A stretch of DNA of 64,000 bases from a virus. Of the stretch, positions 1 through 64,000 are shown piece after piece (position 1 is the stretch's first letter; each line of letters opens with the position of its first letter). Below the pieces are notes generated by a model. It worked only from the letters and a program-made list of their open reading frames with translations. It had not been told where the DNA came from and did not search any database. Location of the stretch: IMG/VR virus record IMGVR_UViG_3300036800_000311, positions 1-64,000 of that record; one strand, 5' to 3'. The position numbers and the translations under genes are program-made.

Positions 1-4
1 GGGG

Positions 5-1747
5 GTGGGTGGGTATCAGCCGGACGCCGATCCTCAGCAGCAGCCGGACGCGCCGCGGGACGTGGCGGAGGCTGGCCTCACGGGAGCGGCCCTCCTCGCG
101 CTCCGTCGGACCTACTCCTACGTCGCTCCGACGTCGCCAGATCCGGTTCGCCGCACGGTGGCGCTCGCTCCCGCGTTCCGCGGGGTGAACGCCATGGTCG
201 GGGAGATCACGTCGATCGTGCCGGACGTCTCGCCGGTCGAGGGCGAGCGAGCGCTCTCCGCGGCGGAGGCGCTCCAGGGCGCGCTCCGGGACTGGGCGGT
301 AAGCAACGCGTACCGACTGAACATGGGCGACAGCGTCTCCTGGGCTGGCGAGCAGGCGGGGTACGCCGAGGCCGCGGACGCGGATGGTCGGCTGATGGAA
401 TGGGTCACGGAGGACGATGATCACGTCTGTGACGACTGCTCGTCACTCGGGTCGATGCCGCCGATGCCGCTCGCGGAGTGGCCGTCGGCCCCGGGCGACG
501 GGACGACGGAGTGCAACGTCGGGTGCTTCTCCCCTGGGACGCTCATTCAGGGGCGGGTAGAAGGTGGCCTACGCGCCTCCTACGACGGGCCGATGGTCGA
601 GGTGTATACGCGCGTCGGTCATCGTCTGGCCCTGACGGCCAATCACCCGGTACTGACCCCGCAGGGATTCGTCCCCGCTGGCGATCTTCGCGAGGGCCAG
701 TACGTGATCAGTCACCGCGTCCAGGTCCAGGTTCCCGTCGAGGGCGCTTCGATGCCAGAGCCTCAAGGCCAACAGGACCCAGCCCTCGTCGAGGATATAT
801 TCGAGTCGCTTGCGGAGCGGTACCGATCCGTTGACGTGAGGTCGCGAGGTGTAGACCTTTACGGCGACGCGCGGTTCCTCCAGGGCGACATCGAGGTTGT
901 AGTGCCCGACCGCGCGCTGCTGGATAACCGTCCATGGAGAGCAACGGAGTCGCTCGGCGACCTCGTCCTCATGTCGCCCTCGACGACAGCGTCTTACCTG
1001 CCGAGTTATCGCCGCGCGGCAAAGTTCATCTTCGGTCTTAGGACGACCTCGGGACGCGTCCCACGCTGCCTGGAGGAAGACGCTCGTCCGCCCAGTCGAC
1101 TTGATGTTGGCCCATGCGACCCGACTGGCCTCGCTCTGGGTACGGAGCGACATGCCCGCAGCCCGCAACTGGAGGACCGCGCTCCCGACGCTCCATCCGT
1201 TCACATGGCACATCGCGCGCCACGTACCGTTCGTGTAGGCGTCGCTAAGCGCTTGGAGCGCCGACGCTGGTGGGGCGGGATGCCTGCGGACCGACTCCGA
1301 CGCGGCGCGCGTCTGGCGCCGAACCATCGCGGGGTCCTCCTTGATTGTCTGCCACTTCAACCGCTCCGCCTCGGAGCGGCCTCGGAGATCGACGCCCGCC
1401 TGACGAAACCGGCGACCGAGGACCCCGCGTCCGATCTGGGTCTCGTCGCTGATGCTCTTGAGCGATTCCCCGCTCTCGTAGCGCCTGACGAGATCGTTCA
1501 GGTTAGGCACTATCACTTCGCGGGACACGTATACGACCTCCAGTCGCCGTTGGGGTGGGTATCGGCAGGGGGTATTTTAGCGGCCAACTGCCGATGCACC
1601 CTGGACGCCTCGGACGTCGAGCCGACCCCCGGTGACATCTACGTTCCGACGCTGGACGACTCGCAGCAAGCGACGGTCTCGTCCCTGATGGACGCCCAGG
1701 CTCAGGCGCTCGGCGCCGCGATGCCGGACGTCGCCTACCTCGAATGA
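5..1747 (+). CDS. Minor head/head morphogenesis protein (Mu gpF/SPP1 gp7-like), 5'-partial, interrupted by an intein
   Basis: W-x-T-x-x-D-x-x-VCxxC motif (WVTEDDDHVCDDC) and a C-x-x-x-CRC motif (ECNVG|CRC) split by a Hint domain; upstream of the head genes; the frame is open from the window edge. Confidence 0.8.
   Translation: MGGYQPDADPQQQPDAPRDVAEAGLTGAALLALRRTYSYVAPTSPDPVRRTVALAPAFRGVNAMVGEITSIVPDVSPVEGERALSAAEALQGALRDWAVSNAYRLNMGDSVSWAGEQAGYAEAADADGRLMEWVTEDDDHVCDDCSSLGSMPPMPLAEWPSAPGDGTTECNVGCFSPGTLIQGRVEGGLRASYDGPMVEVYTRVGHRLALTANHPVLTPQGFVPAGDLREGQYVISHRVQVQVPVEGASMPEPQGQQDPALVEDIFESLAERYRSVDVRSRGVDLYGDARFLQGDIEVVVPDRALLDNRPWRATESLGDLVLMSPSTTASYLPSYRRAAKFIFGLRTTSGRVPRCLEEDARPPSRLDVGPCDPTGLALGTERHARSPQLEDRAPDAPSVHMAHRAPRTVRVGVAKRLERRRWWGGMPADRLRRGARLAPNHRGVLLDCLPLQPLRLGAASEIDARLTKPATEDPASDLGLVADALERFPALVAPDEIVQVRHYHFAGHVYDLQSPLGWVSAGGILAANCRCTLDASDVEPTPGDIYVPTLDDSQQATVSSLMDAQAQALGAAMPDVAYLE
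569..1528 (-). CDS. HTH-repeat plus Vsr/DUF559-like (PD-(D/E)xK-type) endonuclease encoded antisense inside the intein
   Basis: N-terminal HTH (YESGESLKSISDETQIGRGVLGRRF); duplicated motif RQAGVDLRGRSEA / RAAGMSLRTQSEA; C-terminal QQRAVGHYNLDVALEEPRVAVKV...RLEYILDEGWVLL; GGAGG 8 nt before the GTG. Confidence 0.72.
   Translation of the reverse strand: MSREVIVPNLNDLVRRYESGESLKSISDETQIGRGVLGRRFRQAGVDLRGRSEAERLKWQTIKEDPAMVRRQTRAASESVRRHPAPPASALQALSDAYTNGTWRAMCHVNGWSVGSAVLQLRAAGMSLRTQSEASRVAWANIKSTGRTSVFLQAAWDASRGRPKTEDELCRAAITRQVRRCRRGRHEDEVAERLRCSPWTVIQQRAVGHYNLDVALEEPRVAVKVYTSRPHVNGSVPLRKRLEYILDEGWVLLALRLWHRSALDGNLDLDAVTDHVLALAKIASGDESLRGQYRVIGRQGQTMTDARIHLDHRPVVGGA
1537..1579 (-). promoter_or_regulatory. 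Candidate -10 box (TAAAAT, 1579-1574) and Shine-Dalgarno (GGAGG, 1541-1537) for the antisense endonuclease
   Basis: Read directly from the reverse complement; the -10 box coincides with the rare codons ATT TTA in the intein frame; no consensus -35. Confidence 0.55.
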
Positions 1748-2409
1748 TCGGAGTCCCGATGGGGATCGAACAGGCTCATCGGGAGGTCTGGCTGGCGCCC
1801 CATGTCCGCGACGGGCTGCGCGCGGAGCGAGACGCCGCTCACGCCCGAGCGACGGCGGACCTCCTCACCCATCGTGAGGCCCGCCACGCCTATCGCCCCA
1901 GGCGGGTCGCGCGGCGGGTCGGGACGGAGGCGGAGCGCGGGACGGTCTGCGCTTGGGTCGCGTCCGCCTTGTCCGTTCCCGTCCGTCGGGCGCTCGCGCT
2001 TGAGGGGGAGCGCTTCGGACTCGGCGGAGGGGGCTTCTCCGGGTATCCGATCGTCTGGTCGTGGCTCCAGTACCTCGGCTCCGGGGAGTACGTCGCGGAC
2101 ATCGTGACCGCCCACTACCAGCAGCACGTCGACGCCCTCCCACTCCAGGTCCTCCTGCTGCCGTTCGAGACGTGCGCGTTCCTGCTCTCGCTCGCTCCCG
2201 CGAGTTGGTCGATCCAGACGGTCATCCCGCTCGGGATGCCGTACGCGACGGACGGCCCCACGGGCCTCGACGAGGTCGCGATGGGATCGAACGCGGTCTG
2301 GGGGGTCGACCCGATCCTCGGACCGTACTTCGACGACGTCGGCGCGGACGCCCCGAGCGAGGCTCGGCTATTCCTGGACGGCTCCGGCAACCCGTACCTG
2401 CTGACGTGA
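1744..2409 (+). CDS. Hypothetical phage protein
   Basis: ATGA overlap with the upstream gene, GC3-rich codons. Confidence 0.6.
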   Translation: MIGVPMGIEQAHREVWLAPHVRDGLRAERDAAHARATADLLTHREARHAYRPRRVARRVGTEAERGTVCAWVASALSVPVRRALALEGERFGLGGGGFSGYPIVWSWLQYLGSGEYVADIVTAHYQQHVDALPLQVLLLPFETCAFLLSLAPASWSIQTVIPLGMPYATDGPTGLDEVAMGSNAVWGVDPILGPYFDDVGADAPSEARLFLDGSGNPYLLT

Positions 2410-4451
2410 CCCGCACGTTCCTATCCACGGGTGGCCCTGGCCCGCCGGGGCCTCCCGGCATCACCGCGACGCTCCGCGGTGCGTGGTCCGCCGGTACGAC
2501 GTACACGGCCGGTCCGCCGCCCGATGCGGTCCTCGGGTCCGATGGCGCCTGGTACTACTCGCTGGTCAGCGGGAATGTCGGGCATAACCCGGTGGGGGAT
2601 GGGGGCGTGCATTGGGCGTCTGGACTGCCGAGTTCGGTGCTGAGCGCGGGTTCACCCGCACCGTCCCCGGCGACCGCCGGCCAGCAGATCCTCGTCCGCT
2701 CCGATGGCACGATCGCGTTCTTCGATCCGCCGACGATCAGCGCCGCTGCGTGGGGCGTCAAGCCGAGCGCGACCGCGACGGTCAACATGGCCGGTATCGC
2801 CTCGGCGATCGCGGCGCTGCCGCTCGGTCCGGATGGCGTGTCGCGTCTCGGGACCGTGGATCTCCCGACCGGCATCCTCAACGTGTCGAGCTTCGCGCGA
2901 GCCGACACCGGCTGCACGTACACGGCCGGGTCGGCCACGATCCTCGACTCGCACATCACCGCACTTGACCAGGGCGGGTTCGTTCTGGACATGGCCAACC
3001 AGGCTGACAACGGCGCGGTGATCCTCACCGTGAATCCCGGCGTCAGCTTCACGATCAACCGGCCCATTGTCAGCAGCGGGACGACCCTCACGGTCGTGCG
3101 CCCCGCGATTCAGGGGGCAACGGCCATGACTCTGCGAGGCCGGGGACGCAAGGGCGGCATCACGAACGTCTACAGCGCCGGAGGGCACTGCACGCTGATT
3201 CAGGACAACGGCAACGGCGTCACGATCGCCGGGCCGAACGGCGTCGACGGCGCAGCCAACTCGGCGTGGCAGTTCACCATCGAGCATCTCTCCTGCAACG
3301 GGCCGGGGAACACGACCGGCAACGCCTCATCGAACAACATCTACGGGTTCTACTGCACGAACCTCGCGGCGCTGTTCATGACGCAGTGCGATTTCGAGTT
3401 TCACGGCCGATGGGGCGTGTTCCTCGACCAGAACACGCCCGTAGCCGGGGTATTGCGGGACATGCTCATCCAGTACAACGGCACCGCCGCGGCGACGATC
3501 CCAACCGGAGGGCTGTGGGTGTCGGTGAACGAGCCCAACGAGGTCCACGCCGTCAAGGTCCGCTGCCTCTACAACTTCGGCTGGGGAGCGCAGCTCGCGG
3601 GCAACCAGCAGTGCGACAGCTGCGTATTCGGCGCCACGTTCATGAGCGCCTATGTTGACGGCACTCACACGCTCCTGACGAGCGGTTTCGGTGCTGTGAT
3701 CGCAGGCGGCTCAGACGCTCCGGTGATCCTCAACAACGTCGAATGGCAGGACAACGCAGGCCAGGCGGTCTTCTACGTCATGGGCGGCGCGAACCTGCAC
3801 ATCACCGGCGGCGGCGGCTACGGCGACAACGTCCAGCCATACGCGATCATCATGGAGAACGGCCTGCAGTCGTCCCTCACGATCGACGGGGTAGCGATCC
3901 ACGGGCACACCACCGCCGACGTGTACTTCATCGGACTGCACACGTCACCATCGAACCCGCCGCGGTTCTCCTGGCGCAACTGCTACACCCTCGACCCGCT
4001 GTGGGCAACCTTCCAGGGCGGCGTAAATCCCGACCTGCCCGCCAGCGCCGCGCAGGCCGCTGTCGGCACCTACTCGCTGCTCATGGGGGACGGGCCGAAC
4101 TGGACGAACCTCACGCTCGCGACGAGCGTCGTGTCCCGCGGCACGCCCGCCGCACCGACACCGCAGGCGATGGTCGATCCATTCGGGAACGTGCGGTTGC
4201 GGGGATGCCTGACGGGTACGAGTATCGGCGCGGGCGGACTGCTCGCGACGATCCCCGCAACGGACTCGCAAGGGAACAAGCTGCGCCCCGCCTACGAGAT
4301 AGACCTGGGTGCCATCTACTCCCAAGCCGCCCCGTACGCGCAGGGAATCGTCATCGCCGCGAACGGGCAGATCACCGTCGGCCCCGGCGGTGCCCTCGGC
4401 GCATCCAACTGGGTGTCGCTGGACGGCGTCAGCTTCAACACGTCGGCGTAG
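2406..4451 (+). CDS. Right-handed beta-helix (pectate-lyase-like) spike/fibre protein, possible depolymerase
   Basis: GTGA-coupled start at 2406; GPGPPGPPG stub; 'WGVKP...N.AGIASAIAAL...GTVDLPTG' beta-helix cap; Gly/Asn-rich parallel beta repeats. Confidence 0.65.
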   Translation: MTRTFLSTGGPGPPGPPGITATLRGAWSAGTTYTAGPPPDAVLGSDGAWYYSLVSGNVGHNPVGDGGVHWASGLPSSVLSAGSPAPSPATAGQQILVRSDGTIAFFDPPTISAAAWGVKPSATATVNMAGIASAIAALPLGPDGVSRLGTVDLPTGILNVSSFARADTGCTYTAGSATILDSHITALDQGGFVLDMANQADNGAVILTVNPGVSFTINRPIVSSGTTLTVVRPAIQGATAMTLRGRGRKGGITNVYSAGGHCTLIQDNGNGVTIAGPNGVDGAANSAWQFTIEHLSCNGPGNTTGNASSNNIYGFYCTNLAALFMTQCDFEFHGRWGVFLDQNTPVAGVLRDMLIQYNGTAAATIPTGGLWVSVNEPNEVHAVKVRCLYNFGWGAQLAGNQQCDSCVFGATFMSAYVDGTHTLLTSGFGAVIAGGSDAPVILNNVEWQDNAGQAVFYVMGGANLHITGGGGYGDNVQPYAIIMENGLQSSLTIDGVAIHGHTTADVYFIGLHTSPSNPPRFSWRNCYTLDPLWATFQGGVNPDLPASAAQAAVGTYSLLMGDGPNWTNLTLATSVVSRGTPAAPTPQAMVDPFGNVRLRGCLTGTSIGAGGLLATIPATDSQGNKLRPAYEIDLGAIYSQAAPYAQGIVIAANGQITVGPGGALGASNWVSLDGVSFNTSA

Positions 4452-4465
4452 CCTTGCGAGAGCTA

Positions 4466-4666
4466 TTACGCCAAGCGATGCATCTCTGCGAGAACATCGC
4501 GCGGATGCCCAGCGAACTGCAACTCTCGACCATCGGCCGTCCGCATCGTGATGTTCGAGAAGCGGACACGGCCCCGGCCCGGTCGGAGCTGGCAGGCCAC
4601 CCAACCGACGAGCCATTTCCAATAGAACTTCACGAGGAAGCGTCGGTAGCCGAGGGAGCAGGGCAC
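4466..4666 (-). CDS. Small hypothetical protein
   Basis: Fills an intergenic gap; protein-like composition. Confidence 0.3.
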   Translation of the reverse strand: MPCSLGYRRFLVKFYWKWLVGWVACQLRPGRGRVRFSNITMRTADGRELQFAGHPRDVLAEMHRLA

Positions 4667-4927
4667 CGGCGTCAGTCTACCGCCCGACTTACGCTCCTGG
4701 CGAGAACCGTGACCCCATGCTGATCCCCAAGCCGTGGAACCTCACCCTCTGATCCGTGCGGCTGCGCCTCCCGCGGGGAGCGATCCTCGTCGCAGCGCGC
4801 ACCCAGGCGACGCCGATCCCGAACCGAGCGGCGTCGCTAGCGGGCGGCGAGATCCGGCATCCGACCTCCGCGCGGACCGGACTCGCCGCCCCACATCCAT
4901 CTTCCCAACCACCGAAGGAGTAGAGCA

Positions 4928-5497
4928 ATGTCACCTGGCATCTCGGCAGTAGACGACCGCGCCGCGGTCGGCCCTGGCGGCGGATCGTTCGGCCACGACA
5001 CCCAGGGAGCGCACGGCCCAGCCGTCGACCTCCGCGAACTCGAGGCCGAGGTCCTCTCGCGGAACCCGAACCGTCGCGGGAAGCATCCCTTCCAGGAGTA
5101 CTGGGAGCGCGTCGTCCGCGAGGCGGGCGTGCCGGACGCCCACGAGACGCGCCGGATGGCGTCGGTCATCTGCGGCGAGGTCGCGGCGCTGCCGTTCACC
5201 CCGGACGACGAGACGCCCGTCCCCGTCCCCGGCTCGCAGAAGAAGACGACGGAGTTCGAGCAGCAGATCGAGCGGACCGCCCTCTCGGCGGAGAAGACCC
5301 TCGACTCGAAGATGGTCTGGACCGCCTCGGCGCTGAAGATCGCCCGGAAGGCCCTGGAGCTGCGGAAGCGGGACCCGGACGGCTCGCGCGGGATCGCCTG
5401 GGTCAACGACCCGCTGCCCGGCGAGGAGCGCATCGCCGCCCCCCTGCCGTCCTCGTTCCAGCCCGCGGGAACGGACCCCGGCGAGGACGAGGTCTGA
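4928..5497 (+). CDS. Hypothetical protein
   Basis: GAAGGAG RBS, strong GC3 bias. Confidence 0.7.
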   Translation: MSPGISAVDDRAAVGPGGGSFGHDTQGAHGPAVDLRELEAEVLSRNPNRRGKHPFQEYWERVVREAGVPDAHETRRMASVICGEVAALPFTPDDETPVPVPGSQKKTTEFEQQIERTALSAEKTLDSKMVWTASALKIARKALELRKRDPDGSRGIAWVNDPLPGEERIAAPLPSSFQPAGTDPGEDEV

Positions 5498-5499
5498 TC

Positions 5500-5667
5500 G
5501 TGGACGAGAAGCGTCCGGACTGGACCTCGGGCCGCGTCCGCGAGTCCGCCGACGGCCTGCGCGGGCGACCGTCGGAGGACGAGCGCGAGCAGCGCCTCCG
5601 CGAGGCCGAGGAGCGAGAGGTAGGCTCACGGGACCGACCGGGGGAGGGGCGGCCTCACCGGGCCTAG
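5500..5667 (+). CDS. Small charged protein (55 aa) with VRES and LREA motifs
   Basis: Manual translation VDEKRPDW...HRA*; starts 2 nt after the previous stop. Confidence 0.35.
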   Translation: MDEKRPDWTSGRVRESADGLRGRPSEDEREQRLREAEEREVGSRDRPGEGRPHRA

Positions 5668-6347
5668 ATCGCGAGGCGCTGATCCTGGAGTTTCTGGATC
5701 TTGTGCCCGTGGTGGCGCGGTCGCTTCGGAGGGACCGAGGCGAGATGGACGACCTGATCCAAGACGGGTTCGTCGGCCTGATCCGGGCGGCTCGGAGGTG
5801 CGACCCAGGGCGCGTCGACCTGTTCCGCAACTACGCCTGGAGGGCGATCGAGGGCGAGATGCGCGACGGGCTGAGAAGGATGAGTTCCGGGAGCAAGGAG
5901 CAGCGGCGAAGGGAGCGGAGGGTCGACGAGGCCCGCGCTCGCCTCGCGCGACGCGGAGTCACCACGCCCGCGGCGCTCGCCGCGGAGCTCGACATCACGC
6001 CGTCGGCGCTCGCCGCGGAGGAGGCGCTGTTCCATCGCCTCTCGGTCGTCTCGCTCAACGTGCCTCCGTACGACTCTGCCGTTGAGGTCATAGTCGACCC
6101 TGGCGAGTCCGCGGCGGATCGCCACGAGCGGGCGGCGACGGCGACGACGGTGTCGGACGCCCTGGCGCTCCTGGGCGGCCGGGAGCGGTTCGTGGTCGGG
6201 ATGTACTACTGGCAGGAGTGCACCGTCGGAGAGATCGCGGAGATGCTCGACCTGAGCGTCGTCCGCACGCAGCAGATCCTGACAGCCGGACGCGCCCACG
6301 TGAGGGCGCTACTAGAACGAGGAGGAGCAGATGCACAGGACGATTGA
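5667..6347 (+). CDS. Sigma-70 family alternative sigma factor (FliA/WhiG/SigF-like); start uncertain
   Basis: Region 2 DDLIQDGFVGLIRAARRCDP...FRNYAWRAIEGEMRD; region 4 RERFVVGMYYWQECTVGEIAEMLDLS; sigma-like sequence DREALILEFLDL extends upstream of the first GTG (5703). Confidence 0.85.
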   Translation, partial: DREALILEFLDLVPVVARSLRRDRGEMDDLIQDGFVGLIRAARRCDPGRVDLFRNYAWRAIEGEMRDGLRRMSSGSKEQRRRERRVDEARARLARRGVTTPAALAAELDITPSALAAEEALFHRLSVVSLNVPPYDSAVEVIVDPGESAADRHERAATATTVSDALALLGGRERFVVGMYYWQECTVGEIAEMLDLSVVRTQQILTAGRAHVRALLERGGADAQDD

Positions 6348-6540
6348 GATCAAGACGGACGCGCAGGGAACCGGATCGGCTGAGATCGACGCCCCGCAGC
6401 ACGTTGAGCGCGTCATCCCCGTCGGCGAGCCGCACGCGGTCGTTGGCGTCGAGGTCAGCGACTTCGGCCGGAAGGTCGTCGTCAACGTCGCCGGGGCGAA
6501 GCCCGACTCGACGGTCGTCGTCGGATACGACGTCCCGTGA
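6331..6540 (+). CDS. Hypothetical protein
   Basis: GGAGGAG RBS; translationally coupled. Confidence 0.6.
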   Translation: MHRTIEIKTDAQGTGSAEIDAPQHVERVIPVGEPHAVVGVEVSDFGRKVVVNVAGAKPDSTVVVGYDVP

Positions 6541-6797
6541 GCGCGACCTCCCCGCAGGTCCAGGCCGGGTACGAGGTCGCGAACGCCCTCGGCCGCCTGA
6601 ACGCCGACCGCCCGCGACTCGGAGAGGCCTGCGTGTCCCAGGTTCCCGTCGCCCAGGCGATCCGCTTCATGCTCCACGCCCTCGACCTTCACCAGCAGAA
6701 CTCGGGCCACTCGCTCGAGCGCATCCGGCGGGACATCCGGGCGGGGCGGATCGAGGTCCGGCTCTCCGGCAACCACGCCGTCGTGGTGACCCCTTGA
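6537..6797 (+). CDS. Hypothetical protein
   Basis: GTGA overlap. Confidence 0.55.
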   Translation: MSATSPQVQAGYEVANALGRLNADRPRLGEACVSQVPVAQAIRFMLHALDLHQQNSGHSLERIRRDIRAGRIEVRLSGNHAVVVTP

Positions 6798-7295
6798 CCG
6801 CGCTCGCGGTCCCTGCCCGCGGCCCCGCCGCTGGGCGCCCTCGCCACGACCGCACGCCAGGAGCACGAGCAGGTAGCCCTGGCGTGCGGCGAGGCCCTGA
6901 CCCACGCCGTCCGCTGCGGTGAGCTGCTCATCGAGGCCAAGGCCCAGGTCCCGGCGGGCCTGTGGCTGGTATGGCTCGCGGACAACGTCAGGTGCAGCCA
7001 CGCGACGGCGAGTACCTACATGCGGCTCGCGCGGCATCGCGACGAGGTCCTCGCCGGGGCCGATAGCTTGACCTCCGCCGTGCGGCTCCTCCGGGCCGCG
7101 GACCCCCAGCCGCGCGAACCCTCCCGCCGACCGCAGCGCCCCAGCGGGCCTCGGGTGGAGATCACGGACAGGATGATCGAGGGGATGGCGCGCTGGTTGT
7201 GCCTGAACTTCGAGTCGATGCCGTCCGTCGTCACCGACGCCGTCCGCGGGAAGGCTCTCGCCGCCCTGAACGCCACCCTGAGGACTTCGCTATGA
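6794..7295 (+). CDS. DUF3102-like protein with an apparent frameshift near 6810
   Basis: HAVRCGELLIEAKAQVPAGLWLVWLADN...TASTYMRLAR is in the frame of ORF 7020..7295; the coupled TTG at 6794 is in a different frame. Confidence 0.6.
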
Positions 7296-7660
7296 GCGTC
7301 AACTCCACCACGAAGACGGGCCTCACGGCCCCGAAGGACGGCCTCGACGCCCGCGTCGGCCGCGAGATGGGCCGCGAGATGGGCTGGCTCCTTCGACGGA
7401 CGAAGCGCGTCGAGGAACTCCTCGCCGTCCCGGAGGTCATGGCCATGGCCGACGAGCTCGCGCGACACATGGAGCGCTGGTCCGCAGAGGAGGGCGTCGC
7501 GGTCAAGGACCTCGACGTGACGATCCTCCCGACCCAGACGAAGACGTACGTCACGATCGCCTTCGGCGCCCGGACGTGCGTACCGTGCCACGGGACGGGG
7601 CGCGTCGGCGGTGAGGGGATCAACTACTGCCCGGCGTGCGGCGGATCGGGCTTCCGTTGA
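7292..7660 (+). CDS. Hypothetical protein with C-terminal DnaJ-type zinc finger
   Basis: CVPCHGTG...CPACGGSG. Confidence 0.7.
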   Translation: MSVNSTTKTGLTAPKDGLDARVGREMGREMGWLLRRTKRVEELLAVPEVMAMADELARHMERWSAEEGVAVKDLDVTILPTQTKTYVTIAFGARTCVPCHGTGRVGGEGINYCPACGGSGFR

Positions 7661-7827
7661 GGATCCTCCGCGGGATCCTGGCGGTCGTCTTCTTCGCCAT
7701 GGCCGACGTAGCGGAGTACCTCGCCCAGGCCTGCGAGGAGGGCGCGTGCGAGCCCACGGGCACCTTCGGGGTGTCCTTGTCTTCCAACGGCCACAGCGCG
7801 GCCACCATCACCCTCACAGAGGAGTAG
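7657..7827 (+). CDS. Small hypothetical protein
   Basis: TTGA overlap; hydrophobic N-terminus. Confidence 0.4.
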   Translation: MRILRGILAVVFFAMADVAEYLAQACEEGACEPTGTFGVSLSSNGHSAATITLTEE

Positions 7828-7829
7828 CG

Positions 7830-9506
7830 ATGAACTCACCATGGCGACGGATGCGAGAGGCCGGTGCCGCCGCGACCCTGCCGCAGCTGCAGCGCGGCGA
7901 GGCCGACACCAGCCCGAGCGGCGACGGAGACGAAGACGATCAGACCTGCCCGACGTGCGGCGGCGAGGCGATCGTCGACGGCGAGGTCTGCGGGACCTGC
8001 AACGGCTCCGGGTCGATCATGCGGGAGGCGGACCCGAAGACGAAGACCTGCCCGGTGTGCAAGGGTAAGGGGAAGATCGCGGGGGGCCTACCGTGCAAGG
8101 CGTGCGACGGGAAGGGCGTCGTCCCGGTCGACTGGAAGCCCGCGCCTCCGTCCGACGGCCCGCCGTGGGCGAAGGGCAAGGAGGCCGAGGCGTTCGCCGG
8201 GATGATGGCTCGGATCAACGCCCTGGAGGACGGCCTCCGGGAGACGGCGAGCCTTCGCGAGTCGAAGCCGGGCTCGATGGCGGCGGTCTACTCGAACCCG
8301 ACTCGGGTGAGGACCAGCGACGGCCGCGAGGGCTACAAGGTCGTCCTGATTCGCGAGGGGAAGGGCAACGCGGAGGACGACAACTGGTACACGTCCGGCG
8401 CGATCAAGGAGATGTGCGAGTCCGGGGTCGCGGAGGGGATGCAGGCGTACGCCAACCACCCGGACCTCGAGGAGGAGGAGAACCGGCCGGAGCGCGACGT
8501 CAAGCATCTCGTCGGCTCCTACGCGGACGTGACGTTCAAGGAGGCCGGGGGGAAGCCGCGGGCCGAGGCCGTCTTCGTGCCGCTCTCGACCGACGAGAAC
8601 CACCCCACGTACGGCTGGGTCGTCACCCTGGCCGAGGCCGCGAGTAAGAGCACCGCCCCCCAGCCGCTCTGCGGGATCAGCCTGTACGGCTTCTCCGCGG
8701 GCGACTTCGGGCAGCGACCGGATCTTTCCGAGGGACGAGTCGTGACGCTGATCCGCCCGACCTCGGGCGACGTCGTCACCAACGCAGGAGCGGGCGGCGA
8801 GTTCGTCCGACGACTCATGGAGAGCGCTCGACGCCTCCGTCGAGCAACCACAACCGAGAGGACAGAACCGATGGAGATCGGAACGTTCAAGACGCAGATG
8901 GCGGAGGCCCTCAAGACTCTCCGCGAGGCCGACACCGACGAGAAGCGGACGACCGCGATGAAGGAGGTCGAGCGGCTGGAGGGCGAGGCGAGCAAGATCG
9001 ACGCGCCCGCCGCGATGCCGAGCACGGTCGAGGCGATGACCGAGGCCGCTCCGGCGCTGGTCAAGACGCTTCGCGAGGCCGCGACGAAGAAGGTCGAGGA
9101 GGAGAAGGAGGCGCTCGCGACCCAGCTGCGCGAGGCCCAGGCCAAGCTCAGCGAGGCGGACACCTTCATCTCCGGCATCACCGACGTCCAGGGCTTGGTC
9201 AAGGCGATCCGCGAGGCGGGCGTCACCGACGAGGTCGAGGTTCGGCACTTCGTCCACCAGGCGAAGGTCCGCAAGCTCAGCGAGGCCGCGGACGTCAAGG
9301 ACATGGTCGAGGGAGAGCGCGCCTACGTCAAGGCGCAGGAGGACAAGCAGCTCAAGGCTCTCCGCGAGGCCATGAACGCCTACGATCTCCCCGAGGTCGA
9401 GGGAGCCTTCGGGCGCACGCCGGAGGGCGGAGACACCACCGGGACCGGAGGCGTGGACCTGCTCCGCGAGTCCGGCGTTCCCCTCAAGACCCCGACGGCC
9501 GCGTAG
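7830..9506 (+). CDS. Prohead protease/scaffold fusion with N-terminal CxxCxGxG zinc fingers
   Basis: GAGGAG RBS; protease-like core (AYANHP...RDVKHLVG...GISLYG...DVVTNAGAGG); helical C-terminal scaffold; two genes upstream of the capsid gene. Confidence 0.75.
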   Translation: MNSPWRRMREAGAAATLPQLQRGEADTSPSGDGDEDDQTCPTCGGEAIVDGEVCGTCNGSGSIMREADPKTKTCPVCKGKGKIAGGLPCKACDGKGVVPVDWKPAPPSDGPPWAKGKEAEAFAGMMARINALEDGLRETASLRESKPGSMAAVYSNPTRVRTSDGREGYKVVLIREGKGNAEDDNWYTSGAIKEMCESGVAEGMQAYANHPDLEEEENRPERDVKHLVGSYADVTFKEAGGKPRAEAVFVPLSTDENHPTYGWVVTLAEAASKSTAPQPLCGISLYGFSAGDFGQRPDLSEGRVVTLIRPTSGDVVTNAGAGGEFVRRLMESARRLRRATTTERTEPMEIGTFKTQMAEALKTLREADTDEKRTTAMKEVERLEGEASKIDAPAAMPSTVEAMTEAAPALVKTLREAATKKVEEEKEALATQLREAQAKLSEADTFISGITDVQGLVKAIREAGVTDEVEVRHFVHQAKVRKLSEAADVKDMVEGERAYVKAQEDKQLKALREAMNAYDLPEVEGAFGRTPEGGDTTGTGGVDLLRESGVPLKTPTAA

Positions 9507-9543
9507 AGCGCCCGCTACCTCGATCAAGAAGGAGACGACCAAC

Positions 9544-10224
9544 ATGCGTTCACAGCGCTACATGGCGCGCGAGCGGAACATCCTCGGGCGCAAGATCACG
9601 CGGACCGCGCTCAACATCGCGCGGATCGCGGGACTGCCGAGGGAGGAGCTGCTCGACCTGCTCGACCTCGGCTTCCAGCTGCCGTACCGCGGCGGCACGA
9701 CCCCGCAGAACCAGACGGGGGTCAACCCCGTCTACTTCCCGCGGGCGCTCGCCGTCACGACGGACCAGACGATCAACCAGGGCGACATGGTCTGGTGGGA
9801 CAGCGTGAACTTCACGCTCAAGCCGCTGACCAACCTCAACCAGGTCGCGGTCGGCCTCGGGACCGGCGGCTACTGCGGGATCGCGGCGGGGACGAACAAC
9901 CCGGGCGTCTACCCGAACCCTCCCGGCGGGATCCCCTCGGAGGCCCTCCCGGGCATCGAGGTCCAGATGGGCGGCGCCGTCCACATCAACACGACCGTCG
10001 GGGAGACGTACAACCCATTCCAGCCCGTGACGGTCGGGGCGGACGCCCAGACGGTCTCGGAGGGCGCGGAGACGACCGCGGACACCGTCGGCCGGATCAT
10101 CGTCCCGCCGCCGGTCACCGCTCGCTCGGGGCCGGGCGCGACGCCCGTCCCGGAGACGGTCGTCGGCGGCACCCGTCCGCTGATGTGGATCGTCCGTCAG
10201 TACCCGTCCACCCTCATCGCCTAA
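9544..10224 (+). CDS. Head decoration/cement protein (putative)
   Basis: Lies between protease and capsid genes; beta-rich 'INQGDMVWWD...CGIA'. Confidence 0.55.
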   Translation: MRSQRYMARERNILGRKITRTALNIARIAGLPREELLDLLDLGFQLPYRGGTTPQNQTGVNPVYFPRALAVTTDQTINQGDMVWWDSVNFTLKPLTNLNQVAVGLGTGGYCGIAAGTNNPGVYPNPPGGIPSEALPGIEVQMGGAVHINTTVGETYNPFQPVTVGADAQTVSEGAETTADTVGRIIVPPPVTARSGPGATPVPETVVGGTRPLMWIVRQYPSTLIA

Positions 10225-10255
10225 TCGTAGGTTCAGAAAGGAGTATGAGCACCTA

Positions 10256-11413
10256 ATGGATCTACGAGAGATTCAGAACAGGCGGATCGAGAAGATCCGC
10301 GAGTCGTCGCGGTCTCAGGTGATGACCGCGTGCGGCATCGACCCCGACCTGATCGAGTGGTTCGATCCGTCGCTGTCGGTCAAGGGCCTCCGCGAGGCGA
10401 CCTACAAGGGCAAGCGAGCGACCTTCGGGTCGAACACCATGCGGGAGGCCAGCGCCGAGTCGTCCTTCGGGGCGCTTCTGCGCGCGGGCGTGAACAACTT
10501 CATGTTCGACGCCTACCAGACCGTTCCGACGATCTACCAGGACCTCGTCCGGGTGGCCTCGTCGAACAAGTACGAGGAGCTGTACGCCCCTCTGTACAAC
10601 TCAGAGCTGCCGCAGGAGGTCTTCCCGAGCGAGCCGTTCGACGACTCGCGCATCATCGGGCTCGACGTCCATGTCCGCAACCGCAAGTTCGGCCGGATGC
10701 TCGCGTTCGAGCGCGAGCTCGTCGACGACGACATGACCGGTCAGATCACGCAGCGGGCGGCGAACCTCGGCGAGATGATGCGCTACGTCGAGGAGCTCCA
10801 GGTGATGATCGCGCTGGAGGGCGCCGTCAACCCGCAGACCGGAGGCGCGGGGTACTCGTTCTCGGCCCTCGGGAACGCGCTCCAGACCCCCGGGCAGCTG
10901 AGCCAGCCGAACCTGGAGACGGCGGACATCCAGCTCCAGAACATGGTCGACCCGCTGGGCGACTTCATGCTCGTCACGCCGGACACCGTCCTCGTGTCTC
11001 CGGCGGACAAGTTCAACATCCTGAAGCTGCTCAACTCGACGCTGCAGCCCTCGGTGCCTGGTGCCGCCGGTACCACGCTCTCGAACGCCGCGGCCGGGAC
11101 GACCGGCTTCACGATGACGATCAACCCGCTCCAGGGCGAGTACGCCGCGAAGGTCTCGCGGTTCCTCCCCGGGGCGACGTCGGCCCAGGGCGGGCCGGGA
11201 CTCAAGGGTCCGGGCCTCGACGGTGCCCACGGCTCGTGGTTCCTGATGCAGACGAAGAAGTCGATCGTCTTCCAGGACCGCGATCCCCTGGAGGTCCTCC
11301 AGGAGGCCCCGAACGCGGGCACGGCGTTCGCGTTCGACCAGTACCGCTACCGCGTCCGCCGACGCTTCGCGGTGAGGGTCATTGATCCCAGGTTTATCCT
11401 GTTAGGAAATTGA
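10256..11413 (+). CDS. Major capsid protein (HK97 fold, Mu gpT-like)
   Basis: SSFGALL...MFDAYQTVP, KFGRMLAFERELVDDD, PDTVLVSP, YRYRVRRRFAVRVIDPR; synteny. Confidence 0.85.
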   Translation: MDLREIQNRRIEKIRESSRSQVMTACGIDPDLIEWFDPSLSVKGLREATYKGKRATFGSNTMREASAESSFGALLRAGVNNFMFDAYQTVPTIYQDLVRVASSNKYEELYAPLYNSELPQEVFPSEPFDDSRIIGLDVHVRNRKFGRMLAFERELVDDDMTGQITQRAANLGEMMRYVEELQVMIALEGAVNPQTGGAGYSFSALGNALQTPGQLSQPNLETADIQLQNMVDPLGDFMLVTPDTVLVSPADKFNILKLLNSTLQPSVPGAAGTTLSNAAAGTTGFTMTINPLQGEYAAKVSRFLPGATSAQGGPGLKGPGLDGAHGSWFLMQTKKSIVFQDRDPLEVLQEAPNAGTAFAFDQYRYRVRRRFAVRVIDPRFILLGN

Positions 11414-11458
11414 ACGGGTGAACTAGGGTGACCGCAGGTTGAGCGCTACGATGACAGA

Positions 11459-12583
11459 GTGGCGTTCGCGGTCGAGTGGGCTGAAGAAGAGGAAGCATAC
11501 GAAGTAATCCTGCGTGGCGATCCGTGCTCCTACTGTGGCTCGGTCGCCACGCAGGTGGATCACATAGTCGCGCGATTTAGGGGTGGCGCGGACGACTGGG
11601 GCAATAAGACGACCAGCTGCGAGCGCTGCAATCAGAGTAAGAGCGATCACTCGCTGCTCTGGTTCCTCTATAAACGGGCGTATCCCGACCGCTTCCCTCC
11701 GCAGCCCAGGGTTGGCGTACGTATGCGCTATCCAGGCGGTTGGGACGCGCGGGTTCGAGGGCCTCGCGGCAGGGTGTTGCTGGGTGCCTTCGCAACCGCA
11801 GAGGAGGCTACGAGGGCAACGGAGGACTGGGAGCGCGCACATCCCGTACAACTCAGCGAGCGCGAGCGCGAACTTCGTGGGCGCGAGGCACGGGTCAAGC
11901 AGTTATGGAATTCCGGCGAGTCGGTCAAGGGGATCGCCGTGCTTCTGGGTATAACGCCTAGTCTGGTTAGCGGCTCGATTGACCGTCTGCGCCGATGCGG
12001 AGAAGATCTTGTCTACGCGCGCGGAGGCCCTGGTAAGCCGCGTGCGGCACGGGCTGGTATAAGTGGAGACCGACGCGGGTATTCGTATAACCAGCAAAGC
12101 GCAAGGTGGCCGTGGTTGGTCCAGGTGAGTTTCGGGTCTCGTAGGCTTCGGGTTAGGTTTGCGACCGAGGCCGAGGCGCAGGTCGCGGTAGGTGAGTTTC
12201 GCGCGCGGTGCGCCCAGGAAAGACCTAGTCCGAGGTGTCGCCTCGAGGCGCTCCGCCTACAGAAGGGGCTCACGCAAGACGAGCTAGCGAAGGCCGCTGG
12301 CATTACTGACGCTACCGTACGCGGGCTCGAAAACGGATCCGTCAAGAAGCCGCGTAGGGCGACTAGAGAAGGCCTGGCGAGGGTATTGGGCGTGGCCGAC
12401 GAGGAACTCTTCGCGGATCACGAGCCCCTCGTCGGTTCACAACCTGTGGCGCGCGTTGTGCGACCCGAGGTATGCGTAGCGCGAGACACCGAGGATGCCG
12501 ACCGTCCCTGGGTGGTTACGGGTCGCTACGCGACGGTAGGAGAAGCTCAAGCGGCCCTTGAAGTACTCCGCTCATCGCATTAG
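11459..12583 (+). CDS. Free-standing HNH endonuclease with AP2-like, HTH and XRE-HTH DNA-binding domains
   Basis: CSYCG...VDHIV...SCERCNQSK; LRLQKGLTQDELAKAAGI; lower GC than flanks. Confidence 0.85.
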   Translation: MAFAVEWAEEEEAYEVILRGDPCSYCGSVATQVDHIVARFRGGADDWGNKTTSCERCNQSKSDHSLLWFLYKRAYPDRFPPQPRVGVRMRYPGGWDARVRGPRGRVLLGAFATAEEATRATEDWERAHPVQLSERERELRGREARVKQLWNSGESVKGIAVLLGITPSLVSGSIDRLRRCGEDLVYARGGPGKPRAARAGISGDRRGYSYNQQSARWPWLVQVSFGSRRLRVRFATEAEAQVAVGEFRARCAQERPSPRCRLEALRLQKGLTQDELAKAAGITDATVRGLENGSVKKPRRATREGLARVLGVADEELFADHEPLVGSQPVARVVRPEVCVARDTEDADRPWVVTGRYATVGEAQAALEVLRSSH

Positions 12584-12604
12584 ACCTACCGGGAGGGGAG
12601 GACC

Positions 12605-13723
12605 ATGGGTTCCTACACCAACGCCGACGGCTCGCGGGTGGAGTTCACCGACTCGGACACGATCCGCGACGTCGCGGATCTCTGGGCCGTCGTCCGGGGC
12701 GAGTACAACGGGACGCCGTCGATGGAGAACGCCCAGCTCGAGGCGATGCTCTCCGACCTGGAGGCCGGGCGACCGCTCTCCGACGCGGAGTTCGGCGTCC
12801 TGCATCAGCTTCGCGGGCGGTACGCCGCAGCGCTGGAGGCGTTCCGCGCCTCGCCGGAGAACGAGGCGGAGGGCTACGTCCCCGCCCCGGACGTCGGCAG
12901 CGCGCGGGTCATGGAGTCCCTGCGGGTGATGCCGCCGAGCGCCCTGCGCAGGCTGCGGGAGGCCGAGGCGCCCTCGTCCGCGGGGGGGAACTCCGGCGCG
13001 ATGATCGCGCTCTTCCCCGAGGCGGACGTCGCGGAGAGGCTGGCCGTCCCGGGTGGCCTGCCCGCGGGTGAGCTTCACCTCACGCTCGCGTTCCTCGGGA
13101 GCGCGTCGATGATCGCCGACGCGGAGCGGCTCCGGAACGTCGTCGGGCGCTGGGCGTCCGCGACGGCGCCGCTGACGGGCGAGGTCTCCGGCGTCGGGCA
13201 GTTCACCGCGCTCGCTCAGCCGGTCACGTACGCCTCCGTCGACCTGCCGCGGCTCCCCGCCGCCCGCGAGGACCTCGTCGAGCGCCTCTCGTCCGCCGGG
13301 ATCGCCCCGAGCTCAACGCACGGCTTCTCTCCGCACATGACGCTCTCGAACGACCTCCGGAAGGTCGACGCCGAGAACGTCCCGCTGACCTTCGACCACG
13401 CGACGCTCTGCCTCGGTGACGAGCGCTGGAACTTCCCGCTCTCCGGCCTCGGCGATCGCTCGATGCGCCTGTCCGAGGTGCTGCGACTGGCCGACGCCTG
13501 CGAGCGGATGCGCGAGGACGCGCCCGTCCCGCTCGCCGTCGGCGATCACGTTCGGGACTCACTCCCGGATCTCTCCCTCGGCCGCGACGGTGTGGTGGTC
13601 GGCGGGCACGTCGAGGCTGACGGCGCGATCACGCACGACGTCGCCTACGACGACGGCGCGGTCCAACGGCGCGTCCGCGAGTATGAGTTGAGGTACATCG
13701 CGGACGGGGGACGGGACCTGTGA
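12605..13723 (+). CDS. 2H phosphoesterase domain protein (Acb1/gp57B/LigT-like)
   Basis: Two HxT motifs: ELHLTLAFLG (~13076) and HGFSPHMTL (~13334). Confidence 0.8.
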   Translation: MGSYTNADGSRVEFTDSDTIRDVADLWAVVRGEYNGTPSMENAQLEAMLSDLEAGRPLSDAEFGVLHQLRGRYAAALEAFRASPENEAEGYVPAPDVGSARVMESLRVMPPSALRRLREAEAPSSAGGNSGAMIALFPEADVAERLAVPGGLPAGELHLTLAFLGSASMIADAERLRNVVGRWASATAPLTGEVSGVGQFTALAQPVTYASVDLPRLPAAREDLVERLSSAGIAPSSTHGFSPHMTLSNDLRKVDAENVPLTFDHATLCLGDERWNFPLSGLGDRSMRLSEVLRLADACERMREDAPVPLAVGDHVRDSLPDLSLGRDGVVVGGHVEADGAITHDVAYDDGAVQRRVREYELRYIADGGRDL

Positions 13724-14124
13724 CCTACGACGTCCGCGGTGACCTCGACGAGGCGTACGAGGTCCACGCGCCGGTCCGCGTCCCGGACCTCCTGAGCCTC
13801 GCCCTGGGGGAGTCCGCCTTCGTCGCCGGGCACCGCTTCGACCTCCAGATCTACGTCTCCCCCGGCTTCGTCTCCCCCCGGCTGACCGTGACCCGCTTCT
13901 ACTGGGGCGCGACGCCGCCGACGGTGATCGACTTCCGCCGGGACGTTCGCTCCCCGGCGGAGCTGGAGGCCAAGCGCGCCTTCTTCGCGGATCGAGGGAT
14001 TCGCTACGTCCTCGCGGAGGACGAGTTCGACGAGGACGCCGTTCGCGCCGCCGTGGCGCCGCCGGAGAGCGACGCCCCCGCGCAGCGTCCGATGACCGCC
14101 CCGCGCCGCAGGCGCGATACCTAG
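13720..14124 (+). CDS. Hypothetical protein
   Basis: Coupled ORF, GC3 bias. Confidence 0.6.
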   Translation: MTYDVRGDLDEAYEVHAPVRVPDLLSLALGESAFVAGHRFDLQIYVSPGFVSPRLTVTRFYWGATPPTVIDFRRDVRSPAELEAKRAFFADRGIRYVLAEDEFDEDAVRAAVAPPESDAPAQRPMTAPRRRRDT

Positions 14125-14133
14125 GAGAACCCA

Positions 14134-15396
14134 ATGCTGATCGAGATCGGTAACCACTCGGCCAAGGGCGACGTCATCGACGACGCTCCGAAGGTCACGA
14201 CCATCCACATCCCCGAGGCCGACGACGGCTCGACGCACCCCGACGCCGTCTACGACGGTCCGCATCCTCACTCTCCCGCCGACGACGGCACCGTCGGCTC
14301 TCTCGTGACGCCCGGACCGGCGCTCGGCGGCTACACGCACGAGATCGGCGGGATCAAGGTCGCGGACCTCAAGGAGCACCTGATGGACGCGATCCTGATG
14401 CGCGACGGGACCACGAACCTACCGGGCCACGAGATCCTCCTCTCGATCCTTCATCCGTCCGAGGGCGCCTGGATGCGCCACGGCGCGGGCCTCCCGGCCT
14501 GGGTCAGGTGCCTCGATCACCACGGCCTGACCCCGGACGGTCGCTCGAAGGACATCGAGAAGTTCCTGACCTCCTACTGGGGCGCCCCGACGGCGGAGCA
14601 GTACTTCGACACGAAGGACCCGACGGAACTGGCGCTCCAGAAGGAGCTGACGCACTGGACTCGCCACGGCGCCCCGGGCCAGCTCCCCACCGGACTCTCC
14701 CTCCCGGACGCGACGGCGCTCTTCACGAACAACGGCCGGGTCATCTCCAACGTCAACGACGGCGGCGGCCAGGTCGGCGCGATCGGAGCGGGGACGGCCG
14801 CGACCTCGACGACGTTCACGACGGCGTCGACGTTCACGCTGAACCAGTGGGCCGGGTACCGGGTCGTCGTCTACTCGACGACGTCGAACAACATGGTGTG
14901 GGGGAACGTCGTCTCGAACACGTCCGGGGCGAACTCCGTCCTGACCGTCGATCGCTGGTACGTCGCGGCGACCCCGGGCGGCTCGGCGGGCACGACCCCG
15001 ACGACGCCGTGGGGCTTCATGATCCTCGACGGAGGGTTCACGTCGACGTGGTTTGTCGGCCTCGCGACGGGCGCGAACGCCCCCGTCGCGACGGACACGA
15101 CCCTCTCGACGAACGGCAACGCGGAGATCACGACGGGCGGCGGCGGCCTGATCCGGAAGATCGCCCCGTACGCGCAGACGTCCGGGGTGGCGTCCCGGGC
15201 GATCACGCTGACGCCCGTCTTCACGGCGAACGGGACGGACTCCCTCCCGGCGACGGTCACCACGATCGGAGCCCTCTGCTCGATGGTCGTCGGTACCGTC
15301 GGGACGATGAAGTTCGAGACGGCCCTGAACGCGTCCGCGACCCTCTCCGCGTCGGGCGATCAGCTGACCGTTACAGAGACGATCACGGGATCGTGA
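14134..15396 (+). CDS. Virion structural protein (Thr/Gly-rich beta C-terminal domain)
   Basis: AGGAG RBS; 'VGLAT..APVATDTTL...GDQLTVT' structural-type C-terminus. Confidence 0.55.
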   Translation: MLIEIGNHSAKGDVIDDAPKVTTIHIPEADDGSTHPDAVYDGPHPHSPADDGTVGSLVTPGPALGGYTHEIGGIKVADLKEHLMDAILMRDGTTNLPGHEILLSILHPSEGAWMRHGAGLPAWVRCLDHHGLTPDGRSKDIEKFLTSYWGAPTAEQYFDTKDPTELALQKELTHWTRHGAPGQLPTGLSLPDATALFTNNGRVISNVNDGGGQVGAIGAGTAATSTTFTTASTFTLNQWAGYRVVVYSTTSNNMVWGNVVSNTSGANSVLTVDRWYVAATPGGSAGTTPTTPWGFMILDGGFTSTWFVGLATGANAPVATDTTLSTNGNAEITTGGGGLIRKIAPYAQTSGVASRAITLTPVFTANGTDSLPATVTTIGALCSMVVGTVGTMKFETALNASATLSASGDQLTVTETITGS

Positions 15397-15399
15397 GCC

Positions 15400-16104
15400 G
15401 TGATCACCCCGGACGCGACTCTCGGGGAGGCGGACGCCAACCTGTCCACGGCTGGGGCGGCACCAACCGAGACGCTGACGACGATCAACGCGGCGGCGGC
15501 TGGGACGCGCATCATCGTCGCGGTCTCCTATTGGGCGAGCGCGACGGTGGACAACCTGTCGGGCATCACCATCGGTGGGGTAGCTGCGGTCAATGACGTG
15601 AAGAAGGCGAACGGGTCTGATCATTTCGAGGTCTGGTCGTTGATCGTTGCGGCCGGGTTGGCGTCCTCCTCGTTGATCGTCGCGTCGTTCGCTACGGCAG
15701 TATCGGCTGGTGTCGGCGGGGTCCTCCTTGGCGCGTCCTCGTGGAACGGCATCACTGGCGTCGACACGACCTCGTCGGCGACGACCACGGGGACGAACTT
15801 CGCGTCGGGCTCGGCGAGCAACGCGCTCGCGGATTCTTTGTTCTACGGCGGTGCAGGGAACGAGTGCGCGTCGACGTCTGAGCCGGGGTCGATGACGTCC
15901 GGCACGCAGCTCCACGGCGCGTGGAACGCGAGCGCGGGGCAGGGGTTCAAGACGGGCTACATCATCGCCACGTCGACCGGGTCGCGGAACGTCGCGGGGA
16001 CGTGGACGAACACGTCGACGGCCACTACCGGGGCGCTGGTCATCTACCGAGGTACCGCCGCGCCCGCTCAGTTCTCCCCGATGCGAATGCCGCTCGGGGT
16101 ATAG
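15400..16104 (+). CDS. Beta-rich structural protein
   Basis: Ser/Thr/Ala/Gly-rich; inside the structural operon. Confidence 0.5.
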   Translation: MITPDATLGEADANLSTAGAAPTETLTTINAAAAGTRIIVAVSYWASATVDNLSGITIGGVAAVNDVKKANGSDHFEVWSLIVAAGLASSSLIVASFATAVSAGVGGVLLGASSWNGITGVDTTSSATTTGTNFASGSASNALADSLFYGGAGNECASTSEPGSMTSGTQLHGAWNASAGQGFKTGYIIATSTGSRNVAGTWTNTSTATTGALVIYRGTAAPAQFSPMRMPLGV

Positions 16105-16115
16105 AGGGAGGTTCC

Positions 16116-16877
16116 ATGGGCTGGAGACGAGACAGCAGCGCCGGAGGGGCGATCTGGGACACCGAGCCGCTCGGCCGCCAGGATCTTCTCTGCCGCGACG
16201 AGGAGCTCCGCTGGCTGATGCAGAAGGGCCGCCAGCAGTGGAAGTTGATCAACGGTCGGATCGCGAGGTCCGGCGACCCGGTGGCGGGCGTTGGCGCGTA
16301 CACGACGCTAGGTGCCTACCCGCCTAACGCCAACGCACCCACGGTCGCCAACACGCAGACAGCGACTCCTGGCCTAGCGTGGTGGACGGCCAGCCTGTAC
16401 ACGCCACTGCTCGCCAACGCAGTCCTCGCGCCCTCAGCTTGGCGGATCCACGCCAGCGGCACCTATCAGCTGTCCACCACTGCGATGACGATGACGCTGC
16501 TGCCGTTCATCGGCACGGCCGCCACGGGAGCAGCGCCCACGACCCACCAGGACCTGGGGGTTTCCGGCGCCGTCACGGTCGCAACGACCGCGATCACATC
16601 CGACTGGAAGCTGGACGGAGACCTGACGATTCGCTCAACGGGAACCGGAGGCACGGCCATCTTCAAGGGCGAGATGCGGTTCGGTCTCGCCGCCGTCCCG
16701 TACGCCGTGAGCGTGGGCACCCCCAACAACGTCGCGTGCCCGTTTGGTGGGACGGTCGCGACGGTGGACTTCACCGGCGCGACGGCGAACTATCCCGGTG
16801 GCTGGGGGCTCGCGTCCTGGGGAACCTCGGGGACCGAGACGATCATTCCTCAGCAGATCCACTGGATCTCACTCTAG
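16116..16877 (+). CDS. Beta-rich structural protein
   Basis: GGGAGG RBS before ATG 16116. Confidence 0.5.
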   Translation: MGWRRDSSAGGAIWDTEPLGRQDLLCRDEELRWLMQKGRQQWKLINGRIARSGDPVAGVGAYTTLGAYPPNANAPTVANTQTATPGLAWWTASLYTPLLANAVLAPSAWRIHASGTYQLSTTAMTMTLLPFIGTAATGAAPTTHQDLGVSGAVTVATTAITSDWKLDGDLTIRSTGTGGTAIFKGEMRFGLAAVPYAVSVGTPNNVACPFGGTVATVDFTGATANYPGGWGLASWGTSGTETIIPQQIHWISL

Positions 16878-16884
16878 GCTCACG

Positions 16885-19005
16885 TTGGCCCTTCCGGGAC
16901 CTCCGAGCGCGGGGCGCCTAAACCCGAACCCAAGGTGGCCGTTCTGGGTCGCGCCCATACCCGCGTCCGCCACCTCGGCGTCGCAGGCGCTCGCGCTGAC
17001 CGGCGCGGAGACGTCGCTCTCCGACGACAGCGCGGGAGCAAACGTCCTCCTTCCACGCACCTCGCCGGAGACGACCGCCTCGTCGGACTCCGCGATTCGC
17101 GTTGCCTCCCAGGCTCGGGCGGCGGCGGACGCGACCTCGACCTCCGACGCGGCCGTGAGGAGCCAGGCGCTTCCCCGGACCACCAGCGATGCCTCGGCGT
17201 CCAGCGATGTCGCCTCCCGTCAGCTACTTCTCGCGCGCTCCCCCGCCGACGCGAGCGTCTCTACGGACGCAGCGGTCGGTCAGGTGGGGAAGGCTCGTAC
17301 CTCCGCGGACGCCTCGGCCAGTACCGACTCCGCGACCAGGCTCGCGCTCACGCTCACCCGGACGACCTCGGACGCGACCGCCTCCTCGGACGCCGCGGTC
17401 AGACTCGCGGCCGACGCCCGCTCCGCGCCGGACACGAGCACGTCCTCTGACGCCGCCTCCCGCCTCCTGGCGGCCCCCAGGACCGGGTCCGAGGTATCCG
17501 CCTCCTCCGACGCGGCGGTCCGCTCCGCGCTCCTCCTGGCGCGCTCCGCGACCGACGCCTCGGCGACCTCCGACTCCGCTGCGCGCCTCCTCGCCACGGC
17601 GCGGACCGCCAGCGACGCCTCCGCGACCTCGGACGCGGCCGTCGGCCACCTGGGGAAGGCCCGCACCGCAGCGGACGCCTCCGTGGCGACCGACGTCGCG
17701 ACGCGGGCGCTCGTCGTCGCTCGCTCGTCGTCGGACACGTCCGCGGCCTCGGACGCGGCGACGCGGCTCGCGGTCGCCGCTCGAGCAGCGAGCGAGACGT
17801 CCGCCGAGAGCGACTCCGCCGCCCGCCTGCTCGTGCTCGCCCGATCCGCCGCGGACGCGAGCGCCTCCGTCGACACGGTCGCGCGCTCCGATCCGAAGGC
17901 CAGGACCTCGTCGGACGCGAGCGCCGTCGCCGACTCCGCGACACGTACGCTCGTCGAGGCACGATCCTCCTCGGACACCTCCGCCTCGGCCGACTCCGCA
18001 GCCCGAGGCCTCGTCGAGGCACGATCCTCGGCCGACGCCTCCGCGTCCGCTGACGCCGCGACGAGGCTGACGGCCCAGGCTCGAGCGGCGTCCGACGCCA
18101 GCGTCACGACGGACAGCGCGACGCCGCAGCTCGGGAAGGCTCGGACCGCCAGCGACACGACCGCGTCGACGGACTCCGCCTCGCGGGCGGCGCTGCTTCT
18201 ATCCCGGACCGCCGCCGACGTCTCGGCCTCCTCGGACGCCGCCACGAAGACCCAGCGGGCCGCGCGGACCGCCAGCGACTCGTCGCTGAGCTCCGACCTC
18301 GCCGTCGGCGCGCTCGGGAAGGCCCGCTCGGCCACGGACACCTCCGCCAGCTCGGACGCTGCCACGAGGGCGCTGCCCATAGCCCGGGCCGCGGCGGACG
18401 CCTCCGCGACGTCGGACGCCGCGACTCGTCTCTCGATCGCCGCGCGGACCGCGACGGACCTGACGGCCACCTCCGAGTCTTCGATCAGGGCCGCGCGCCT
18501 CTCGCGAGTCGCCGCCGACACGTCCGCCGCTTCCGACGCGGCGGTACGCGCGGGCGGGCAGGTCGCCCGGCTCGCCGCCGACGCGTCGCTCTCCTCCGAC
18601 GCGACAGCACGGACGTTCTCCATCACCAGGACCGCCGCCGACGCGAGCGCGTCCTCGGATCTCGCCGCCCGCGCCTACGTCCTCTCGCGTGTCGCGTCGG
18701 ACTCCTCCCTCGGGGCCGACTCCGCAGTCCGCCACGTGTCCGTCGCGAGGGCGACCGTCGACGTCTCCGCGGCCGTCGACTCCGCAGCCCTCGGCGGCGG
18801 GACGCGCCTCGCCGCCGACGTGTCCCTCTCGATCGACAGCGCGACGTCCTTCACCCCCGTCGTCTACCCGACCGGCCCAGCGGGATCCGTCGGCGGCGGA
18901 ACGATCGGCCGCGGCTACGGGGGTCGGGTCGGGGTCGGGTCCGGCGGACTCGACGGACGCGGGTATACCGGCCGAGACGGACATCAGATCGGAGGGAGTA
19001 GATGA
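16885..19005 (+). CDS. Ser/Thr/Ala/Asp/Arg tandem-repeat protein, probable virion fibre
   Basis: Roughly 30 repeats of 20-21 aa, consensus AR(T/S)A(S/A)D(A/T)SA(S/T)SD(A/S)A(T/V)R; TTG start inferred. Confidence 0.7.
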   Translation: MALPGPPSAGRLNPNPRWPFWVAPIPASATSASQALALTGAETSLSDDSAGANVLLPRTSPETTASSDSAIRVASQARAAADATSTSDAAVRSQALPRTTSDASASSDVASRQLLLARSPADASVSTDAAVGQVGKARTSADASASTDSATRLALTLTRTTSDATASSDAAVRLAADARSAPDTSTSSDAASRLLAAPRTGSEVSASSDAAVRSALLLARSATDASATSDSAARLLATARTASDASATSDAAVGHLGKARTAADASVATDVATRALVVARSSSDTSAASDAATRLAVAARAASETSAESDSAARLLVLARSAADASASVDTVARSDPKARTSSDASAVADSATRTLVEARSSSDTSASADSAARGLVEARSSADASASADAATRLTAQARAASDASVTTDSATPQLGKARTASDTTASTDSASRAALLLSRTAADVSASSDAATKTQRAARTASDSSLSSDLAVGALGKARSATDTSASSDAATRALPIARAAADASATSDAATRLSIAARTATDLTATSESSIRAARLSRVAADTSAASDAAVRAGGQVARLAADASLSSDATARTFSITRTAADASASSDLAARAYVLSRVASDSSLGADSAVRHVSVARATVDVSAAVDSAALGGGTRLAADVSLSIDSATSFTPVVYPTGPAGSVGGGTIGRGYGGRVGVGSGGLDGRGYTGRDGHQIGGSR

Positions 19006-20000
19006 GCTTCGTCGTCACGCTGGTCGACTACACGCCGCCGCCGCGCTACTCGCCGGTCGTCACGCCCTGGACTCAGGCGCGGATCGGGTACGCGACGACC
19101 CAGGCCGGGCCGTTCGCGAACATCGACCTGATCGCGCTCTCCCCGCTCGACGGGAACGCCGCGACGCCCCAGGTCCGGAACCTCACGACGCTGAGCTCCC
19201 CCGCGCCTACGGGCTGGTTCCAGGTGACGTGGCTCGACGCGCTCGGGAACCAGGCGCCGACGGACCCGGTCTCCTTCCCGCCCGGCGCGACGCTCGGGGC
19301 GGCGTCGCCGTCGCAGCTCTCCGCGCGGTACGCCGTCCGGCATCGCATCCGCGACGGGGTGCCGCTCACGGACGCGAACCCCGTGCCGTACAACATGGTC
19401 CGCCTGGAGGACCTCAGCGATCAGGTCCCGGCCGTCCCGACCCCCGTCCAGGCGACCTTCCAGTGCCGCTACGCGGACATCCCGACGGGCCGCTACATGA
19501 ACGCCGCGGTCGTCCCCGGGACGCTCGTCGCGTTCGTCGACGGATCCTGGACGCCGATCTCGCCGATCGCGGACGTAGACCAGAACGGCAACTTCACCCT
19601 CCCGGTCCCGCCCGTCGCGTCGCTGAGGATCACGTACGCCTGGCAGTACCTCTCCGACGGAGAGATCGACCAGTTCGTCGACGAGTCCCGGCAGTGGCTG
19701 CGGGAGTTCACGGCGGTCACGGGCGTCCCCGACGGTCTCGTCCCCGCGCTCGTATCCTACGCGGCGTCCCGCGCCCTCTCCGCCCTGGCGCGCTCCGCGA
19801 CGCTAGCGCCCGTCAAGGCCGGGGATAGCGACGTCGACTGGAGCAAGCTCGCCGCCGCGTACCAGGCGGAGGCGGCGGTCCAGTACAAGACCGCGAACGA
19901 CGAGCGGACCGCGTACTACTCGATGGGACCAGAGGGACTCGACCCGACCGTCGTCGACTTCTCATCCCTGGGCTTCGGCACGTACACCCCAGAGCGCTGA
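19002..20000 (+). CDS. Head-tail adaptor/connector (putative)
   Basis: 'YLSDGEIDQF...AASRALSALA...VKAGDSDVD' adaptor-like C-terminus; position. Confidence 0.55.
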   Translation: MSFVVTLVDYTPPPRYSPVVTPWTQARIGYATTQAGPFANIDLIALSPLDGNAATPQVRNLTTLSSPAPTGWFQVTWLDALGNQAPTDPVSFPPGATLGAASPSQLSARYAVRHRIRDGVPLTDANPVPYNMVRLEDLSDQVPAVPTPVQATFQCRYADIPTGRYMNAAVVPGTLVAFVDGSWTPISPIADVDQNGNFTLPVPPVASLRITYAWQYLSDGEIDQFVDESRQWLREFTAVTGVPDGLVPALVSYAASRALSALARSATLAPVKAGDSDVDWSKLAAAYQAEAAVQYKTANDERTAYYSMGPEGLDPTVVDFSSLGFGTYTPER

Positions 20001-20051
20001 TCGGTCGCCGCTCCCGCCGCTAGCCTTCGGGCTACGAGAGGAAGGAACGAG

Positions 20052-20399
20052 TTGTCCGAAGAAGAGCAGGACCCGCAGCAGGACCCGCAGGTAGGCGCCC
20101 TCGCCAGTCGCGTCCACGTCGCGCTCCGCGCCTTCTCGGCGCTGAACATGGGCGTCGCCGACGGAGAGCTGGGCTACGCCCCGCCGGAGAACTGGCTCGC
20201 GGAGGGTCACATCGGAGCCCTGACGCGCCTCCTCGTCGAGGCCGGGATCCTCGAGGAGCGCGCCGTCCTCCTGGAGACGCTCAGGCAGCAGGCGGTCATC
20301 CTGGAGCGCGGGCTCTCGGAGGCCGCGGAGCATCTCCGCGGACGCTCCGGCCTGGTCGTCGCACACAGCCATCCTCGCAACGGGCGGCCCCAGGGATGA
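20052..20399 (+). CDS. Hypothetical protein
   Basis: GGAAGGA RBS, TTG start. Confidence 0.55.
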   Translation: MSEEEQDPQQDPQVGALASRVHVALRAFSALNMGVADGELGYAPPENWLAEGHIGALTRLLVEAGILEERAVLLETLRQQAVILERGLSEAAEHLRGRSGLVVAHSHPRNGRPQG

Positions 20400-21151
20400 G
20401 GGTCGCCGTCGGGGCTCCCGTCGGGGACGATCGCGCCGAGATCCTGCCGCGCTGGCTCGCGGGCCTGCACGCGCAGAGCGTCCGGCCGGAGGTCCTCTGC
20501 GGCGTCTACTCCCAGGGGGCGAGCGCCGTCCGCTCCGCGCTCCTCGACCAGTCCCTCTTCACCGTCCGGGCGAGGGCGACGCACCTCCCGTTCCATCCCC
20601 GCGCCCAGCGCAACGACGACCCGAGGGATCCCTGGCGGGCGCGGCACATGGCGAACCTCCGGAACGAGCTCCGCGGGCTCTTCCTAGCGACCGACTGCGA
20701 CGTCTTCCTCTCCCTTGACACGGATATCCTCCTGGAGGAGCCGACGGTCGTCGAGCGGCTCTGCGCGACGCTCTCCGAGGGATGGGACGTCGCCTGCGCG
20801 CTGACCTACCTCAGCCCCAAGGGCGCCGAGTCCGGCTGCTACAACGCCGGGTACCTGCCGACCGACGAGCCGCGGGCGATGTCGCGCGTCTGGGAGCGCG
20901 CGACTCAGTACCAGGCCACGCGGGAGCCGCCGGTCAAGATCGACGTCCCGATGGCGGCCTACGCGATCCGTCGCCACGCCATGGCGATGTGCCGCTACTA
21001 CCCCCACGACTGCGGCGAGGACATCGGCTTCGCGGACTGCCTCAAGCGGCACAACCTGCGGGTCGGCTGGCGAACCGACGTCGAGGTACGACACGTCTGG
21101 AACGTCGCGAAGCACGCGGTCCCTGTCGGAGCGACGGGAGGAGACGGATGA
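20396..21151 (+). CDS. Glycosyltransferase, GT-A fold
   Basis: MANLRN...FLSLDTDIL (DxD), GEDIGF. Confidence 0.75.
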   Translation: MRVAVGAPVGDDRAEILPRWLAGLHAQSVRPEVLCGVYSQGASAVRSALLDQSLFTVRARATHLPFHPRAQRNDDPRDPWRARHMANLRNELRGLFLATDCDVFLSLDTDILLEEPTVVERLCATLSEGWDVACALTYLSPKGAESGCYNAGYLPTDEPRAMSRVWERATQYQATREPPVKIDVPMAAYAIRRHAMAMCRYYPHDCGEDIGFADCLKRHNLRVGWRTDVEVRHVWNVAKHAVPVGATGGDG

Positions 21152-21294
21152 TTCTTAGGCAGGCGTTCTGGGCGCTCGCGGGCCTCCTGGAGAACCCGAC
21201 GAGCACGTTCGGCCGGGTGATGTGGGTGCTCATCGCGGGGCTGCTCGCGGTGATCCTGTTCGTCCTCGCGGTCCACGCGGGAGGAGGGTTCTGA
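21148..21294 (+). CDS. Small membrane protein
   Basis: Single hydrophobic segment; coupled. Confidence 0.5.
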   Translation: MILRQAFWALAGLLENPTSTFGRVMWVLIAGLLAVILFVLAVHAGGGF

Positions 21295-21572
21295 TGGCTC
21301 ACCTGGACTTCGCGGAGGTCCGCACGCACGACTCGCGCTTCACCCGCGGGTACGAGGCCGGATACTTCCAGGCGAAGATCGAGGATCGCCGGGGCTTCTC
21401 GCGGCGCGTCCTGGCGGAGCACTGGGAGTCCCTCGGGATGATCCTCGCCGGGACGCGGGCGACCGTCGAGGTCTCCGCCCCGACCGTCGGCCAGTACGGC
21501 GTCCCGTGGGTCGAGGTGACCGTCGCCTTCCCGCCGAGCCTCGACGAGGTCGCCCCGAGGGTGATCCGCTGA
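21294..21572 (+). CDS. Hypothetical protein
   Basis: TGATG coupling. Confidence 0.55.
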   Translation: MAHLDFAEVRTHDSRFTRGYEAGYFQAKIEDRRGFSRRVLAEHWESLGMILAGTRATVEVSAPTVGQYGVPWVEVTVAFPPSLDEVAPRVIR

Positions 21573-21745
21573 TGCCGCCGACGGACGCCCTCCGCTTTGA
21601 GATCTCGATGACCGAGACGGAGCCGTTTGTCCGGCTCGTCGAGTTCGTCGGCGAGGTCGTGGAGCACGCGATCCGGGGCGACGACCCGGCGCTCTGGGAC
21701 ATCTGTCGGCGCCTCAACGACGACCTGCTGGAGATCCACCCGTGA
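21572..21745 (+). CDS. Small hypothetical protein
   Basis: TGATG coupling. Confidence 0.5.
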   Translation: MPPTDALRFEISMTETEPFVRLVEFVGEVVEHAIRGDDPALWDICRRLNDDLLEIHP

Positions 21746-22836
21746 CCCGCCTCGGCGGGGACCCGTTCTCCATCGTCACCCCCACGGCCTCGGCCGACGG
21801 GTACGGCGTCTCCGGGGAGGCCCTCGTCCTCTCCGCCGTCCGCGAGCACGGCGCGGACATCGCGGTTATCGGTCACGACTGGGCCGATGAGCGCTACTGC
21901 GACCCGGACTTCCTGGCGCTGAAGGTCGACCGGTACCTCGCCGACGCCCACGACCTCCTCGTCCTCTACTTCCTGCCGTACGCGCTCGCCCAGTACTCCT
22001 CGCGGATCAACGTCCTCCAGACGATGTGGGAGACGGACCGCCTGCCGGACCGCTGGGCTCACCTGTGCAGGCTCGCGGACGGGATCGTCGTTCCGTCCGA
22101 GCACTGCCGAGAGGTCTTCGCCGAGCGCGTCGAGTGCCCCGTCGAGGTCGTCCCGTTCGGCACCGACACGGACCTGTACTCGGTCGTCTCGCGGATCGGG
22201 CGAGAGGGACCGTTCACGTTCCTGATGGCGGGCCTCCTCCACTACCGGAAGGGCGTCGAGTTCGCGCTCCGCGCCTTCCGCGAGGAGTTCGCGGCGAGCG
22301 AGCCCGTCGAGCTGGTCCTGAAGACCCGCCGCGGCTTCCTCGACGTCGGGTCGTCGGCGTCCGTCCTCAGCGACGAGCGCGTCCGGGTCATCGACGCGGA
22401 CTACACCCGCGAGGAGATGCGCGACCTCTACCATCGCGCGGATTGCTTCCTGGCCCCCTCGCGCGGCGAGGGCTCGGGCCTGACCCCGCGCGACGCGATG
22501 TCGACGGGCCTCCCGGCGATCGTCACGGACTGGGGCGGACTCCGGGAGCTGGCCGAAGTCGGCGTCGCCCTCGAGGTCGAGGACCTGGAGGTCGCCCCGA
22601 GGGAGAACTCCTCCTACGGCGCGGGCGTGACCGGCGGCGGAGATATCGGCCGCTTCGCTCGGCCGTCGGTCTCCCACCTCCGCGAGACGATGCGCGAGAT
22701 GTACGAGGGGACGCACTGGCGGACCCTCGTGGGCGCCGGGTGCGCCGTACAGATGCGCAGGCAGTACACCTGGGGGCGCTGCGCGGGCGAGTGGCTCGCG
22801 GCGCTGGAGCGACTATCCGCAAGGACGGCGGCATGA
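21742..22836 (+). CDS. Glycosyltransferase family 4 (GT-B)
   Basis: TMWETD, YRKG, ADCFLAPSRGEGSGLTPRDAMSTGLPAIVT. Confidence 0.9.
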   Translation: MTRLGGDPFSIVTPTASADGYGVSGEALVLSAVREHGADIAVIGHDWADERYCDPDFLALKVDRYLADAHDLLVLYFLPYALAQYSSRINVLQTMWETDRLPDRWAHLCRLADGIVVPSEHCREVFAERVECPVEVVPFGTDTDLYSVVSRIGREGPFTFLMAGLLHYRKGVEFALRAFREEFAASEPVELVLKTRRGFLDVGSSASVLSDERVRVIDADYTREEMRDLYHRADCFLAPSRGEGSGLTPRDAMSTGLPAIVTDWGGLRELAEVGVALEVEDLEVAPRENSSYGAGVTGGGDIGRFARPSVSHLRETMREMYEGTHWRTLVGAGCAVQMRRQYTWGRCAGEWLAALERLSARTAA

Positions 22837-23189
22837 GCTATCGAGTCAACCCTGACCACATCTGCGAGACCGAGGGGTGCCGCGCGCCGCGGGTGATCGG
22901 CTCCGACCTCTGCTCTGCCTGCGCGAGATGCAAGGGTCAGGTCGCCGCTCGGATCGCGGAGCGCGCCGACGAGATCGCCGCTCGGGACGCGATGGCCGAG
23001 GGCGTCCTCCATCCCGCCGCCGCCGACCTCCTCGGGGGACAGGGTGAGGCGAGGCCGCCGCGCTGCGTCGCCTACCTCTCGCGAGCGGGGGACGTCATCA
23101 CGCTGGAGCTGACCGGGGAGCCGCGCTTCACGGAGGCGGACGTGGACCTCTGCGCGAAGGCCCTGGCGCGCAAGGCGTGCGGGTGCTGA
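22833..23189 (+). CDS. Cys-rich hypothetical protein
   Basis: Coupled ORF with a Cys cluster. Confidence 0.5.
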   Translation: MSYRVNPDHICETEGCRAPRVIGSDLCSACARCKGQVAARIAERADEIAARDAMAEGVLHPAAADLLGGQGEARPPRCVAYLSRAGDVITLELTGEPRFTEADVDLCAKALARKACGC

Positions 23190-23193
23190 TCTC

Positions 23194-24633
23194 GTGACCC
23201 CGATCTGGGCCATGACGCTCGTCGGGCAGAACCCGGAGCCGTTCCTGGAGGCCGCGCTCCGATCCGTCGACTGGGTGGATGGGTACGCCGTCGTCAACAC
23301 GGACCCCGAGGGCCGAGGGGCCACGAACGAGGCGATCATCCGCAGGGTCGTCGACCGGGAGAGGCTTCGCGTCGATCGCCTCTGGATGAGCTCCCGCGGC
23401 TTCGACTTCGCGAAGGCCCGGAACGCCGCGCTGGCGATGATCCCCGAGGACGCGTACGTCCTGATCGTCGACGCGGACGAGGTCTACTACTCGGAGTTCG
23501 AGGCGGAGGCACGACGACTGATCGCCCACGGGCACGACTCGATCACGAGTCACTACTTCCACCTCGCGGTCCGGAAGGACCTGCTTCACTCCGAGCGCGA
23601 CCGGGAGATCCTATTCCGCAACGGCCCCGGCGTCCGGTTCGAGAGCGGCGTCCACGAGCGGCTCGTCCATCCTCGCGCCAAGCCCGTCGTCGCCCGCGGC
23701 TACCACGGGGCGCACTACGGATACATCAAGACGCCCCGCGAGGTCGCGGCTCGCTGGGAGTTCTACCGCTCCCTCGGCTCCGAGGTCCACGACTACGACG
23801 CCTCGCAGCCGGATCGGGCGCTGGACGACTGGCCGCGGGTCTGTCGTCCGTTCTGGCGAGAGCATCCGCCCGCGGTCCGCGAGGTGCTGGAGTCCTACCC
23901 GAGCACGCCTCCTCGCCACCGCGAGGGACCCACGGCGACTCTCCTCGTCCTGCTCACCTGGGACGACGCGGAGAACCTCCGCAAGTGCCTGGCCTCGCTC
24001 TGGACCACCGACACCCCGTTCTGGCTGGTCGCGGTAGACAACGGCTCGACAGACGAGACGCTCAACGTCCTCCGGGAGTACCAGGATCGCGTACAGGGGG
24101 GAGACGTCACCGGAGATGGGCCTTGCCGCCAGTTCTGGATCAAGCAGCGCCCGGGACTCTCGCTCGCGCAGGCACTGAACGTCGGCTTCTCCGATATGGA
24201 CCACCTGACTGGCGACTACACGCCGCCCTACATCGGCTGGATCCACCCGGACATGACCTTCGACTGGCCGGACTGGCTCGGACGCCTCCGCGACGCGATG
24301 GACGAGCACCCTGAGTGGGTCAAGCTCGGAGCGCAGGAGGCCCACGACGGGAACCGCGAGCTCCGCCCGGGGAACTCACAGTGCTACATCGTCCGCCGGA
24401 CCGCGCTGGAGAAGGTCGGCCTCTTCGACGAGCGCTTCCTCGCGTGCGGCGGATATGAAGACTGGGAGATGAACTCCAGGCTCCTGACCGTCGGCGAGGT
24501 GATGATCCTCCCGGAGGCGATGATCCGGCACGAGGCGATGAGCACCCGTGCGCGCCACGACAACACCGACGCGGCCCGGCGGAACGCGGACCTCTATCAC
24601 GAGATCGTCGGGCAGTGGGAGGCGGTCGTATGA
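23194..24633 (+). CDS. Tandem two-domain glycosyltransferase family 2
   Basis: Domain 1 DFAKARN..VDADE..VHE; domain 2 VDNGSTD...GLFDERF...YEDWE. Confidence 0.9.
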   Translation: MTPIWAMTLVGQNPEPFLEAALRSVDWVDGYAVVNTDPEGRGATNEAIIRRVVDRERLRVDRLWMSSRGFDFAKARNAALAMIPEDAYVLIVDADEVYYSEFEAEARRLIAHGHDSITSHYFHLAVRKDLLHSERDREILFRNGPGVRFESGVHERLVHPRAKPVVARGYHGAHYGYIKTPREVAARWEFYRSLGSEVHDYDASQPDRALDDWPRVCRPFWREHPPAVREVLESYPSTPPRHREGPTATLLVLLTWDDAENLRKCLASLWTTDTPFWLVAVDNGSTDETLNVLREYQDRVQGGDVTGDGPCRQFWIKQRPGLSLAQALNVGFSDMDHLTGDYTPPYIGWIHPDMTFDWPDWLGRLRDAMDEHPEWVKLGAQEAHDGNRELRPGNSQCYIVRRTALEKVGLFDERFLACGGYEDWEMNSRLLTVGEVMILPEAMIRHEAMSTRARHDNTDAARRNADLYHEIVGQWEAVV

Positions 24634-25058
24634 GCGGTTCCGCCGGAACGACCTCGCCGCCCGCGACGATCAAGGTCCACCGGACGATCCACGACGACCT
24701 CATCGCGCACGCTCGAGAGGAGTCCCCCCGCGAGTGCTGCGGTCTGCTGGTCGGACTCGACGGCCTCGCGTGTCGGGCCTACCGCACGACGAACGTCGCC
24801 GCCGACCCCGTCGGCGGGTTCGAGATCGCCGCGGACGAGGCCCGGGCGATCGAGGCGGAGGCGAGCGCTGCGGGCCTGGGGATCGTCGCCTCCTACCACT
24901 CGCACCCGGCGGCCCGCGCCATCCCGTCGGCCAGCGACCGCGAGATGGGCCGCGCGGACGTCGTCCAGATCATCGTCGGGATGCACCCGAACCTCGTCGT
25001 CCGCGCCTTCCGCGCGGACGAGTACCGAGTCGAGGACGTACCCCTGGAGGTGTTCTAG
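24630..25058 (+). CDS. JAB/MPN+ (Mov34, M67) metalloprotease
   Basis: PRECCGLL and YHSHPAARAIPSASD give a complete E...HxH-x7-S-x2-D motif. Confidence 0.9.
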   Translation: MSGSAGTTSPPATIKVHRTIHDDLIAHAREESPRECCGLLVGLDGLACRAYRTTNVAADPVGGFEIAADEARAIEAEASAAGLGIVASYHSHPAARAIPSASDREMGRADVVQIIVGMHPNLVVRAFRADEYRVEDVPLEVF

Positions 25059-25059
25059 A

Positions 25060-25407
25060 TTGGGCTGGAGAAGTCGTTACGTAACGCGGGACCAACTCGA
25101 AGACGCGGTCTCGAAACTAAACAGGAGGATGGAAGCCATGGGCACATCTGAGCAGAGCCAGATCGACGCGATCACCACGGAGCTGGGCACCGTCGCGACC
25201 AACGTGGAGGGGCTCAGCGGCGACCTCGCGACGGCGCAGACGACCCTCCAGGCGGAGATCGACTCGCTGGCCGCGGGGAACCCCGTCAACGTCACCCAGC
25301 TCCAGGCCGCGGCGGACGCGCTCGCCCCGGCGGTCGCGGCCGCGGACGCCTCCGCGAAGGCGCTCGCCGGACTCGTCCCGACCCCGCCGCCCGCGCCGAC
25401 GGCGTAG
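25060..25407 (+). CDS. Coiled-coil hypothetical protein
   Basis: Ala-rich heptads; alternative start 25129/25138 after AGGAGG. Confidence 0.55.
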   Translation: MGWRSRYVTRDQLEDAVSKLNRRMEAMGTSEQSQIDAITTELGTVATNVEGLSGDLATAQTTLQAEIDSLAAGNPVNVTQLQAAADALAPAVAAADASAKALAGLVPTPPPAPTA

Positions 25408-25413
25408 TCGATC

Positions 25414-26373
25414 GTGCGCGTCGGCCTGCTCACCTCCTGGCGCGTCCCCTGCGGCGTCGGCCAGTACTCCGCGAGGCTCGCCGACGCCCTCGCCCGCCTG
25501 CCCGACGTGGATCCCGTAATCCTCGCCGGGCGGGCGGACGAGCATCGCTCCGTCCCGGAGGAGTCCGAGCACGAGGTCCACGACGCCGCGAAGATCGGCC
25601 TCTGGCGCGACGACGGCGCGTACTCGATGCGGATCAACGACATCGCCGCGCTGGAACTCGACGTCATCCACGTCCAGTACCAGTCGATGCTCTTCCAGCA
25701 GCCGTGCCTCGCGCGGCTCGCGTCCCGGTTCCGCGGGGAGGGGCCGATGGCGATCACCTTCCACGACAACTGCCAGCGGCCCGACTTCCCCTACCCGATC
25801 TTCGACCTCCAGTTCTCTCACCGCTGGAACATCGGCCCGCCGAACGTCGAGGTCATCCCGTTCCCCGTCGAGGAGCGTCCGCTCGTCGTCCGCTCCTTCG
25901 GACTCGGCCGGACCCGCGACGACTACGTCGGCCCGATCTGCGCGCGCCGCGGCTGGGTCTTCGAGTCTGCCGCGTCCCACGAGCCGATCCACGGCGGCGG
26001 GCAGGCGTGGCGGACCCACGAGGACCTGATCGCGTGGCTCCGGGGGGCGGACGCGATCGTCCTCTGGTACGACGACAACGGCATGGCCGGATCCTCGCAG
26101 GCGGTGAGGACCGCGATGGCCGCTCGCCGCCCGGTGATCACGAACGATACGACCTGGTTCTCGGACATGCCGAACCGGGCGACGGGCTACCAGAAGGTCC
26201 ACGACCTCGACCAGCTGGAGGGAGCCGTCGAGGACGCCTGCGGCAACTCGTTCGTCCGCGCCAACTCCTGGGACCTGGTCGCCGCCCGGCTCGTCGAGAG
26301 GTACTGCTCCGCGATGGTCCCCAGGGCCGCCTCCTCGTCCGCCTCGCGCCCTCCGGCGTCGTCCGCGGCCTAA
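25414..26373 (+). CDS. Glycosyltransferase (GT-B)
   Basis: CGVGQYSARL, DVIHVQY, SSQAVRTAMAARRPVIT, SWDLVA. Confidence 0.8.
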   Translation: MRVGLLTSWRVPCGVGQYSARLADALARLPDVDPVILAGRADEHRSVPEESEHEVHDAAKIGLWRDDGAYSMRINDIAALELDVIHVQYQSMLFQQPCLARLASRFRGEGPMAITFHDNCQRPDFPYPIFDLQFSHRWNIGPPNVEVIPFPVEERPLVVRSFGLGRTRDDYVGPICARRGWVFESAASHEPIHGGGQAWRTHEDLIAWLRGADAIVLWYDDNGMAGSSQAVRTAMAARRPVITNDTTWFSDMPNRATGYQKVHDLDQLEGAVEDACGNSFVRANSWDLVAARLVERYCSAMVPRAASSSASRPPASSAA

Positions 26374-26394
26374 CCCCTCGCCCGCGCGACCCGG

Positions 26395-27045
26395 ATGCGT
26401 AGCGGTCCTTACGTGGCGTCGAGGGTGGCGGTCTGCGTCCCGACGTTCGACCTTCGGAACGGCCGCGCCCGGGCGCTCCTCGCCTCGGTCCAGGCGTACA
26501 CCGACGCGGACTGGGAGCCGTACGTCGTCGACGGACACGGACGACTCTGCGGACCTGATCATCAGGTCGCCTACGTCCGACGGCAGAACGAGGCGATGGC
26601 GCTCGGGGTCGAGGGCGGGGCGGACTACCTCCTGGCGGTCAACGACGACGTCCTCGTCTCGCCCGGGTGGCTTCCTCCGCTCCTCGATGCGCTCCGCGAC
26701 GGGGCGTGGTGCGCGACTCCGGACATGACGCACGCCGACGGTCTTCAGGTCTTCGCTCCGTACGCGATGCTCTGGCGATCCGGGGCGTGGGAGGAGATCG
26801 GCGGGCTGGACGAGCGGTTCGTTCACTGGGCGTCGGACGTCGACATCGCCCGGAGGCTCTTCGAGGCGGGTCATCCGCCGGTCAAGGTCTTCCTCTCGCC
26901 CCCGATCCGCCACGAACTCGGAGCGACGGGCAACGAGCAGCCGAGTCTCGGCCCCGTCTGCATGGCCGACCTGCTCCGCTACGAGCAGAAGTGGGGCTGC
27001 TCCGCCGAGGAGGACAAGTTCCGGATGGCGAGGGCCGCGACGTGA
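26395..27045 (+). CDS. Glycosyltransferase family 2
   Basis: YLLAVNDDV, IGGLDERF..WASDVD. Confidence 0.85.
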   Translation: MRSGPYVASRVAVCVPTFDLRNGRARALLASVQAYTDADWEPYVVDGHGRLCGPDHQVAYVRRQNEAMALGVEGGADYLLAVNDDVLVSPGWLPPLLDALRDGAWCATPDMTHADGLQVFAPYAMLWRSGAWEEIGGLDERFVHWASDVDIARRLFEAGHPPVKVFLSPPIRHELGATGNEQPSLGPVCMADLLRYEQKWGCSAEEDKFRMARAAT

Positions 27046-27530
27046 GGCTGGAGATCGGCGGAGGACCTCATCCGCTGCGCCCCGGCTACGAGCAGTTCGA
27101 CGCGATCGACTGGTCGGCGCGGACCGGCCTCTCCTACACCCTCGGGGACGCCCGGGCGCTCCCGTACCGCGACGGCTCCGTCGAGGAGGTGTTCGCGTCG
27201 AACGTCCTGGAGCACTTCCCGCCGGGGGAGACGACCGCGGTCCTGACGGAGTGGGCGCGCGTCCTGATCCGCGGCGGACTGCTGCGCGTCGTGGTCCCGG
27301 ACTCGATGGGGATCCTCCGGGATCACTTCGCCAGGATCAACTCCTGGGCGGACTGCGAGGAGCGGCTCCGCGGCTCGCGGGACTATCCCGGAAACGAGCA
27401 CCTGACCTGCTTCACGCTCGCGGAGTTCCGGCCCGTCCTCGACGCCGTCCCGACCCTCGCGGTCCTCTCCGTCGAGTCGACCCACGCGGGCGGCGGGATC
27501 ACCGCCACGGCCCAGAAGATCGGAGGCTGA
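27042..27530 (+). CDS. Class I SAM-dependent methyltransferase
   Basis: RLEIGGG, GDARALPY, NVLEHF, EWARVLIRGG. Confidence 0.85.
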   Translation: MRLEIGGGPHPLRPGYEQFDAIDWSARTGLSYTLGDARALPYRDGSVEEVFASNVLEHFPPGETTAVLTEWARVLIRGGLLRVVVPDSMGILRDHFARINSWADCEERLRGSRDYPGNEHLTCFTLAEFRPVLDAVPTLAVLSVESTHAGGGITATAQKIGG

Positions 27531-27531
27531 G

Positions 27532-27873
27532 ATGCCGCAGGCACGCAAGACCAGGGCCAAGCAGGAGGCTGCGACCCCGGTCATCATCGCCGACGAGGTT
27601 GCGCAGGCCGTCGTAGCGCTCGCCCACAGCCCCCAGGAGGCCGTCTACGCCCCGTCGGCGGTCCTCCTCGACCTCGGGGTAGACCCGACCGCCGGGACGC
27701 TCCTGACGGACGCCTCCGCGCTCCTGCGACGCCTCCAGCAGAACCCCTGGGCGACGCACGGCGCGCTCGCGACCTGGTCGGCCACGACCTGGGGGGACGG
27801 GGGGGTCGATCGGCTGAACGCGGCCCTCTCCCTGCTGACCTCCGCGGGCCTCGTCTCCCGGCTCGGTGGCTGA
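27532..27873 (+). CDS. Hypothetical protein
   Basis: GGAGG RBS. Confidence 0.55.
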   Translation: MPQARKTRAKQEAATPVIIADEVAQAVVALAHSPQEAVYAPSAVLLDLGVDPTAGTLLTDASALLRRLQQNPWATHGALATWSATTWGDGGVDRLNAALSLLTSAGLVSRLGG

Positions 27874-28030
27874 GCACCCCGACCCCGAGGGGGGCACCCC
27901 GGGGAAGGCGGCGCCATCTCCGAGGGTCGTCCCGCCGATCATCTACGGCCACCCGCGGGAGGATCTCTCCGACGAGCAGTGGATGCGCCGGATGCAGTCC
28001 GACGGCGAGACGACGGACGGAGGCTGGTGA
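27866..28030 (+). CDS. Small hypothetical protein (54 aa)
   Basis: Manual translation fills the gap. Confidence 0.4.
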   Translation: MAEHPDPEGGTPGKAAPSPRVVPPIIYGHPREDLSDEQWMRRMQSDGETTDGGW

Positions 28031-28031
28031 G

Positions 28032-28364
28032 ATGGCCGGACTGATCCTCGACAAGACTGCCACGCTCTGGCGGCTCACGCCCTCCTCCCCGGCGGCCTTC
28101 GGGACGACGCAGGTCCAGGCGGTCACCTGCGCGATCGTCCCCGTCTCGAAGCTCGACCACATCTCGCCGTACTCCTACGAGGCGACCCACCTCGTCTACG
28201 TCCCGCACTGGCTGGAGCTCCGGAAGGGTGACGAGATCCGCTACGGACGCCGCCCGCTCGACGACTACAACGACGTCCAGCCGTACGTCTACGTCATCTC
28301 GGGGCGCACGGCGTACTCGCAGGGTGGCGCGCAGACCATCTACTACGCCACCGAGAGGGAGTGA
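28032..28364 (+). CDS. Head closure/stopper protein (putative)
   Basis: Size, 'ELRKGDEI...YVI' pattern, position. Confidence 0.55.
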   Translation: MAGLILDKTATLWRLTPSSPAAFGTTQVQAVTCAIVPVSKLDHISPYSYEATHLVYVPHWLELRKGDEIRYGRRPLDDYNDVQPYVYVISGRTAYSQGGAQTIYYATERE

Positions 28365-28879
28365 GCCGCGTGGAGATCGACATCAAGAGCATCGGCGCGA
28401 CCGCAATCCGCATCGGGATGGACGCGCGGATAGCGCGCCTGCACGACCTCGGCCACGCGCTGGAGCACGCCTCAGACATGTTCTACGCCGAGGTTCGGAC
28501 CTGGTACGACTCCAACGGGGACGGGACCTGGGCTCCGCTCGCGGACTCAACCGTCGCGAGCAAGACGAGCCAGGGCGCCGGGGATCCCGCCCGGCCGCTG
28601 TATCTCGAGGGGAACCTCTACGAGTCCGCGACGTCCCCGTCGGGTCCCTGGAGCTACCGGATCGTCGAGCACGACAAGGTCGTGATGGGGATCGACTGGG
28701 ACGAGGGCGGCTACCAGATCCCGATGATCCTCTCCCACGGCGCCGGAGAGGGCGGCATGTTCCCCTCCGGCGCCCACGGCCCGAACTGGAGCATCCCCGC
28801 CCGACCGATCTGGCCGAACGTCGCTCACCTCGCCCGCGTCCGGGACGAGATCGGCCACCTGATCCTCCACGGAGGCTAG
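28361..28879 (+). CDS. Neck/tail completion protein (Mu gpG / P2 S-like)
   Basis: WAPLADST..K...PLYLEGNL..S...IPARP. Confidence 0.75.
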   Translation: MSRVEIDIKSIGATAIRIGMDARIARLHDLGHALEHASDMFYAEVRTWYDSNGDGTWAPLADSTVASKTSQGAGDPARPLYLEGNLYESATSPSGPWSYRIVEHDKVVMGIDWDEGGYQIPMILSHGAGEGGMFPSGAHGPNWSIPARPIWPNVAHLARVRDEIGHLILHGG

Positions 28880-29452
28880 GTGACCACCCTCCCTCAGCCC
28901 TCGGGGGTCTACTCCCAGGAGGAGTTCCTGGACATGCTCGCGTACGCCCTCGCGACCGACGAACGGACGAGCGGCATCCAGTGGATCCTCGGCGAGGCGG
29001 GGATGGGCGCCCCGATCGCGGTTCCCTTCGCGTACATCTCCGCCCTGAACGAGACGACCCAGTGGTACACCGCGAACGGGCGACCCGGCGCGGGCGGAGG
29101 CGGGATAGCGGCGGGCGTCGACGACTGGCTGATCCCCGTCGGGATTACGGTCGCGATCACGCCCCATCAGTACGTGCCGCCGACCCAGGCCGTGCCGCCC
29201 GTCGGATCTCCGCTGAGCGCCGCCGCCCTCGGCTCCCCGCCGCCCTACCTCGAGCAGCCCGGGTTCCGCGCGGCGACCGTCGCGATAGAGAACGTCAAGG
29301 CCGTACTACGGACGAACATCACCGTCGGCGGCGAGGTGGCGACGACCCGCGTCACCGACAGTCGCTACCTGCTCGTGTCGATCCAGGGTAAGCCGTTCCG
29401 ATGCGCCAGGATCACGCTCACGGCCCAGCAGAGGCGGAAGAGGGGGGTTTGA
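28880..29452 (+). CDS. Tail terminator-like protein (putative)
   Basis: Position between the neck and tail tube genes. Confidence 0.5.
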
Positions 29453-30197
29453 GTCCTACCCTCCGTAGGTACTTCTCCCGATAGCGTCGTCGGGCCGCAG
29501 CTCGACAGGCACGGCAAGTCCGCTTCCCGCTGGGCGATATGTGGAGATTCTCACCGCTCATCGGGTGCCCGTATTTACAGTAAGCGTTACGTTTGATCCC
29601 GCGATTATTCGCCTGTTCCGTGCCCGTTGCCCATCGACAGTTCCCCGGTTCGTAACTCCCGTTGTTATCGATGCGATCAAGGGTTAGGCCCTCGGGGCGC
29701 TCGCCCATATCGGCTAAGAAGTTCAGGAAACCCCGCGACCCCTGCCAGCGGTCGCAGACCACGATACCCCGCAGCTGGTAGTCGCAGAATCGGAGATCCG
29801 CGCAACGTCGGATCATTGACCGCCACGAGCTGTATGTAGGTGAGAATCCCTGGCCCCTAACCGCCTGCCCGTGGATCCGCTTCTTCCCATTCTCGACGCG
29901 TACCTCCCTAGCCAAGCACCCGCACGACTGGGTATGTCCAGACTTCAACGCGGTTCCGCTGATCGTCACTAGCCCCCCGCAGTCGCACCGACAATCGAAC
30001 CGCGTCCTTCCACTACGGCTTGGGGTTCCCTTGCCAAGGACCGTAAGACGCCCGTATTGACTCCCGGGAGAAGGCGGAGGCGTAGACGGCGGGCGTCCCC
30101 CTGTTGGGTCTCCGTGTTGCCTCCAGCGCTTGTAGTGGGGAAAGCACCACCCGCGAGCCCTGACGGGACGATCGCAGCCCTCAACGGCACAGGTCAT
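29418..30197 (-). CDS. HNH homing endonuclease
   Basis: [53 protein letters not shown]. Confidence 0.9.
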
Positions 30198-30269
30198 CCC
30201 CTCACCTTACGCCGCAGCAGCGGCGTCGCCGCGGCAACTAGTTCACCCATCGAGAAAGAGAGGCCGTCC

Positions 30270-30584
30270 ATGGCCACAGGGAAGCAGGAGCCAGCGACGC
30301 CGCTGGCCGTCGACGAAGAGGTCGCCACGGCGGGCCTCCCGGACCCGCTGTACCACGGCGAGGAGCCGAGCCCCTCCTACTTCACGTACTCCCCGGCGGA
30401 CATCCCGCCCGGCAAGTACACCGATCCTCACCTCGGCGAGATCGTCCCCGGGCGGACCTACGAGGTCCGCGCGCACCTCGCGCCGATCTACGCCAGCCAC
30501 TCCGACTGGACCGGCTCGACGTCCAGGAAGTACGCCGCCCAGGAGAAGGCGGACGCCGCCGACCACGACACAGAGGAGCAGTAG
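30270..30584 (+). CDS. Hypothetical protein
   Basis: GAGG RBS, GC3 bias. Confidence 0.55.
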   Translation: MATGKQEPATPLAVDEEVATAGLPDPLYHGEEPSPSYFTYSPADIPPGKYTDPHLGEIVPGRTYEVRAHLAPIYASHSDWTGSTSRKYAAQEKADAADHDTEEQ

Positions 30585-30587
30585 CGC

Positions 30588-31574
30588 ATGTCGCCAATCC
30601 AGTCAGAGAAGGTGGTCGGGATCGCCAAGGAGAACGTCTTTGGCACCTTCGTCGCCCCGACCTCCAAGTACATCCCCTGCGTGCCGCAGGTCCGCGGGAA
30701 CATGAAGAACACCCGTCCCGACCAGGCGCGCGGATACCGCGGCCAGGTCGTCGACGTCAACACGGGCTACGAGTTGGACATCACCCTGACGGGAGAGCTG
30801 ATCCCCGACGTCTGGTCGACGCTCCTCGCGGGGTGCTTCGGCTCTGGCTCGGACGCCTTCTCGTCGGCGGGCGGCGCGGCGACGCACTCGCTCACGCCCC
30901 AGCCGCAGTGCCCGTCGTACTCGATCGAGGAGGACACGGACGTTATCCCCGGCGAGCAGGTCCTCGCCCGCCAGCTCGTCGGGTGCATCTCCGATCAGTT
31001 CCAGCTCAAGGCGACGAACCAGAGCCTGGCTCAGGTGACCTCCTCGCTGATCGGCCAGCGGGAGATCACGCCGACGACGCCTGGCGTCCCGTCGAACCTC
31101 GCGCCGTCGTTCTTCACGACGATCGAGCCGTTCGACTACTCGCTCCTGGCGTTCAGCTACAAGGGGTCTTCGAGCACCCAGCTCCTCGACCTGACGCTGG
31201 CGCTGATGAACCACACCGTCCGGGTCTTCTCCTCGAACGGGAAGCTGTACGCCGCCCGGCTGGTGCCGACGAAGCGCGAGGTCACGCTCACTACGCTCCT
31301 CGACTTCCTCGACACCAACTTCTACTCGGACTGGTTCAACGGCGTGAAGACGTCCGGGATCATCGTCTCGATGACGTCGGCCTCGAACATCCCGACGACC
31401 GCCATCCCGTACTCCTGGACGTTCACGATCCCCGGCCTGCGCCCGATGGGCGAGTACAGCCCGGCGGCCGCGAGCGACGTCATCCAGCAGAACCTCACCT
31501 GGAGCGCCACCGTCTCCGGTGCGAACGAGATCAGCGCGGTCATCGTGAACGACGAGGCCGGAAGTTTGGCGTGA
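30588..31574 (+). CDS. Major tail tube protein
   Basis: VGIAKENVFGT...PSYSIE...GCISDQFQL pattern; upstream of chaperone and tape measure. Confidence 0.8.
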   Translation: MSPIQSEKVVGIAKENVFGTFVAPTSKYIPCVPQVRGNMKNTRPDQARGYRGQVVDVNTGYELDITLTGELIPDVWSTLLAGCFGSGSDAFSSAGGAATHSLTPQPQCPSYSIEEDTDVIPGEQVLARQLVGCISDQFQLKATNQSLAQVTSSLIGQREITPTTPGVPSNLAPSFFTTIEPFDYSLLAFSYKGSSSTQLLDLTLALMNHTVRVFSSNGKLYAARLVPTKREVTLTTLLDFLDTNFYSDWFNGVKTSGIIVSMTSASNIPTTAIPYSWTFTIPGLRPMGEYSPAAASDVIQQNLTWSATVSGANEISAVIVNDEAGSLA

Positions 31575-31583
31575 TCCGCGAGG

Positions 31584-31589
31584 TATAAT
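31584..31589 (+). promoter_or_regulatory. TATAAT -10 box, probable leaderless promoter of the HNH gene
   Basis: Consensus hexamer 7 nt before GTG 31597. Confidence 0.55.
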
Positions 31590-31596
31590 TTACGGC

Positions 31597-32247
31597 GTGG
31601 AGGGTCCTTGGCTAAGGGCCACGAGGATGGTCGCAGGTATGCCCGCAGTCCTCTTGGCCCGCGAGGTTGGCGCGAACCCATCAGCCATATGCCTCTGGGA
31701 GCAGGGCCGTAGGCCGATCCCGCTTGCGTATGAAATCCCACTTAGGGACGCCATCGAGAGGTACGACTCGCCCGGTCCTGAGGTTTGGTTCTGGCCTAAG
31801 GTCGACGTCCGCGGCCCCGACGAGTGCTGGCCGTGGACTCGTGGGTGCGTCAAGGGGTATGGGAGCATACGGCGGGATCGCATTGCTCGCGGCACACACC
31901 GCGTCGCCTGGGAACTCACCTACGGCCCCATCCTCGACGGTCTCTTCGTCCTCCATCACTGCGATAATCGGCCGTGCTGCAATCCCGCGCATCTGTTTCT
32001 CGGGACCCAGATGGATAACGTCAACGATATGGTCGCCAAGGGAAGGGGTCGCTTCCGGCAGTGCGATAACCGTCGTCGCGGGGCAGCAAACCACAATGCG
32101 AAACTAACGACAGATCAGGTCGTAGAGATTCGTCGCCTATACGCTGGGCGTGGGATCACGCAGGCTCAACTCGCGGTCCAGTTCAATGTCTCCCGGGCGC
32201 TGATCTGTTTTATCGTCACGCGACGCGCGTGGCGACACGTTCCATAG
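31597..32247 (+). CDS. HNH homing endonuclease with HTH domains
   Basis: ECWPW, HRVAWEL, VLHHCDNRPCCNPAHLFLGTQMDN. Confidence 0.9.
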   Translation: MEGPWLRATRMVAGMPAVLLAREVGANPSAICLWEQGRRPIPLAYEIPLRDAIERYDSPGPEVWFWPKVDVRGPDECWPWTRGCVKGYGSIRRDRIARGTHRVAWELTYGPILDGLFVLHHCDNRPCCNPAHLFLGTQMDNVNDMVAKGRGRFRQCDNRRRGAANHNAKLTTDQVVEIRRLYAGRGITQAQLAVQFNVSRALICFIVTRRAWRHVP

Positions 32248-32307
32248 TTCGTCGACCCTTCTCGAATCGGTCGGCCCTAGTAGTCCCCCTGAGAGGAAGT
32301 GGAGTAG

Positions 32308-33011
32308 ATGCCCAACCCATTCGCGGAGGAGCGGATCGAGCGGTACGTGTATCCGGCACCGCTCGACCCCGAGAACCCGCTCGACGACATGAGGATCGAC
32401 GACGACGTGATGGACGAGTCCGAGGACGAGAGGCCCTGGTGCCGGATCAGGGTCCCGAACTCGAAGGGCCTGAACGACGACATCGCCCAGCTGACCCAGG
32501 CGATCGTCACGACGGCCCTCGGCGGCAACGGCAACGGAGGCGCGGCCTTCCATCAGTCGACGGAGCAGCGCATCGCCCAGGGGAACCGGGGCGTCTTCGG
32601 GCTCCTGATCGTGGAGTGGTCGTTCAGTAAGGACCCGACGGAGTCGGACTTCGGCCGGTTGAACATCGCGATGGGGGCGTGGGTCTCGGCCTGCCTCTCT
32701 GACGCGATGGAGAAGGGCACGAGGGTCGAAAAAAAACCGAGGCGTACCTCCGGAAAGCCCGCCTCTGGGCGGAAAGGATCAGCACGCCGGGACAGCGAAT
32801 CCGACTGAGCGAGGACGCGACGCCGGACGAGCGGGAGATCGCTCGGTACTGGCGTGACTGGATCCTGATGCAGAAGCTCAGGTGCACCTATCAGGAGCTC
32901 CGGGCGATCCCTGCGGTCCCCTTCTCCGTCTTCGAGGCGTTCATGCTCGGGGAGGAGGAGGCGATCCGCAAGCGGGCCGACTCGTCACCGCGCAGTCCGA
33001 TCCCGCAGTAG
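32308..33011 (+). CDS. Tail assembly chaperone (short form to 32808; -1 frameshift form to 33011)
   Basis: G-A8 slippery run at 32728-32736; the -1 frame is open to TAG 33009-33011 just before the tape measure gene. Confidence 0.85.
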
Positions 33012-33032
33012 TTCGAGGGGAGGTGAGGTCGA

Positions 33033-36000
33033 GTGCCCAACGAGGACATGCTGACGTACATGATCACGGCGCACGACCTCGCGACGCCGATCTTCCGGGC
33101 GTTCACGGGCGAGGTCAACGCGATGACCCGCCAGGTCCAGACGTCGCTCGCGGAGCTCAATCGGGCGCTCAAGGCCCAGCAGCTGGAGATGGACAAGATG
33201 GCCGCCTCATCGCGGACGATGGCGGCCGAGACGTCGAAGTCGACGGTGGCGATGGACTCCGCGGCGGCGAGCGCGGGAGGCCTCGGCTCGAAGGAGCGGG
33301 ACCTACAGGCCGCCCAGGTCGCCGCCACGGCCTCGTCCGCGAAGCACAAGGAGGCGCTCGTCCAGGACACCGCCGCGATGGCTGGGGCGGGGTCCGGATC
33401 GCAGAAGCTCGGCCGGGACGTCAAGGGCGCGACGACGGAGATCGAGAAGCACAAGAAGGGCATCCAGGAGGCGGGGTACGCGCTCTCCGGGTACTCGGGT
33501 CAGCTCGGGCCGTTCGGCCGGAGCCTCGACACAGCCGCGAAGCACGCGCAGCTCTTCCGGTCGCAGGGGATCGACTACGTCGCGGCGGGGATGGTCGGCC
33601 TCGGGGCGACGTTCGCCGTGGAGTCGGTAAAGGCCGCGTCGATGTTCGACAAGCTCGGCGCGTCGATCCAGCAGCAGGCGGGCGTCTCCGCGAAGGAGGC
33701 CGGTCGCCTCGTCGACGTCGTGAAGCAGGTCGCGACGCAGTCTCCCGCGGCGTACAAGGAGATCGCCGCGGCGGTCAGCACCCAGTACAAGCTCCTGCAC
33801 GAGAACTCCGCGCAGATCCAGCAGAACTCCGACCTCTTCCTCGCGTTCGCGGACAAGGCCGGGAGGCAGGTCACCCCTTCGATCGTCGCGCTGAACCAGG
33901 CGATGAGGCTCTTCCACCCGACGGGCATGTCGATCGTCGACATGATGGATCAGCTGACGAACCTCGCGCAGCATACACAGCAGCCGCTGGGCGACTACCT
34001 CGGGATCCTGCAGAAGTACGGCCCGTCGCTCCAGGCGATGGGGCTCTCGTTCCAGCAGACGATCGGCCTCTTCGACGCCTTCGGCAAGGCGGGCATCTCA
34101 ATGACCGCGGTGGGCCGGGGCCTGACGACCGCGATGTCGAAGGCTGCGACGGAGATCAAGACCGCGAACGCGGCTGCCGCGGGTGGTCCCGCGAAACTCC
34201 AGGCGTACGGCCTCGCGGTCGACTCCGCGCAAATCCGCGTGAATACCCTCAGCGGCCAGCTCGCGTCGGGGAAGGGCAACCAGCAGAAACTCAACGACGA
34301 GATGCAGGTCGCCCAGGGACGACTCGACGCCGCGAAGCAGAAGTACGACGCCCTCAACACGGTCCTGCACCACAACGCCAACGCGCACCTCACCGTGACG
34401 CAGGTCGTCGGCAAGGAGATGGCGGCGATCGAGAGCGCGAAGACGAAGCAGGACGCGCTGAACCTCTCCATCGCGGCCTTCGGCGGGAACATGGGCGCGA
34501 AGATGGCGGACGCCCTCTGGCACAACAAGGCGGCGCTCGACGGGATGAACAAGTCCCTCGGGGACGCGAAGGGCAAGACCGACGACCTCGCGAAGGCCCA
34601 GCGCGACACGCTCTCGGGGCAGCTGGCGATCGTCGGGCACGACTTCACGAACATCGCCGGGACGGTCGGCAAGGACCTCCTCCCGGTCCTGAAAGACGCC
34701 GCGCACGTCCTCGGCAGCATCGCGACGGGGATCTCGCAGTTCTCCTCCGGCTCGACGAAGGGACTATCCGAGGTCCTCATGGCCCTCGGGGTCGGCGGCG
34801 GCGCGCTGACCCTCGCCGCCCGCCACACGCCCCTCGGCGCGCTGACCTCGAGGCTGCCAGGTCCGCTCGGTGACATCCTCTCCCGCCAGAAGGACCAGAA
34901 GTCCGGCAGCCCGCTCGGCGGAGGGCCACTCGCGGAGGCGACCGGCGGCATCTGGGGGTTCACGGGCACTCAGCTCCGTGTCGGCTCGGAGGCGAACCCG
35001 ATCGCGGTCATGATGGCGGGCGGTCTCGCGCCCGGAGCGGCCGGGGCGGGCGAGACCCTCGCCACGAGGGAGAGCCCAGCGGCGCTCGGGGCCGCGACCG
35101 CCGAGGCGGGCGCAGCTGGCGCAGCGGTCACCGGGGACGCGGCGCTGACCGCACGCGGCGGGTCGATCCTCGCGGCGGCGAACGCCGAGCGGGCCGCGGT
35201 TGCCGCCGCCGCCGCCGCCACCGCCGCCGCGTCCACCTCTACCACCACCGCCAGTCTCCTCGCGAAGGTCGGCGGTGCCAGCGCGGGCAGGCTCGCGGGC
35301 GCCTTGGGTGCCGAGGGCCTGTTCCTCGGTAACGCCGTGTTCGGGTCCGGCGGCGGCGGCGGGCCGAGGGGAATGGCCGCTCAGGGCCTGTCGGGCCTGA
35401 CGACGGGACTGGTCTCTCCGGGAGCCATCCGCGGCGTGACCGACTCGATCAACAGCCTGGGCGGGGACATCCTCAAGCAGATCCCCCTGATCGGCGGTCC
35501 CCTAAACAACCTGCTGAACGTGTTCGGTGGGTCGTCCGGGCCGGATCCCGTCGCCAAGATGAAGCAGCTCGACGCGCAGATCCAGGCGGCGGCGTCCAGC
35601 GGGAACGTCTCGAAACTCCAGGAGCTCGGGCGGAAGGCGACGGAGATGGGCGCGGCGTTCACGAGCTCGGGCAGCAGCGCGGGCGCGTCTTTCACGGCCC
35701 TCGGGCAGAGGGTCCAGGTCGTGGCCGCGAACGCGAGCAACGCCCTCTCGGGTCCGCTGCAGACCGCGCTCACCCGCGTCGCTCAGTACGGGTTCCCGGC
35801 CGTCACGAAGGCGATGAACGACACGTCCCTGACGGTAGACCAGCGGTCGGCCTCGATCGTTGCCTCCCTGACGAACATCGCCGATCACGGCACCGGTCCG
35901 ATGGCGAAGAACGCGAAGACGGCGCTGGATCAGCTTCGGGCGTCCGTAGGGTCGGACCTCCAGGCCATGGCGTCCCAGACGACGACGAGCATGGGACAGA

Positions 36001-39000
36001 TGAAGGTCCAGATCCAGGACGGCTCCGCGACGGCCAGGAGCGCTGGTACCCAGAACTTCAACGCGTTCGCGAAGGCCGTCCAGAGCGCCATGGCCGCGGG
36101 CACGTACTCGACGGCAGCGGGCGCCCAGATGATCTCGAACACCCTGGTGTCGACCCTCAAGGCGTTCGGCGCGAGCGGCTCGACCATCTCGACCGCGAAG
36201 GTCCTCGCGTCGATCAATCCCTCGCAGGCTCAGAACCTGCTCGCCGAGGCGAGCGCCGGGGTGACCGCCGGGGGCCTGGCGTCTCCCCACGCGACCGGCG
36301 GGCGCGTCCCTGGTCCCGTCGGCGGGGACTCCTGGAAGCTCATCGATCCGTCCGGTCGTCACGCGGCCATGGTCGGCGGCGGAGAGCTCCTCATCGGCAA
36401 CCGCCACACCGAGGCGAAGGTGAACACCCTCCTCTCGCCCTACGGGACGACGCTGGGGGCGATGGTCGCCGGAGAGACGACCCCTCACTCCGCCCCGGGC
36501 CGCTACGCCACGGGAGGGCGCGTGGCGGGTCAGTCGCTGAGGTCCCTCGACCACGTCTTCGCGGCCAACGGCGGACAGACGCTTCCGCCGACGGTCATCG
36601 CCGCCATCGCCGAGGCCGCGGGGCTGCCGGGCATCACGTTCTCGCAGATCGCCCAGGGGGAGTCCTCCGACCAGCCAGGGGCGGTCCAGAAGGGCCAGCC
36701 GTACGGCACGACGGGCTGGGGGCTGTGGCAGATCACCCCCGGCAACTCGGTCGCGTCGGTCGGCGTCGACAACGCCCTGTTGGATCCGATCACGAACGCT
36801 CGCGCCGCGAAGGTGAAGTATGACTCGCAGGGTATGGGCGCATGGTTCGGAACGAAGTACTGGGATCACACGATCCGCCACTGGACCGGTCAGAGCCTCG
36901 GGGGCATCGCCGGAGTTGGGGCTGGCGCGGGCGGAGGGATGTCCGTCCCGTCCGTCCCGACCCCGAGGGTCGTCGGCGGCGGCATGGTCGGCGCCATCGC
37001 CCAGGCCGCGCTGTCGAAGATCGCCGGGGCCGCGAACGCTAGGCTGAGCTCGCTCGCGTCCGTCGCGGGCGGAGCGGGGGGCCTCGGCGGCGGCGTCAAC
37101 TTCCTCCCGGGCGGCGGTCGATCCGAGACGATCCCCCACGGGGCCTCGCCGGGCCTCAGCGCGATGATCTCCGAGGCGAACGCCATCGCCAGTCACCACT
37201 ATAACTACGAGTGGGGAGGCGGGCACTCCTCGATCGGCGTCCCGACGCACGGCGTCCCAGGCGGACCCTCGGGGCCGGGGATCGGGTTTGACTGCTCGGG
37301 CGCGGTCTCGGCCGTCCTCCACTCCGCCGGACTACTGAACTCTCCGATGGTCGCCTCGAACTTCATGACCTGGGGCCTTCCCGGTCCCGGGAAGTCGGTC
37401 AACATCTTCGCCGATCCGTCCCACACGTTCATGGAGCTCGCGGGGCACTACTTCGGCACGAGCGGGCAGAACCCCGGCGGCGGCGCGAACTGGATCCCCT
37501 CCTTCCCGGGGAACATCGGCGGTCCTCGGCACCCGCCCGGGTACGCGACCGGCGGCTACGTCGTCGACCAGACCCAGTTCGCGCCCGGCAAGCATCCCAT
37601 CAGGGGACTCCTGCCGGGCCTCTCCAGCGGCGGTCGCGTCGGCTACGCCGGGGCCTTCGGGACCGGCGGGACCTTCACGGCCACGAGGCCGACGCTCGCG
37701 CTCTTCGGCGACAACGGCGCGGAGACCGTCCACGCCATCCCCCACGCGACGGCTGGCGCGGCCTTCGCGTCGGACCTGGTCGCTCCGTCGTCGTACGCGC
37801 CGCCCGCGAGCACGAGGAAGCCCAAGACGACCCACGAGAGCACCCGCATCAGTCCCCTCACCGGGAAGGTCGAGACCCACACCGCCGCGGAGTGGCTCCA
37901 GATCGAACTTGAGGCCAGGAGGCAGCACAAGAACCTCGCGACGGCGAAGGCGAGGCACACCGCCTACGAGGAGCACGTCGTCCAGGATCCACTCAGGGTC
38001 GGGAGTCTGACCGCCGGATCTCTGGACCTCACGCGCAGGGCCGCCGGGAAGGAGCACCTCCCGTCGGGCGGTCCGATCTCGCTCCTGGAGGACTTCTCGA
38101 AGTTGCTGGGGTCGACGTTCAAGAAGATCGAGTCCGCGCTGAAGTCCGGCCTCGCGTCGGACTCGACGATGCAGTCGCTGAAGCTGGCGAACTCCCTCGC
38201 CCAGGGCATCGCTAGGCACCACCTCAAGGCGACGTCGCGGAACGCCCAGCTGGAGAACATCATCATCGGCGCGGCGGAGAAGAGCGTGACGGGGGACTTC
38301 ACGGCGCAGCAGTCCGCGCAGACCCACAGCCAGTCGATTCTCTCGCTGATCGCCGCCGCGCCGCCCGGGTCGACGGCGAAGAGCCTCGGGCTCTCGTCCG
38401 CTCAGCTGAGGGCTTCGGGACTCTCGGCCGCGCAGATCCGGGCGCTCTCGAACCCCGCGACCGGACCGGCGGCGATGGCCGCCGCGACGGTGAAGCTGAG
38501 CCAGAACGCGATCAAGGACTACCAGGGCGACGCTCAGCACCTGGAGTCGCTCTACAAGGACGCGCTGAAGACCCACAACAAGAAGCTCCAGGCGTCGCTC
38601 CTGTCGCAGCTCGACGCGGTCACCCAGGCCCAGCTGAAGGCGCAGGGTGATCTCCAGACGGCGATGGTCGCGATGGTCGACGCGACGGTGAAGCAGTTCA
38701 CGGACGCGGCGGCGACGCAGGCGGGGGCCGCGTCGATCCTCGCGACGATCCAGGGCCTCGCGCCCGGGACGAGCCTCGCGGGACTTGGCCTCTCCCCGAC
38801 CGTCCTCGCCCAGCTCGGCGTCAGCTCGACGCAGGCCTCCGGGCTGGAGGGATCGGACCTCGGGTACCTCCAGACGCTGATGACGGCGCAGGGCGGGACG
38901 CTCACGGCCGCCCAGCTCGCGTCCGCTCAGGCTGGGGTCGGCGCGCAGAACACCGCGCTCGGCGCCCAGCGCGCGACGGACATCGCGGGGGTCAACGCGC

Positions 39001-39281
39001 TGGAGGCGCAGATACCGACGCTCACGGGCGCCGCGCTCACGGACGCGCAGACCCAGCTCGGGACGCTGGTCAACGCGATCCTCGCCCTGACCGGCCAGAT
39101 CAACACGAACAACACCAGCCTCGCGACGCTGACGACCTCCGTGAACGCCAACACGACGGCGACGACGAGCAGCACGGGCGCGATGACGGGGTCCGTCGGA
39201 TTCTCCTATCAGTCTCAGAACTACGTCGCGGGAGGCTCAATGACCTCGGACACACCGTCGAGCATCGCCGTGGGGATGTAG
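33033..39281 (+). CDS. Tape measure protein with lytic transglycosylase and NlpC/P60 domains
   Basis: 2082 aa, Ala-rich helical; IAQGESS...GLWQI...DPITNARAA (~36600-36850); YEWGGGH...FDCSGAVS...H (~37150-37500). Confidence 0.92.
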   Translation: MPNEDMLTYMITAHDLATPIFRAFTGEVNAMTRQVQTSLAELNRALKAQQLEMDKMAASSRTMAAETSKSTVAMDSAAASAGGLGSKERDLQAAQVAATASSAKHKEALVQDTAAMAGAGSGSQKLGRDVKGATTEIEKHKKGIQEAGYALSGYSGQLGPFGRSLDTAAKHAQLFRSQGIDYVAAGMVGLGATFAVESVKAASMFDKLGASIQQQAGVSAKEAGRLVDVVKQVATQSPAAYKEIAAAVSTQYKLLHENSAQIQQNSDLFLAFADKAGRQVTPSIVALNQAMRLFHPTGMSIVDMMDQLTNLAQHTQQPLGDYLGILQKYGPSLQAMGLSFQQTIGLFDAFGKAGISMTAVGRGLTTAMSKAATEIKTANAAAAGGPAKLQAYGLAVDSAQIRVNTLSGQLASGKGNQQKLNDEMQVAQGRLDAAKQKYDALNTVLHHNANAHLTVTQVVGKEMAAIESAKTKQDALNLSIAAFGGNMGAKMADALWHNKAALDGMNKSLGDAKGKTDDLAKAQRDTLSGQLAIVGHDFTNIAGTVGKDLLPVLKDAAHVLGSIATGISQFSSGSTKGLSEVLMALGVGGGALTLAARHTPLGALTSRLPGPLGDILSRQKDQKSGSPLGGGPLAEATGGIWGFTGTQLRVGSEANPIAVMMAGGLAPGAAGAGETLATRESPAALGAATAEAGAAGAAVTGDAALTARGGSILAAANAERAAVAAAAAATAAASTSTTTASLLAKVGGASAGRLAGALGAEGLFLGNAVFGSGGGGGPRGMAAQGLSGLTTGLVSPGAIRGVTDSINSLGGDILKQIPLIGGPLNNLLNVFGGSSGPDPVAKMKQLDAQIQAAASSGNVSKLQELGRKATEMGAAFTSSGSSAGASFTALGQRVQVVAANASNALSGPLQTALTRVAQYGFPAVTKAMNDTSLTVDQRSASIVASLTNIADHGTGPMAKNAKTALDQLRASVGSDLQAMASQTTTSMGQMKVQIQDGSATARSAGTQNFNAFAKAVQSAMAAGTYSTAAGAQMISNTLVSTLKAFGASGSTISTAKVLASINPSQAQNLLAEASAGVTAGGLASPHATGGRVPGPVGGDSWKLIDPSGRHAAMVGGGELLIGNRHTEAKVNTLLSPYGTTLGAMVAGETTPHSAPGRYATGGRVAGQSLRSLDHVFAANGGQTLPPTVIAAIAEAAGLPGITFSQIAQGESSDQPGAVQKGQPYGTTGWGLWQITPGNSVASVGVDNALLDPITNARAAKVKYDSQGMGAWFGTKYWDHTIRHWTGQSLGGIAGVGAGAGGGMSVPSVPTPRVVGGGMVGAIAQAALSKIAGAANARLSSLASVAGGAGGLGGGVNFLPGGGRSETIPHGASPGLSAMISEANAIASHHYNYEWGGGHSSIGVPTHGVPGGPSGPGIGFDCSGAVSAVLHSAGLLNSPMVASNFMTWGLPGPGKSVNIFADPSHTFMELAGHYFGTSGQNPGGGANWIPSFPGNIGGPRHPPGYATGGYVVDQTQFAPGKHPIRGLLPGLSSGGRVGYAGAFGTGGTFTATRPTLALFGDNGAETVHAIPHATAGAAFASDLVAPSSYAPPASTRKPKTTHESTRISPLTGKVETHTAAEWLQIELEARRQHKNLATAKARHTAYEEHVVQDPLRVGSLTAGSLDLTRRAAGKEHLPSGGPISLLEDFSKLLGSTFKKIESALKSGLASDSTMQSLKLANSLAQGIARHHLKATSRNAQLENIIIGAAEKSVTGDFTAQQSAQTHSQSILSLIAAAPPGSTAKSLGLSSAQLRASGLSAAQIRALSNPATGPAAMAAATVKLSQNAIKDYQGDAQHLESLYKDALKTHNKKLQASLLSQLDAVTQAQLKAQGDLQTAMVAMVDATVKQFTDAAATQAGAASILATIQGLAPGTSLAGLGLSPTVLAQLGVSSTQASGLEGSDLGYLQTLMTAQGGTLTAAQLASAQAGVGAQNTALGAQRATDIAGVNALEAQIPTLTGAALTDAQTQLGTLVNAILALTGQINTNNTSLATLTTSVNANTTATTSSTGAMTGSVGFSYQSQNYVAGGSMTSDTPSSIAVGM

Positions 39282-39284
39282 CCC

Positions 39285-41771
39285 GTGTCGCAGATGCTCA
39301 TCGGTCGCCTCGCGATCGCCCCTCCGCTCCAGTGGAACGAGCAGATGGGCGATCCGATGACGAACCTCGGCGGCTCCCCGATCCCCGCGCCGCGGGCCGC
39401 GGTCCGCCACGCCGTCTCGATCGCGACGCTCGCGCCCGACGGGGCGACGGACACCGTCGCGGCGCGTCTCGTCATCCGGCGGCAGATACGGTCGATGCTG
39501 AACAACACGCCGCTCAAGCTCCAGGCCTACATCTACCTCCAGTACGCCGACGACCCGGAGCAGAACGGCTGGTACCTGCCGGACATGGGCCAGCTCGCGG
39601 ACGGGGACGCCTCCGCCGGGCTCTCGACGGGATTCTGGAAGGTCGAGAACTTCGTCTGGTACCTGGCGGGCACGCGCTGGACGAACCGCGAGGCCAGGAA
39701 CGTCTGGCTCAAGGACCTCCGTACGGGCCTCTACGCCCGCGACACGATGCGCTGGGTCTACTCGACGGACTTCTCCGCGCTCCCGGCCCTCGCGCTAACC
39801 ATCTTTCCCTCCGGGGCGACGTCGATCTCGAACACCGTCAACGGCCAGGAGGTGCTGGTGACGGCGCTCCCCGTCGGCCGCGACGGCGGGCAGGCGCAGG
39901 TGGCGTCGGGACTCGTCGACCTCGCGTGCTGCGCGTACGAGCGGGTCGAGGCGAGCCTGAACCTCTCCGACGTGATCGTCTACGACCGCCAGGGCGCGAA
40001 CATGCTCGCGAACGCCCTCGCGACGAGCGGCTCGGTCGCGGACTGGACGAACAACCCCAACAACGCGGCGGCGACGCTCTCCTGGGTCACGACGGCCCCG
40101 CTGAACATCGGGACCGGGGAGATGCAGGTGGTCACGAGCGGCTCGCTCGCGAGTCAGGGCGCGGGCGCCAGCGTAGGGATGGTCTCGGCCGGGACGTACA
40201 CGTTCAGCGCCTACCTCCGGGGGAACGCGGGGGGCGAGTCCGTGGTCGTCAACTTCTCGATCCCGGGCACCGTGGGTGGCTCGACCACCGCTACGTTGAC
40301 CACCGCCTGGCAGAGGTTCTCGTTCACCGTGACCATCACGGCCGCGCAGGCCGCCATAGGCCCCCTGATAGCCGCCGTCTTCACGAACGGATCGCACGCC
40401 TACACGTTCTTCGTCAACGCCGCGCAGGTGACCGCCACTAGCAGCGTCACCGCGTTCGCGGACGCCGCCCCGGCCGTCGGACCGGATCCGGCCTGGGCGG
40501 AGGTCTACGGCCCGTCGTGGCCGTGGAGCTGGATGGAGTTCGGAGCCGCGAACGACTGCCCCGTCCTTGAGAACGGCCTCTGCCGCGTCCGCTACGACGG
40601 CACGAACACCCCCGGCTTCCGGATCGACGTGTGGAACAGCACGGCGTACGTCGAGCAGGGCAAGGTGCTCGTCTACCGTAACGGCGACGTCTCGGGCTAC
40701 TGCAACACCTTCGTGTCCGCGACGCTCCACACCGACTCGGGATGGACGCCGGATCGCGTCGTCGTCGCCGTGACGCTCGCGAACTCCGCGGACTCCTCTA
40801 GCCGCGAGCGCGTCTTCATCACGATGCAGCGTGGCCAGGCGGGCGCGACGTTCGAGATATACCCGGCGCTGAGGGCCGCCGCGACCAACGCCGACTGCAT
40901 CCTCATATGGGAGCCAGCCCCGACCGACGTCAACGTCTCGGTGTGCAAGATCGACTCCCAGGCTCAGCCTCCCGCCGTGGGCTCTGGGGTCATAGTCGCG
41001 ACGGCCGGTTCTGGCTCGTCGCTCTGGGCCGGGGGTGCTGTCGGAGTAGGTAACTTCACCGCCTCGGAGAACGACATCGCCATGCTGAGATGCTCGGCGA
41101 CGGCAACGCTACGTCCGTACCAGGTAAACCTGGCGGTCGTCCAGGCGGCGAACGCTTGGTCCTACGCGACCAACGAGGCGTCGGCGTACGGGCCTACGAA
41201 TAACTGTCTCCAGGTGCTGTCCCAGAACTCCGCTGGATACGTCAGCGTCGACATCTCCTTCGCGCCGACGGCCTCCGATCAGGTCAACGAGGCGGAGAGC
41301 ATCCGCAACGTCTCGGGGACGACCTCGCAGGTGGCGGACGCGACCGCCTCCGGCGGACAGTGCGTCAAGGACACGCAGACGGCCGCGACCAACCTTACGC
41401 TCACGAAGAGCGTCACGACCCTCCTCCAGGGGAAGTATCGGGTCTTCGCTCGGGTCAAGGTCGACTCGGGGGCGACGGGTACCTTCCTGGCTATCATCCC
41501 CGGAGTCGCTTCGGGAACGAACGTCACCTCTACCTCCACCACCTGGGCCTGGATCGACCTCGGGGAGCTGCTCACCACCTCTCTCCTCGAGGGGTTCGCG
41601 CTCTGGGCCTGGCGATCATCCCCAGGGACCGGCGCGGTGTACGTTGATCGCGTGGAGCTGTTCCTGCTCGAGGATCGGACCTCCACCACCAAGCGGTACG
41701 GCGGCATGCGGGACCTCGGGCAGTCCGTCCTCTACGACAGCAGGCAGACCGGGGCGGTCGTCGCGCGATGA
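39285..41771 (+). CDS. Minor tail protein with carbohydrate-binding-like inserts
   Basis: Follows the tape measure; 'GTYTFSAYLRG...LTTAWQRFSFT' CBM-like segment. Confidence 0.65.
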   Translation: MSQMLIGRLAIAPPLQWNEQMGDPMTNLGGSPIPAPRAAVRHAVSIATLAPDGATDTVAARLVIRRQIRSMLNNTPLKLQAYIYLQYADDPEQNGWYLPDMGQLADGDASAGLSTGFWKVENFVWYLAGTRWTNREARNVWLKDLRTGLYARDTMRWVYSTDFSALPALALTIFPSGATSISNTVNGQEVLVTALPVGRDGGQAQVASGLVDLACCAYERVEASLNLSDVIVYDRQGANMLANALATSGSVADWTNNPNNAAATLSWVTTAPLNIGTGEMQVVTSGSLASQGAGASVGMVSAGTYTFSAYLRGNAGGESVVVNFSIPGTVGGSTTATLTTAWQRFSFTVTITAAQAAIGPLIAAVFTNGSHAYTFFVNAAQVTATSSVTAFADAAPAVGPDPAWAEVYGPSWPWSWMEFGAANDCPVLENGLCRVRYDGTNTPGFRIDVWNSTAYVEQGKVLVYRNGDVSGYCNTFVSATLHTDSGWTPDRVVVAVTLANSADSSSRERVFITMQRGQAGATFEIYPALRAAATNADCILIWEPAPTDVNVSVCKIDSQAQPPAVGSGVIVATAGSGSSLWAGGAVGVGNFTASENDIAMLRCSATATLRPYQVNLAVVQAANAWSYATNEASAYGPTNNCLQVLSQNSAGYVSVDISFAPTASDQVNEAESIRNVSGTTSQVADATASGGQCVKDTQTAATNLTLTKSVTTLLQGKYRVFARVKVDSGATGTFLAIIPGVASGTNVTSTSTTWAWIDLGELLTTSLLEGFALWAWRSSPGTGAVYVDRVELFLLEDRTSTTKRYGGMRDLGQSVLYDSRQTGAVVAR

Positions 41772-44527
41772 GCCCGATCTTCGAGCCGACCGTCCAGGAG
41801 TTCCGGCGGACCACGTTCCGTCTCGTCGGCCCTCGCGCCCTCGTCTTCCCGACCGCGCTGGAGGCCAACGTCGCCGTCCTCGCCCGCACGGACATGGTTG
41901 CCCGGCCGCTCCCCGTCGCGGACCTGCCTCACTCCCCCGACTTCGCGTCGGGATCCTGGACGGGACGCCTCGGCGACGCCGCCGACGGGACGCTTACCTG
42001 GCCGAACAAGGAGGCGACGGACGGCACGCCCTGGCGCTACCGCTTCTCCCCGACGGGGAAGCTGATGTGGCTGGAGGTCTACCTCGACGGGTACCTCGAC
42101 GCGACGCTCTGCATCACGAAGGTCACGACCGCCCGCGACCGCGTCGACGTCTACGCGACGGACGGCTTCTTCCAGTGCAAGTCCGCGTACGAGCGCGACT
42201 GGATCGTCGTCAAGGCCCCGAGGGACGTCATCGAGTGCGGGACCCAGGTGTGGGTCCCGGCGACCGCGGACGGCTTCCCCCCGGGGGCGCTCAACGCGCA
42301 GTGGACTACGACGGTGTTCGGAGGCGCGACGGTCACCATCGGCGCCTCCGGGGGCGCCGTCTTCACAGTTCCCGGAAGCCAGAGCGCCGCGATCTCCTCG
42401 AGCGCCTCCGTGGCTAGCACGGCGGCATGGAGTGCGACGTGCACCGTCCAGAACTTCGGCGGAGCGGGCCTCGGAAGCAACGCGGTGTCGCTGAGGATCA
42501 CGGAGTCGTCGGGGGACGTGTACTTCATTCAGGCTGGGAGTGGCGTCGTACTCTTCCAGGGCGGTGGTTCTGGATTCGGCCAGACGCAACTCGCGACCGC
42601 GCCGTCGTACGCACTCAGCATCGAGTCAGACGGCGAATGGATCTGGGGGTTCGTCAACGGCCAGCTTGTCGGCTGCGGGCGACGAAACCACGCGACCACC
42701 ACGTCGCTGGCGACGCAGATCAAGATGAACGCGACGAGCGGCTCCGCGGCGGCGATGACGGTCACTGGGGTCCTCGTTGAGTACCAGGCGCCGTTCCTGA
42801 TGCGCGGCTCCGACAAGGGCGACTACGTGCTCCCCGGGGGCGCGACGACGTATCCCGTCGGCGGCGTCCACGCCCGGTACTACAACGACCTCGACCTCCA
42901 GGCGACATCCAACCGACTCTCACTGATCATGGCGCCGACGCGCGGCCAGGCGTACGGCGGATCCTCCGGGACGCCGGAGTATCAGAACCAGCAAGACGCC
43001 CAGATCAACGGGCAGAGCAACCCGCTCCCAGGCGCCGCGACATCGAACTGGTCGTGCCGATGGTTCGGGGCGATCTGGCTGCCGCTCGGATCTGGGGACT
43101 TCGGGATGCAGATCGACCTGCCCGCCGCGTCGGGATGCGCCGTTCGGGTCTGGATCGGGAAGACCCTGTTCGGTACCCAGTTAGCAGACGGCTGGACGTT
43201 CGGCGCGAACCCCGGCGCGTACGGCTGGACGGTCTCCGCGTCCGCGCTCGCCGGAACGCTCCCCTACGGAGTCGGGACGGCGTCCCGGACCGGCTGGTAC
43301 CCGATCGTCGTCGAGTACGCCGTCGACGCGACCGCCCACGGCGCCCCGATCCTGAGGATCAACAACAGCCCGGCGACCTACACGGACCCCGGCGGGTCGG
43401 TGATCGCGTCCGGCGCGCAGACGACGCCCGTCCCGACGACGAGCCTCTCCCCGCTCGGATGCGTCGACAACCGCTACCAGGGGACGTCGCACTACGACCT
43501 CGTCCAGAAGACCGCCGCCGCCTTCGGCTACCAGGTCGCCGTCGAGCCGCAGTCGCTGGAGTCCGGCCTCTTCCCCGGCGTCCTCGCACCACGGCTCCGG
43601 GAGGGCCACGACACCGACGTCACGCTCGAGCCGGACGACACGAAGCGGGCGGAGAGCATGATCAACTACACGTCCGCCCTCGACGCGACGGACTTCGCCT
43701 CCTCGATCCAGGGGAACGGCGCCGGGTTCCAGTCCGGGAACACTGGGCAGCTCCAGGCGAAGGTCTACGACGCGCCGACGCTCTCCGCCTCCCTGTTCGA
43801 CTCCCAGGGCTGGCAGGACTCCGCGGACGCGTCGTACGTGTCGCTGCTCCAGGCGACGCTGAACTCCGAGCTCGGGCTGAGGCTCGGCCCGTGGCAGATG
43901 GTCGCCGGGGACCCCGCGGGCCGCCATCGCCTCGCGTACTCCTGGCCGCTCCCGAGCGCGCTGTCCCAGATGCGCTGGCGTCCCGGCGACGGCGTCCTGA
44001 TCCGAGCGAGGGACATCAACGTCTACGACGTCACCCCCCGTCAGATGCTCCTTATCACCCGGCAGATCCAGGAGGACGGGACCGTCGGCACCCAGGCCGG
44101 GTTCGCCGCACGCCCGAAGACCCCCGTCCAGGCGATGCGCAAGGTCGTCGCGTCCTCGCTCCGCCCGCAGCGGAACTACCAGCCGCAGATGGTCACGCTG
44201 ACCGGGACCTACGTCACCAGCACCGTCGCCGCCAACTCGACCGACACCGCGTTCTCCGCCATCGCACTGCTCCCCGGCGATCAGGTCATGAGCGCCACCG
44301 TCCGAATCGTCCTGAACTCTACGCCCGCGGTCGTCAATCTCTTCGTCAACGGAGCCGACCAGACGACCGTGCTAGGCGGACCATGGGGAGGGGCGGTACC
44401 GCTCGTGATCCCCATCAAGGCGGTCGCCGCGGTCTCGGGCGGAGGCGTCCTCTACGCGCAGGTTCACAACGGCAGCGGCGCGGCCTCGACCTTCCAGTAC
44501 CAGCTCCTCGTCGACGTCAAGCGCTAG
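41768..44527 (+). CDS. Minor tail/hub protein with PA14-like domain
   Basis: GVHARYYND...NWSCRWFGAI...VRVWIG...GWYPIVVEY. Confidence 0.65.
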   Translation: MSPIFEPTVQEFRRTTFRLVGPRALVFPTALEANVAVLARTDMVARPLPVADLPHSPDFASGSWTGRLGDAADGTLTWPNKEATDGTPWRYRFSPTGKLMWLEVYLDGYLDATLCITKVTTARDRVDVYATDGFFQCKSAYERDWIVVKAPRDVIECGTQVWVPATADGFPPGALNAQWTTTVFGGATVTIGASGGAVFTVPGSQSAAISSSASVASTAAWSATCTVQNFGGAGLGSNAVSLRITESSGDVYFIQAGSGVVLFQGGGSGFGQTQLATAPSYALSIESDGEWIWGFVNGQLVGCGRRNHATTTSLATQIKMNATSGSAAAMTVTGVLVEYQAPFLMRGSDKGDYVLPGGATTYPVGGVHARYYNDLDLQATSNRLSLIMAPTRGQAYGGSSGTPEYQNQQDAQINGQSNPLPGAATSNWSCRWFGAIWLPLGSGDFGMQIDLPAASGCAVRVWIGKTLFGTQLADGWTFGANPGAYGWTVSASALAGTLPYGVGTASRTGWYPIVVEYAVDATAHGAPILRINNSPATYTDPGGSVIASGAQTTPVPTTSLSPLGCVDNRYQGTSHYDLVQKTAAAFGYQVAVEPQSLESGLFPGVLAPRLREGHDTDVTLEPDDTKRAESMINYTSALDATDFASSIQGNGAGFQSGNTGQLQAKVYDAPTLSASLFDSQGWQDSADASYVSLLQATLNSELGLRLGPWQMVAGDPAGRHRLAYSWPLPSALSQMRWRPGDGVLIRARDINVYDVTPRQMLLITRQIQEDGTVGTQAGFAARPKTPVQAMRKVVASSLRPQRNYQPQMVTLTGTYVTSTVAANSTDTAFSAIALLPGDQVMSATVRIVLNSTPAVVNLFVNGADQTTVLGGPWGGAVPLVIPIKAVAAVSGGGVLYAQVHNGSGAASTFQYQLLVDVKR

Positions 44528-44811
44528 CTCGTCGCGCTGCGCACCACGTAGATCGCCGCCGCCGCCGCGAGCACGAGCAGGACGATCAGTACGATCCCAG
44601 AGTGCGTGGCGGCCCCCAGTAGCGCCGCGAAGAGGGAGAGAAGACCCCAGGTCAGCCAGCCGTACCAGACGCGCTTCGGCAGGGATGCCTTCGGGGCGTC
44701 CGGAGTGGGCCACGAGCCGGTCTTGAGCGCGTGCTCCTCGGCCGGACTCAGGGAGTATCCGAGGGCCGCGGAGCGACGCAAGACGTTGATCTCGGCTTCG
44801 GTAAGCAGCAT
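44524..44811 (-). CDS. Small membrane protein
   Basis: Two hydrophobic segments; AAGGA RBS. Confidence 0.6.
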   Translation of the reverse strand: MLLTEAEINVLRRSAALGYSLSPAEEHALKTGSWPTPDAPKASLPKRVWYGWLTWGLLSLFAALLGAATHSGIVLIVLLVLAAAAAIYVVRSATS

Positions 44812-44833
44812 TTCAGGTTCCTTTCTCGTGTCT

Positions 44834-45790
44834 CTAGGGCGTCACGACTACGGTGCCCGTCGAGGACGCCCAGCCGGGAACGCCGCCCCAGGCGGCCGTG
44901 ACGGACCAGGCCGTCACCTGGCCGGGCGAGGAGGCCTGGAGGTAGGCCATGTCCGTCATGCAGTCAGGCGAGAAGACCTCAGACGTCGGCCCGGCGGAGT
45001 AGTTCTGCGGGTCGTAGGCGACCTCCAGCGTGCAGGTCTTACCCAGCGGGACGGTCCCCGCCGACTGCCCCGAGAAGGAGATCGCGACCGACCCCGTCAG
45101 CGCGACCCCGTTCTGATCGACGCCCCCGGTCGTCATCACGTAGCAGGTCTCCGTCTCGTCGAGGTTCGGCTGGAGGTTCGGGGGCGCGTGCTCGCAGGCG
45201 ACCGGCGTCGCGGAGACGGACGTCGTCGTCCCGAACGGTACGATCGTCTCCGTGTCCGTCTCGGTCACGGCCGAGGCGGCGTTCGGGATGTACTCCGTCG
45301 TGACCTGGTAGGTCCCCGTCTCCGTGTAGGTGATCGGACAGGACGCCGCGCTGATCGCCCCGCCGACGTTCGTCGAGCAGTAGAGGCTCCGAGGTCCGCC
45401 GGGCGTCACGGACGAGTAGAAGTTCAGGATCCCCGACGGCAGCTGGTCCGTCGCGGCCAGGTTCGTCGCGGCACCCCCGACCGTCGCGGTCGCCGTCGCC
45501 GAGTAGGCGTAGGTCACGGCCAGCGGGTTCGTCGGCGACTGCGTGAAGGTCGGGTCGACGCCCGCCCGGTAGGAGACGGTCGGCTTGGGCCTCACGGCCT
45601 TCTTCCGCACGCAGCGAGCGACGCGGACCCGGACGACGTGGCCGTGGCGGCGCTCGCGGACGCGGACGAGCTTCCGTACGTATCCCCTCGGGCAGTGGCG
45701 GACCTTCGCGCGCGCGGACGATGCCCCCAGCGCGGACCCAGCGTAGGAGCCGACGGAGCAGAGTAGGACGATGAAGATCTTGCGAATCAT
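44834..45790 (-). CDS. Secreted Ig-like beta protein (moron-like)
   Basis: Signal peptide, basic Cys-flanked segment, 'ASCPITYTETGTYQVTTEY' Ig-like pattern. Confidence 0.6.
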   Translation of the reverse strand: MIRKIFIVLLCSVGSYAGSALGASSARAKVRHCPRGYVRKLVRVRERRHGHVVRVRVARCVRKKAVRPKPTVSYRAGVDPTFTQSPTNPLAVTYAYSATATATVGGAATNLAATDQLPSGILNFYSSVTPGGPRSLYCSTNVGGAISAASCPITYTETGTYQVTTEYIPNAASAVTETDTETIVPFGTTTSVSATPVACEHAPPNLQPNLDETETCYVMTTGGVDQNGVALTGSVAISFSGQSAGTVPLGKTCTLEVAYDPQNYSAGPTSEVFSPDCMTDMAYLQASSPGQVTAWSVTAAWGGVPGWASSTGTVVVTP

Positions 45791-45849
45791 GTGGTGCCCC
45801 CTTGGGTTTCGAATCATGTGGGCGCTCAGTATACTACGAGGAGGAAGGC

Positions 45850-46926
45850 ATGTCGAAAAGATTTCTGCGCTCCGCTACGGCCGAGAGGCCGAGGGCGAGC
45901 GTATCCCCCGACCGGCGCGTCGGAGGACCGTACGCGAGCGCTCACGCTCCCCTGGGCCTATTCCTGGCCGTCGCCCTGACGGCGCTCGCGCTCGTCGGCT
46001 GCGGCGGGTCGAGTCACCCCGCGCACGGCTTCCGAACGGCGGTCGGAGTCCAGGCCCACAGCCCGACGTTCGGTCTACCCCCGAAGGGCGTAGCGCCGCC
46101 GCAGCGATCCGTCACCGCGACCGCGGAGATGTACGACTCCGTGACCATCTCGACGATCCCCGCCGCCGCTCGCGCCGTCGCGGGATACCTGCTCCCGTCG
46201 TCCTGGCCGACGTACGGGAACGGGTCGCTCGCTCGCGCGTTCCCCCACGCCGTCCGAGTTCCGATCGCCGTCCAGTCCTACGTGATCATCCGCGGGGTGA
46301 CGCTCGGCTGCCTCGACGTCGAGCCGGGGGACGCGGTCCCGTCGCAGGCTCCTGGCTGGGTCCGCGCGGAGCTCGCCGCCCACGTCAAGCCGTGCGTCTA
46401 CTCGAACCTCTCGGAGTGGGCTCAGGTCCGCTCCTACCTCGCCTCCGCGGGGATCACCCGGAGCTCCTACTACGCCTGGCTGGCGTACTGGACGTACCAC
46501 CCCGGGCTCGTCGGCGGATACGACCTCGTCCAGTGGACGAACCACGCCCTCGGGCGCAACCTCGACGAGAACACAGTCTCCCTCGCGGTCCTCGGAGCCA
46601 CCCCGAGGCCGCGGACGGTCTGCTTCGGCAAGAACGCCCAGGGCAGCGCGGCCTGTCGGAGGATCCACGCCGAGGTCGCCGGGTGGGCTCGGGGTCGCGA
46701 CGCGAGCGCTCGGGCGTTCGCCGCTCGCGGCTGCCCGAAGCTCGACCAGCGGGACACCTGGTTCGCGCAGATGCTCAAGAGGCACCCGCGGACGAAGACC
46801 GCGTACCGACGCGGCGCCCTCGCCGCCAGCCGCCGGGCGTACCGCCAGCGTGACTGCGCCACGTTCCTCGGGCGGCAGGAGAGCCTCGGGCGGCTCGTCG
46901 AAGAGACGACGAGACGATACTCGTGA
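45850..46926 (+). CDS. Endolysin, GH25-like muramidase with lipoprotein-type signal
   Basis: LALVGC lipobox; MYDS, LDVEPGD, PCVYS, WLAYW, VQWT, LDEN. Confidence 0.65.
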   Translation: MSKRFLRSATAERPRASVSPDRRVGGPYASAHAPLGLFLAVALTALALVGCGGSSHPAHGFRTAVGVQAHSPTFGLPPKGVAPPQRSVTATAEMYDSVTISTIPAAARAVAGYLLPSSWPTYGNGSLARAFPHAVRVPIAVQSYVIIRGVTLGCLDVEPGDAVPSQAPGWVRAELAAHVKPCVYSNLSEWAQVRSYLASAGITRSSYYAWLAYWTYHPGLVGGYDLVQWTNHALGRNLDENTVSLAVLGATPRPRTVCFGKNAQGSAACRRIHAEVAGWARGRDASARAFAARGCPKLDQRDTWFAQMLKRHPRTKTAYRRGALAASRRAYRQRDCATFLGRQESLGRLVEETTRRYS

Positions 46927-47504
46927 GCGCGAAAGACGCGGGGGCGAGCGGCGGCTCGCTCCCGCTCTGGCAGAAGATCGTCGCGGCCGCCTACGTCGTC
47001 CTCGTCGTCGTCCTCGTCGTCGCGTTCTCCGGCCGGATCGGCCCGGACTTCTGGCCGCTGGACAGCTCGCGGGTCGGACCGAACATCGTCGCGGCGGTCG
47101 TCACCGTCCTGGTGATGACTCCCCTCGGCGTCCTCGTCTACCCGCCGACGCGGCGCTGGCTGGAGCTCCGCGTCGACCGCGTCGTCGCCCCGATCCACGA
47201 GCACCTCAGGCGAGCGCACGCGCACGCCGAGTGGCAGGCGCGAGCGACGGCGACGATGGTCCAGAGCCTGACCGGTGCCGCCGTCGCGCCGCACCCGCAC
47301 TTCGACGTCTCGCCCGCCGCGCGACGCGAGATCCCGATGGACGTCGTCGGCGCCGCACTCGCGGACCCGCTGACGGCCCGCCTCGGAGCCGGACCGGCCG
47401 CGCAGTTCCTCGCGACCGTCGGGGTCTTCGTCGGAGATCTATCCGCCGCGGCGCTCGTCCTGACGCTGACCAGCACCCCACCCCCGAAGGAGGAGAAGCA
47501 ATGA
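46923..47504 (+). CDS. Membrane protein of the lysis cassette
   Basis: Two to three hydrophobic segments. Confidence 0.55.
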   Translation: MSAKDAGASGGSLPLWQKIVAAAYVVLVVVLVVAFSGRIGPDFWPLDSSRVGPNIVAAVVTVLVMTPLGVLVYPPTRRWLELRVDRVVAPIHEHLRRAHAHAEWQARATATMVQSLTGAAVAPHPHFDVSPAARREIPMDVVGAALADPLTARLGAGPAAQFLATVGVFVGDLSAAALVLTLTSTPPPKEEKQ

Positions 47505-48241
47505 GCCTGATCCACATCCCCGAGGAGGTCGTCGACGGCAAGCGCCTCGGACGGCACATGGACGCCCGCACGGCGACCAAGCGCGACGCTGGAGGGCCGC
47601 CGCCGATGGCGAGGACGATCGTCTCCGTCGCGCACAAGGCGTTCGGGCTTCCGCTGAACCAGGGGAACGTCGGGAAGTGCACCGCGGAGATGATCGCCGG
47701 GGCCTGCAACACCCGGCCGCACTACATGAGCAACCTCTCGCCGCTCCCGAGGACGCTCGGCGATCACGACACCGACAAGGTCTACACCCGGGAGACGGCG
47801 AACGAGGGGCAGCCCTGGCCCGCGAACGACCCCGGCGGAACCGGGATCTACGCCGCGGAGGCCGCGATCGAGCTCGGGATCTGCTCGGACTACCAGGTCG
47901 CGACGGACCTCGACGAGATGCTCCGCGCGCTCGTCTTGCGTCCCGTCGGGACCGGCATCAACTGGTACGACAGCTTCGACTCGCCAGACTCGAGCGGCGT
48001 CGTGACCATCACCCCCGGCGCTCAGGTCCGCGGCGGACACGAGATCGTCGCCGTCGCGATCGACGCCGTCGCCAAGCGGATCGGCCTCCCGAACTCCTGG
48101 GGCACGGAGTTCGGCGTCGCGATCCCCTCCTGCGGCGTCCCCGGCGGCTGCTTCTGGGTCCCGTTCGACGTCATGGACAGGCTCCTCGGGGAGGGCGGCG
48201 ACGTCGTCGTTCCCCGCACCGCCCGCGGCTGGCACGCCTAA
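47501..48241 (+). CDS. Papain-like (C1) cysteine peptidase
   Basis: LNQGNVGKCT, GGHEI, NSWGTEFG. Confidence 0.85.
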   Translation: MSLIHIPEEVVDGKRLGRHMDARTATKRDAGGPPPMARTIVSVAHKAFGLPLNQGNVGKCTAEMIAGACNTRPHYMSNLSPLPRTLGDHDTDKVYTRETANEGQPWPANDPGGTGIYAAEAAIELGICSDYQVATDLDEMLRALVLRPVGTGINWYDSFDSPDSSGVVTITPGAQVRGGHEIVAVAIDAVAKRIGLPNSWGTEFGVAIPSCGVPGGCFWVPFDVMDRLLGEGGDVVVPRTARGWHA

Positions 48242-48273
48242 CCCTCAACCCCTCGAAGGAGAACCAACTCCCC

Positions 48274-48654
48274 ATGCTCAAGTTCACCATCCCGACGTGG
48301 CTCACCGTCATCCTCGGGCTCGTCGGAGGGATCCTGGAATACCTCAACCAGGCGAGCTTCCACCTAGCCTCGCCGTGGGGCCAGGTGATCACGTTCGGCC
48401 TCTACGCCGTCGGCGTCTTCGGGGTCTCCCCGCTGATCCACAACGCCTTCCGGAACGCGCTGCACATCTCCCCGCAGCTCGCTACGGTCATCACCATCCT
48501 CCTGACGCTCCTCGCGGCGGCGATCACGACGTTCTCGATCAGCGCCGACGTCAAGGGCGTCCTGGAGGGCATCGTCGCCTTCGCGGCGTTCGTCGGGTTC
48601 GGCCCGGCGCTCGGCGTCCTTCCTGGTCCAGCCGCCGCTCCTCCGGCGGTCTGA
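48274..48654 (+). CDS. Holin-like 4-TM protein
   Basis: Four hydrophobic segments; located in the lysis cassette. Confidence 0.6.
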   Translation: MLKFTIPTWLTVILGLVGGILEYLNQASFHLASPWGQVITFGLYAVGVFGVSPLIHNAFRNALHISPQLATVITILLTLLAAAITTFSISADVKGVLEGIVAFAAFVGFGPALGVLPGPAAAPPAV

Positions 48655-48655
48655 G

Positions 48656-49288
48656 GTGGGGAACGCACTGAACACGTTCTCCCTCGGGGACCTCGCGGAG
48701 TACACGACTGAGGGCTCGTTTGGCCCGGACGACAGTCCGGACGGTCGCCTGTTCCTCGTCGGCCGCGACGATATCCACGGGGTCCTGACCCATCTGTACT
48801 CTCGCGTCTCGCTCTCGATCGAGGCGACGATGTTTGGGTTCGACGACGACGAGCTGAACCAGATCATCTGGTCGAAGGTTGAGGATCCGACGATCGTCGT
48901 CGAGCAGGTCCTTGACAGCTCGCAGGCGGGCGGGGTCCACGAGAAGAAGATCCTCGCGTCCGACGCCGCCGCCGACCCGGAGAGGTACGCGGCGGACTTC
49001 GTGATCATGCGGTCCGACTCGGGGCAGATCGTCCACACCAAGGGCGGCGTCCTCGACGGGGTGGTCGGGTACGAGGGGTCGACGAACTGGTCGGCCTCCG
49101 GCGAGGGCACTGGCATCGGCCTCCACGGGGCGGCAAACGCGCTGGGGTTCAAGGCGCAGGAGAACACGCTCTTCGTCTTTACGAACCGCGTCCTGATCGC
49201 CAAGCTCAGCGCCCGAATCCGCTACACGGCGATCCAGGGACGAGCGCGAGCCGCCGCTAAGGCCGCCGCTACCCCTTCGGCTCCGTAG
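48656..49288 (+). CDS. Phospholipase D/Nuc-family protein (single HKD)
   Basis: IVHTKGGVLDG...GSTNWS...QEN. Confidence 0.85.
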   Translation: MGNALNTFSLGDLAEYTTEGSFGPDDSPDGRLFLVGRDDIHGVLTHLYSRVSLSIEATMFGFDDDELNQIIWSKVEDPTIVVEQVLDSSQAGGVHEKKILASDAAADPERYAADFVIMRSDSGQIVHTKGGVLDGVVGYEGSTNWSASGEGTGIGLHGAANALGFKAQENTLFVFTNRVLIAKLSARIRYTAIQGRARAAAKAAATPSAP

Positions 49289-49382
49289 TCCCGGAGCCCT
49301 CAGAGCCTGGGGGGCGTGACACCCCTCCGGGATGGGCAATGGTCGACCTCGTTGTCGGCCAGCCTCTCCTCCCTCGGCCATC

Positions 49383-49417
49383 GGGCCGTCGGGTTCCTCG
49401 GAACTCGGCGGCCCTTT
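49383..49417 (+). terminator. Intrinsic terminator ending the late arm
   Basis: Long GC stem (with G-U pairs) followed by TTT, between convergent arms. Confidence 0.6.
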
Positions 49418-49477
49418 GGTCGTTCTAGGGGCGATACGCGCGACGGCTAGCTAGTAGCCCCGGCGGAGCCGGGCTTC

Positions 49478-49849
49478 CTACTCGCTCCCCTGGTGATCGC
49501 TATGGTCGCGTGCACCCTCGCGGACGCCAGCGGCTGGCGTCTGCTCGCGTAGGTCTGTGAGGATCGGCCTGGTCACCCGGCGGACGGGCGGGTGGCGCCA
49601 GAGCGTCCGTAGTCCCCAGGCCGAGCCGTACGCGATCGCCGCGACGCCCACGAGCGCGAACGGGCCGAGCCAGATCGGTAGCACCCAGTGCAGGGGCGAG
49701 TGAACCCAGGCGGCGCCCGTGTCGGTTCCGTGTCGATTATGCGTTCGCCAGACCAACCCGACGATGAAGGTGGCCAGGAGGCCGCCCACGAACCAGACCG
49801 CCGCGAGGTTCGCGAAGAAGGCCCTGTTGACCTCCCAGCCGCGCCTCAT
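49478..49849 (-). CDS. Membrane protein
   Basis: Two TM segments; ATGA coupling. Confidence 0.55.
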   Translation of the reverse strand: MRRGWEVNRAFFANLAAVWFVGGLLATFIVGLVWRTHNRHGTDTGAAWVHSPLHWVLPIWLGPFALVGVAAIAYGSAWGLRTLWRHPPVRRVTRPILTDLREQTPAAGVREGARDHSDHQGSE

Positions 49850-50250
49850 GCGGTGTACGGCTGGCTGTAGACGTAGATCGCCCGCCAGCCTCCGTAGTAG
49901 ACCTCGCCGGGGGACGCGGCGATCCGGTACGTGTGCCCGGAGTACATCGCGAACAGCGGGACGGCCGTCGTCGGGTTCGCGGTGCTCACGCCGGAGGACT
50001 GGCACGAGCCGGAGATCGTGTACCAGTTCCCGTTCGCGTTGTAGACCTGACCGCAGGCCGTGACGGCCTTGTAGAGGTTGTACTGGGAGCCTCCGCAGCT
50101 CACCCCGGCGTAGTTGCTGGCGCCGATCTCGGCGGTCGCGGAGCAGTTGAGGCCGCTGAACTGGGTCGTGGTCGCGGACGCGGTGGACGCCAGGGCGAGC
50201 GCGGCGACGAGCGCCAGGGCGAGGATGGTGATGCGGCGTGCGTGGGGCAT
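49846..50250 (-). CDS. Secreted Cys-containing protein
   Basis: Signal peptide ending ASA; GAAGGG RBS. Confidence 0.6.
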   Translation of the reverse strand: MPHARRITILALALVAALALASTASATTTQFSGLNCSATAEIGASNYAGVSCGGSQYNLYKAVTACGQVYNANGNWYTISGSCQSSGVSTANPTTAVPLFAMYSGHTYRIAASPGEVYYGGWRAIYVYSQPYTA

Positions 50251-50324
50251 GGGTCGTTTCCCTTCTAGTTGGGTTGGCGGGGAGGAAGGTCCGACAGGGA
50301 ACCGCAACATACGAGCCTGAGAAG

Positions 50325-53300
50325 TCACGACAGCCACTCTCCGACGAGCCTTGATTCAATCGTCGGGCCCTCCATGAGCGCGGGCACCTTCGCAGTCTCT
50401 TCCCCCCACACATCGGCGTTCGTGATACCGCCGCAGCCGCACTCATAGCCTGGACAGCAGGCGTAGTCGTCAGGATCATCGCCGGTGGGTTCCTGGATCC
50501 GGCCTTGGAGGATGAGCGCCCAGCGCTCGGCGCCCTGGCGCGTCTGGTAGATCTTCGCCTTGCGGCGCTGGCCTTCGCGCCGCCAGACCACCCGGAACTC
50601 CCGACCGCTGACGGGCATGACCTTGACTCGCTCCACGCTACCTCCGAGCACCGGCTCCTGGGGCTCGTCGTGCGCGTTCCACTGGCCGACCGCCGCGCTG
50701 CCGATGTGCACTCGCCAAAGCGTCCATCCCTCTTGCGCGCGGTTCGTCACGGGGTCCTCCGGTCCGGCGGAGAAAGAAGCGCGCTCACCATTCCAACCCC
50801 ATCGCCGTCGCCTCCGGCCGCCACTTCTCAACGAGACGATCCAGCGCTTCGGGATCCGTGTCGCGTAACGCTTCGATCGTCACTTGTAACAGGCCTCTGA
50901 TACCTTCGCGGCCCGCCCTCTGGACCCGCTCCCGATCGTCGATCAGCATCAGTCTCATCGCCTCCCAGGTAGCCAAGAGCGCCAGCTCGTCGGAGGACGG
51001 TGAGAGCCGAGCACTGGCTAGAACGGCCCAGGCGTGGGCGACGCTGCTCGGATCACGGTCTGCTCCCGGCCGCGGCGTCATCGCGGCACCGCCGCAGTCC
51101 ACCCGGCCGCCTCGGCCCGCTCACGCCGCAGCCTCACCGCAGCCGCAGCCTTCACAACGTACCCCTCACTCCACGTACGCGCCACTCCCGCTCCTGCGGG
51201 GTCGGAGACCCTGGGGTCTCCTTGCTCGCCGCGCGGACGCCCTGCCCGAACGGCCGGAGGTTCTCGACGGCGTCGCGCTCGGACAACTCTGGGAGGAGCC
51301 GGGGGCGGAGGATGCCCGCGAGCAGCCTCACGGCCGGGTTACCGTCATCGAGTTGCTGTGGAGGTAGGCGTCTATCCGCGCCGCGGCTCGCTGGCCGTCG
51401 ACGGTCAGGGAGAGGCGACGGTCCTCCCAGGGCCGCTCGCGGTCCTCCGCGACGACGCGGACGTACCCGGCACGCTCCAGTCGCGTGATCACCCGGCGGA
51501 CGCGCCGCTCCGTCATCGCGCCCCCCGGCCCGCGCGGAGGAGGTCGACGGGGCAGTGGTGGCACCTCGCGCCGCGGAGCTCCGGGTGGCGGACGTTGTCG
51601 CCGTCGCGGCAGCCGGAGCATCCCACCCGCCGGGTGGCGGGCGTCAGGGCGAGACGAACGCCGTGAGCATCGACGTAGGCGCGGGTGGCCGCGTCGCGCT
51701 CTGGTCCGATGGGGAACCGCGAGATGTACTCGTCGTAGCGCTCCGAGGTTTGGGTGCTCATCGCCGGTCTCCGTAGCGGTAGTAGACGAACCCCCAGCAG
51801 ATCGCCGCGAAGCCCTCGGCGGCGGCGAGCCACTCCCACCACGGGGTGGTTCCGACGAGCCGCCAGGTCTCGAGGCCGCGCGTGGACCCGATCACCCACC
51901 AGACGAGGATCAGGGTCATCCAGGCCCCCGCGAGGACGGGCAGCGGCATTCCGTCGAGGAGCCAGGTCGTCGCGCACCAGCTCACGAAGAATCCCAGGAG
52001 GAGGAGCGCGGTCATCGCTCCGCCTCCTGGTCGTACGGGCCGGGACGGTCCTCCGTCCGCCAGCCGCGAGCGGCCTCCCAGGCCATCCAGGCGAGCCCGA
52101 GGAGCGGGACGGAGAGGAGCGCCGAGGTGACCAGAGCGGTCACGACTCGTCCCGCCTGCGGGACCGCTGGAAGTGCCGCCACGAGAAGTACCCGTAGGCT
52201 CCGCTCGAGAACGATACAAATGCCAAGGTGACGACGATGACTACCGAGGGAATAGACATCGCGCAGACCAGGTCGCTCACCGCCGCCGTCCAACCGGCAA
52301 CCGAAGCCGCTAGGTATGCCCGCGTCTCCGGACCCCACGGCTTGCGGCGCCAGGTGCGAATGCGCGGGAGGGTGACGAAGCGGGTCATCAGTTCGTCGGC
52401 CAGAGCACGACGGCCCTGGCCCCATCGGGTTCGTCGTAGACTTCCTCGCCGGAGAAGCCCCGGGCGCGAAGCTCGTCCGTCAGGTGGTGCAGGTGAACCT
52501 CACCGCTCCACGTTGTCTCGGGGACGTAGACGTTGTTCTCGCCCGCGGCCTCGCTGAGGGGCGAGAAGTCATTGCCCTCGCCGTCCTTGGACATCACGAC
52601 GGGATAGTCCGGGTCGCACTCGCCGAGTGCGGTGATGAGCTCGCGGACGGTCATCGCTTCGCGCCGATCCGCGTCGGGGAGGACGGCTCAGGCCAGAACG
52701 CGCAGGCGCAGGAGATCGCGTCAGGCTCGTCCGAGTAGAGCGCCTTGAACAGGGCCAGCGCGCGAGTCTTCGCCGTGTCGCCGTTGACGCCGCGGACGTA
52801 GGACCCGTCGCCGTTCTCCGCCCAGAGGACGACGCGATCATCGACGCGCCGCTCGTGAAGGACCCAGCCCCCGTCTCCGAGGACGACGAGTAGGCCCAGC
52901 CAGCCCTCGTCCCCCGTCTCCTCGAGGTCGGCCGGGGTGCAGGGAAACGGCGAGTGAGGCGGGTTCCGCTCCTCCCGCTGGCGCTGAACGGCCCAGCGGT
53001 AGCGGCGATCCACGGGTGGGCCGAGGATGTCGTCGTAGTCGCTCATCGCGCCTCCCCCGGGCCGATCGGGAGGTCGCAGATCGCCCGGAGGAGCGCCGTC
53101 AGGGCCGCTCCGTCCGCGATGTTCGTCCTCGTGTGCTCCATGACGTAGTCGCAGGAGTGGATGCTCCCAGGGCGGAGGTCGAAGGGGTAGGAGAAGTCGC
53201 TCGTGGCTCCGTTGACCTTGGAGACGAGGACCTGGCCCCGATGCGGGTTTCCGTGCCGGTCGTACGACCCCGAGGGCACGTACCAGTGTCCGTGGGGTGG

Positions 53301-55287
53301 GTTGACGCTCGAGCTGAGCTGGACCATCCAGAGCGACGGCACGAACACGAGGGCGTAGGCCGTCCCGTTGTCGGGCTGGTAGGAGAGGCCGCACGGAGGC
53401 CCTGCGCAGCCCTCCCCCAGGTGGTCCGCGATCATCCTTCCGGCCTGGCGGACGTAGTCAAGGTCCAGCCTCTCGACCTGGCCCTCGTAGGTGTCCAGGG
53501 CGCTCATCCCTCGGCCCTCCGGATCTCCGTCTCGCCGGAGCGGAGCTCCCAGACGCCGAGGTCGGCGACCAGGCGGCGGAGGTCGGCCGTGCGGACCGCC
53601 CGCGTCTCGCCGGAGACGTGCCACTCCGGGAGCATCGGACCGTCGTACGGGGGAATCATCGTCCACACGCCCAGGGACTGGTCCAGGAAGAGGACGTCCG
53701 TCGTCGGGTCGTAGCCGCGGTCCGCGCGCCTCCCCTCGATGATCGTCAGCGACGGAGCCTTCCCGGCGCGCTCGACCGTCGCCTTCGTCCCGGCGGGACG
53801 AAGGCGAGCGGAGTCCGCAACGACCTCCCCGTCGTGGCCGAGGACGACCATCCGGCCGTCGGGGCAGGAGACCGTCATCCGGTCCTCCTGCGGTCCGACG
53901 TTCGGCGTGATCCGGACCTGCTCGTCGTACGCGCTGGCGATTCGGTCCGCCTCCGCGCGCTGCTCGTCAGTGGCTGGCATCTCTCTCCTCGGTAGTGATC
54001 TTCTCGATGTCCTCGAACTCGTACGGGGCGTCCTCGTCCCACGGACCCGTCGCGAGCCAGCGGCCGGTGTAGCGGCCCTCGACGCCGTCGTCGAAGCGGA
54101 CCGTGACCCGCGGCGGGATATCGACGGGTTGGCCCTTGTCTCCGTCGTCTACGTTCGGGTCGCTGATCGAGAGGATCGTCCCGCACGCCTCCGCCTCGGA
54201 GAGCGGCTTGCCCGCGAGCGTGAAGACGGGATGTTCGTCGAGGTTCGCGTCGCTCCACGGCCAGCCCGCCATCGCGACGCGATCCCCCTCCGAGATCTCG
54301 GTGCCCTTGGCGTCCACGTAGGTCTCGGTCATGGGGTCACCGTCGCCCGCTGGGCCTGATTCAGCGCGTAGGCCGCGCCGAGGCCCTCGTGATGGAGCGG
54401 ATCGTCAACCCAGACGAGTTCGTAGCCGTCGGGGTAGTGCTCCGCGAAGCGTCGTCGCTTCTCCTGACCCGGCCCGCTCACCGGACCGAGAGGTTCGACG
54501 TAGCCGATGTCCATTCGGGCGAAGCCGTCGGAGCTGGAGCAGTGCTGACCGAGGCAAGCGCCGTCCTCCGCGAGGGCGACAGACATCACCCACTCGGTCC
54601 CCGCGCCGGAGTTGATCCAGCAGTAGATCCTCGGGGCGGTCATCGCAACACCTCCACGGTCCCGTCGGCGAAGACCTCCCAGGTCATCACCGAGTGGTCG
54701 CTGCCGCTGCGGACGGAAGAGTCCTCGCGGTCCTGGATCGGCTCGGTGACGCGCAGGTCCACGAACGCGCGGGTGTCAACGACGAGGGTACTGCCGTCCT
54801 GGTGGTAGCGCCTGGGGTGGGCGCCCAGTCCGGCGCGCTGACCCGGATAGCGGCTCTGGGCGATGGTCGAGCGGGCGTGGTCGACGGCCTCCTGCCAGGT
54901 TCCGAAGCGCTCCCCGATCGTGTAGTGGGTCGGGACCGTGAAGTAGACCGCCTCGACGAGGGTAGCCGGGTGGGTGATCGCGGTGGACATCACGCGATCC
55001 TCCGGCACCCGTCGCGGTACAGGACGTCGACCCGGGCGTACTCACCCGGCGGGCAGTCCGCGCGCCAGCGCCTGGCCATCTCCAGCGCCTGGCCGTACGC
55101 GGCGTAGTAGGGCCGCGAGGCGGACCCGACGCTCGGCACCTTCTCGCGTCTGGAAGTCGATACCGATCTCGACCCAGTGGTATCCGTTCGTCGTGACGGA
55201 TACGCGGTAGACGAGATCGTGATCGTCGCTGTCCAGATCAAGGTAGTGACGTTGCTCGTTGATCCTGGTTTCAATGGTGGCGGTCAT
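50325..55287 (-). other. Operon of about 15 small coupled hypothetical genes (approx. 50325-50831, 50785-51081, 51328-51516 winged-HTH, 51513-51761, 51758-52015, 52012-52143, 52140-52388, 52388-52654, 52651-53046, 53043-53507, 53504-53980, 53967-54332, 54329-54643, 54640-54990, 54990-55287)
   Basis: Chain of ATGA/GTGA overlaps with GC3 bias on the - strand; typical phage early region. Confidence 0.65.
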
Positions 55288-55325
55288 GCTGGGCTCCTCG
55301 TGGTAGGTGGAGGGGAACTAGCGGC

Positions 55326-55363
55326 AGTATACTACCTATCCGGGCGGCGAGGGTTTTTCTTTT
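55326..55363 (-). promoter_or_regulatory. Probable early promoter (TATACT with A-rich upstream element)
   Basis: AGTATACT and an upstream AAAAGAAAAA tract on the - strand, ahead of GAGGAG and ATG 55287. Confidence 0.5.
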
Positions 55364-55513
55364 CGACCGCCGCGCGGTACGCTTCTCCCCGATGCTCCGC
55401 TACGCCTCAGCCCCGAAGGTCGGCCACGCGAGGGAGAACCTCGCGGGACTCGGGCTGGGCTACTCGCGGACAAGCGACCAGATCACGCCCGAGACCTAGT
55501 CCGGAGAGTCCCG

Positions 55514-56599
55514 ATGACCGCTCTCCGCGCCAAGGCGGACGAGCGGAAGGCAGGCGCTCGAACCCGCGAAGACATCACCGACGCCCTCCGGGAGTACGGT
55601 CGCCGGTACGGGCCGCACTTCACGCAGGCGAGTTTCAACCCGTCGACGGCCCGCTGGCAGGACCGCGAGGACCTCGTCCCGATCTACTACGCGGGGCGCC
55701 TCGACGGATCTCCGTGGCCGTCGCTGAACGGCATCAAGGGCGTCTTCGGGTCGTTCAGCGCCGCGCGGGTCGCCGCGGGATTCGAGCCGAACCGGCCGGG
55801 ACCGTCCGCGCGTCGCCCCGCGGGGGAGCATCGCCCCGTCCGCAACGTCCGGGTCGAGCGCGTCTACGTCCAGACCGACGCCCGGAGGGACGCCGACTCC
55901 GCGGTCCGCCGGGCGCAGGAGCGCGCCCTCGCGGCCGAGCGCCGAGCGGAGGTCGCCGTCGAGCGGATGCGCCGCGCCGAGGTCGCCCCCGTCGTCCGAG
56001 AGAAGATCGTCAAGGTCGCGGACGGCCGCCCGGAGGCTCGCCTCCAGGCGCGACTCGACGCGGAGAAGACCAAGCGTCGGGAGACGGAGAAGGCCCTGCG
56101 CGCGCTGACCCGCGAGCGGGACCGGCCCGTACCGGCGCCAGAGGTCCCCAGGGACGCCCTCGCGGCCCAGGACGCCCTGCGCGCCGAGCGGGAGACCCGT
56201 AGGCTCGCCGGGCGACTGGAGACGGCAGAGGAGCGCGTGGCGTCCCTGACCCGAGAGGTCGAGGGGCTCCGCTCCCGGCTGGCGATCCTCGCGGAGGGCG
56301 CGATGGAGGCCGACCTCGTTCGTCGGGCCGAGGCGCGAGCCGAGGCCGCGGATGCGCGAGCGGACGCCGCGGAGCGTGAGATGACGACGATGGGCGCCGT
56401 GGTGACCGGCCAAGCTCGGAGGCTGACCGCCGCGGAGATGGAGTCCCTCCGGCGCTCAGGCCCAGCCGGTGAGGTCGTACTCGCCCGCGCTCTCCGGCGA
56501 CTCGCCCGCGCTCGAGCGGAGGGCAACGGCGGGCTGGACCTCGCGCTGATGGAGATCGCCTCCGCGGCGGTGAGCTGGCGTGATCGCCTCCGGCCGTGA
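55514..56599 (+). CDS. Protein with N-terminal homing-endonuclease-associated-repeat-like domain and coiled coil
   Basis: [12 protein letters not shown]...[22 protein letters not shown]. Confidence 0.55.
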
Positions 56600-56972
56600 C
56601 GACTTCGAGAAGCACGGCCTGAGGCGCTGGCTCTCGGATCACCCGGGGCACCCCCTCGGCCCTGGGTATCCGATGGGGAGGACCCTCCGCGAGGAGGTCT
56701 TCCACGAGCCGACGCAGGCCTGGCGCGGAGAGTCGCACCTGATGGCCTGGGAGCGGATCATCCGGGCGGATCCGTGCTCGTACTGCGGCGCGGAGGCGGG
56801 CACGATCGACCACGTCGAGCCGCGATCTCGTCCCGTCCGCGGACTCGGGGGAGCTCACTCCTGGGCGAACGTCGTCGCCGCGTGCGAGTCGTGCAACGGC
56901 AGGAAGGCCACGCGGTCGCTGCTGACGTTCCTCCGGATCCGCGTCGTCTCCGCGCCCCGGACGACTACGTGA
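56580..56972 (+). CDS. HNH endonuclease
   Basis: [14 protein letters not shown]...[13 protein letters not shown]. Confidence 0.85.
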
Positions 56973-57681
56973 GGACGAGGTTGCAGTCCCAGTCGTGCTT
57001 GATCGCGTACCGCTCGTCATGGTCCCCGACCACGGCGACCTCGTACCCGAGCGAGCGGACATCGTCCAGCACCCTCTCGGGATCGTCGCCTAGTTGCCTG
57101 ATGTGGTACGGCGAGAACTCAAGCACGATCCTGGGCCGGTGCTCCTTGATGATGCGACCCATACCCATCAGGGCGCGGTGGTCGGATCCCTGAGCGTCGA
57201 TCTTCACCACGTCCGCCCTGTCTACCAACTCGTCCAGGGGAAGACCCATCGTCGAGAGTCCCCTGACCGGTGCGTCGTCCTCGTGATCCCACACTCGGTG
57301 GTCGCCGGAGTTGTGAACGGAGAGGGTGAGATCGAGTCGCTGAATCGAGTCGAACGCCGCGCAGTTGAATAGGGTCGCCGGGTGCGCTCGGAGGTTCCAG
57401 GCGAGGAGCCTGAAGTTCGTCGGCGAGGGCTCGATCGCCGCTACTCGCATCCCGCTCTGGGCGGCGAGCAGTGAGAACCAGCCGACGTGCGCCCCGACAT
57501 CAACAAAGACGCCTCCCGGCTTGAACCATTCGCGGAGTAGGGCGTTCTCGGCCGAGCGATACTCGCCCGCCTCACGAACCCCTGGCGTGACCCCGACCTC
57601 TTCGCGATGGCCGGGCCATCTCATCTCGCCGAGCGACGTCGATAGGGTCTCGTAGGCGAAGAGATCGGGGTCGATTATCAC
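56965..57681 (-). CDS. FkbM family methyltransferase
   Basis: [28 protein letters not shown]. Confidence 0.9.
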
Positions 57682-58058
57682 TACGGCGCGTCGCCCGTGC
57701 CGACGATCGTAAAGTCCTGGTGGCCGGTCGTGCTGGTGACTCTCATAATCGCCGTATACGTCCCTACACTGGGCGGCCGGAACGAGGCAAGGATGTTCAG
57801 GGTGGCGTCGGCGGGAAGGTCGTAAGGGAGGTAGTCGATACAGATCGCGACCGTAAACGGGGCCAGTTTAGTCCCGTCCTGAACGATCTCGACCCCAGTG
57901 ATAGTTACCGCCCCGCTGGCGGTGAGGACACCCGTCTGCTGCCCAGCCTGGGATCCTACGCTGTTACCTCCCTGACTGGCGAAGTCGAAGTGGTCTTCAC
58001 TGAGTTCCGTCTCTAGCGATAGATACGCCTCGGAGGCGTTGTACTGAATATCGGTCAT
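57681..58058 (-). CDS. Ig-like (ASH/choice-of-anchor D-like) domain protein
   Basis: FRPPSVGTYTAIMRVTS...IVGTG; AGGAGG RBS. Confidence 0.5.
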   Translation of the reverse strand: MTDIQYNASEAYLSLETELSEDHFDFASQGGNSVGSQAGQQTGVLTASGAVTITGVEIVQDGTKLAPFTVAICIDYLPYDLPADATLNILASFRPPSVGTYTAIMRVTSTTGHQDFTIVGTGDAP

Positions 58059-58205
58059 ACGTCTTCCTCCTTTGTTGAGTTAGAACTGAGCGCCCCGCGG
58101 GCGCGGCCGGTGATCGCGATCAGCCCTTAGTCGCTCCGCTCTCAAGTGCGGACCTGCCCGGGGCTCCGACGCGACTCCCGCGGGGCGTCGGGGGGGAAGG
58201 CTACC

Positions 58206-58781
58206 TCACGGCAGGAGGACCCCGATCCCGCCCCAGTGCCCCTCCACGGACGGATCGTAGATCTGGAAGTGGCAATAGCGCTGACGGACCTCCTCCCAGA
58301 GCGGGATCACGTTGTGGGCCTCCGTGTTCTCGTGGGGCATGGCGGTGTCGTGGATCGCGATGACGCCGCCCTTCCGCACGAGCGGCTCGTAGAGCTCGAA
58401 GTCCCGCCGGACGCCCTCGTAGGAGTGATCCCCGTCGATGAACAGGAGCCCGAGGGACTCTCCGCCGAGGACCCCCACGACGCGGTCGCGGGTCTCCGCG
58501 AGGTGCGAGTTGGCGTTGATGAGGGTGTAGTCGACGTCCGAGACGCGCTCCATCCTTCCCTCCAGGACGAAGAAGTCGACGCAGACCAGGTGGCCGGTGG
58601 CCAACTGAGACCAGACCCACATCGTCCCTCCCCGGAAGCCGCCGATCTCCAGGACGTTGCGGATCTCCCGGCCGCGGAGGAAGTCGATCAGCGTCGCCAG
58701 CTCGCGCGACTTCTGCATCGCCTTCCGCCTGCGGATGGCCCGATGGGCCATCCGCTGCGAGGCGGAGTTACGGACCGGCAT
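58206..58781 (-). CDS. Class I SAM methyltransferase (Methyltransf_24-like)
   Basis: VLEIGGFRGG, LFIDGDHSYEGVRRDF, GGVIAIHD. Confidence 0.9.
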   Translation of the reverse strand: MPVRNSASQRMAHRAIRRRKAMQKSRELATLIDFLRGREIRNVLEIGGFRGGTMWVWSQLATGHLVCVDFFVLEGRMERVSDVDYTLINANSHLAETRDRVVGVLGGESLGLLFIDGDHSYEGVRRDFELYEPLVRKGGVIAIHDTAMPHENTEAHNVIPLWEEVRQRYCHFQIYDPSVEGHWGGIGVLLP

Positions 58782-59336
58782 CTACGCCTTGCAGACCCAC
58801 TGGCCCGCGCCGGACCCACCGGCCCAGATCCGAGCGGCGACCGCGTCCTGCTCGGACTTCGGGGCGAGGTACGCGCCCGAGCCAGAGCCGCCGTAGGACG
58901 CCCAGGTCGAAGGGATGATCTGGTAGTAGCCGGACGCGCCCGCCCCGTTCGGAGGGAGGTTCTCCCCGTGCGACTCGCACATCACGATCGCCAGGGGTAT
59001 CGCCCAGTCGCCATAGGGGAGCGGCGGTCGCCTACGTGCCCTCCAGGCCGCGTGCAGCGTCCGCCAGAGCCTTCCGGCGGACCTCGGGGTACTAGGGGGT
59101 CGCTGGCAGCGCGCCATCCGGTGGAGCGCCGCGTAGCTGCCCCGCCGTGGGAGACGAGCGCCGCGGTAGACGATCCGCGCGGCTCGTCGGAACTGCCCGA
59201 GGGTGAAGGTGCGCTCGCAGGAGTGGCGCGAGACCACCCCGACCTGCCGTGCCGACGCGAGCCCCGCGTCGAGGGTCGTCGGAGCGAGTCCGACTGAGAT
59301 GAGGGCGACGGCCGACGCCCGCCTGAGAGACTGCAT
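58782..59336 (-). CDS. Resuscitation-promoting-factor-like transglycosylase, secreted
   Basis: IVMCESHG...GYYQIIPSTWASYGG...APKSEQDAVAARI...QWVC; hydrophobic N-terminus. Confidence 0.85.
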   Translation of the reverse strand: MQSLRRASAVALISVGLAPTTLDAGLASARQVGVVSRHSCERTFTLGQFRRAARIVYRGARLPRRGSYAALHRMARCQRPPSTPRSAGRLWRTLHAAWRARRRPPLPYGDWAIPLAIVMCESHGENLPPNGAGASGYYQIIPSTWASYGGSGSGAYLAPKSEQDAVAARIWAGGSGAGQWVCKA

Positions 59337-59462
59337 GAGTTCGCTCTCGTCCTGCGACCGTTACCGTCGCGGCGTGACTACCGCTAGCTCCCCCTCTCAC
59401 CGGGAGCCGGACGCAGACCGGGGGCTCGCCTCCTTTGCGTGGGGGACCAGAAGGCGCGAAGG

Positions 59463-60137
59463 CTAGCGCGGTGGGCGGCTGGCGGAACGCGCGGCGGCCT
59501 CCGCGAGGCAGAACCCGCAGCGCCCCGACTCGGACGGCTCGATCATCGGGGCGGCGCACTCAACGCAGAGGACGCGCTCCCTCCGAGCGGTCCGGGGGCG
59601 CGTCCGCTGGGCGGCCTGCGGCGATGCTCCGCTTCGGCGCAGCAGGGCGCGGACGGCGTTCGACGTGACCCCGCACGCCTCGCCGATCTCCAGTGGGGAC
59701 TCTCCGTCCGCAAAGCGTCGGAGCACCTCGTCTCGCGACAGCGCGGATCGCTGCTCCCTGGTCGCGCGAGAGCAGGGCTTGCACAACGTCGGAGCCTGGG
59801 AGGCGCCATTGGAGCCGTCGGTCGGCCTCCCGCAGACGCGACACGTACCGCGGTATCGGAGCCTCAAGGCCTGATGCTTCGCTCCGTCTGGATCGGTCAG
59901 CCACATCCCGGCGGTCGAGCGCGCGACGCCCATCTCGGCGGCGATCTCGCGGGCGGTCATCCCCTCCGCCCGGAGTCCCTGGGCGATCCTCACGCTCTCG
60001 CGACGACAGAGTCCGCCAGACGACGGCGGACTCTGAGCGTAGCCTGGCTCTAACTGCTGCGGATGGCTCGCATCGGAGCGCTGCCGCGGATCACGCGCTT
60101 GATCATCACCCACCTCCTTCCCCTGCGTCGAGTGCAT
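59463..60137 (-). CDS. HTH and zinc-finger DNA-binding protein (start uncertain)
   Basis: GMTAREIAAEMGVARST, GESPLEIGEACGVT, CxxC pairs. Confidence 0.6.
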   Translation of the reverse strand: MHSTQGKEVGDDQARDPRQRSDASHPQQLEPGYAQSPPSSGGLCRRESVRIAQGLRAEGMTAREIAAEMGVARSTAGMWLTDPDGAKHQALRLRYRGTCRVCGRPTDGSNGASQAPTLCKPCSRATREQRSALSRDEVLRRFADGESPLEIGEACGVTSNAVRALLRRSGASPQAAQRTRPRTARRERVLCVECAAPMIEPSESGRCGFCLAEAAARSASRPPR

Positions 60138-60853
60138 AGGGCCAAGGCTAGCGCCTGGTGCGCCACGGCCTCGCCACTCGCGAGACTCGCTGGGGATGCG
60201 CCGAGCGGCGAGGCCGAGCGCGGGTCGGAGGGTACCCACTAGGCATTCCTCCTACGCGCCCGTATAGTTCTCCGCAAGCCATCCGGTCGCCGAGCCCTCT
60301 CTCCCGGCGATCAGGGGCCAGAGGGAGGGACGCTTCGGCGTCCGTTGTCCGCGGAATGCCGAAGCGTTCCCCCGCGCCCTAAAGGCATCCTCGCGGGCGG
60401 CCGATACCCGGGGTCATGAGAACCTCAGACCATCAGCCACCACGGATCACCACCCCGATGCACGTCCTCGCCTGGCAGGTCCTTCACGGACCCGCGGATC
60501 AGGTCGGCGCGTTCGCCGACGCGCTCGCGCAGCTCGTCCTAGAGGCCGGAGAGGCGGCGGGATAGCCTCACGAGGTAACCCCTTGGCGTACGTACTTCTA
60601 TCCCGAAAGGGCGGTAGCGGCCTCCCGAGTCATCGTCCCTCGGGCTTCTGTAACCGAATCCCTACTACGGACGCGAAGTTCCTACCTCGTTACGCTTGCT
60701 ACCCCAGGTCGAGTGATCGGTCCGCGCGCCAGTGTTGCCGCTCGTCCGGCCCGAGCTCGATCCAGTCGCGTGCTGATATCCGCCGTAAGTGACTGCCTGT
60801 AGCCGCGCTGACGGTCCGCTGGGTCTGTTCGGAAAGTGGTCCCCCGGCCGTTC

Positions 60854-61303
60854 CTAGCGCCACCTCCTCTTCTGGACGCGCTGGTTATTCTGACGTGAAC
60901 TTCTCGTCTTCTGGAGGCGACTAGTCATTGCTACCGCCTGCGACTTCGTCATGCGGTCGTGCGGCACTCCGCCGAGTTTGATGATGTACGTGATCTGCTT
61001 CGGAGTGGCTAGTCCCTTGGGCGAGGCGACCTTCGGGGCGTTCTCGCGCCTGCTAGGACCGCGTTCACGATGGAAGAGTTCGTGGCAGTGGCGACAAAGG
61101 ACCGTCAGGTCGGCTGGTCGCTCGTTTCCTAACCGTTCGTAGGTCCGATGATGGACGTCGAGCTTGCGGTTCGAGTTGCAGACCTGGCAACGATTCTCGG
61201 CGCGTAGCAGCGCCTGGGCACGGACCCCTCGCCAGTGGTCCGAGGTGAGGTATTCACTCCGGTACCTTCGCTGCGCTTCCGTAGGGTCGACGGAAGCGCT
61301 CAT
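60854..61303 (-). CDS. HNH endonuclease
   Basis: YLTSDHW, RCQVC, LDVHHRTY, DLTVLCRHCH; ATPKQITYI. Confidence 0.85.
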   Translation of the reverse strand: MSASVDPTEAQRRYRSEYLTSDHWRGVRAQALLRAENRCQVCNSNRKLDVHHRTYERLGNERPADLTVLCRHCHELFHRERGPSRRENAPKVASPKGLATPKQITYIIKLGGVPHDRMTKSQAVAMTSRLQKTRSSRQNNQRVQKRRWR

Positions 61304-61336
61304 ACGGTATGCTTGGGGGGCGTCCTCACAACGCGA

Positions 61337-61374
61337 ATTATACGCCCCGGGTGGCCCAGAGTCCCCGGGGCGTA
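61337..61374 (-). promoter_or_regulatory. TATAAT box overlapped by an 11-bp inverted repeat
   Basis: ATTATA at 61337-61342; TACGCCCCGGG (61341-51) / CCCGGGGCGTA (61364-74). Confidence 0.5.
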
Positions 61375-61483
61375 CTTATTCCCCGGCTCCCGAGCCTGGC
61401 GGGGCGCTTTGCTTTGGGTGACCGGGTGCTCGCCGCTCCGGACGGTATACTACGCCGCGATATGAGCGACCCCAGGAGGCAGC

Positions 61484-61630
61484 ATGGGACTAGATGGACC
61501 CAGCCGCAGAATCGTGTACGAGCCGGTAGAGGAGCCGAGCACCGAGCCGCGAGGGCCATCGACGCCGGAGTCCGAGCCCGAGCGCACTCCTACGTCCCCG
61601 TCCCGAGAGCGCGACCCCGTCTCGGCGTAG
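61484..61630 (+). CDS. Small Pro/Glu-rich protein (48 aa)
   Basis: AGGAGG RBS; MGLDGPSRRIVYEPVEEP... Confidence 0.55.
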   Translation: MGLDGPSRRIVYEPVEEPSTEPRGPSTPESEPERTPTSPSRERDPVSA

Positions 61631-61644
61631 GCCTGTTCCGGGAG

Positions 61645-62483
61645 ATGGCGAAGGTCTCCGAGGCGGTGTTGCAGATGACGTTGACGTTCTCCGTCAGCAC
61701 CCGCGAGATGTCCGAGGTGATGGCCGCCCTGTCGGCGACCATCTACGGCTCGGGCGGTGCGATCCCCGTCCGGCGGGAGGTCGAGGTCGTCGGCACCGTG
61801 GAGTTCGAGGACCCGCCGCCAGTTCGTCGCGCGGGGAAGGCGATCGGCTACCGCTGGTGGACGCTGGACGGGTACCGGCTGATGTCGGCGAACGCCGTGA
61901 TGAGGAAGTACTGGGAGATCGGCCCGAACGAGGCGGTCTGTCACTTCTCGGAGTACGCGGCCCTCGGGACGCTCCGGGTCACGGCTCGCGGCGGCGCTCC
62001 CCCCGGCCACGAGGCCCCGCACCCGGACTGCGAGTGCGGTCTCTACGCCTGGTACGACGTCCCGAGCCACCCGGAGCGGGCGGTCACGGCGCTGAGCTCG
62101 GTCATCTACGGAGCACCGCCAGCCGACGCCTCGCTCCGCGTCTACGGGGCGGTCACACGGCGTGGGGTCCGATCGACGCCCACCCGACGGGCTTCCGCTC
62201 GCGGTTCGCGGAGGCGGTCGTCCTCGCGTACGACCCGGATCAGCCCTATCGGCACGTCGTCCGCGTCCAGGCCATCGCGTCGGAGATGGGCGTCCCCTGC
62301 GTCGAGCTCGAGGATCTCCGGGCGGCCGCGGCGGACCACGGCGAGGAGATCCCGGTCGACCTGCGCCCCTTGGAAAGTCATATCGTTGCGGATCTTCGAG
62401 CGTACGCTCAGACGTACGCCCAGGCGACCAACCCACACATGGCCCGTTCGGCCCATGGCAACCCGCTCTGGCAGATGCCTTGA
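61645..62483 (+). pseudogene. Phage protein (H-x-x-P-x-x-x-CxCG motif) with a frameshift near 62155
   Basis: GYRWW...HEAPHPDCECGLYA...VYGAVT continues as AWGPIDAHPTGFRS in another frame. Confidence 0.6.
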
Positions 62484-62571
62484 GCGGAGCGCGCCGCTCT
62501 CCCCGCTACGCTTCGCCTCTCGGGGCCGACGCCTGCCAAGACACCTCGGCCCCGACCGCCCTCGACCCGCC

Positions 62572-62595
62572 GCCCCCGGGTCGGGGGCTTTTTTT
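62572..62595 (+). terminator. Intrinsic terminator
   Basis: GCCCCCG/CGGGGGC stem followed by T7. Confidence 0.8.
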
Positions 62596-62621
62596 GTTCC
62601 GGCCGCGACGGCTAGTATACT
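62594..62621 (+). promoter_or_regulatory. Sigma-70-type promoter
   Basis: TTGTTC-16 nt-TATACT upstream of the methyltransferase. Confidence 0.55.
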
Positions 62622-62638
62622 GCTGGGTATGGACGCTG

Positions 62639-64000
62639 ATGGTCGATGAGCTCGTCTTCGGATCCTGCTTCTCGGGCGTCGGGGGCATCGACCTCGGACT
62701 CGAGCGAGCGGGGATGCGAGTCGCCTGGCAGTGCGAGTCCGATCCCTGGAGACGAGGGATCCTCGCCCGGCACTGGTCCGGAGTCCCCTGCTACGAAGAT
62801 ATCCGCGTGCTCGCTCGCGATTCGGGGGCGCGAGGGCGGAGCGCAGGCCGAGGTAGCGGACCTGCCGAGCCTGCGAGCGTCGGCTGGGGGTTCCAGTCGG
62901 GCGATGGTCTTCAATCCGCGAGTAGAAGGGAGCAAACCACGAATGGGGATCTCCGGGGAAGTAGTGAGCACGCTTCATGTCGGTCAGATCCCGGGTTCGT
63001 TGACCTCCTCGCAGGCGGCGTCCCATGCCAGGACTGGAGCGTCGCGGGTCGACGGAGGGGCCTCGCTGGGGGACGATCCGGCCTCTTCTTCGAGTTCGCC
63101 CGAGTCGCAGATGAGCTTGTTCGGCCCGCTGGATTCGTTCTCTTCGAGAACGTCCCGGGTCTCCTCTCCGCCTGCTCCTGTCAGGGATGCCGAGACCTGG
63201 GCGAGCTTCTACGAGTCCATCAGCGCGGACGGGGGGGGGCTGTCGTCGATGCCGGACGAGATCCTGGTCCTGGCCTCTTTGAGGATTCCCTGGGCGATGG
63301 TCCCGTCGATCCGCGCGGCTGTCCGTGTCGCCGCTGCGACGAGGCCCGGCGCCTCCGCTCCGAGCACGCGGGGACGGACTTCTGGGTGGTCCTGTCCACG
63401 CTTGGGAACCTCGGGTTTCACGACCTCGCCTGGCGAGTGCTGGACAGTCGGCACTTCGGAGTTCCCCAGCGGAGGAGGCGAGTCTTCGTCCTTGCCCGAC
63501 GTGCTCGTGGGCGATCCTGCTGCGAGATTCTCCTTGAGTCCGAGGGCGGCGCGGGGGATCCTGCGCCGCGCGGAGAAGAGGGGCCGCGAGTTGCCGCGAG
63601 CCTTGCGAGCGGCTCTCACGGACCTGGCGTGAGCGCGCCGGGGCGACGGCAGGAGGATGACGTGAACATCGTCGCGAGTTCGATTCAGCGCTCTGGCCCC
63701 CCAGGTTCGCGCCGAGAGGACGAGTCGTCGCTCGTCTTCGGCGTGGATGTGTCGGCCACCCTCAAGGGCCATCGCGGGAAGGGCGGCGGGGGACTTGGCC
63801 CGGAGGAGACGCTGGTCTCCCATACGCTGACCTCGGGCGGATTCGACGCGAGTGAGGACGGTAGCGGCCGCGGCACTCCGCTAGTCGCCTCGGTCTCGGA
63901 GAACCAGCGGGGCGAGGTCCTGGAGACCGACTACGCCCACCAACTCACGACCGGCGGCGGGAAGCCTGGTCAGGGATTCTCGGCGGCTCGGATCGGATCG
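62639..64000 (+). CDS. C5 DNA cytosine methyltransferase, 3'-partial (absent from the ORF track because it has no stop in the window)
   Basis: Manual translation: motif I FSGVGG, IV GGVPCQDWS, VI ENVPG, VIII QRRRRVF. Confidence 0.92.
   Translation, partial: MVDELVFGSCFSGVGGIDLGLERAGMRVAWQCESDPWRRGILARHWSGVPCYEDIRVLARDSGARGRSAGRGSGPAEPASVGWGFQSGDGLQSASRREQTTNGDLRGSSEHASCRSDPGFVDLLAGGVPCQDWSVAGRRRGLAGGRSGLFFEFARVADELVRPAGFVLFENVPGLLSACSCQGCRDLGELLRVHQRGRGGAVVDAGRDPGPGLFEDSLGDGPVDPRGCPCRRCDEARRLRSEHAGTDFWVVLSTLGNLGFHDLAWRVLDSRHFGVPQRRRRVFVLARRARGRSCCEILLESEGGAGDPAPRGEEGPRVAASLASGSHGPGVSAPGRRQEDDVNIVASSIQRSGPPGSRREDESSLVFGVDVSATLKGHRGKGGGGLGPEETLVSHTLTSGGFDASEDGSGRGTPLVASVSENQRGEVLETDYAHQLTTGGGKPGQGFSAARIGS
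62646..63632 (+). CDS. Overlapping +1-frame ORF, putative methyltransferase beta subunit
   Basis: C-terminus SSLPDVL...FSLSPRAARGILRRAEKRGRELP..L..AL; possible internal start at MSLF. Confidence 0.6.
   Translation: MSSSSDPASRASGASTSDSSERGCESPGSASPIPGDEGSSPGTGPESPATKISACSLAIRGREGGAQAEVADLPSLRASAGGSSRAMVFNPRVEGSKPRMGISGEVVSTLHVGQIPGSLTSSQAASHARTGASRVDGGASLGDDPASSSSSPESQMSLFGPLDSFSSRTSRVSSPPAPVRDAETWASFYESISADGGGLSSMPDEILVLASLRIPWAMVPSIRAAVRVAAATRPGASAPSTRGRTSGWSCPRLGTSGFTTSPGECWTVGTSEFPSGGGESSSLPDVLVGDPAARFSLSPRAARGILRRAEKRGRELPRALRAALTDLA

Follow-up and report, generated by a model that had tools for sequence, protein, structure and literature searches.

Inteins whose endonuclease is encoded on the opposite strand have been described before. 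Antisense VSR-like endonucleases occur in actinobacteriophage inteins, including those of the minor capsid gene (Gosselin, Arsenault and Gogarten; bioRxiv 10.1101/2025.01.02.630785, 2025-10-20), and antisense LAGLIDADG ORFs in inteins are on record for Synechocystis DnaX (Gorbalenya 1998; Gogarten et al. 2002, cited in bioRxiv 10.1101/2025.01.02.630785). The statement in the first-pass annotation of the DNA studied here, that characterised inteins carry their endonuclease in-frame, is therefore outdated. Two further systems are close. In the "fractured genes", a free-standing Vsr-like homing endonuclease gene sits between the halves of a split intein (Dassa et al. 2009, PMC2677866). The second, I-Bth0305I, is the prototypic EDxHD homing endonuclease (Taylor et al. 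2011, PMC3239194; PDB 3R3P).

The locus analysed here lies in the first 1,747 nucleotides of the window, a stretch of 64,000 nucleotides from an uncultivated virus. Its layout is the one already described, and the element appears to be a further case of an intein with an antisense VSR-like homing endonuclease. Like the elements of Gosselin et al. 2025, it is a contiguous intein with an opposite-strand ORF between the splicing blocks in a probable minor capsid (MuF-like) gene, the product combines a VSR-like fold with an additional helical part for DNA binding, and the distribution is sporadic. It differs from the actinobacteriophage elements in coming from a 105-kb soil phage, in carrying a Glu224Lys change, and in having an ORF that spans 90% of the intein. 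In the preprint, a word search turned up neither start codon nor ribosome nor promoter, and no analysis of selection by strand.

We consider it very probable that the locus is a mobile MuF/minor-capsid intein with an antisense VSR-like homing endonuclease, that two products are encoded by the same ~960 bp, and that the endonuclease of this copy has probably been inactivated recently.

Results

The intein and its host gene

The source record is 105,537 bp long, derives from a soil metagenome, and has a GC content of 69% and a 127-bp terminal repeat. The features of the locus are listed below with window coordinates, strand and basis.

2-523, plus strand: N-extein of a probable MuF-like minor head protein, of the head-morphogenesis type (ORF list; phrog_15127)
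524-1588, plus strand: class-1 Hint intein, 355 aa (translation, AF2 model, VIA)
914-1339, plus strand: sense-frame filler, intein residues 131-272 (pLDDT, composition, identity)
1589-1747, plus strand: C-extein (CRC...) with stop codon (uninterrupted ...VGCRC... in intein-less relatives)
569-1528, minus strand: antisense gene, 319 aa, predicted HTH-HTH-Vsr-like nuclease (ORF, Pfam, AF2, VIA)
1337-1501, minus strand: first HTH module, antisense residues 10-64 (AF2 helices, VIA, profile)
1097-1267, minus strand: second HTH module, antisense residues 88-144 (duplicate of the first)
611-988, minus strand: Vsr/DUF559-like nuclease core, antisense residues 181-306 (VIA, hmmsearch)
857-859, minus strand: codon AAG for Lys224, at the invariant Glu of the family (column counts)
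1537-1541, minus strand: GGAGG, 8 nt before the GTG (CCTCC on the plus strand; sense codons GAC CTC CAG, D-L-Q of block F)
1574-1579, minus strand: TAAAAT, candidate -10 hexamer that starts 51 nt before the GTG (sense codons ATT TTA)

The host gene matches the PHROGs "head protein" family phrog_15127 (E 2e-19). Its relatives carry PF04233 and are annotated as MuF-like; Pfam run on the window's own exteins gave no Phage_Mu_F match. The 5' end of the N-extein falls outside the window, at the opposite end of the record; the MuF frame runs upstream through the terminal repeat, and a neighbouring portal gene would be located ahead of the record start. Intein-less homologues begin VISHTAAL..., and the closest such allele is 76% identical. 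Homologues of 215-308 aa numbered 24, and the six that were read have ...[VAT]GCRC... unbroken, contiguous across the insertion site, which is the conserved NCRC motif of the MuF-like head-morphogenesis protein. Megablast of window positions 1-6000 against phages returned no match. A Logan contig from a single DNA sequencing run (the same soil run, probably the source sample) is identical over 300-1800; no RNA run was listed as containing the sequence.

The intein starts with Cys at 524 (CFSPGT), has block B TANHP at 635-649 and block F GHVYDL at 1523-1540, and ends in ...AAN with the terminal Asn at 1586-1588 and the +1 Cys at 1589-1591 (CRC from 1589). These are the landmarks of the complete Hint intein that the first-pass annotation had read in the minor head gene, each in the place it gave. 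The penultimate residue is Ala instead of the usual His, and Pfam Intein_splicing scores below threshold (20.5 bits against a cut-off of 35.8). The AF2 model places residues 1-66 and 281-355 at pLDDT of at least 90. In VIA all 32 chains matched at Z of at least 2 are Hint/intein domains, with 106-111 residues aligned at top Z-scores of 11.7-11.1, led by hedgehog 1at0 (Z 11.7) and including the Mtu RecA intein (Z 11.2). Foldseek against PDB also ranks inteins first (prob 1.00); it gave no match at E <=0.001 for this or the antisense model, and folds were judged by VIA Z-scores and profile matches. T38, H41 and N355 are invariant among 18 intein homologues. The assignment of 524-1588 as a class-1 Hint intein in the NCRC motif is confirmed, and the intein is predicted to splice.

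A predicted two-HTH nuclease on the opposite strand

The antisense ORF runs from GTG at 1528-1526 to TAG at 571-569, spanning intein codons 17-335 of 355 (90%); its start is within block F and its end lies beyond block B. The two frames are in exact codon register, with sense position 1 opposite antisense position 3, and neither contains a stop. AF2 models the antisense product at pLDDT 90.5. Pfam finds HTH_58 (26.8 bits, cut-off 23.8) and, weakly, REase_MTES_1575; PHROGs and NCBIfam gave nothing useful on this protein.

The first HTH module consists of helices at 10-18, 23-30, 34-43 and 51-64. It resembles the resolvase/Hin/Tc3-type HTH in VIA (Z 5.5-6.3) and the tandem HTH of PDB 2lvs_A in a profile match (E 1.9e-5). 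The second module is a real internal duplication of the first (BLASTP E 2e-7), and the two make up half of the protein. Family members of ~235 aa have one module and those of ~290-320 aa have two. The core matches Vsr 1cw0_A (Z 10.1, 113 aligned, rmsd 2.6), DUF559-like 3hrl_A (Z 10.0, 89/94 aligned, rmsd 1.7) and I-Bth0305I 3r3p_B (Z 8.7) in VIA; hmmsearch also finds 3hrl_A (E 1.9e-3), and the nuclease matches of Foldseek against PDB are weak (E 0.07-0.3). The first-pass annotation had claimed a 319-aa antisense ORF with an HTH, an internal duplicated motif and a Vsr/DUF559-like signature, all of which are present, and had named profile search and structure prediction as the check; both recover the nuclease and HTH folds in the antisense product.

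The intein polypeptide, by comparison, yields no endonuclease. Sense residues 131-272 have pLDDT below 50 and are predicted to be disordered; they are Arg/Pro/Ala-rich (17% Arg, 10% Pro) in an open frame. Searches of the sense middle in Pfam, PHROG and NCBIfam returned no endonuclease, and VIA recognised none in the sense frame, in agreement with the earlier description of an Arg/Pro-rich central region with neither LAGLIDADG nor HNH. Together these results support a nuclease encoded as a separate antisense gene and not as part of the intein polypeptide.

This arrangement can be set against the known systems. As in the canonical inteins PI-SceI, PI-PfuI and TliVMA, the Hint domain is interrupted at the same general place by a mobility function; those inteins are one polypeptide with an in-frame LAGLIDADG or HNH domain, whereas here two genes on two strands are predicted and the sense insert appears to be filler. 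The Synechocystis DnaX intein, in the account cited by the preprint, likewise has its endonuclease opposite to the intein, of the LAGLIDADG family. The fractured genes share a Vsr-like nuclease with separate DNA-binding modules, in a gene of its own within a phage-gene intein locus; there the endonuclease is on the same strand and the intein is in two trans-splicing halves, while here it is antisense and the intein is in one piece (PMC2677866). I-Bth0305I has the same Vsr-like catalytic fold (Z 8.7), and its N-terminal DNA-binding region is likewise modular. This enzyme resides in a group I intron, in contrast to the present gene in an intein, and uses His general base H213 with D222 (PMC3239194); the family described here has invariant D213 and Glu224, its alignments hold no invariant His, and its profile is closer to DUF559-like 3hrl.

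The same layout in other phages

The antisense protein belongs to a family with 1336 representatives at E <=1e-3, 670 of them at E <=1e-10. In all 34 phage records with a match, the match lies under a head-gene CDS. Antisense orientation to that CDS was verified by annotation in 12 records, whose hosts are Gordonia, Mycobacterium, Rhodococcus, Pseudomonas, Cronobacter, Idiomarinaceae and Aggregatibacter. The antisense gene is annotated in none of these 12, including the well-known Aaphi23, so genome annotation pipelines miss it. Contig collections supplied one viral (L004) and three metagenome loci (L006-L008); the related-locus search found none in genome contigs with P0002 and none in viral contigs with P0004 or P0008. 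Relatives of the window's element include Gordonia Vividuovirus phages and also occur in phages of Proteobacteria.

The expression signals described in the first-pass annotation are both present. The GGAGG, written in the D-L-Q codons of block F, is a common word, with 415 occurrences of GGAGG/CCTCC in the 64 kb. The antisense gene starts on the complement of the His codon in block F. This placement, 20 codons from the intein end, recurs in 12 of 14 loci, most of which write a Shine-Dalgarno-like sequence in their block F codons; TGGAGGT itself is found also in L004, L007, Malisha and Aaphi23. The block F Leu codon is CTC in 7 of the 8 lineages with Leu there, including Aaphi23 (CTC for 0 of 40 Leu in its exteins), and the compared lineages are related, which means that codon-bias products across them are not true probabilities. 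All of the best 149 of the 1336 representatives have Val/Met followed mostly by Ile/Val, the residues that the Asn-His codons of block B would dictate on the other strand. The pattern at the start and block F and at block B holds in phages of both Actinobacteria and Proteobacteria. The start and block F comparisons support a Shine-Dalgarno and start-codon link to block F that is conserved across distant lineages.

The candidate -10 hexamer is written by the rare codons ATT TTA, Ile-Leu of block G. ATTTTA is unique in the 64 kb, and from the codon usage of this phage ATT followed by TTA is expected at a frequency of ~9e-5. Every lineage has a TANNNT upstream of the antisense start, and L004 has TTGACA-17-TACAAT. 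A strict sigma-70 and terminator scan of window positions 300-2100 returned nothing. The minus strand would be transcribed, perhaps from the block G TAAAAT.

Lys224 in this copy

The nuclease core retains E187 (968-970) and D213 (890-892). At position 224, Glu is found in 149 of 149 other representatives, and Lys in this copy alone (1 of 150). Family Glu224 aligns with the Glu of the VEADG motif in 3hrl. The plus-strand codon at 857-859 is CTT (Leu), and a single transition, silent in the sense frame, explains Glu224Lys. The Logan contig from the same soil run has the same base at this codon at a word depth of 56. The copy is otherwise intact: the ORF keeps its 319 codons, and neither HTH module nor any further conserved position is affected. 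Conservation and the alignment to 3hrl indicate that Lys at an otherwise invariant Glu probably leaves the nuclease of this copy inactive, which makes homing by this copy doubtful. Because it is seen in 1 of 150 sequences only, the change is likely to be young.

The intactness of the rest of the gene, half of which is HTH modules, could also mean that the gene is real but does not, or no longer does, encode a homing endonuclease: its product might be a sequence-specific DNA-binding protein retained to the benefit of the phage, as a regulator, a maturase-like helper or a nuclease in another role, with Lys224 a functional change. We consider this unlikely, since the change is young and one sense-silent transition explains it, since sporadic presence at one conserved site beside close intein-less alleles fits homing, and since among the closest relatives of known structure is a proven homing endonuclease (PMC3239194). 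For the family as a whole, homing is the reading that best fits this distribution and these alleles, and we infer a homing endonuclease that has probably lost its activity in this copy.

Selection on the two strands

Double openness in this window alone is not clearly beyond chance: under the codon usage of the exteins, each frame stays open over the other with P ~0.2-0.3, and the argument is carried by the relatives, the folds and the substitution patterns. The caution in the first-pass annotation that antisense frames in GC-rich DNA are often open by chance is thus apt for this window, and it fails for relatives of 42-50% GC, in which both frames are open against chances of 1e-3 to 1e-9 (Aaphi23, ~3e-6 and 2e-9; the Idiomarinaceae phage, 3e-6 and 1e-9; ES2, 5e-3 and 1e-3).

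Across the central part in nine lineages, identity is 0.30 in the antisense frame and 0.20 in the sense frame, and the BLOSUM score per column is 1.15 against 0.31 (bootstrap CI of the difference 0.65-1.03). Sense position 1, which is the antisense wobble position, is the least conserved there. The contrast holds with either alignment. In three close Gordonia phages, central differences at sense positions 1/2/3 number 50/8/29, 44/11/27 and 55/13/39, against 2/0/18, 2/0/39 and 2/0/40 in the exteins. L011 (Kewpiedoll), L014 (REQ3) and L015 (Sejanus), whose inteins differ or have unmapped boundaries, were left out of the selection analysis, as was L006, which is cut by a contig end. The reverse is seen at the block B end, where in the 49 codons opposite block B the sense protein is conserved better than the antisense protein.

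The per-strand comparison of homologues that the first-pass annotation called for therefore supports purifying selection on the antisense frame of the central part, where the sense product seems merely to be kept open and is predicted to be disordered. Its claim that the sense frame only has to stay open applies to this part and does not extend to the codons facing block B. The low-GC relatives show selection keeping both frames open, and the substitution patterns show the favoured strand switching along the overlap.

Sense residues 82-130, opposite the nuclease core, deserve separate consideration. They are predicted as helix-strand-helix-strand at pLDDT 78-88, the 18 homologues share G114 and D115 without exception and F93 and D111 almost without, and the phrog_15127 alignment reaches residue 144. 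A true double function, in which this stretch is also folded and selected and both strands are constrained, would account for these observations, and we give it as little weight as a role other than homing. The sense invariants are codon complements of the antisense AVE motif, whose selection explains their conservation. Identity over the nuclease core is 0.20 in the sense frame and 0.29 in the antisense frame, VIA matched no solved fold to residues 82-130, and a conserved alignment can raise pLDDT where there is no real fold.

That the antisense ORF is a by-product of a GC-rich, codon-aligned frame, with only a sense polypeptide and its unrecognised in-frame domain mattering, could draw on the chance openness of this window, the commonness of GGAGG and the pLDDT of sense residues 82-130, and is highly improbable, being contradicted by a conserved antisense frame with a wobble signature, by its confident fold (pLDDT 90.5) into a known nuclease opposite a disordered sense stretch at 131-272, and by the openness of both frames in low-GC relatives. 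An intein with a separate antisense endonuclease gene is the reading we carry forward.

Discussion

In the model we favour, the plus strand is translated into a precursor in which the Hint halves (residues 1-66 and 281-355) would fold together and splice the intein out. The ~140 residues of open frame in the middle would serve only as a disordered linker. The minus strand would give a 319-aa protein with two HTH modules and a nuclease, its start codon being the complement of the block F His and its Shine-Dalgarno sequence the complement of D-L-Q. In co-infected cells the family protein most likely cleaves MuF alleles that have no intein, and repair would then copy the whole intein into the cut allele. 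This copy would represent a post-invasion stage of the homing cycle, with a recently inactivated endonuclease in an intein that can still be spliced.

The locus illustrates that a selfish endonuclease may ride in an intein while remaining separate from the intein polypeptide. Some 960 bp code for two proteins, one on each strand and in codon register, and selection changes strand along the overlap, which makes the locus a clean natural case of antisense overlapping genes. Cultivable members of the family make expression, cleavage and homing directly testable, and the Lys224 copy may serve as a natural inactive control.

Given the start-codon, block F and block B patterns shared by phages of both Actinobacteria and Proteobacteria, it is tempting to speculate that this nuclease family exists only as an antisense gene embedded in inteins, an idea we regard as tentative and rather less likely than its opposite. 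If true, the element would be an old, obligately double-coded mobile element in which splicing motifs and translation signals have co-evolved, and not one that arose as free-standing endonuclease genes invaded inteins repeatedly and recently, the origin put forward in the preprint (bioRxiv 10.1101/2025.01.02.630785). The antisense transcript might in that case also modulate late expression of the head gene.

Antisense gene and its product

The first-pass annotation had read a complete Hint intein in the minor head gene and, on the opposite strand, a gene with helix-turn-helix (HTH) and Vsr/DUF559-like nuclease signatures and an internal duplication. The antisense feature is confirmed, and that interpretation holds in its essentials. 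The elements are the following, those of the antisense protein being taken from its AlphaFold2 model and the intein blocks from the translation.

2-1747, + strand: head-morphogenesis (MuF-like) ORF (phrog_15127, E 2e-19)
524-1588, + strand: intein insert, 355 aa, from Cys1 at 524 to the terminal Asn at 1588, then Cys-Arg-Cys
635-649, + strand: block B, TANHP
1523-1540, + strand: block F, GHVYDL
569-1528, - strand: antisense ORF from the ORF list, 319 codons, GTG at 1528 to TAG at 571-569
Antisense residues 10-64: first HTH module
Antisense residues 88-144: second HTH module
Antisense residues 181-306: alpha/beta core
Complement of 1537-1541, - strand: GGAGG, 8 nt before the GTG, from sense codons GAC CTC CAG
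Complement of 1574-1579, - strand: TAAAAT, from sense codons ATT TTA

The head gene spans the start of the virus record, with its first ~36 codons (VISHTAAL...) at the opposite end, so the 5' truncation of the ORF reflects record numbering only. An exact repeat of 127 bp stands at both ends of the 105,537-bp record (window 1-127; 2374-2500 of L018, its far end). Downstream of the head gene, + strand ORFs at 1744-2409 (221 aa) and 2061-4451 (796 aa) overlap by ~350 nt in different frames.

Against Pfam, the antisense protein matched HTH_58 above the cut-off and REase_MTES_1575 weakly, and a full HMMER scan returned 1336 representative proteins at E ≤1e-3 (670 at ≤1e-10). An AlphaFold2 model from a 36-sequence alignment has a mean pLDDT of 90.5, and both an HTH and a nuclease fold are present in it. 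Among 48,161 PDB representatives, the core resembles Vsr (1cw0_A, Z 10.1, 113 residues, rmsd 2.6), a DUF559-like protein (3hrl_A, Z 10.0, 89/94 residues, rmsd 1.7) and the I-Bth0305I catalytic domain (3r3p_B, Z 8.7), while the N-terminus resembles resolvase/Hin/Tc3-type HTH domains (Z 5.5-6.3). The same three nucleases are the top Foldseek matches, with weak E-values. A profile of the family matched the tandem HTH structure 2lvs_A (E 1.9e-5) and 3hrl_A (E 1.9e-3). The two HTH modules are duplicates of each other (BLASTP E 2e-7).

The sense intein gave no endonuclease fold among its structure-comparison matches. The first-pass annotation would have been refuted by an antisense product lacking a nuclease or HTH fold, or by an endonuclease recognised in the sense frame; the outcome on each count favours the antisense gene. 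All 32 chains with Z ≥2 are Hint/intein domains (top Z 11.7-11.1). In a model from 18 homologues, residues 1-66 and 281-355 reach pLDDT 90 or higher, and residues 131-272 stay below 50. Residues 82-130 (767-913, + strand), opposite the antisense nuclease core, are predicted as helix-strand-helix-strand at pLDDT 78-88; this prediction may be an effect of the other strand's conservation, or may be a small real domain.

Relatives and mobility

A tblastn search of 50,697 phage records with the antisense protein matched 34 (24-38% identity), all under head-morphogenesis, minor-capsid or related head-gene CDSs. Twelve were opened: the Gordonia phages Fosterous, Angelicage, Vivi2, Kewpiedoll and Malisha, together with Sejanus, REQ3 and vB_Pae_BR313c (phages of Mycobacterium, Rhodococcus and Pseudomonas), Cronobacter phage ES2, Idiomarinaceae phage 1N2-2, Aaphi23 and S1249. 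In all 12 the match lies on the strand opposite to the head CDS, and in none is the antisense gene annotated. The layout recurs in the IMG/VR contig L004, within a portal-MuF fusion, and in three metagenome contigs (L006-L008). The best 149 of the 1336 representatives all look intein-embedded, because their residues facing the block B His codon are Val or Met (149/149; complements of CAC/CAT) and those facing its Asn codon are Ile or Val (140/149; complements of AAT/AAC).

Kewpiedoll (L011) has a different intein in the NCRC site of its head gene (147-3257, - strand), with block F ...HWVYNL and the end NHN; its antisense frame, open for 316 codons, matched no more than the final 38% of the window's nuclease. 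This suggests that sister phages carry different intein/endonuclease combinations at one site. Matches in REQ3 (L014) and Sejanus (L015) were partial (43-57% of the query); one host gene is a minor head gene, the other carries the annotation 'capsid maturation protease'. The intein boundaries there did not map using the window's blocks. The REQ3 minor-capsid intein is assigned to class 3 in a recent preprint (bioRxiv 10.1101/2025.01.02.630785).

Querying with the N-extein for shorter proteins gave 24 homologues (215-308 aa), and the junction was unbroken (...ECSVGCRC..., ...ECDVGCRC...) in all six that were read. The closest intein-less homologue is 76% identical over the N-extein, and its first hundred residues are almost identical. 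Intein-bearing relatives are the database protein P0156 (intein 51% identical) and the contig L006. Such a patchy distribution over a single conserved site is the pattern that homing, or homing then loss, would leave.

Chance openness and selection on the two strands

The first-pass annotation had cautioned that antisense frames in GC-rich DNA are often open by chance, and for the window this holds. With extein codon usage (72% GC; TTA, CTA and TCA nearly absent), each frame is open over the other with P ~0.2-0.3, and the 64 kb contain 415 copies of GGAGG/CCTCC. Double openness in the window is not, on its own, beyond chance. GC3 exceeds GC1 in the exteins (0.87 and 0.73), whereas sense GC1 exceeds GC3 in the overlap (0.77 and 0.69); the reversal is only suggestive, since the intein is foreign and lower in GC.

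In low-GC relatives, based on each phage's own extein codon usage, the probabilities of sense open over antisense and of antisense open over sense are 3e-6 and 2e-9 in Aaphi23 (42% GC), 3e-6 and 1e-9 in Idiomarinaceae phage 1N2-2, and 5e-3 and 1e-3 in Cronobacter phage ES2. Double openness in these members cannot be chance.

The antisense codons are exact reverse complements of intein sense codons 17-335, so sense position 1 is antisense position 3. We aligned nine lineages by codon and scored both translations of identical codons. In the central part (antisense residues 1-270), the antisense frame is the better conserved, with identity 0.30 (BLOSUM 1.15 per column) against 0.20 (0.31) for sense; the BLOSUM difference has a bootstrap 95% interval of 0.65-1.03, and sense position 1, the antisense wobble, is the least conserved nucleotide position. 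In the 49 codons opposite the N-terminal Hint region (antisense 271-319), the order is reversed (antisense 0.275, BLOSUM 1.06; sense 0.41, 2.08), and sense position 3 is least conserved. An alignment built on the sense proteins gave the same strand pattern, and three close Gordonia Vividuovirus phages agree with it.

Differences at sense positions 1/2/3 between Vividuovirus phages
Fosterous and Angelicage: central part 50/8/29; N-extein 2/0/18
Fosterous and Vivi2: central part 44/11/27; N-extein 2/0/39
Angelicage and Vivi2: central part 55/13/39; N-extein 2/0/40

Together, these patterns indicate that constraint moves along one DNA stretch from sense (Hint blocks) to antisense (HTH, nuclease) and back to sense. 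The invariant sense residues G114 and D115 are codon complements of Ala-Val in the antisense AVE motif. In the Vividuovirus trio, codons differ by 26-37% in the central intein and 8-17% in the N-extein; the greater divergence of the intein could reflect exchange of intein alleles.

Candidate expression signals within the splicing blocks

The GGAGG in block F and the TAAAAT from rare codons had been placed correctly in every detail. In 12 of the 14 loci, the block F His codon, 20 codons short of the end of the intein, is faced exactly by an antisense ATG or GTG. TGGAGGT occurs 8 nt upstream of the antisense start in the window, L004, the metagenome contig L007, Malisha and Aaphi23, and the Pseudomonas, Cronobacter and Vividuovirus members have a weaker purine-rich sequence there. 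The Leu codon supplying this SD is CTC in seven of the eight lineages with Leu at that position, and Aaphi23 uses CTC here and at 0/40 extein Leu codons; neighbouring codons vary at synonymous sites. The recurrent TGGAGGT and the CTC bias support a ribosome-binding site written into block F.

The TAAAAT is a plausible candidate for a -10 box. Its sense codons are rare in 37 long ORFs (TTA 3/1149 Leu; ATT 18/500 Ile), and ATTTTA occurs once in the window. Every lineage has a TANNNT hexamer upstream of the antisense start, at varying positions, and such hexamers are common in AT-rich genomes. A strict sigma-70 promoter scan of positions 300-2100 found nothing. L004 has a near-consensus sigma-70 promoter sequence on the antisense strand, TTGACA-17-TACAAT (2446-2474 in + coordinates), inside intein blocks F/G and 27 nt before the antisense ATG.

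A further case of a recently described intein type

Dassa et al. 2009 (PMC2677866) reported Vsr-like endonuclease genes that separate the halves of split inteins and share their strand, and described such endonucleases as not known within inteins. Gosselin, Arsenault and Gogarten (bioRxiv 10.1101/2025.01.02.630785) have since described anti-sense VSR-like endonucleases in full actinobacteriophage inteins, minor capsid being among the host genes, with structure predictions and, from HHpred, a link to 3R3P; they cite older reports of anti-sense LAGLIDADG endonucleases. The window's kind of element is therefore already known. In that preprint, a word search returned no start codon, ribosome or promoter, and 'purifying' is used once, not for per-strand analysis. 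Four points appear to lie outside what the preprint covers: a start codon and SD placed in block F, selection that switches strand, occurrence in phages of Proteobacteria, and the variant discussed next.

When the window's antisense protein was aligned with 149 family representatives, D213 proved invariant; at position 224 the 149 representatives all carry Glu, and the window copy alone carries Lys. Glu224 is part of the AVEV strand, and its aligned counterpart in 3hrl is the Glu of the VEADG motif. The change is a single base, CTT for CTC at 857-859 (+ strand), leaving the sense Leu unchanged. A Logan contig (word depth 56) from a separate assembly of the same soil run is identical, so Lys224 is not one assembler's error, the sample being the same rather than an independent one. 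From the substitution we infer that the nuclease of this copy is inactive or crippled, and that this happened very recently, since the rest of the antisense ORF is intact. The window element is a further case of the recently described intein type, its nuclease probably inactivated. The Lys224 copy would fit a homing cycle that has passed fixation, in which the endonuclease is no longer maintained.
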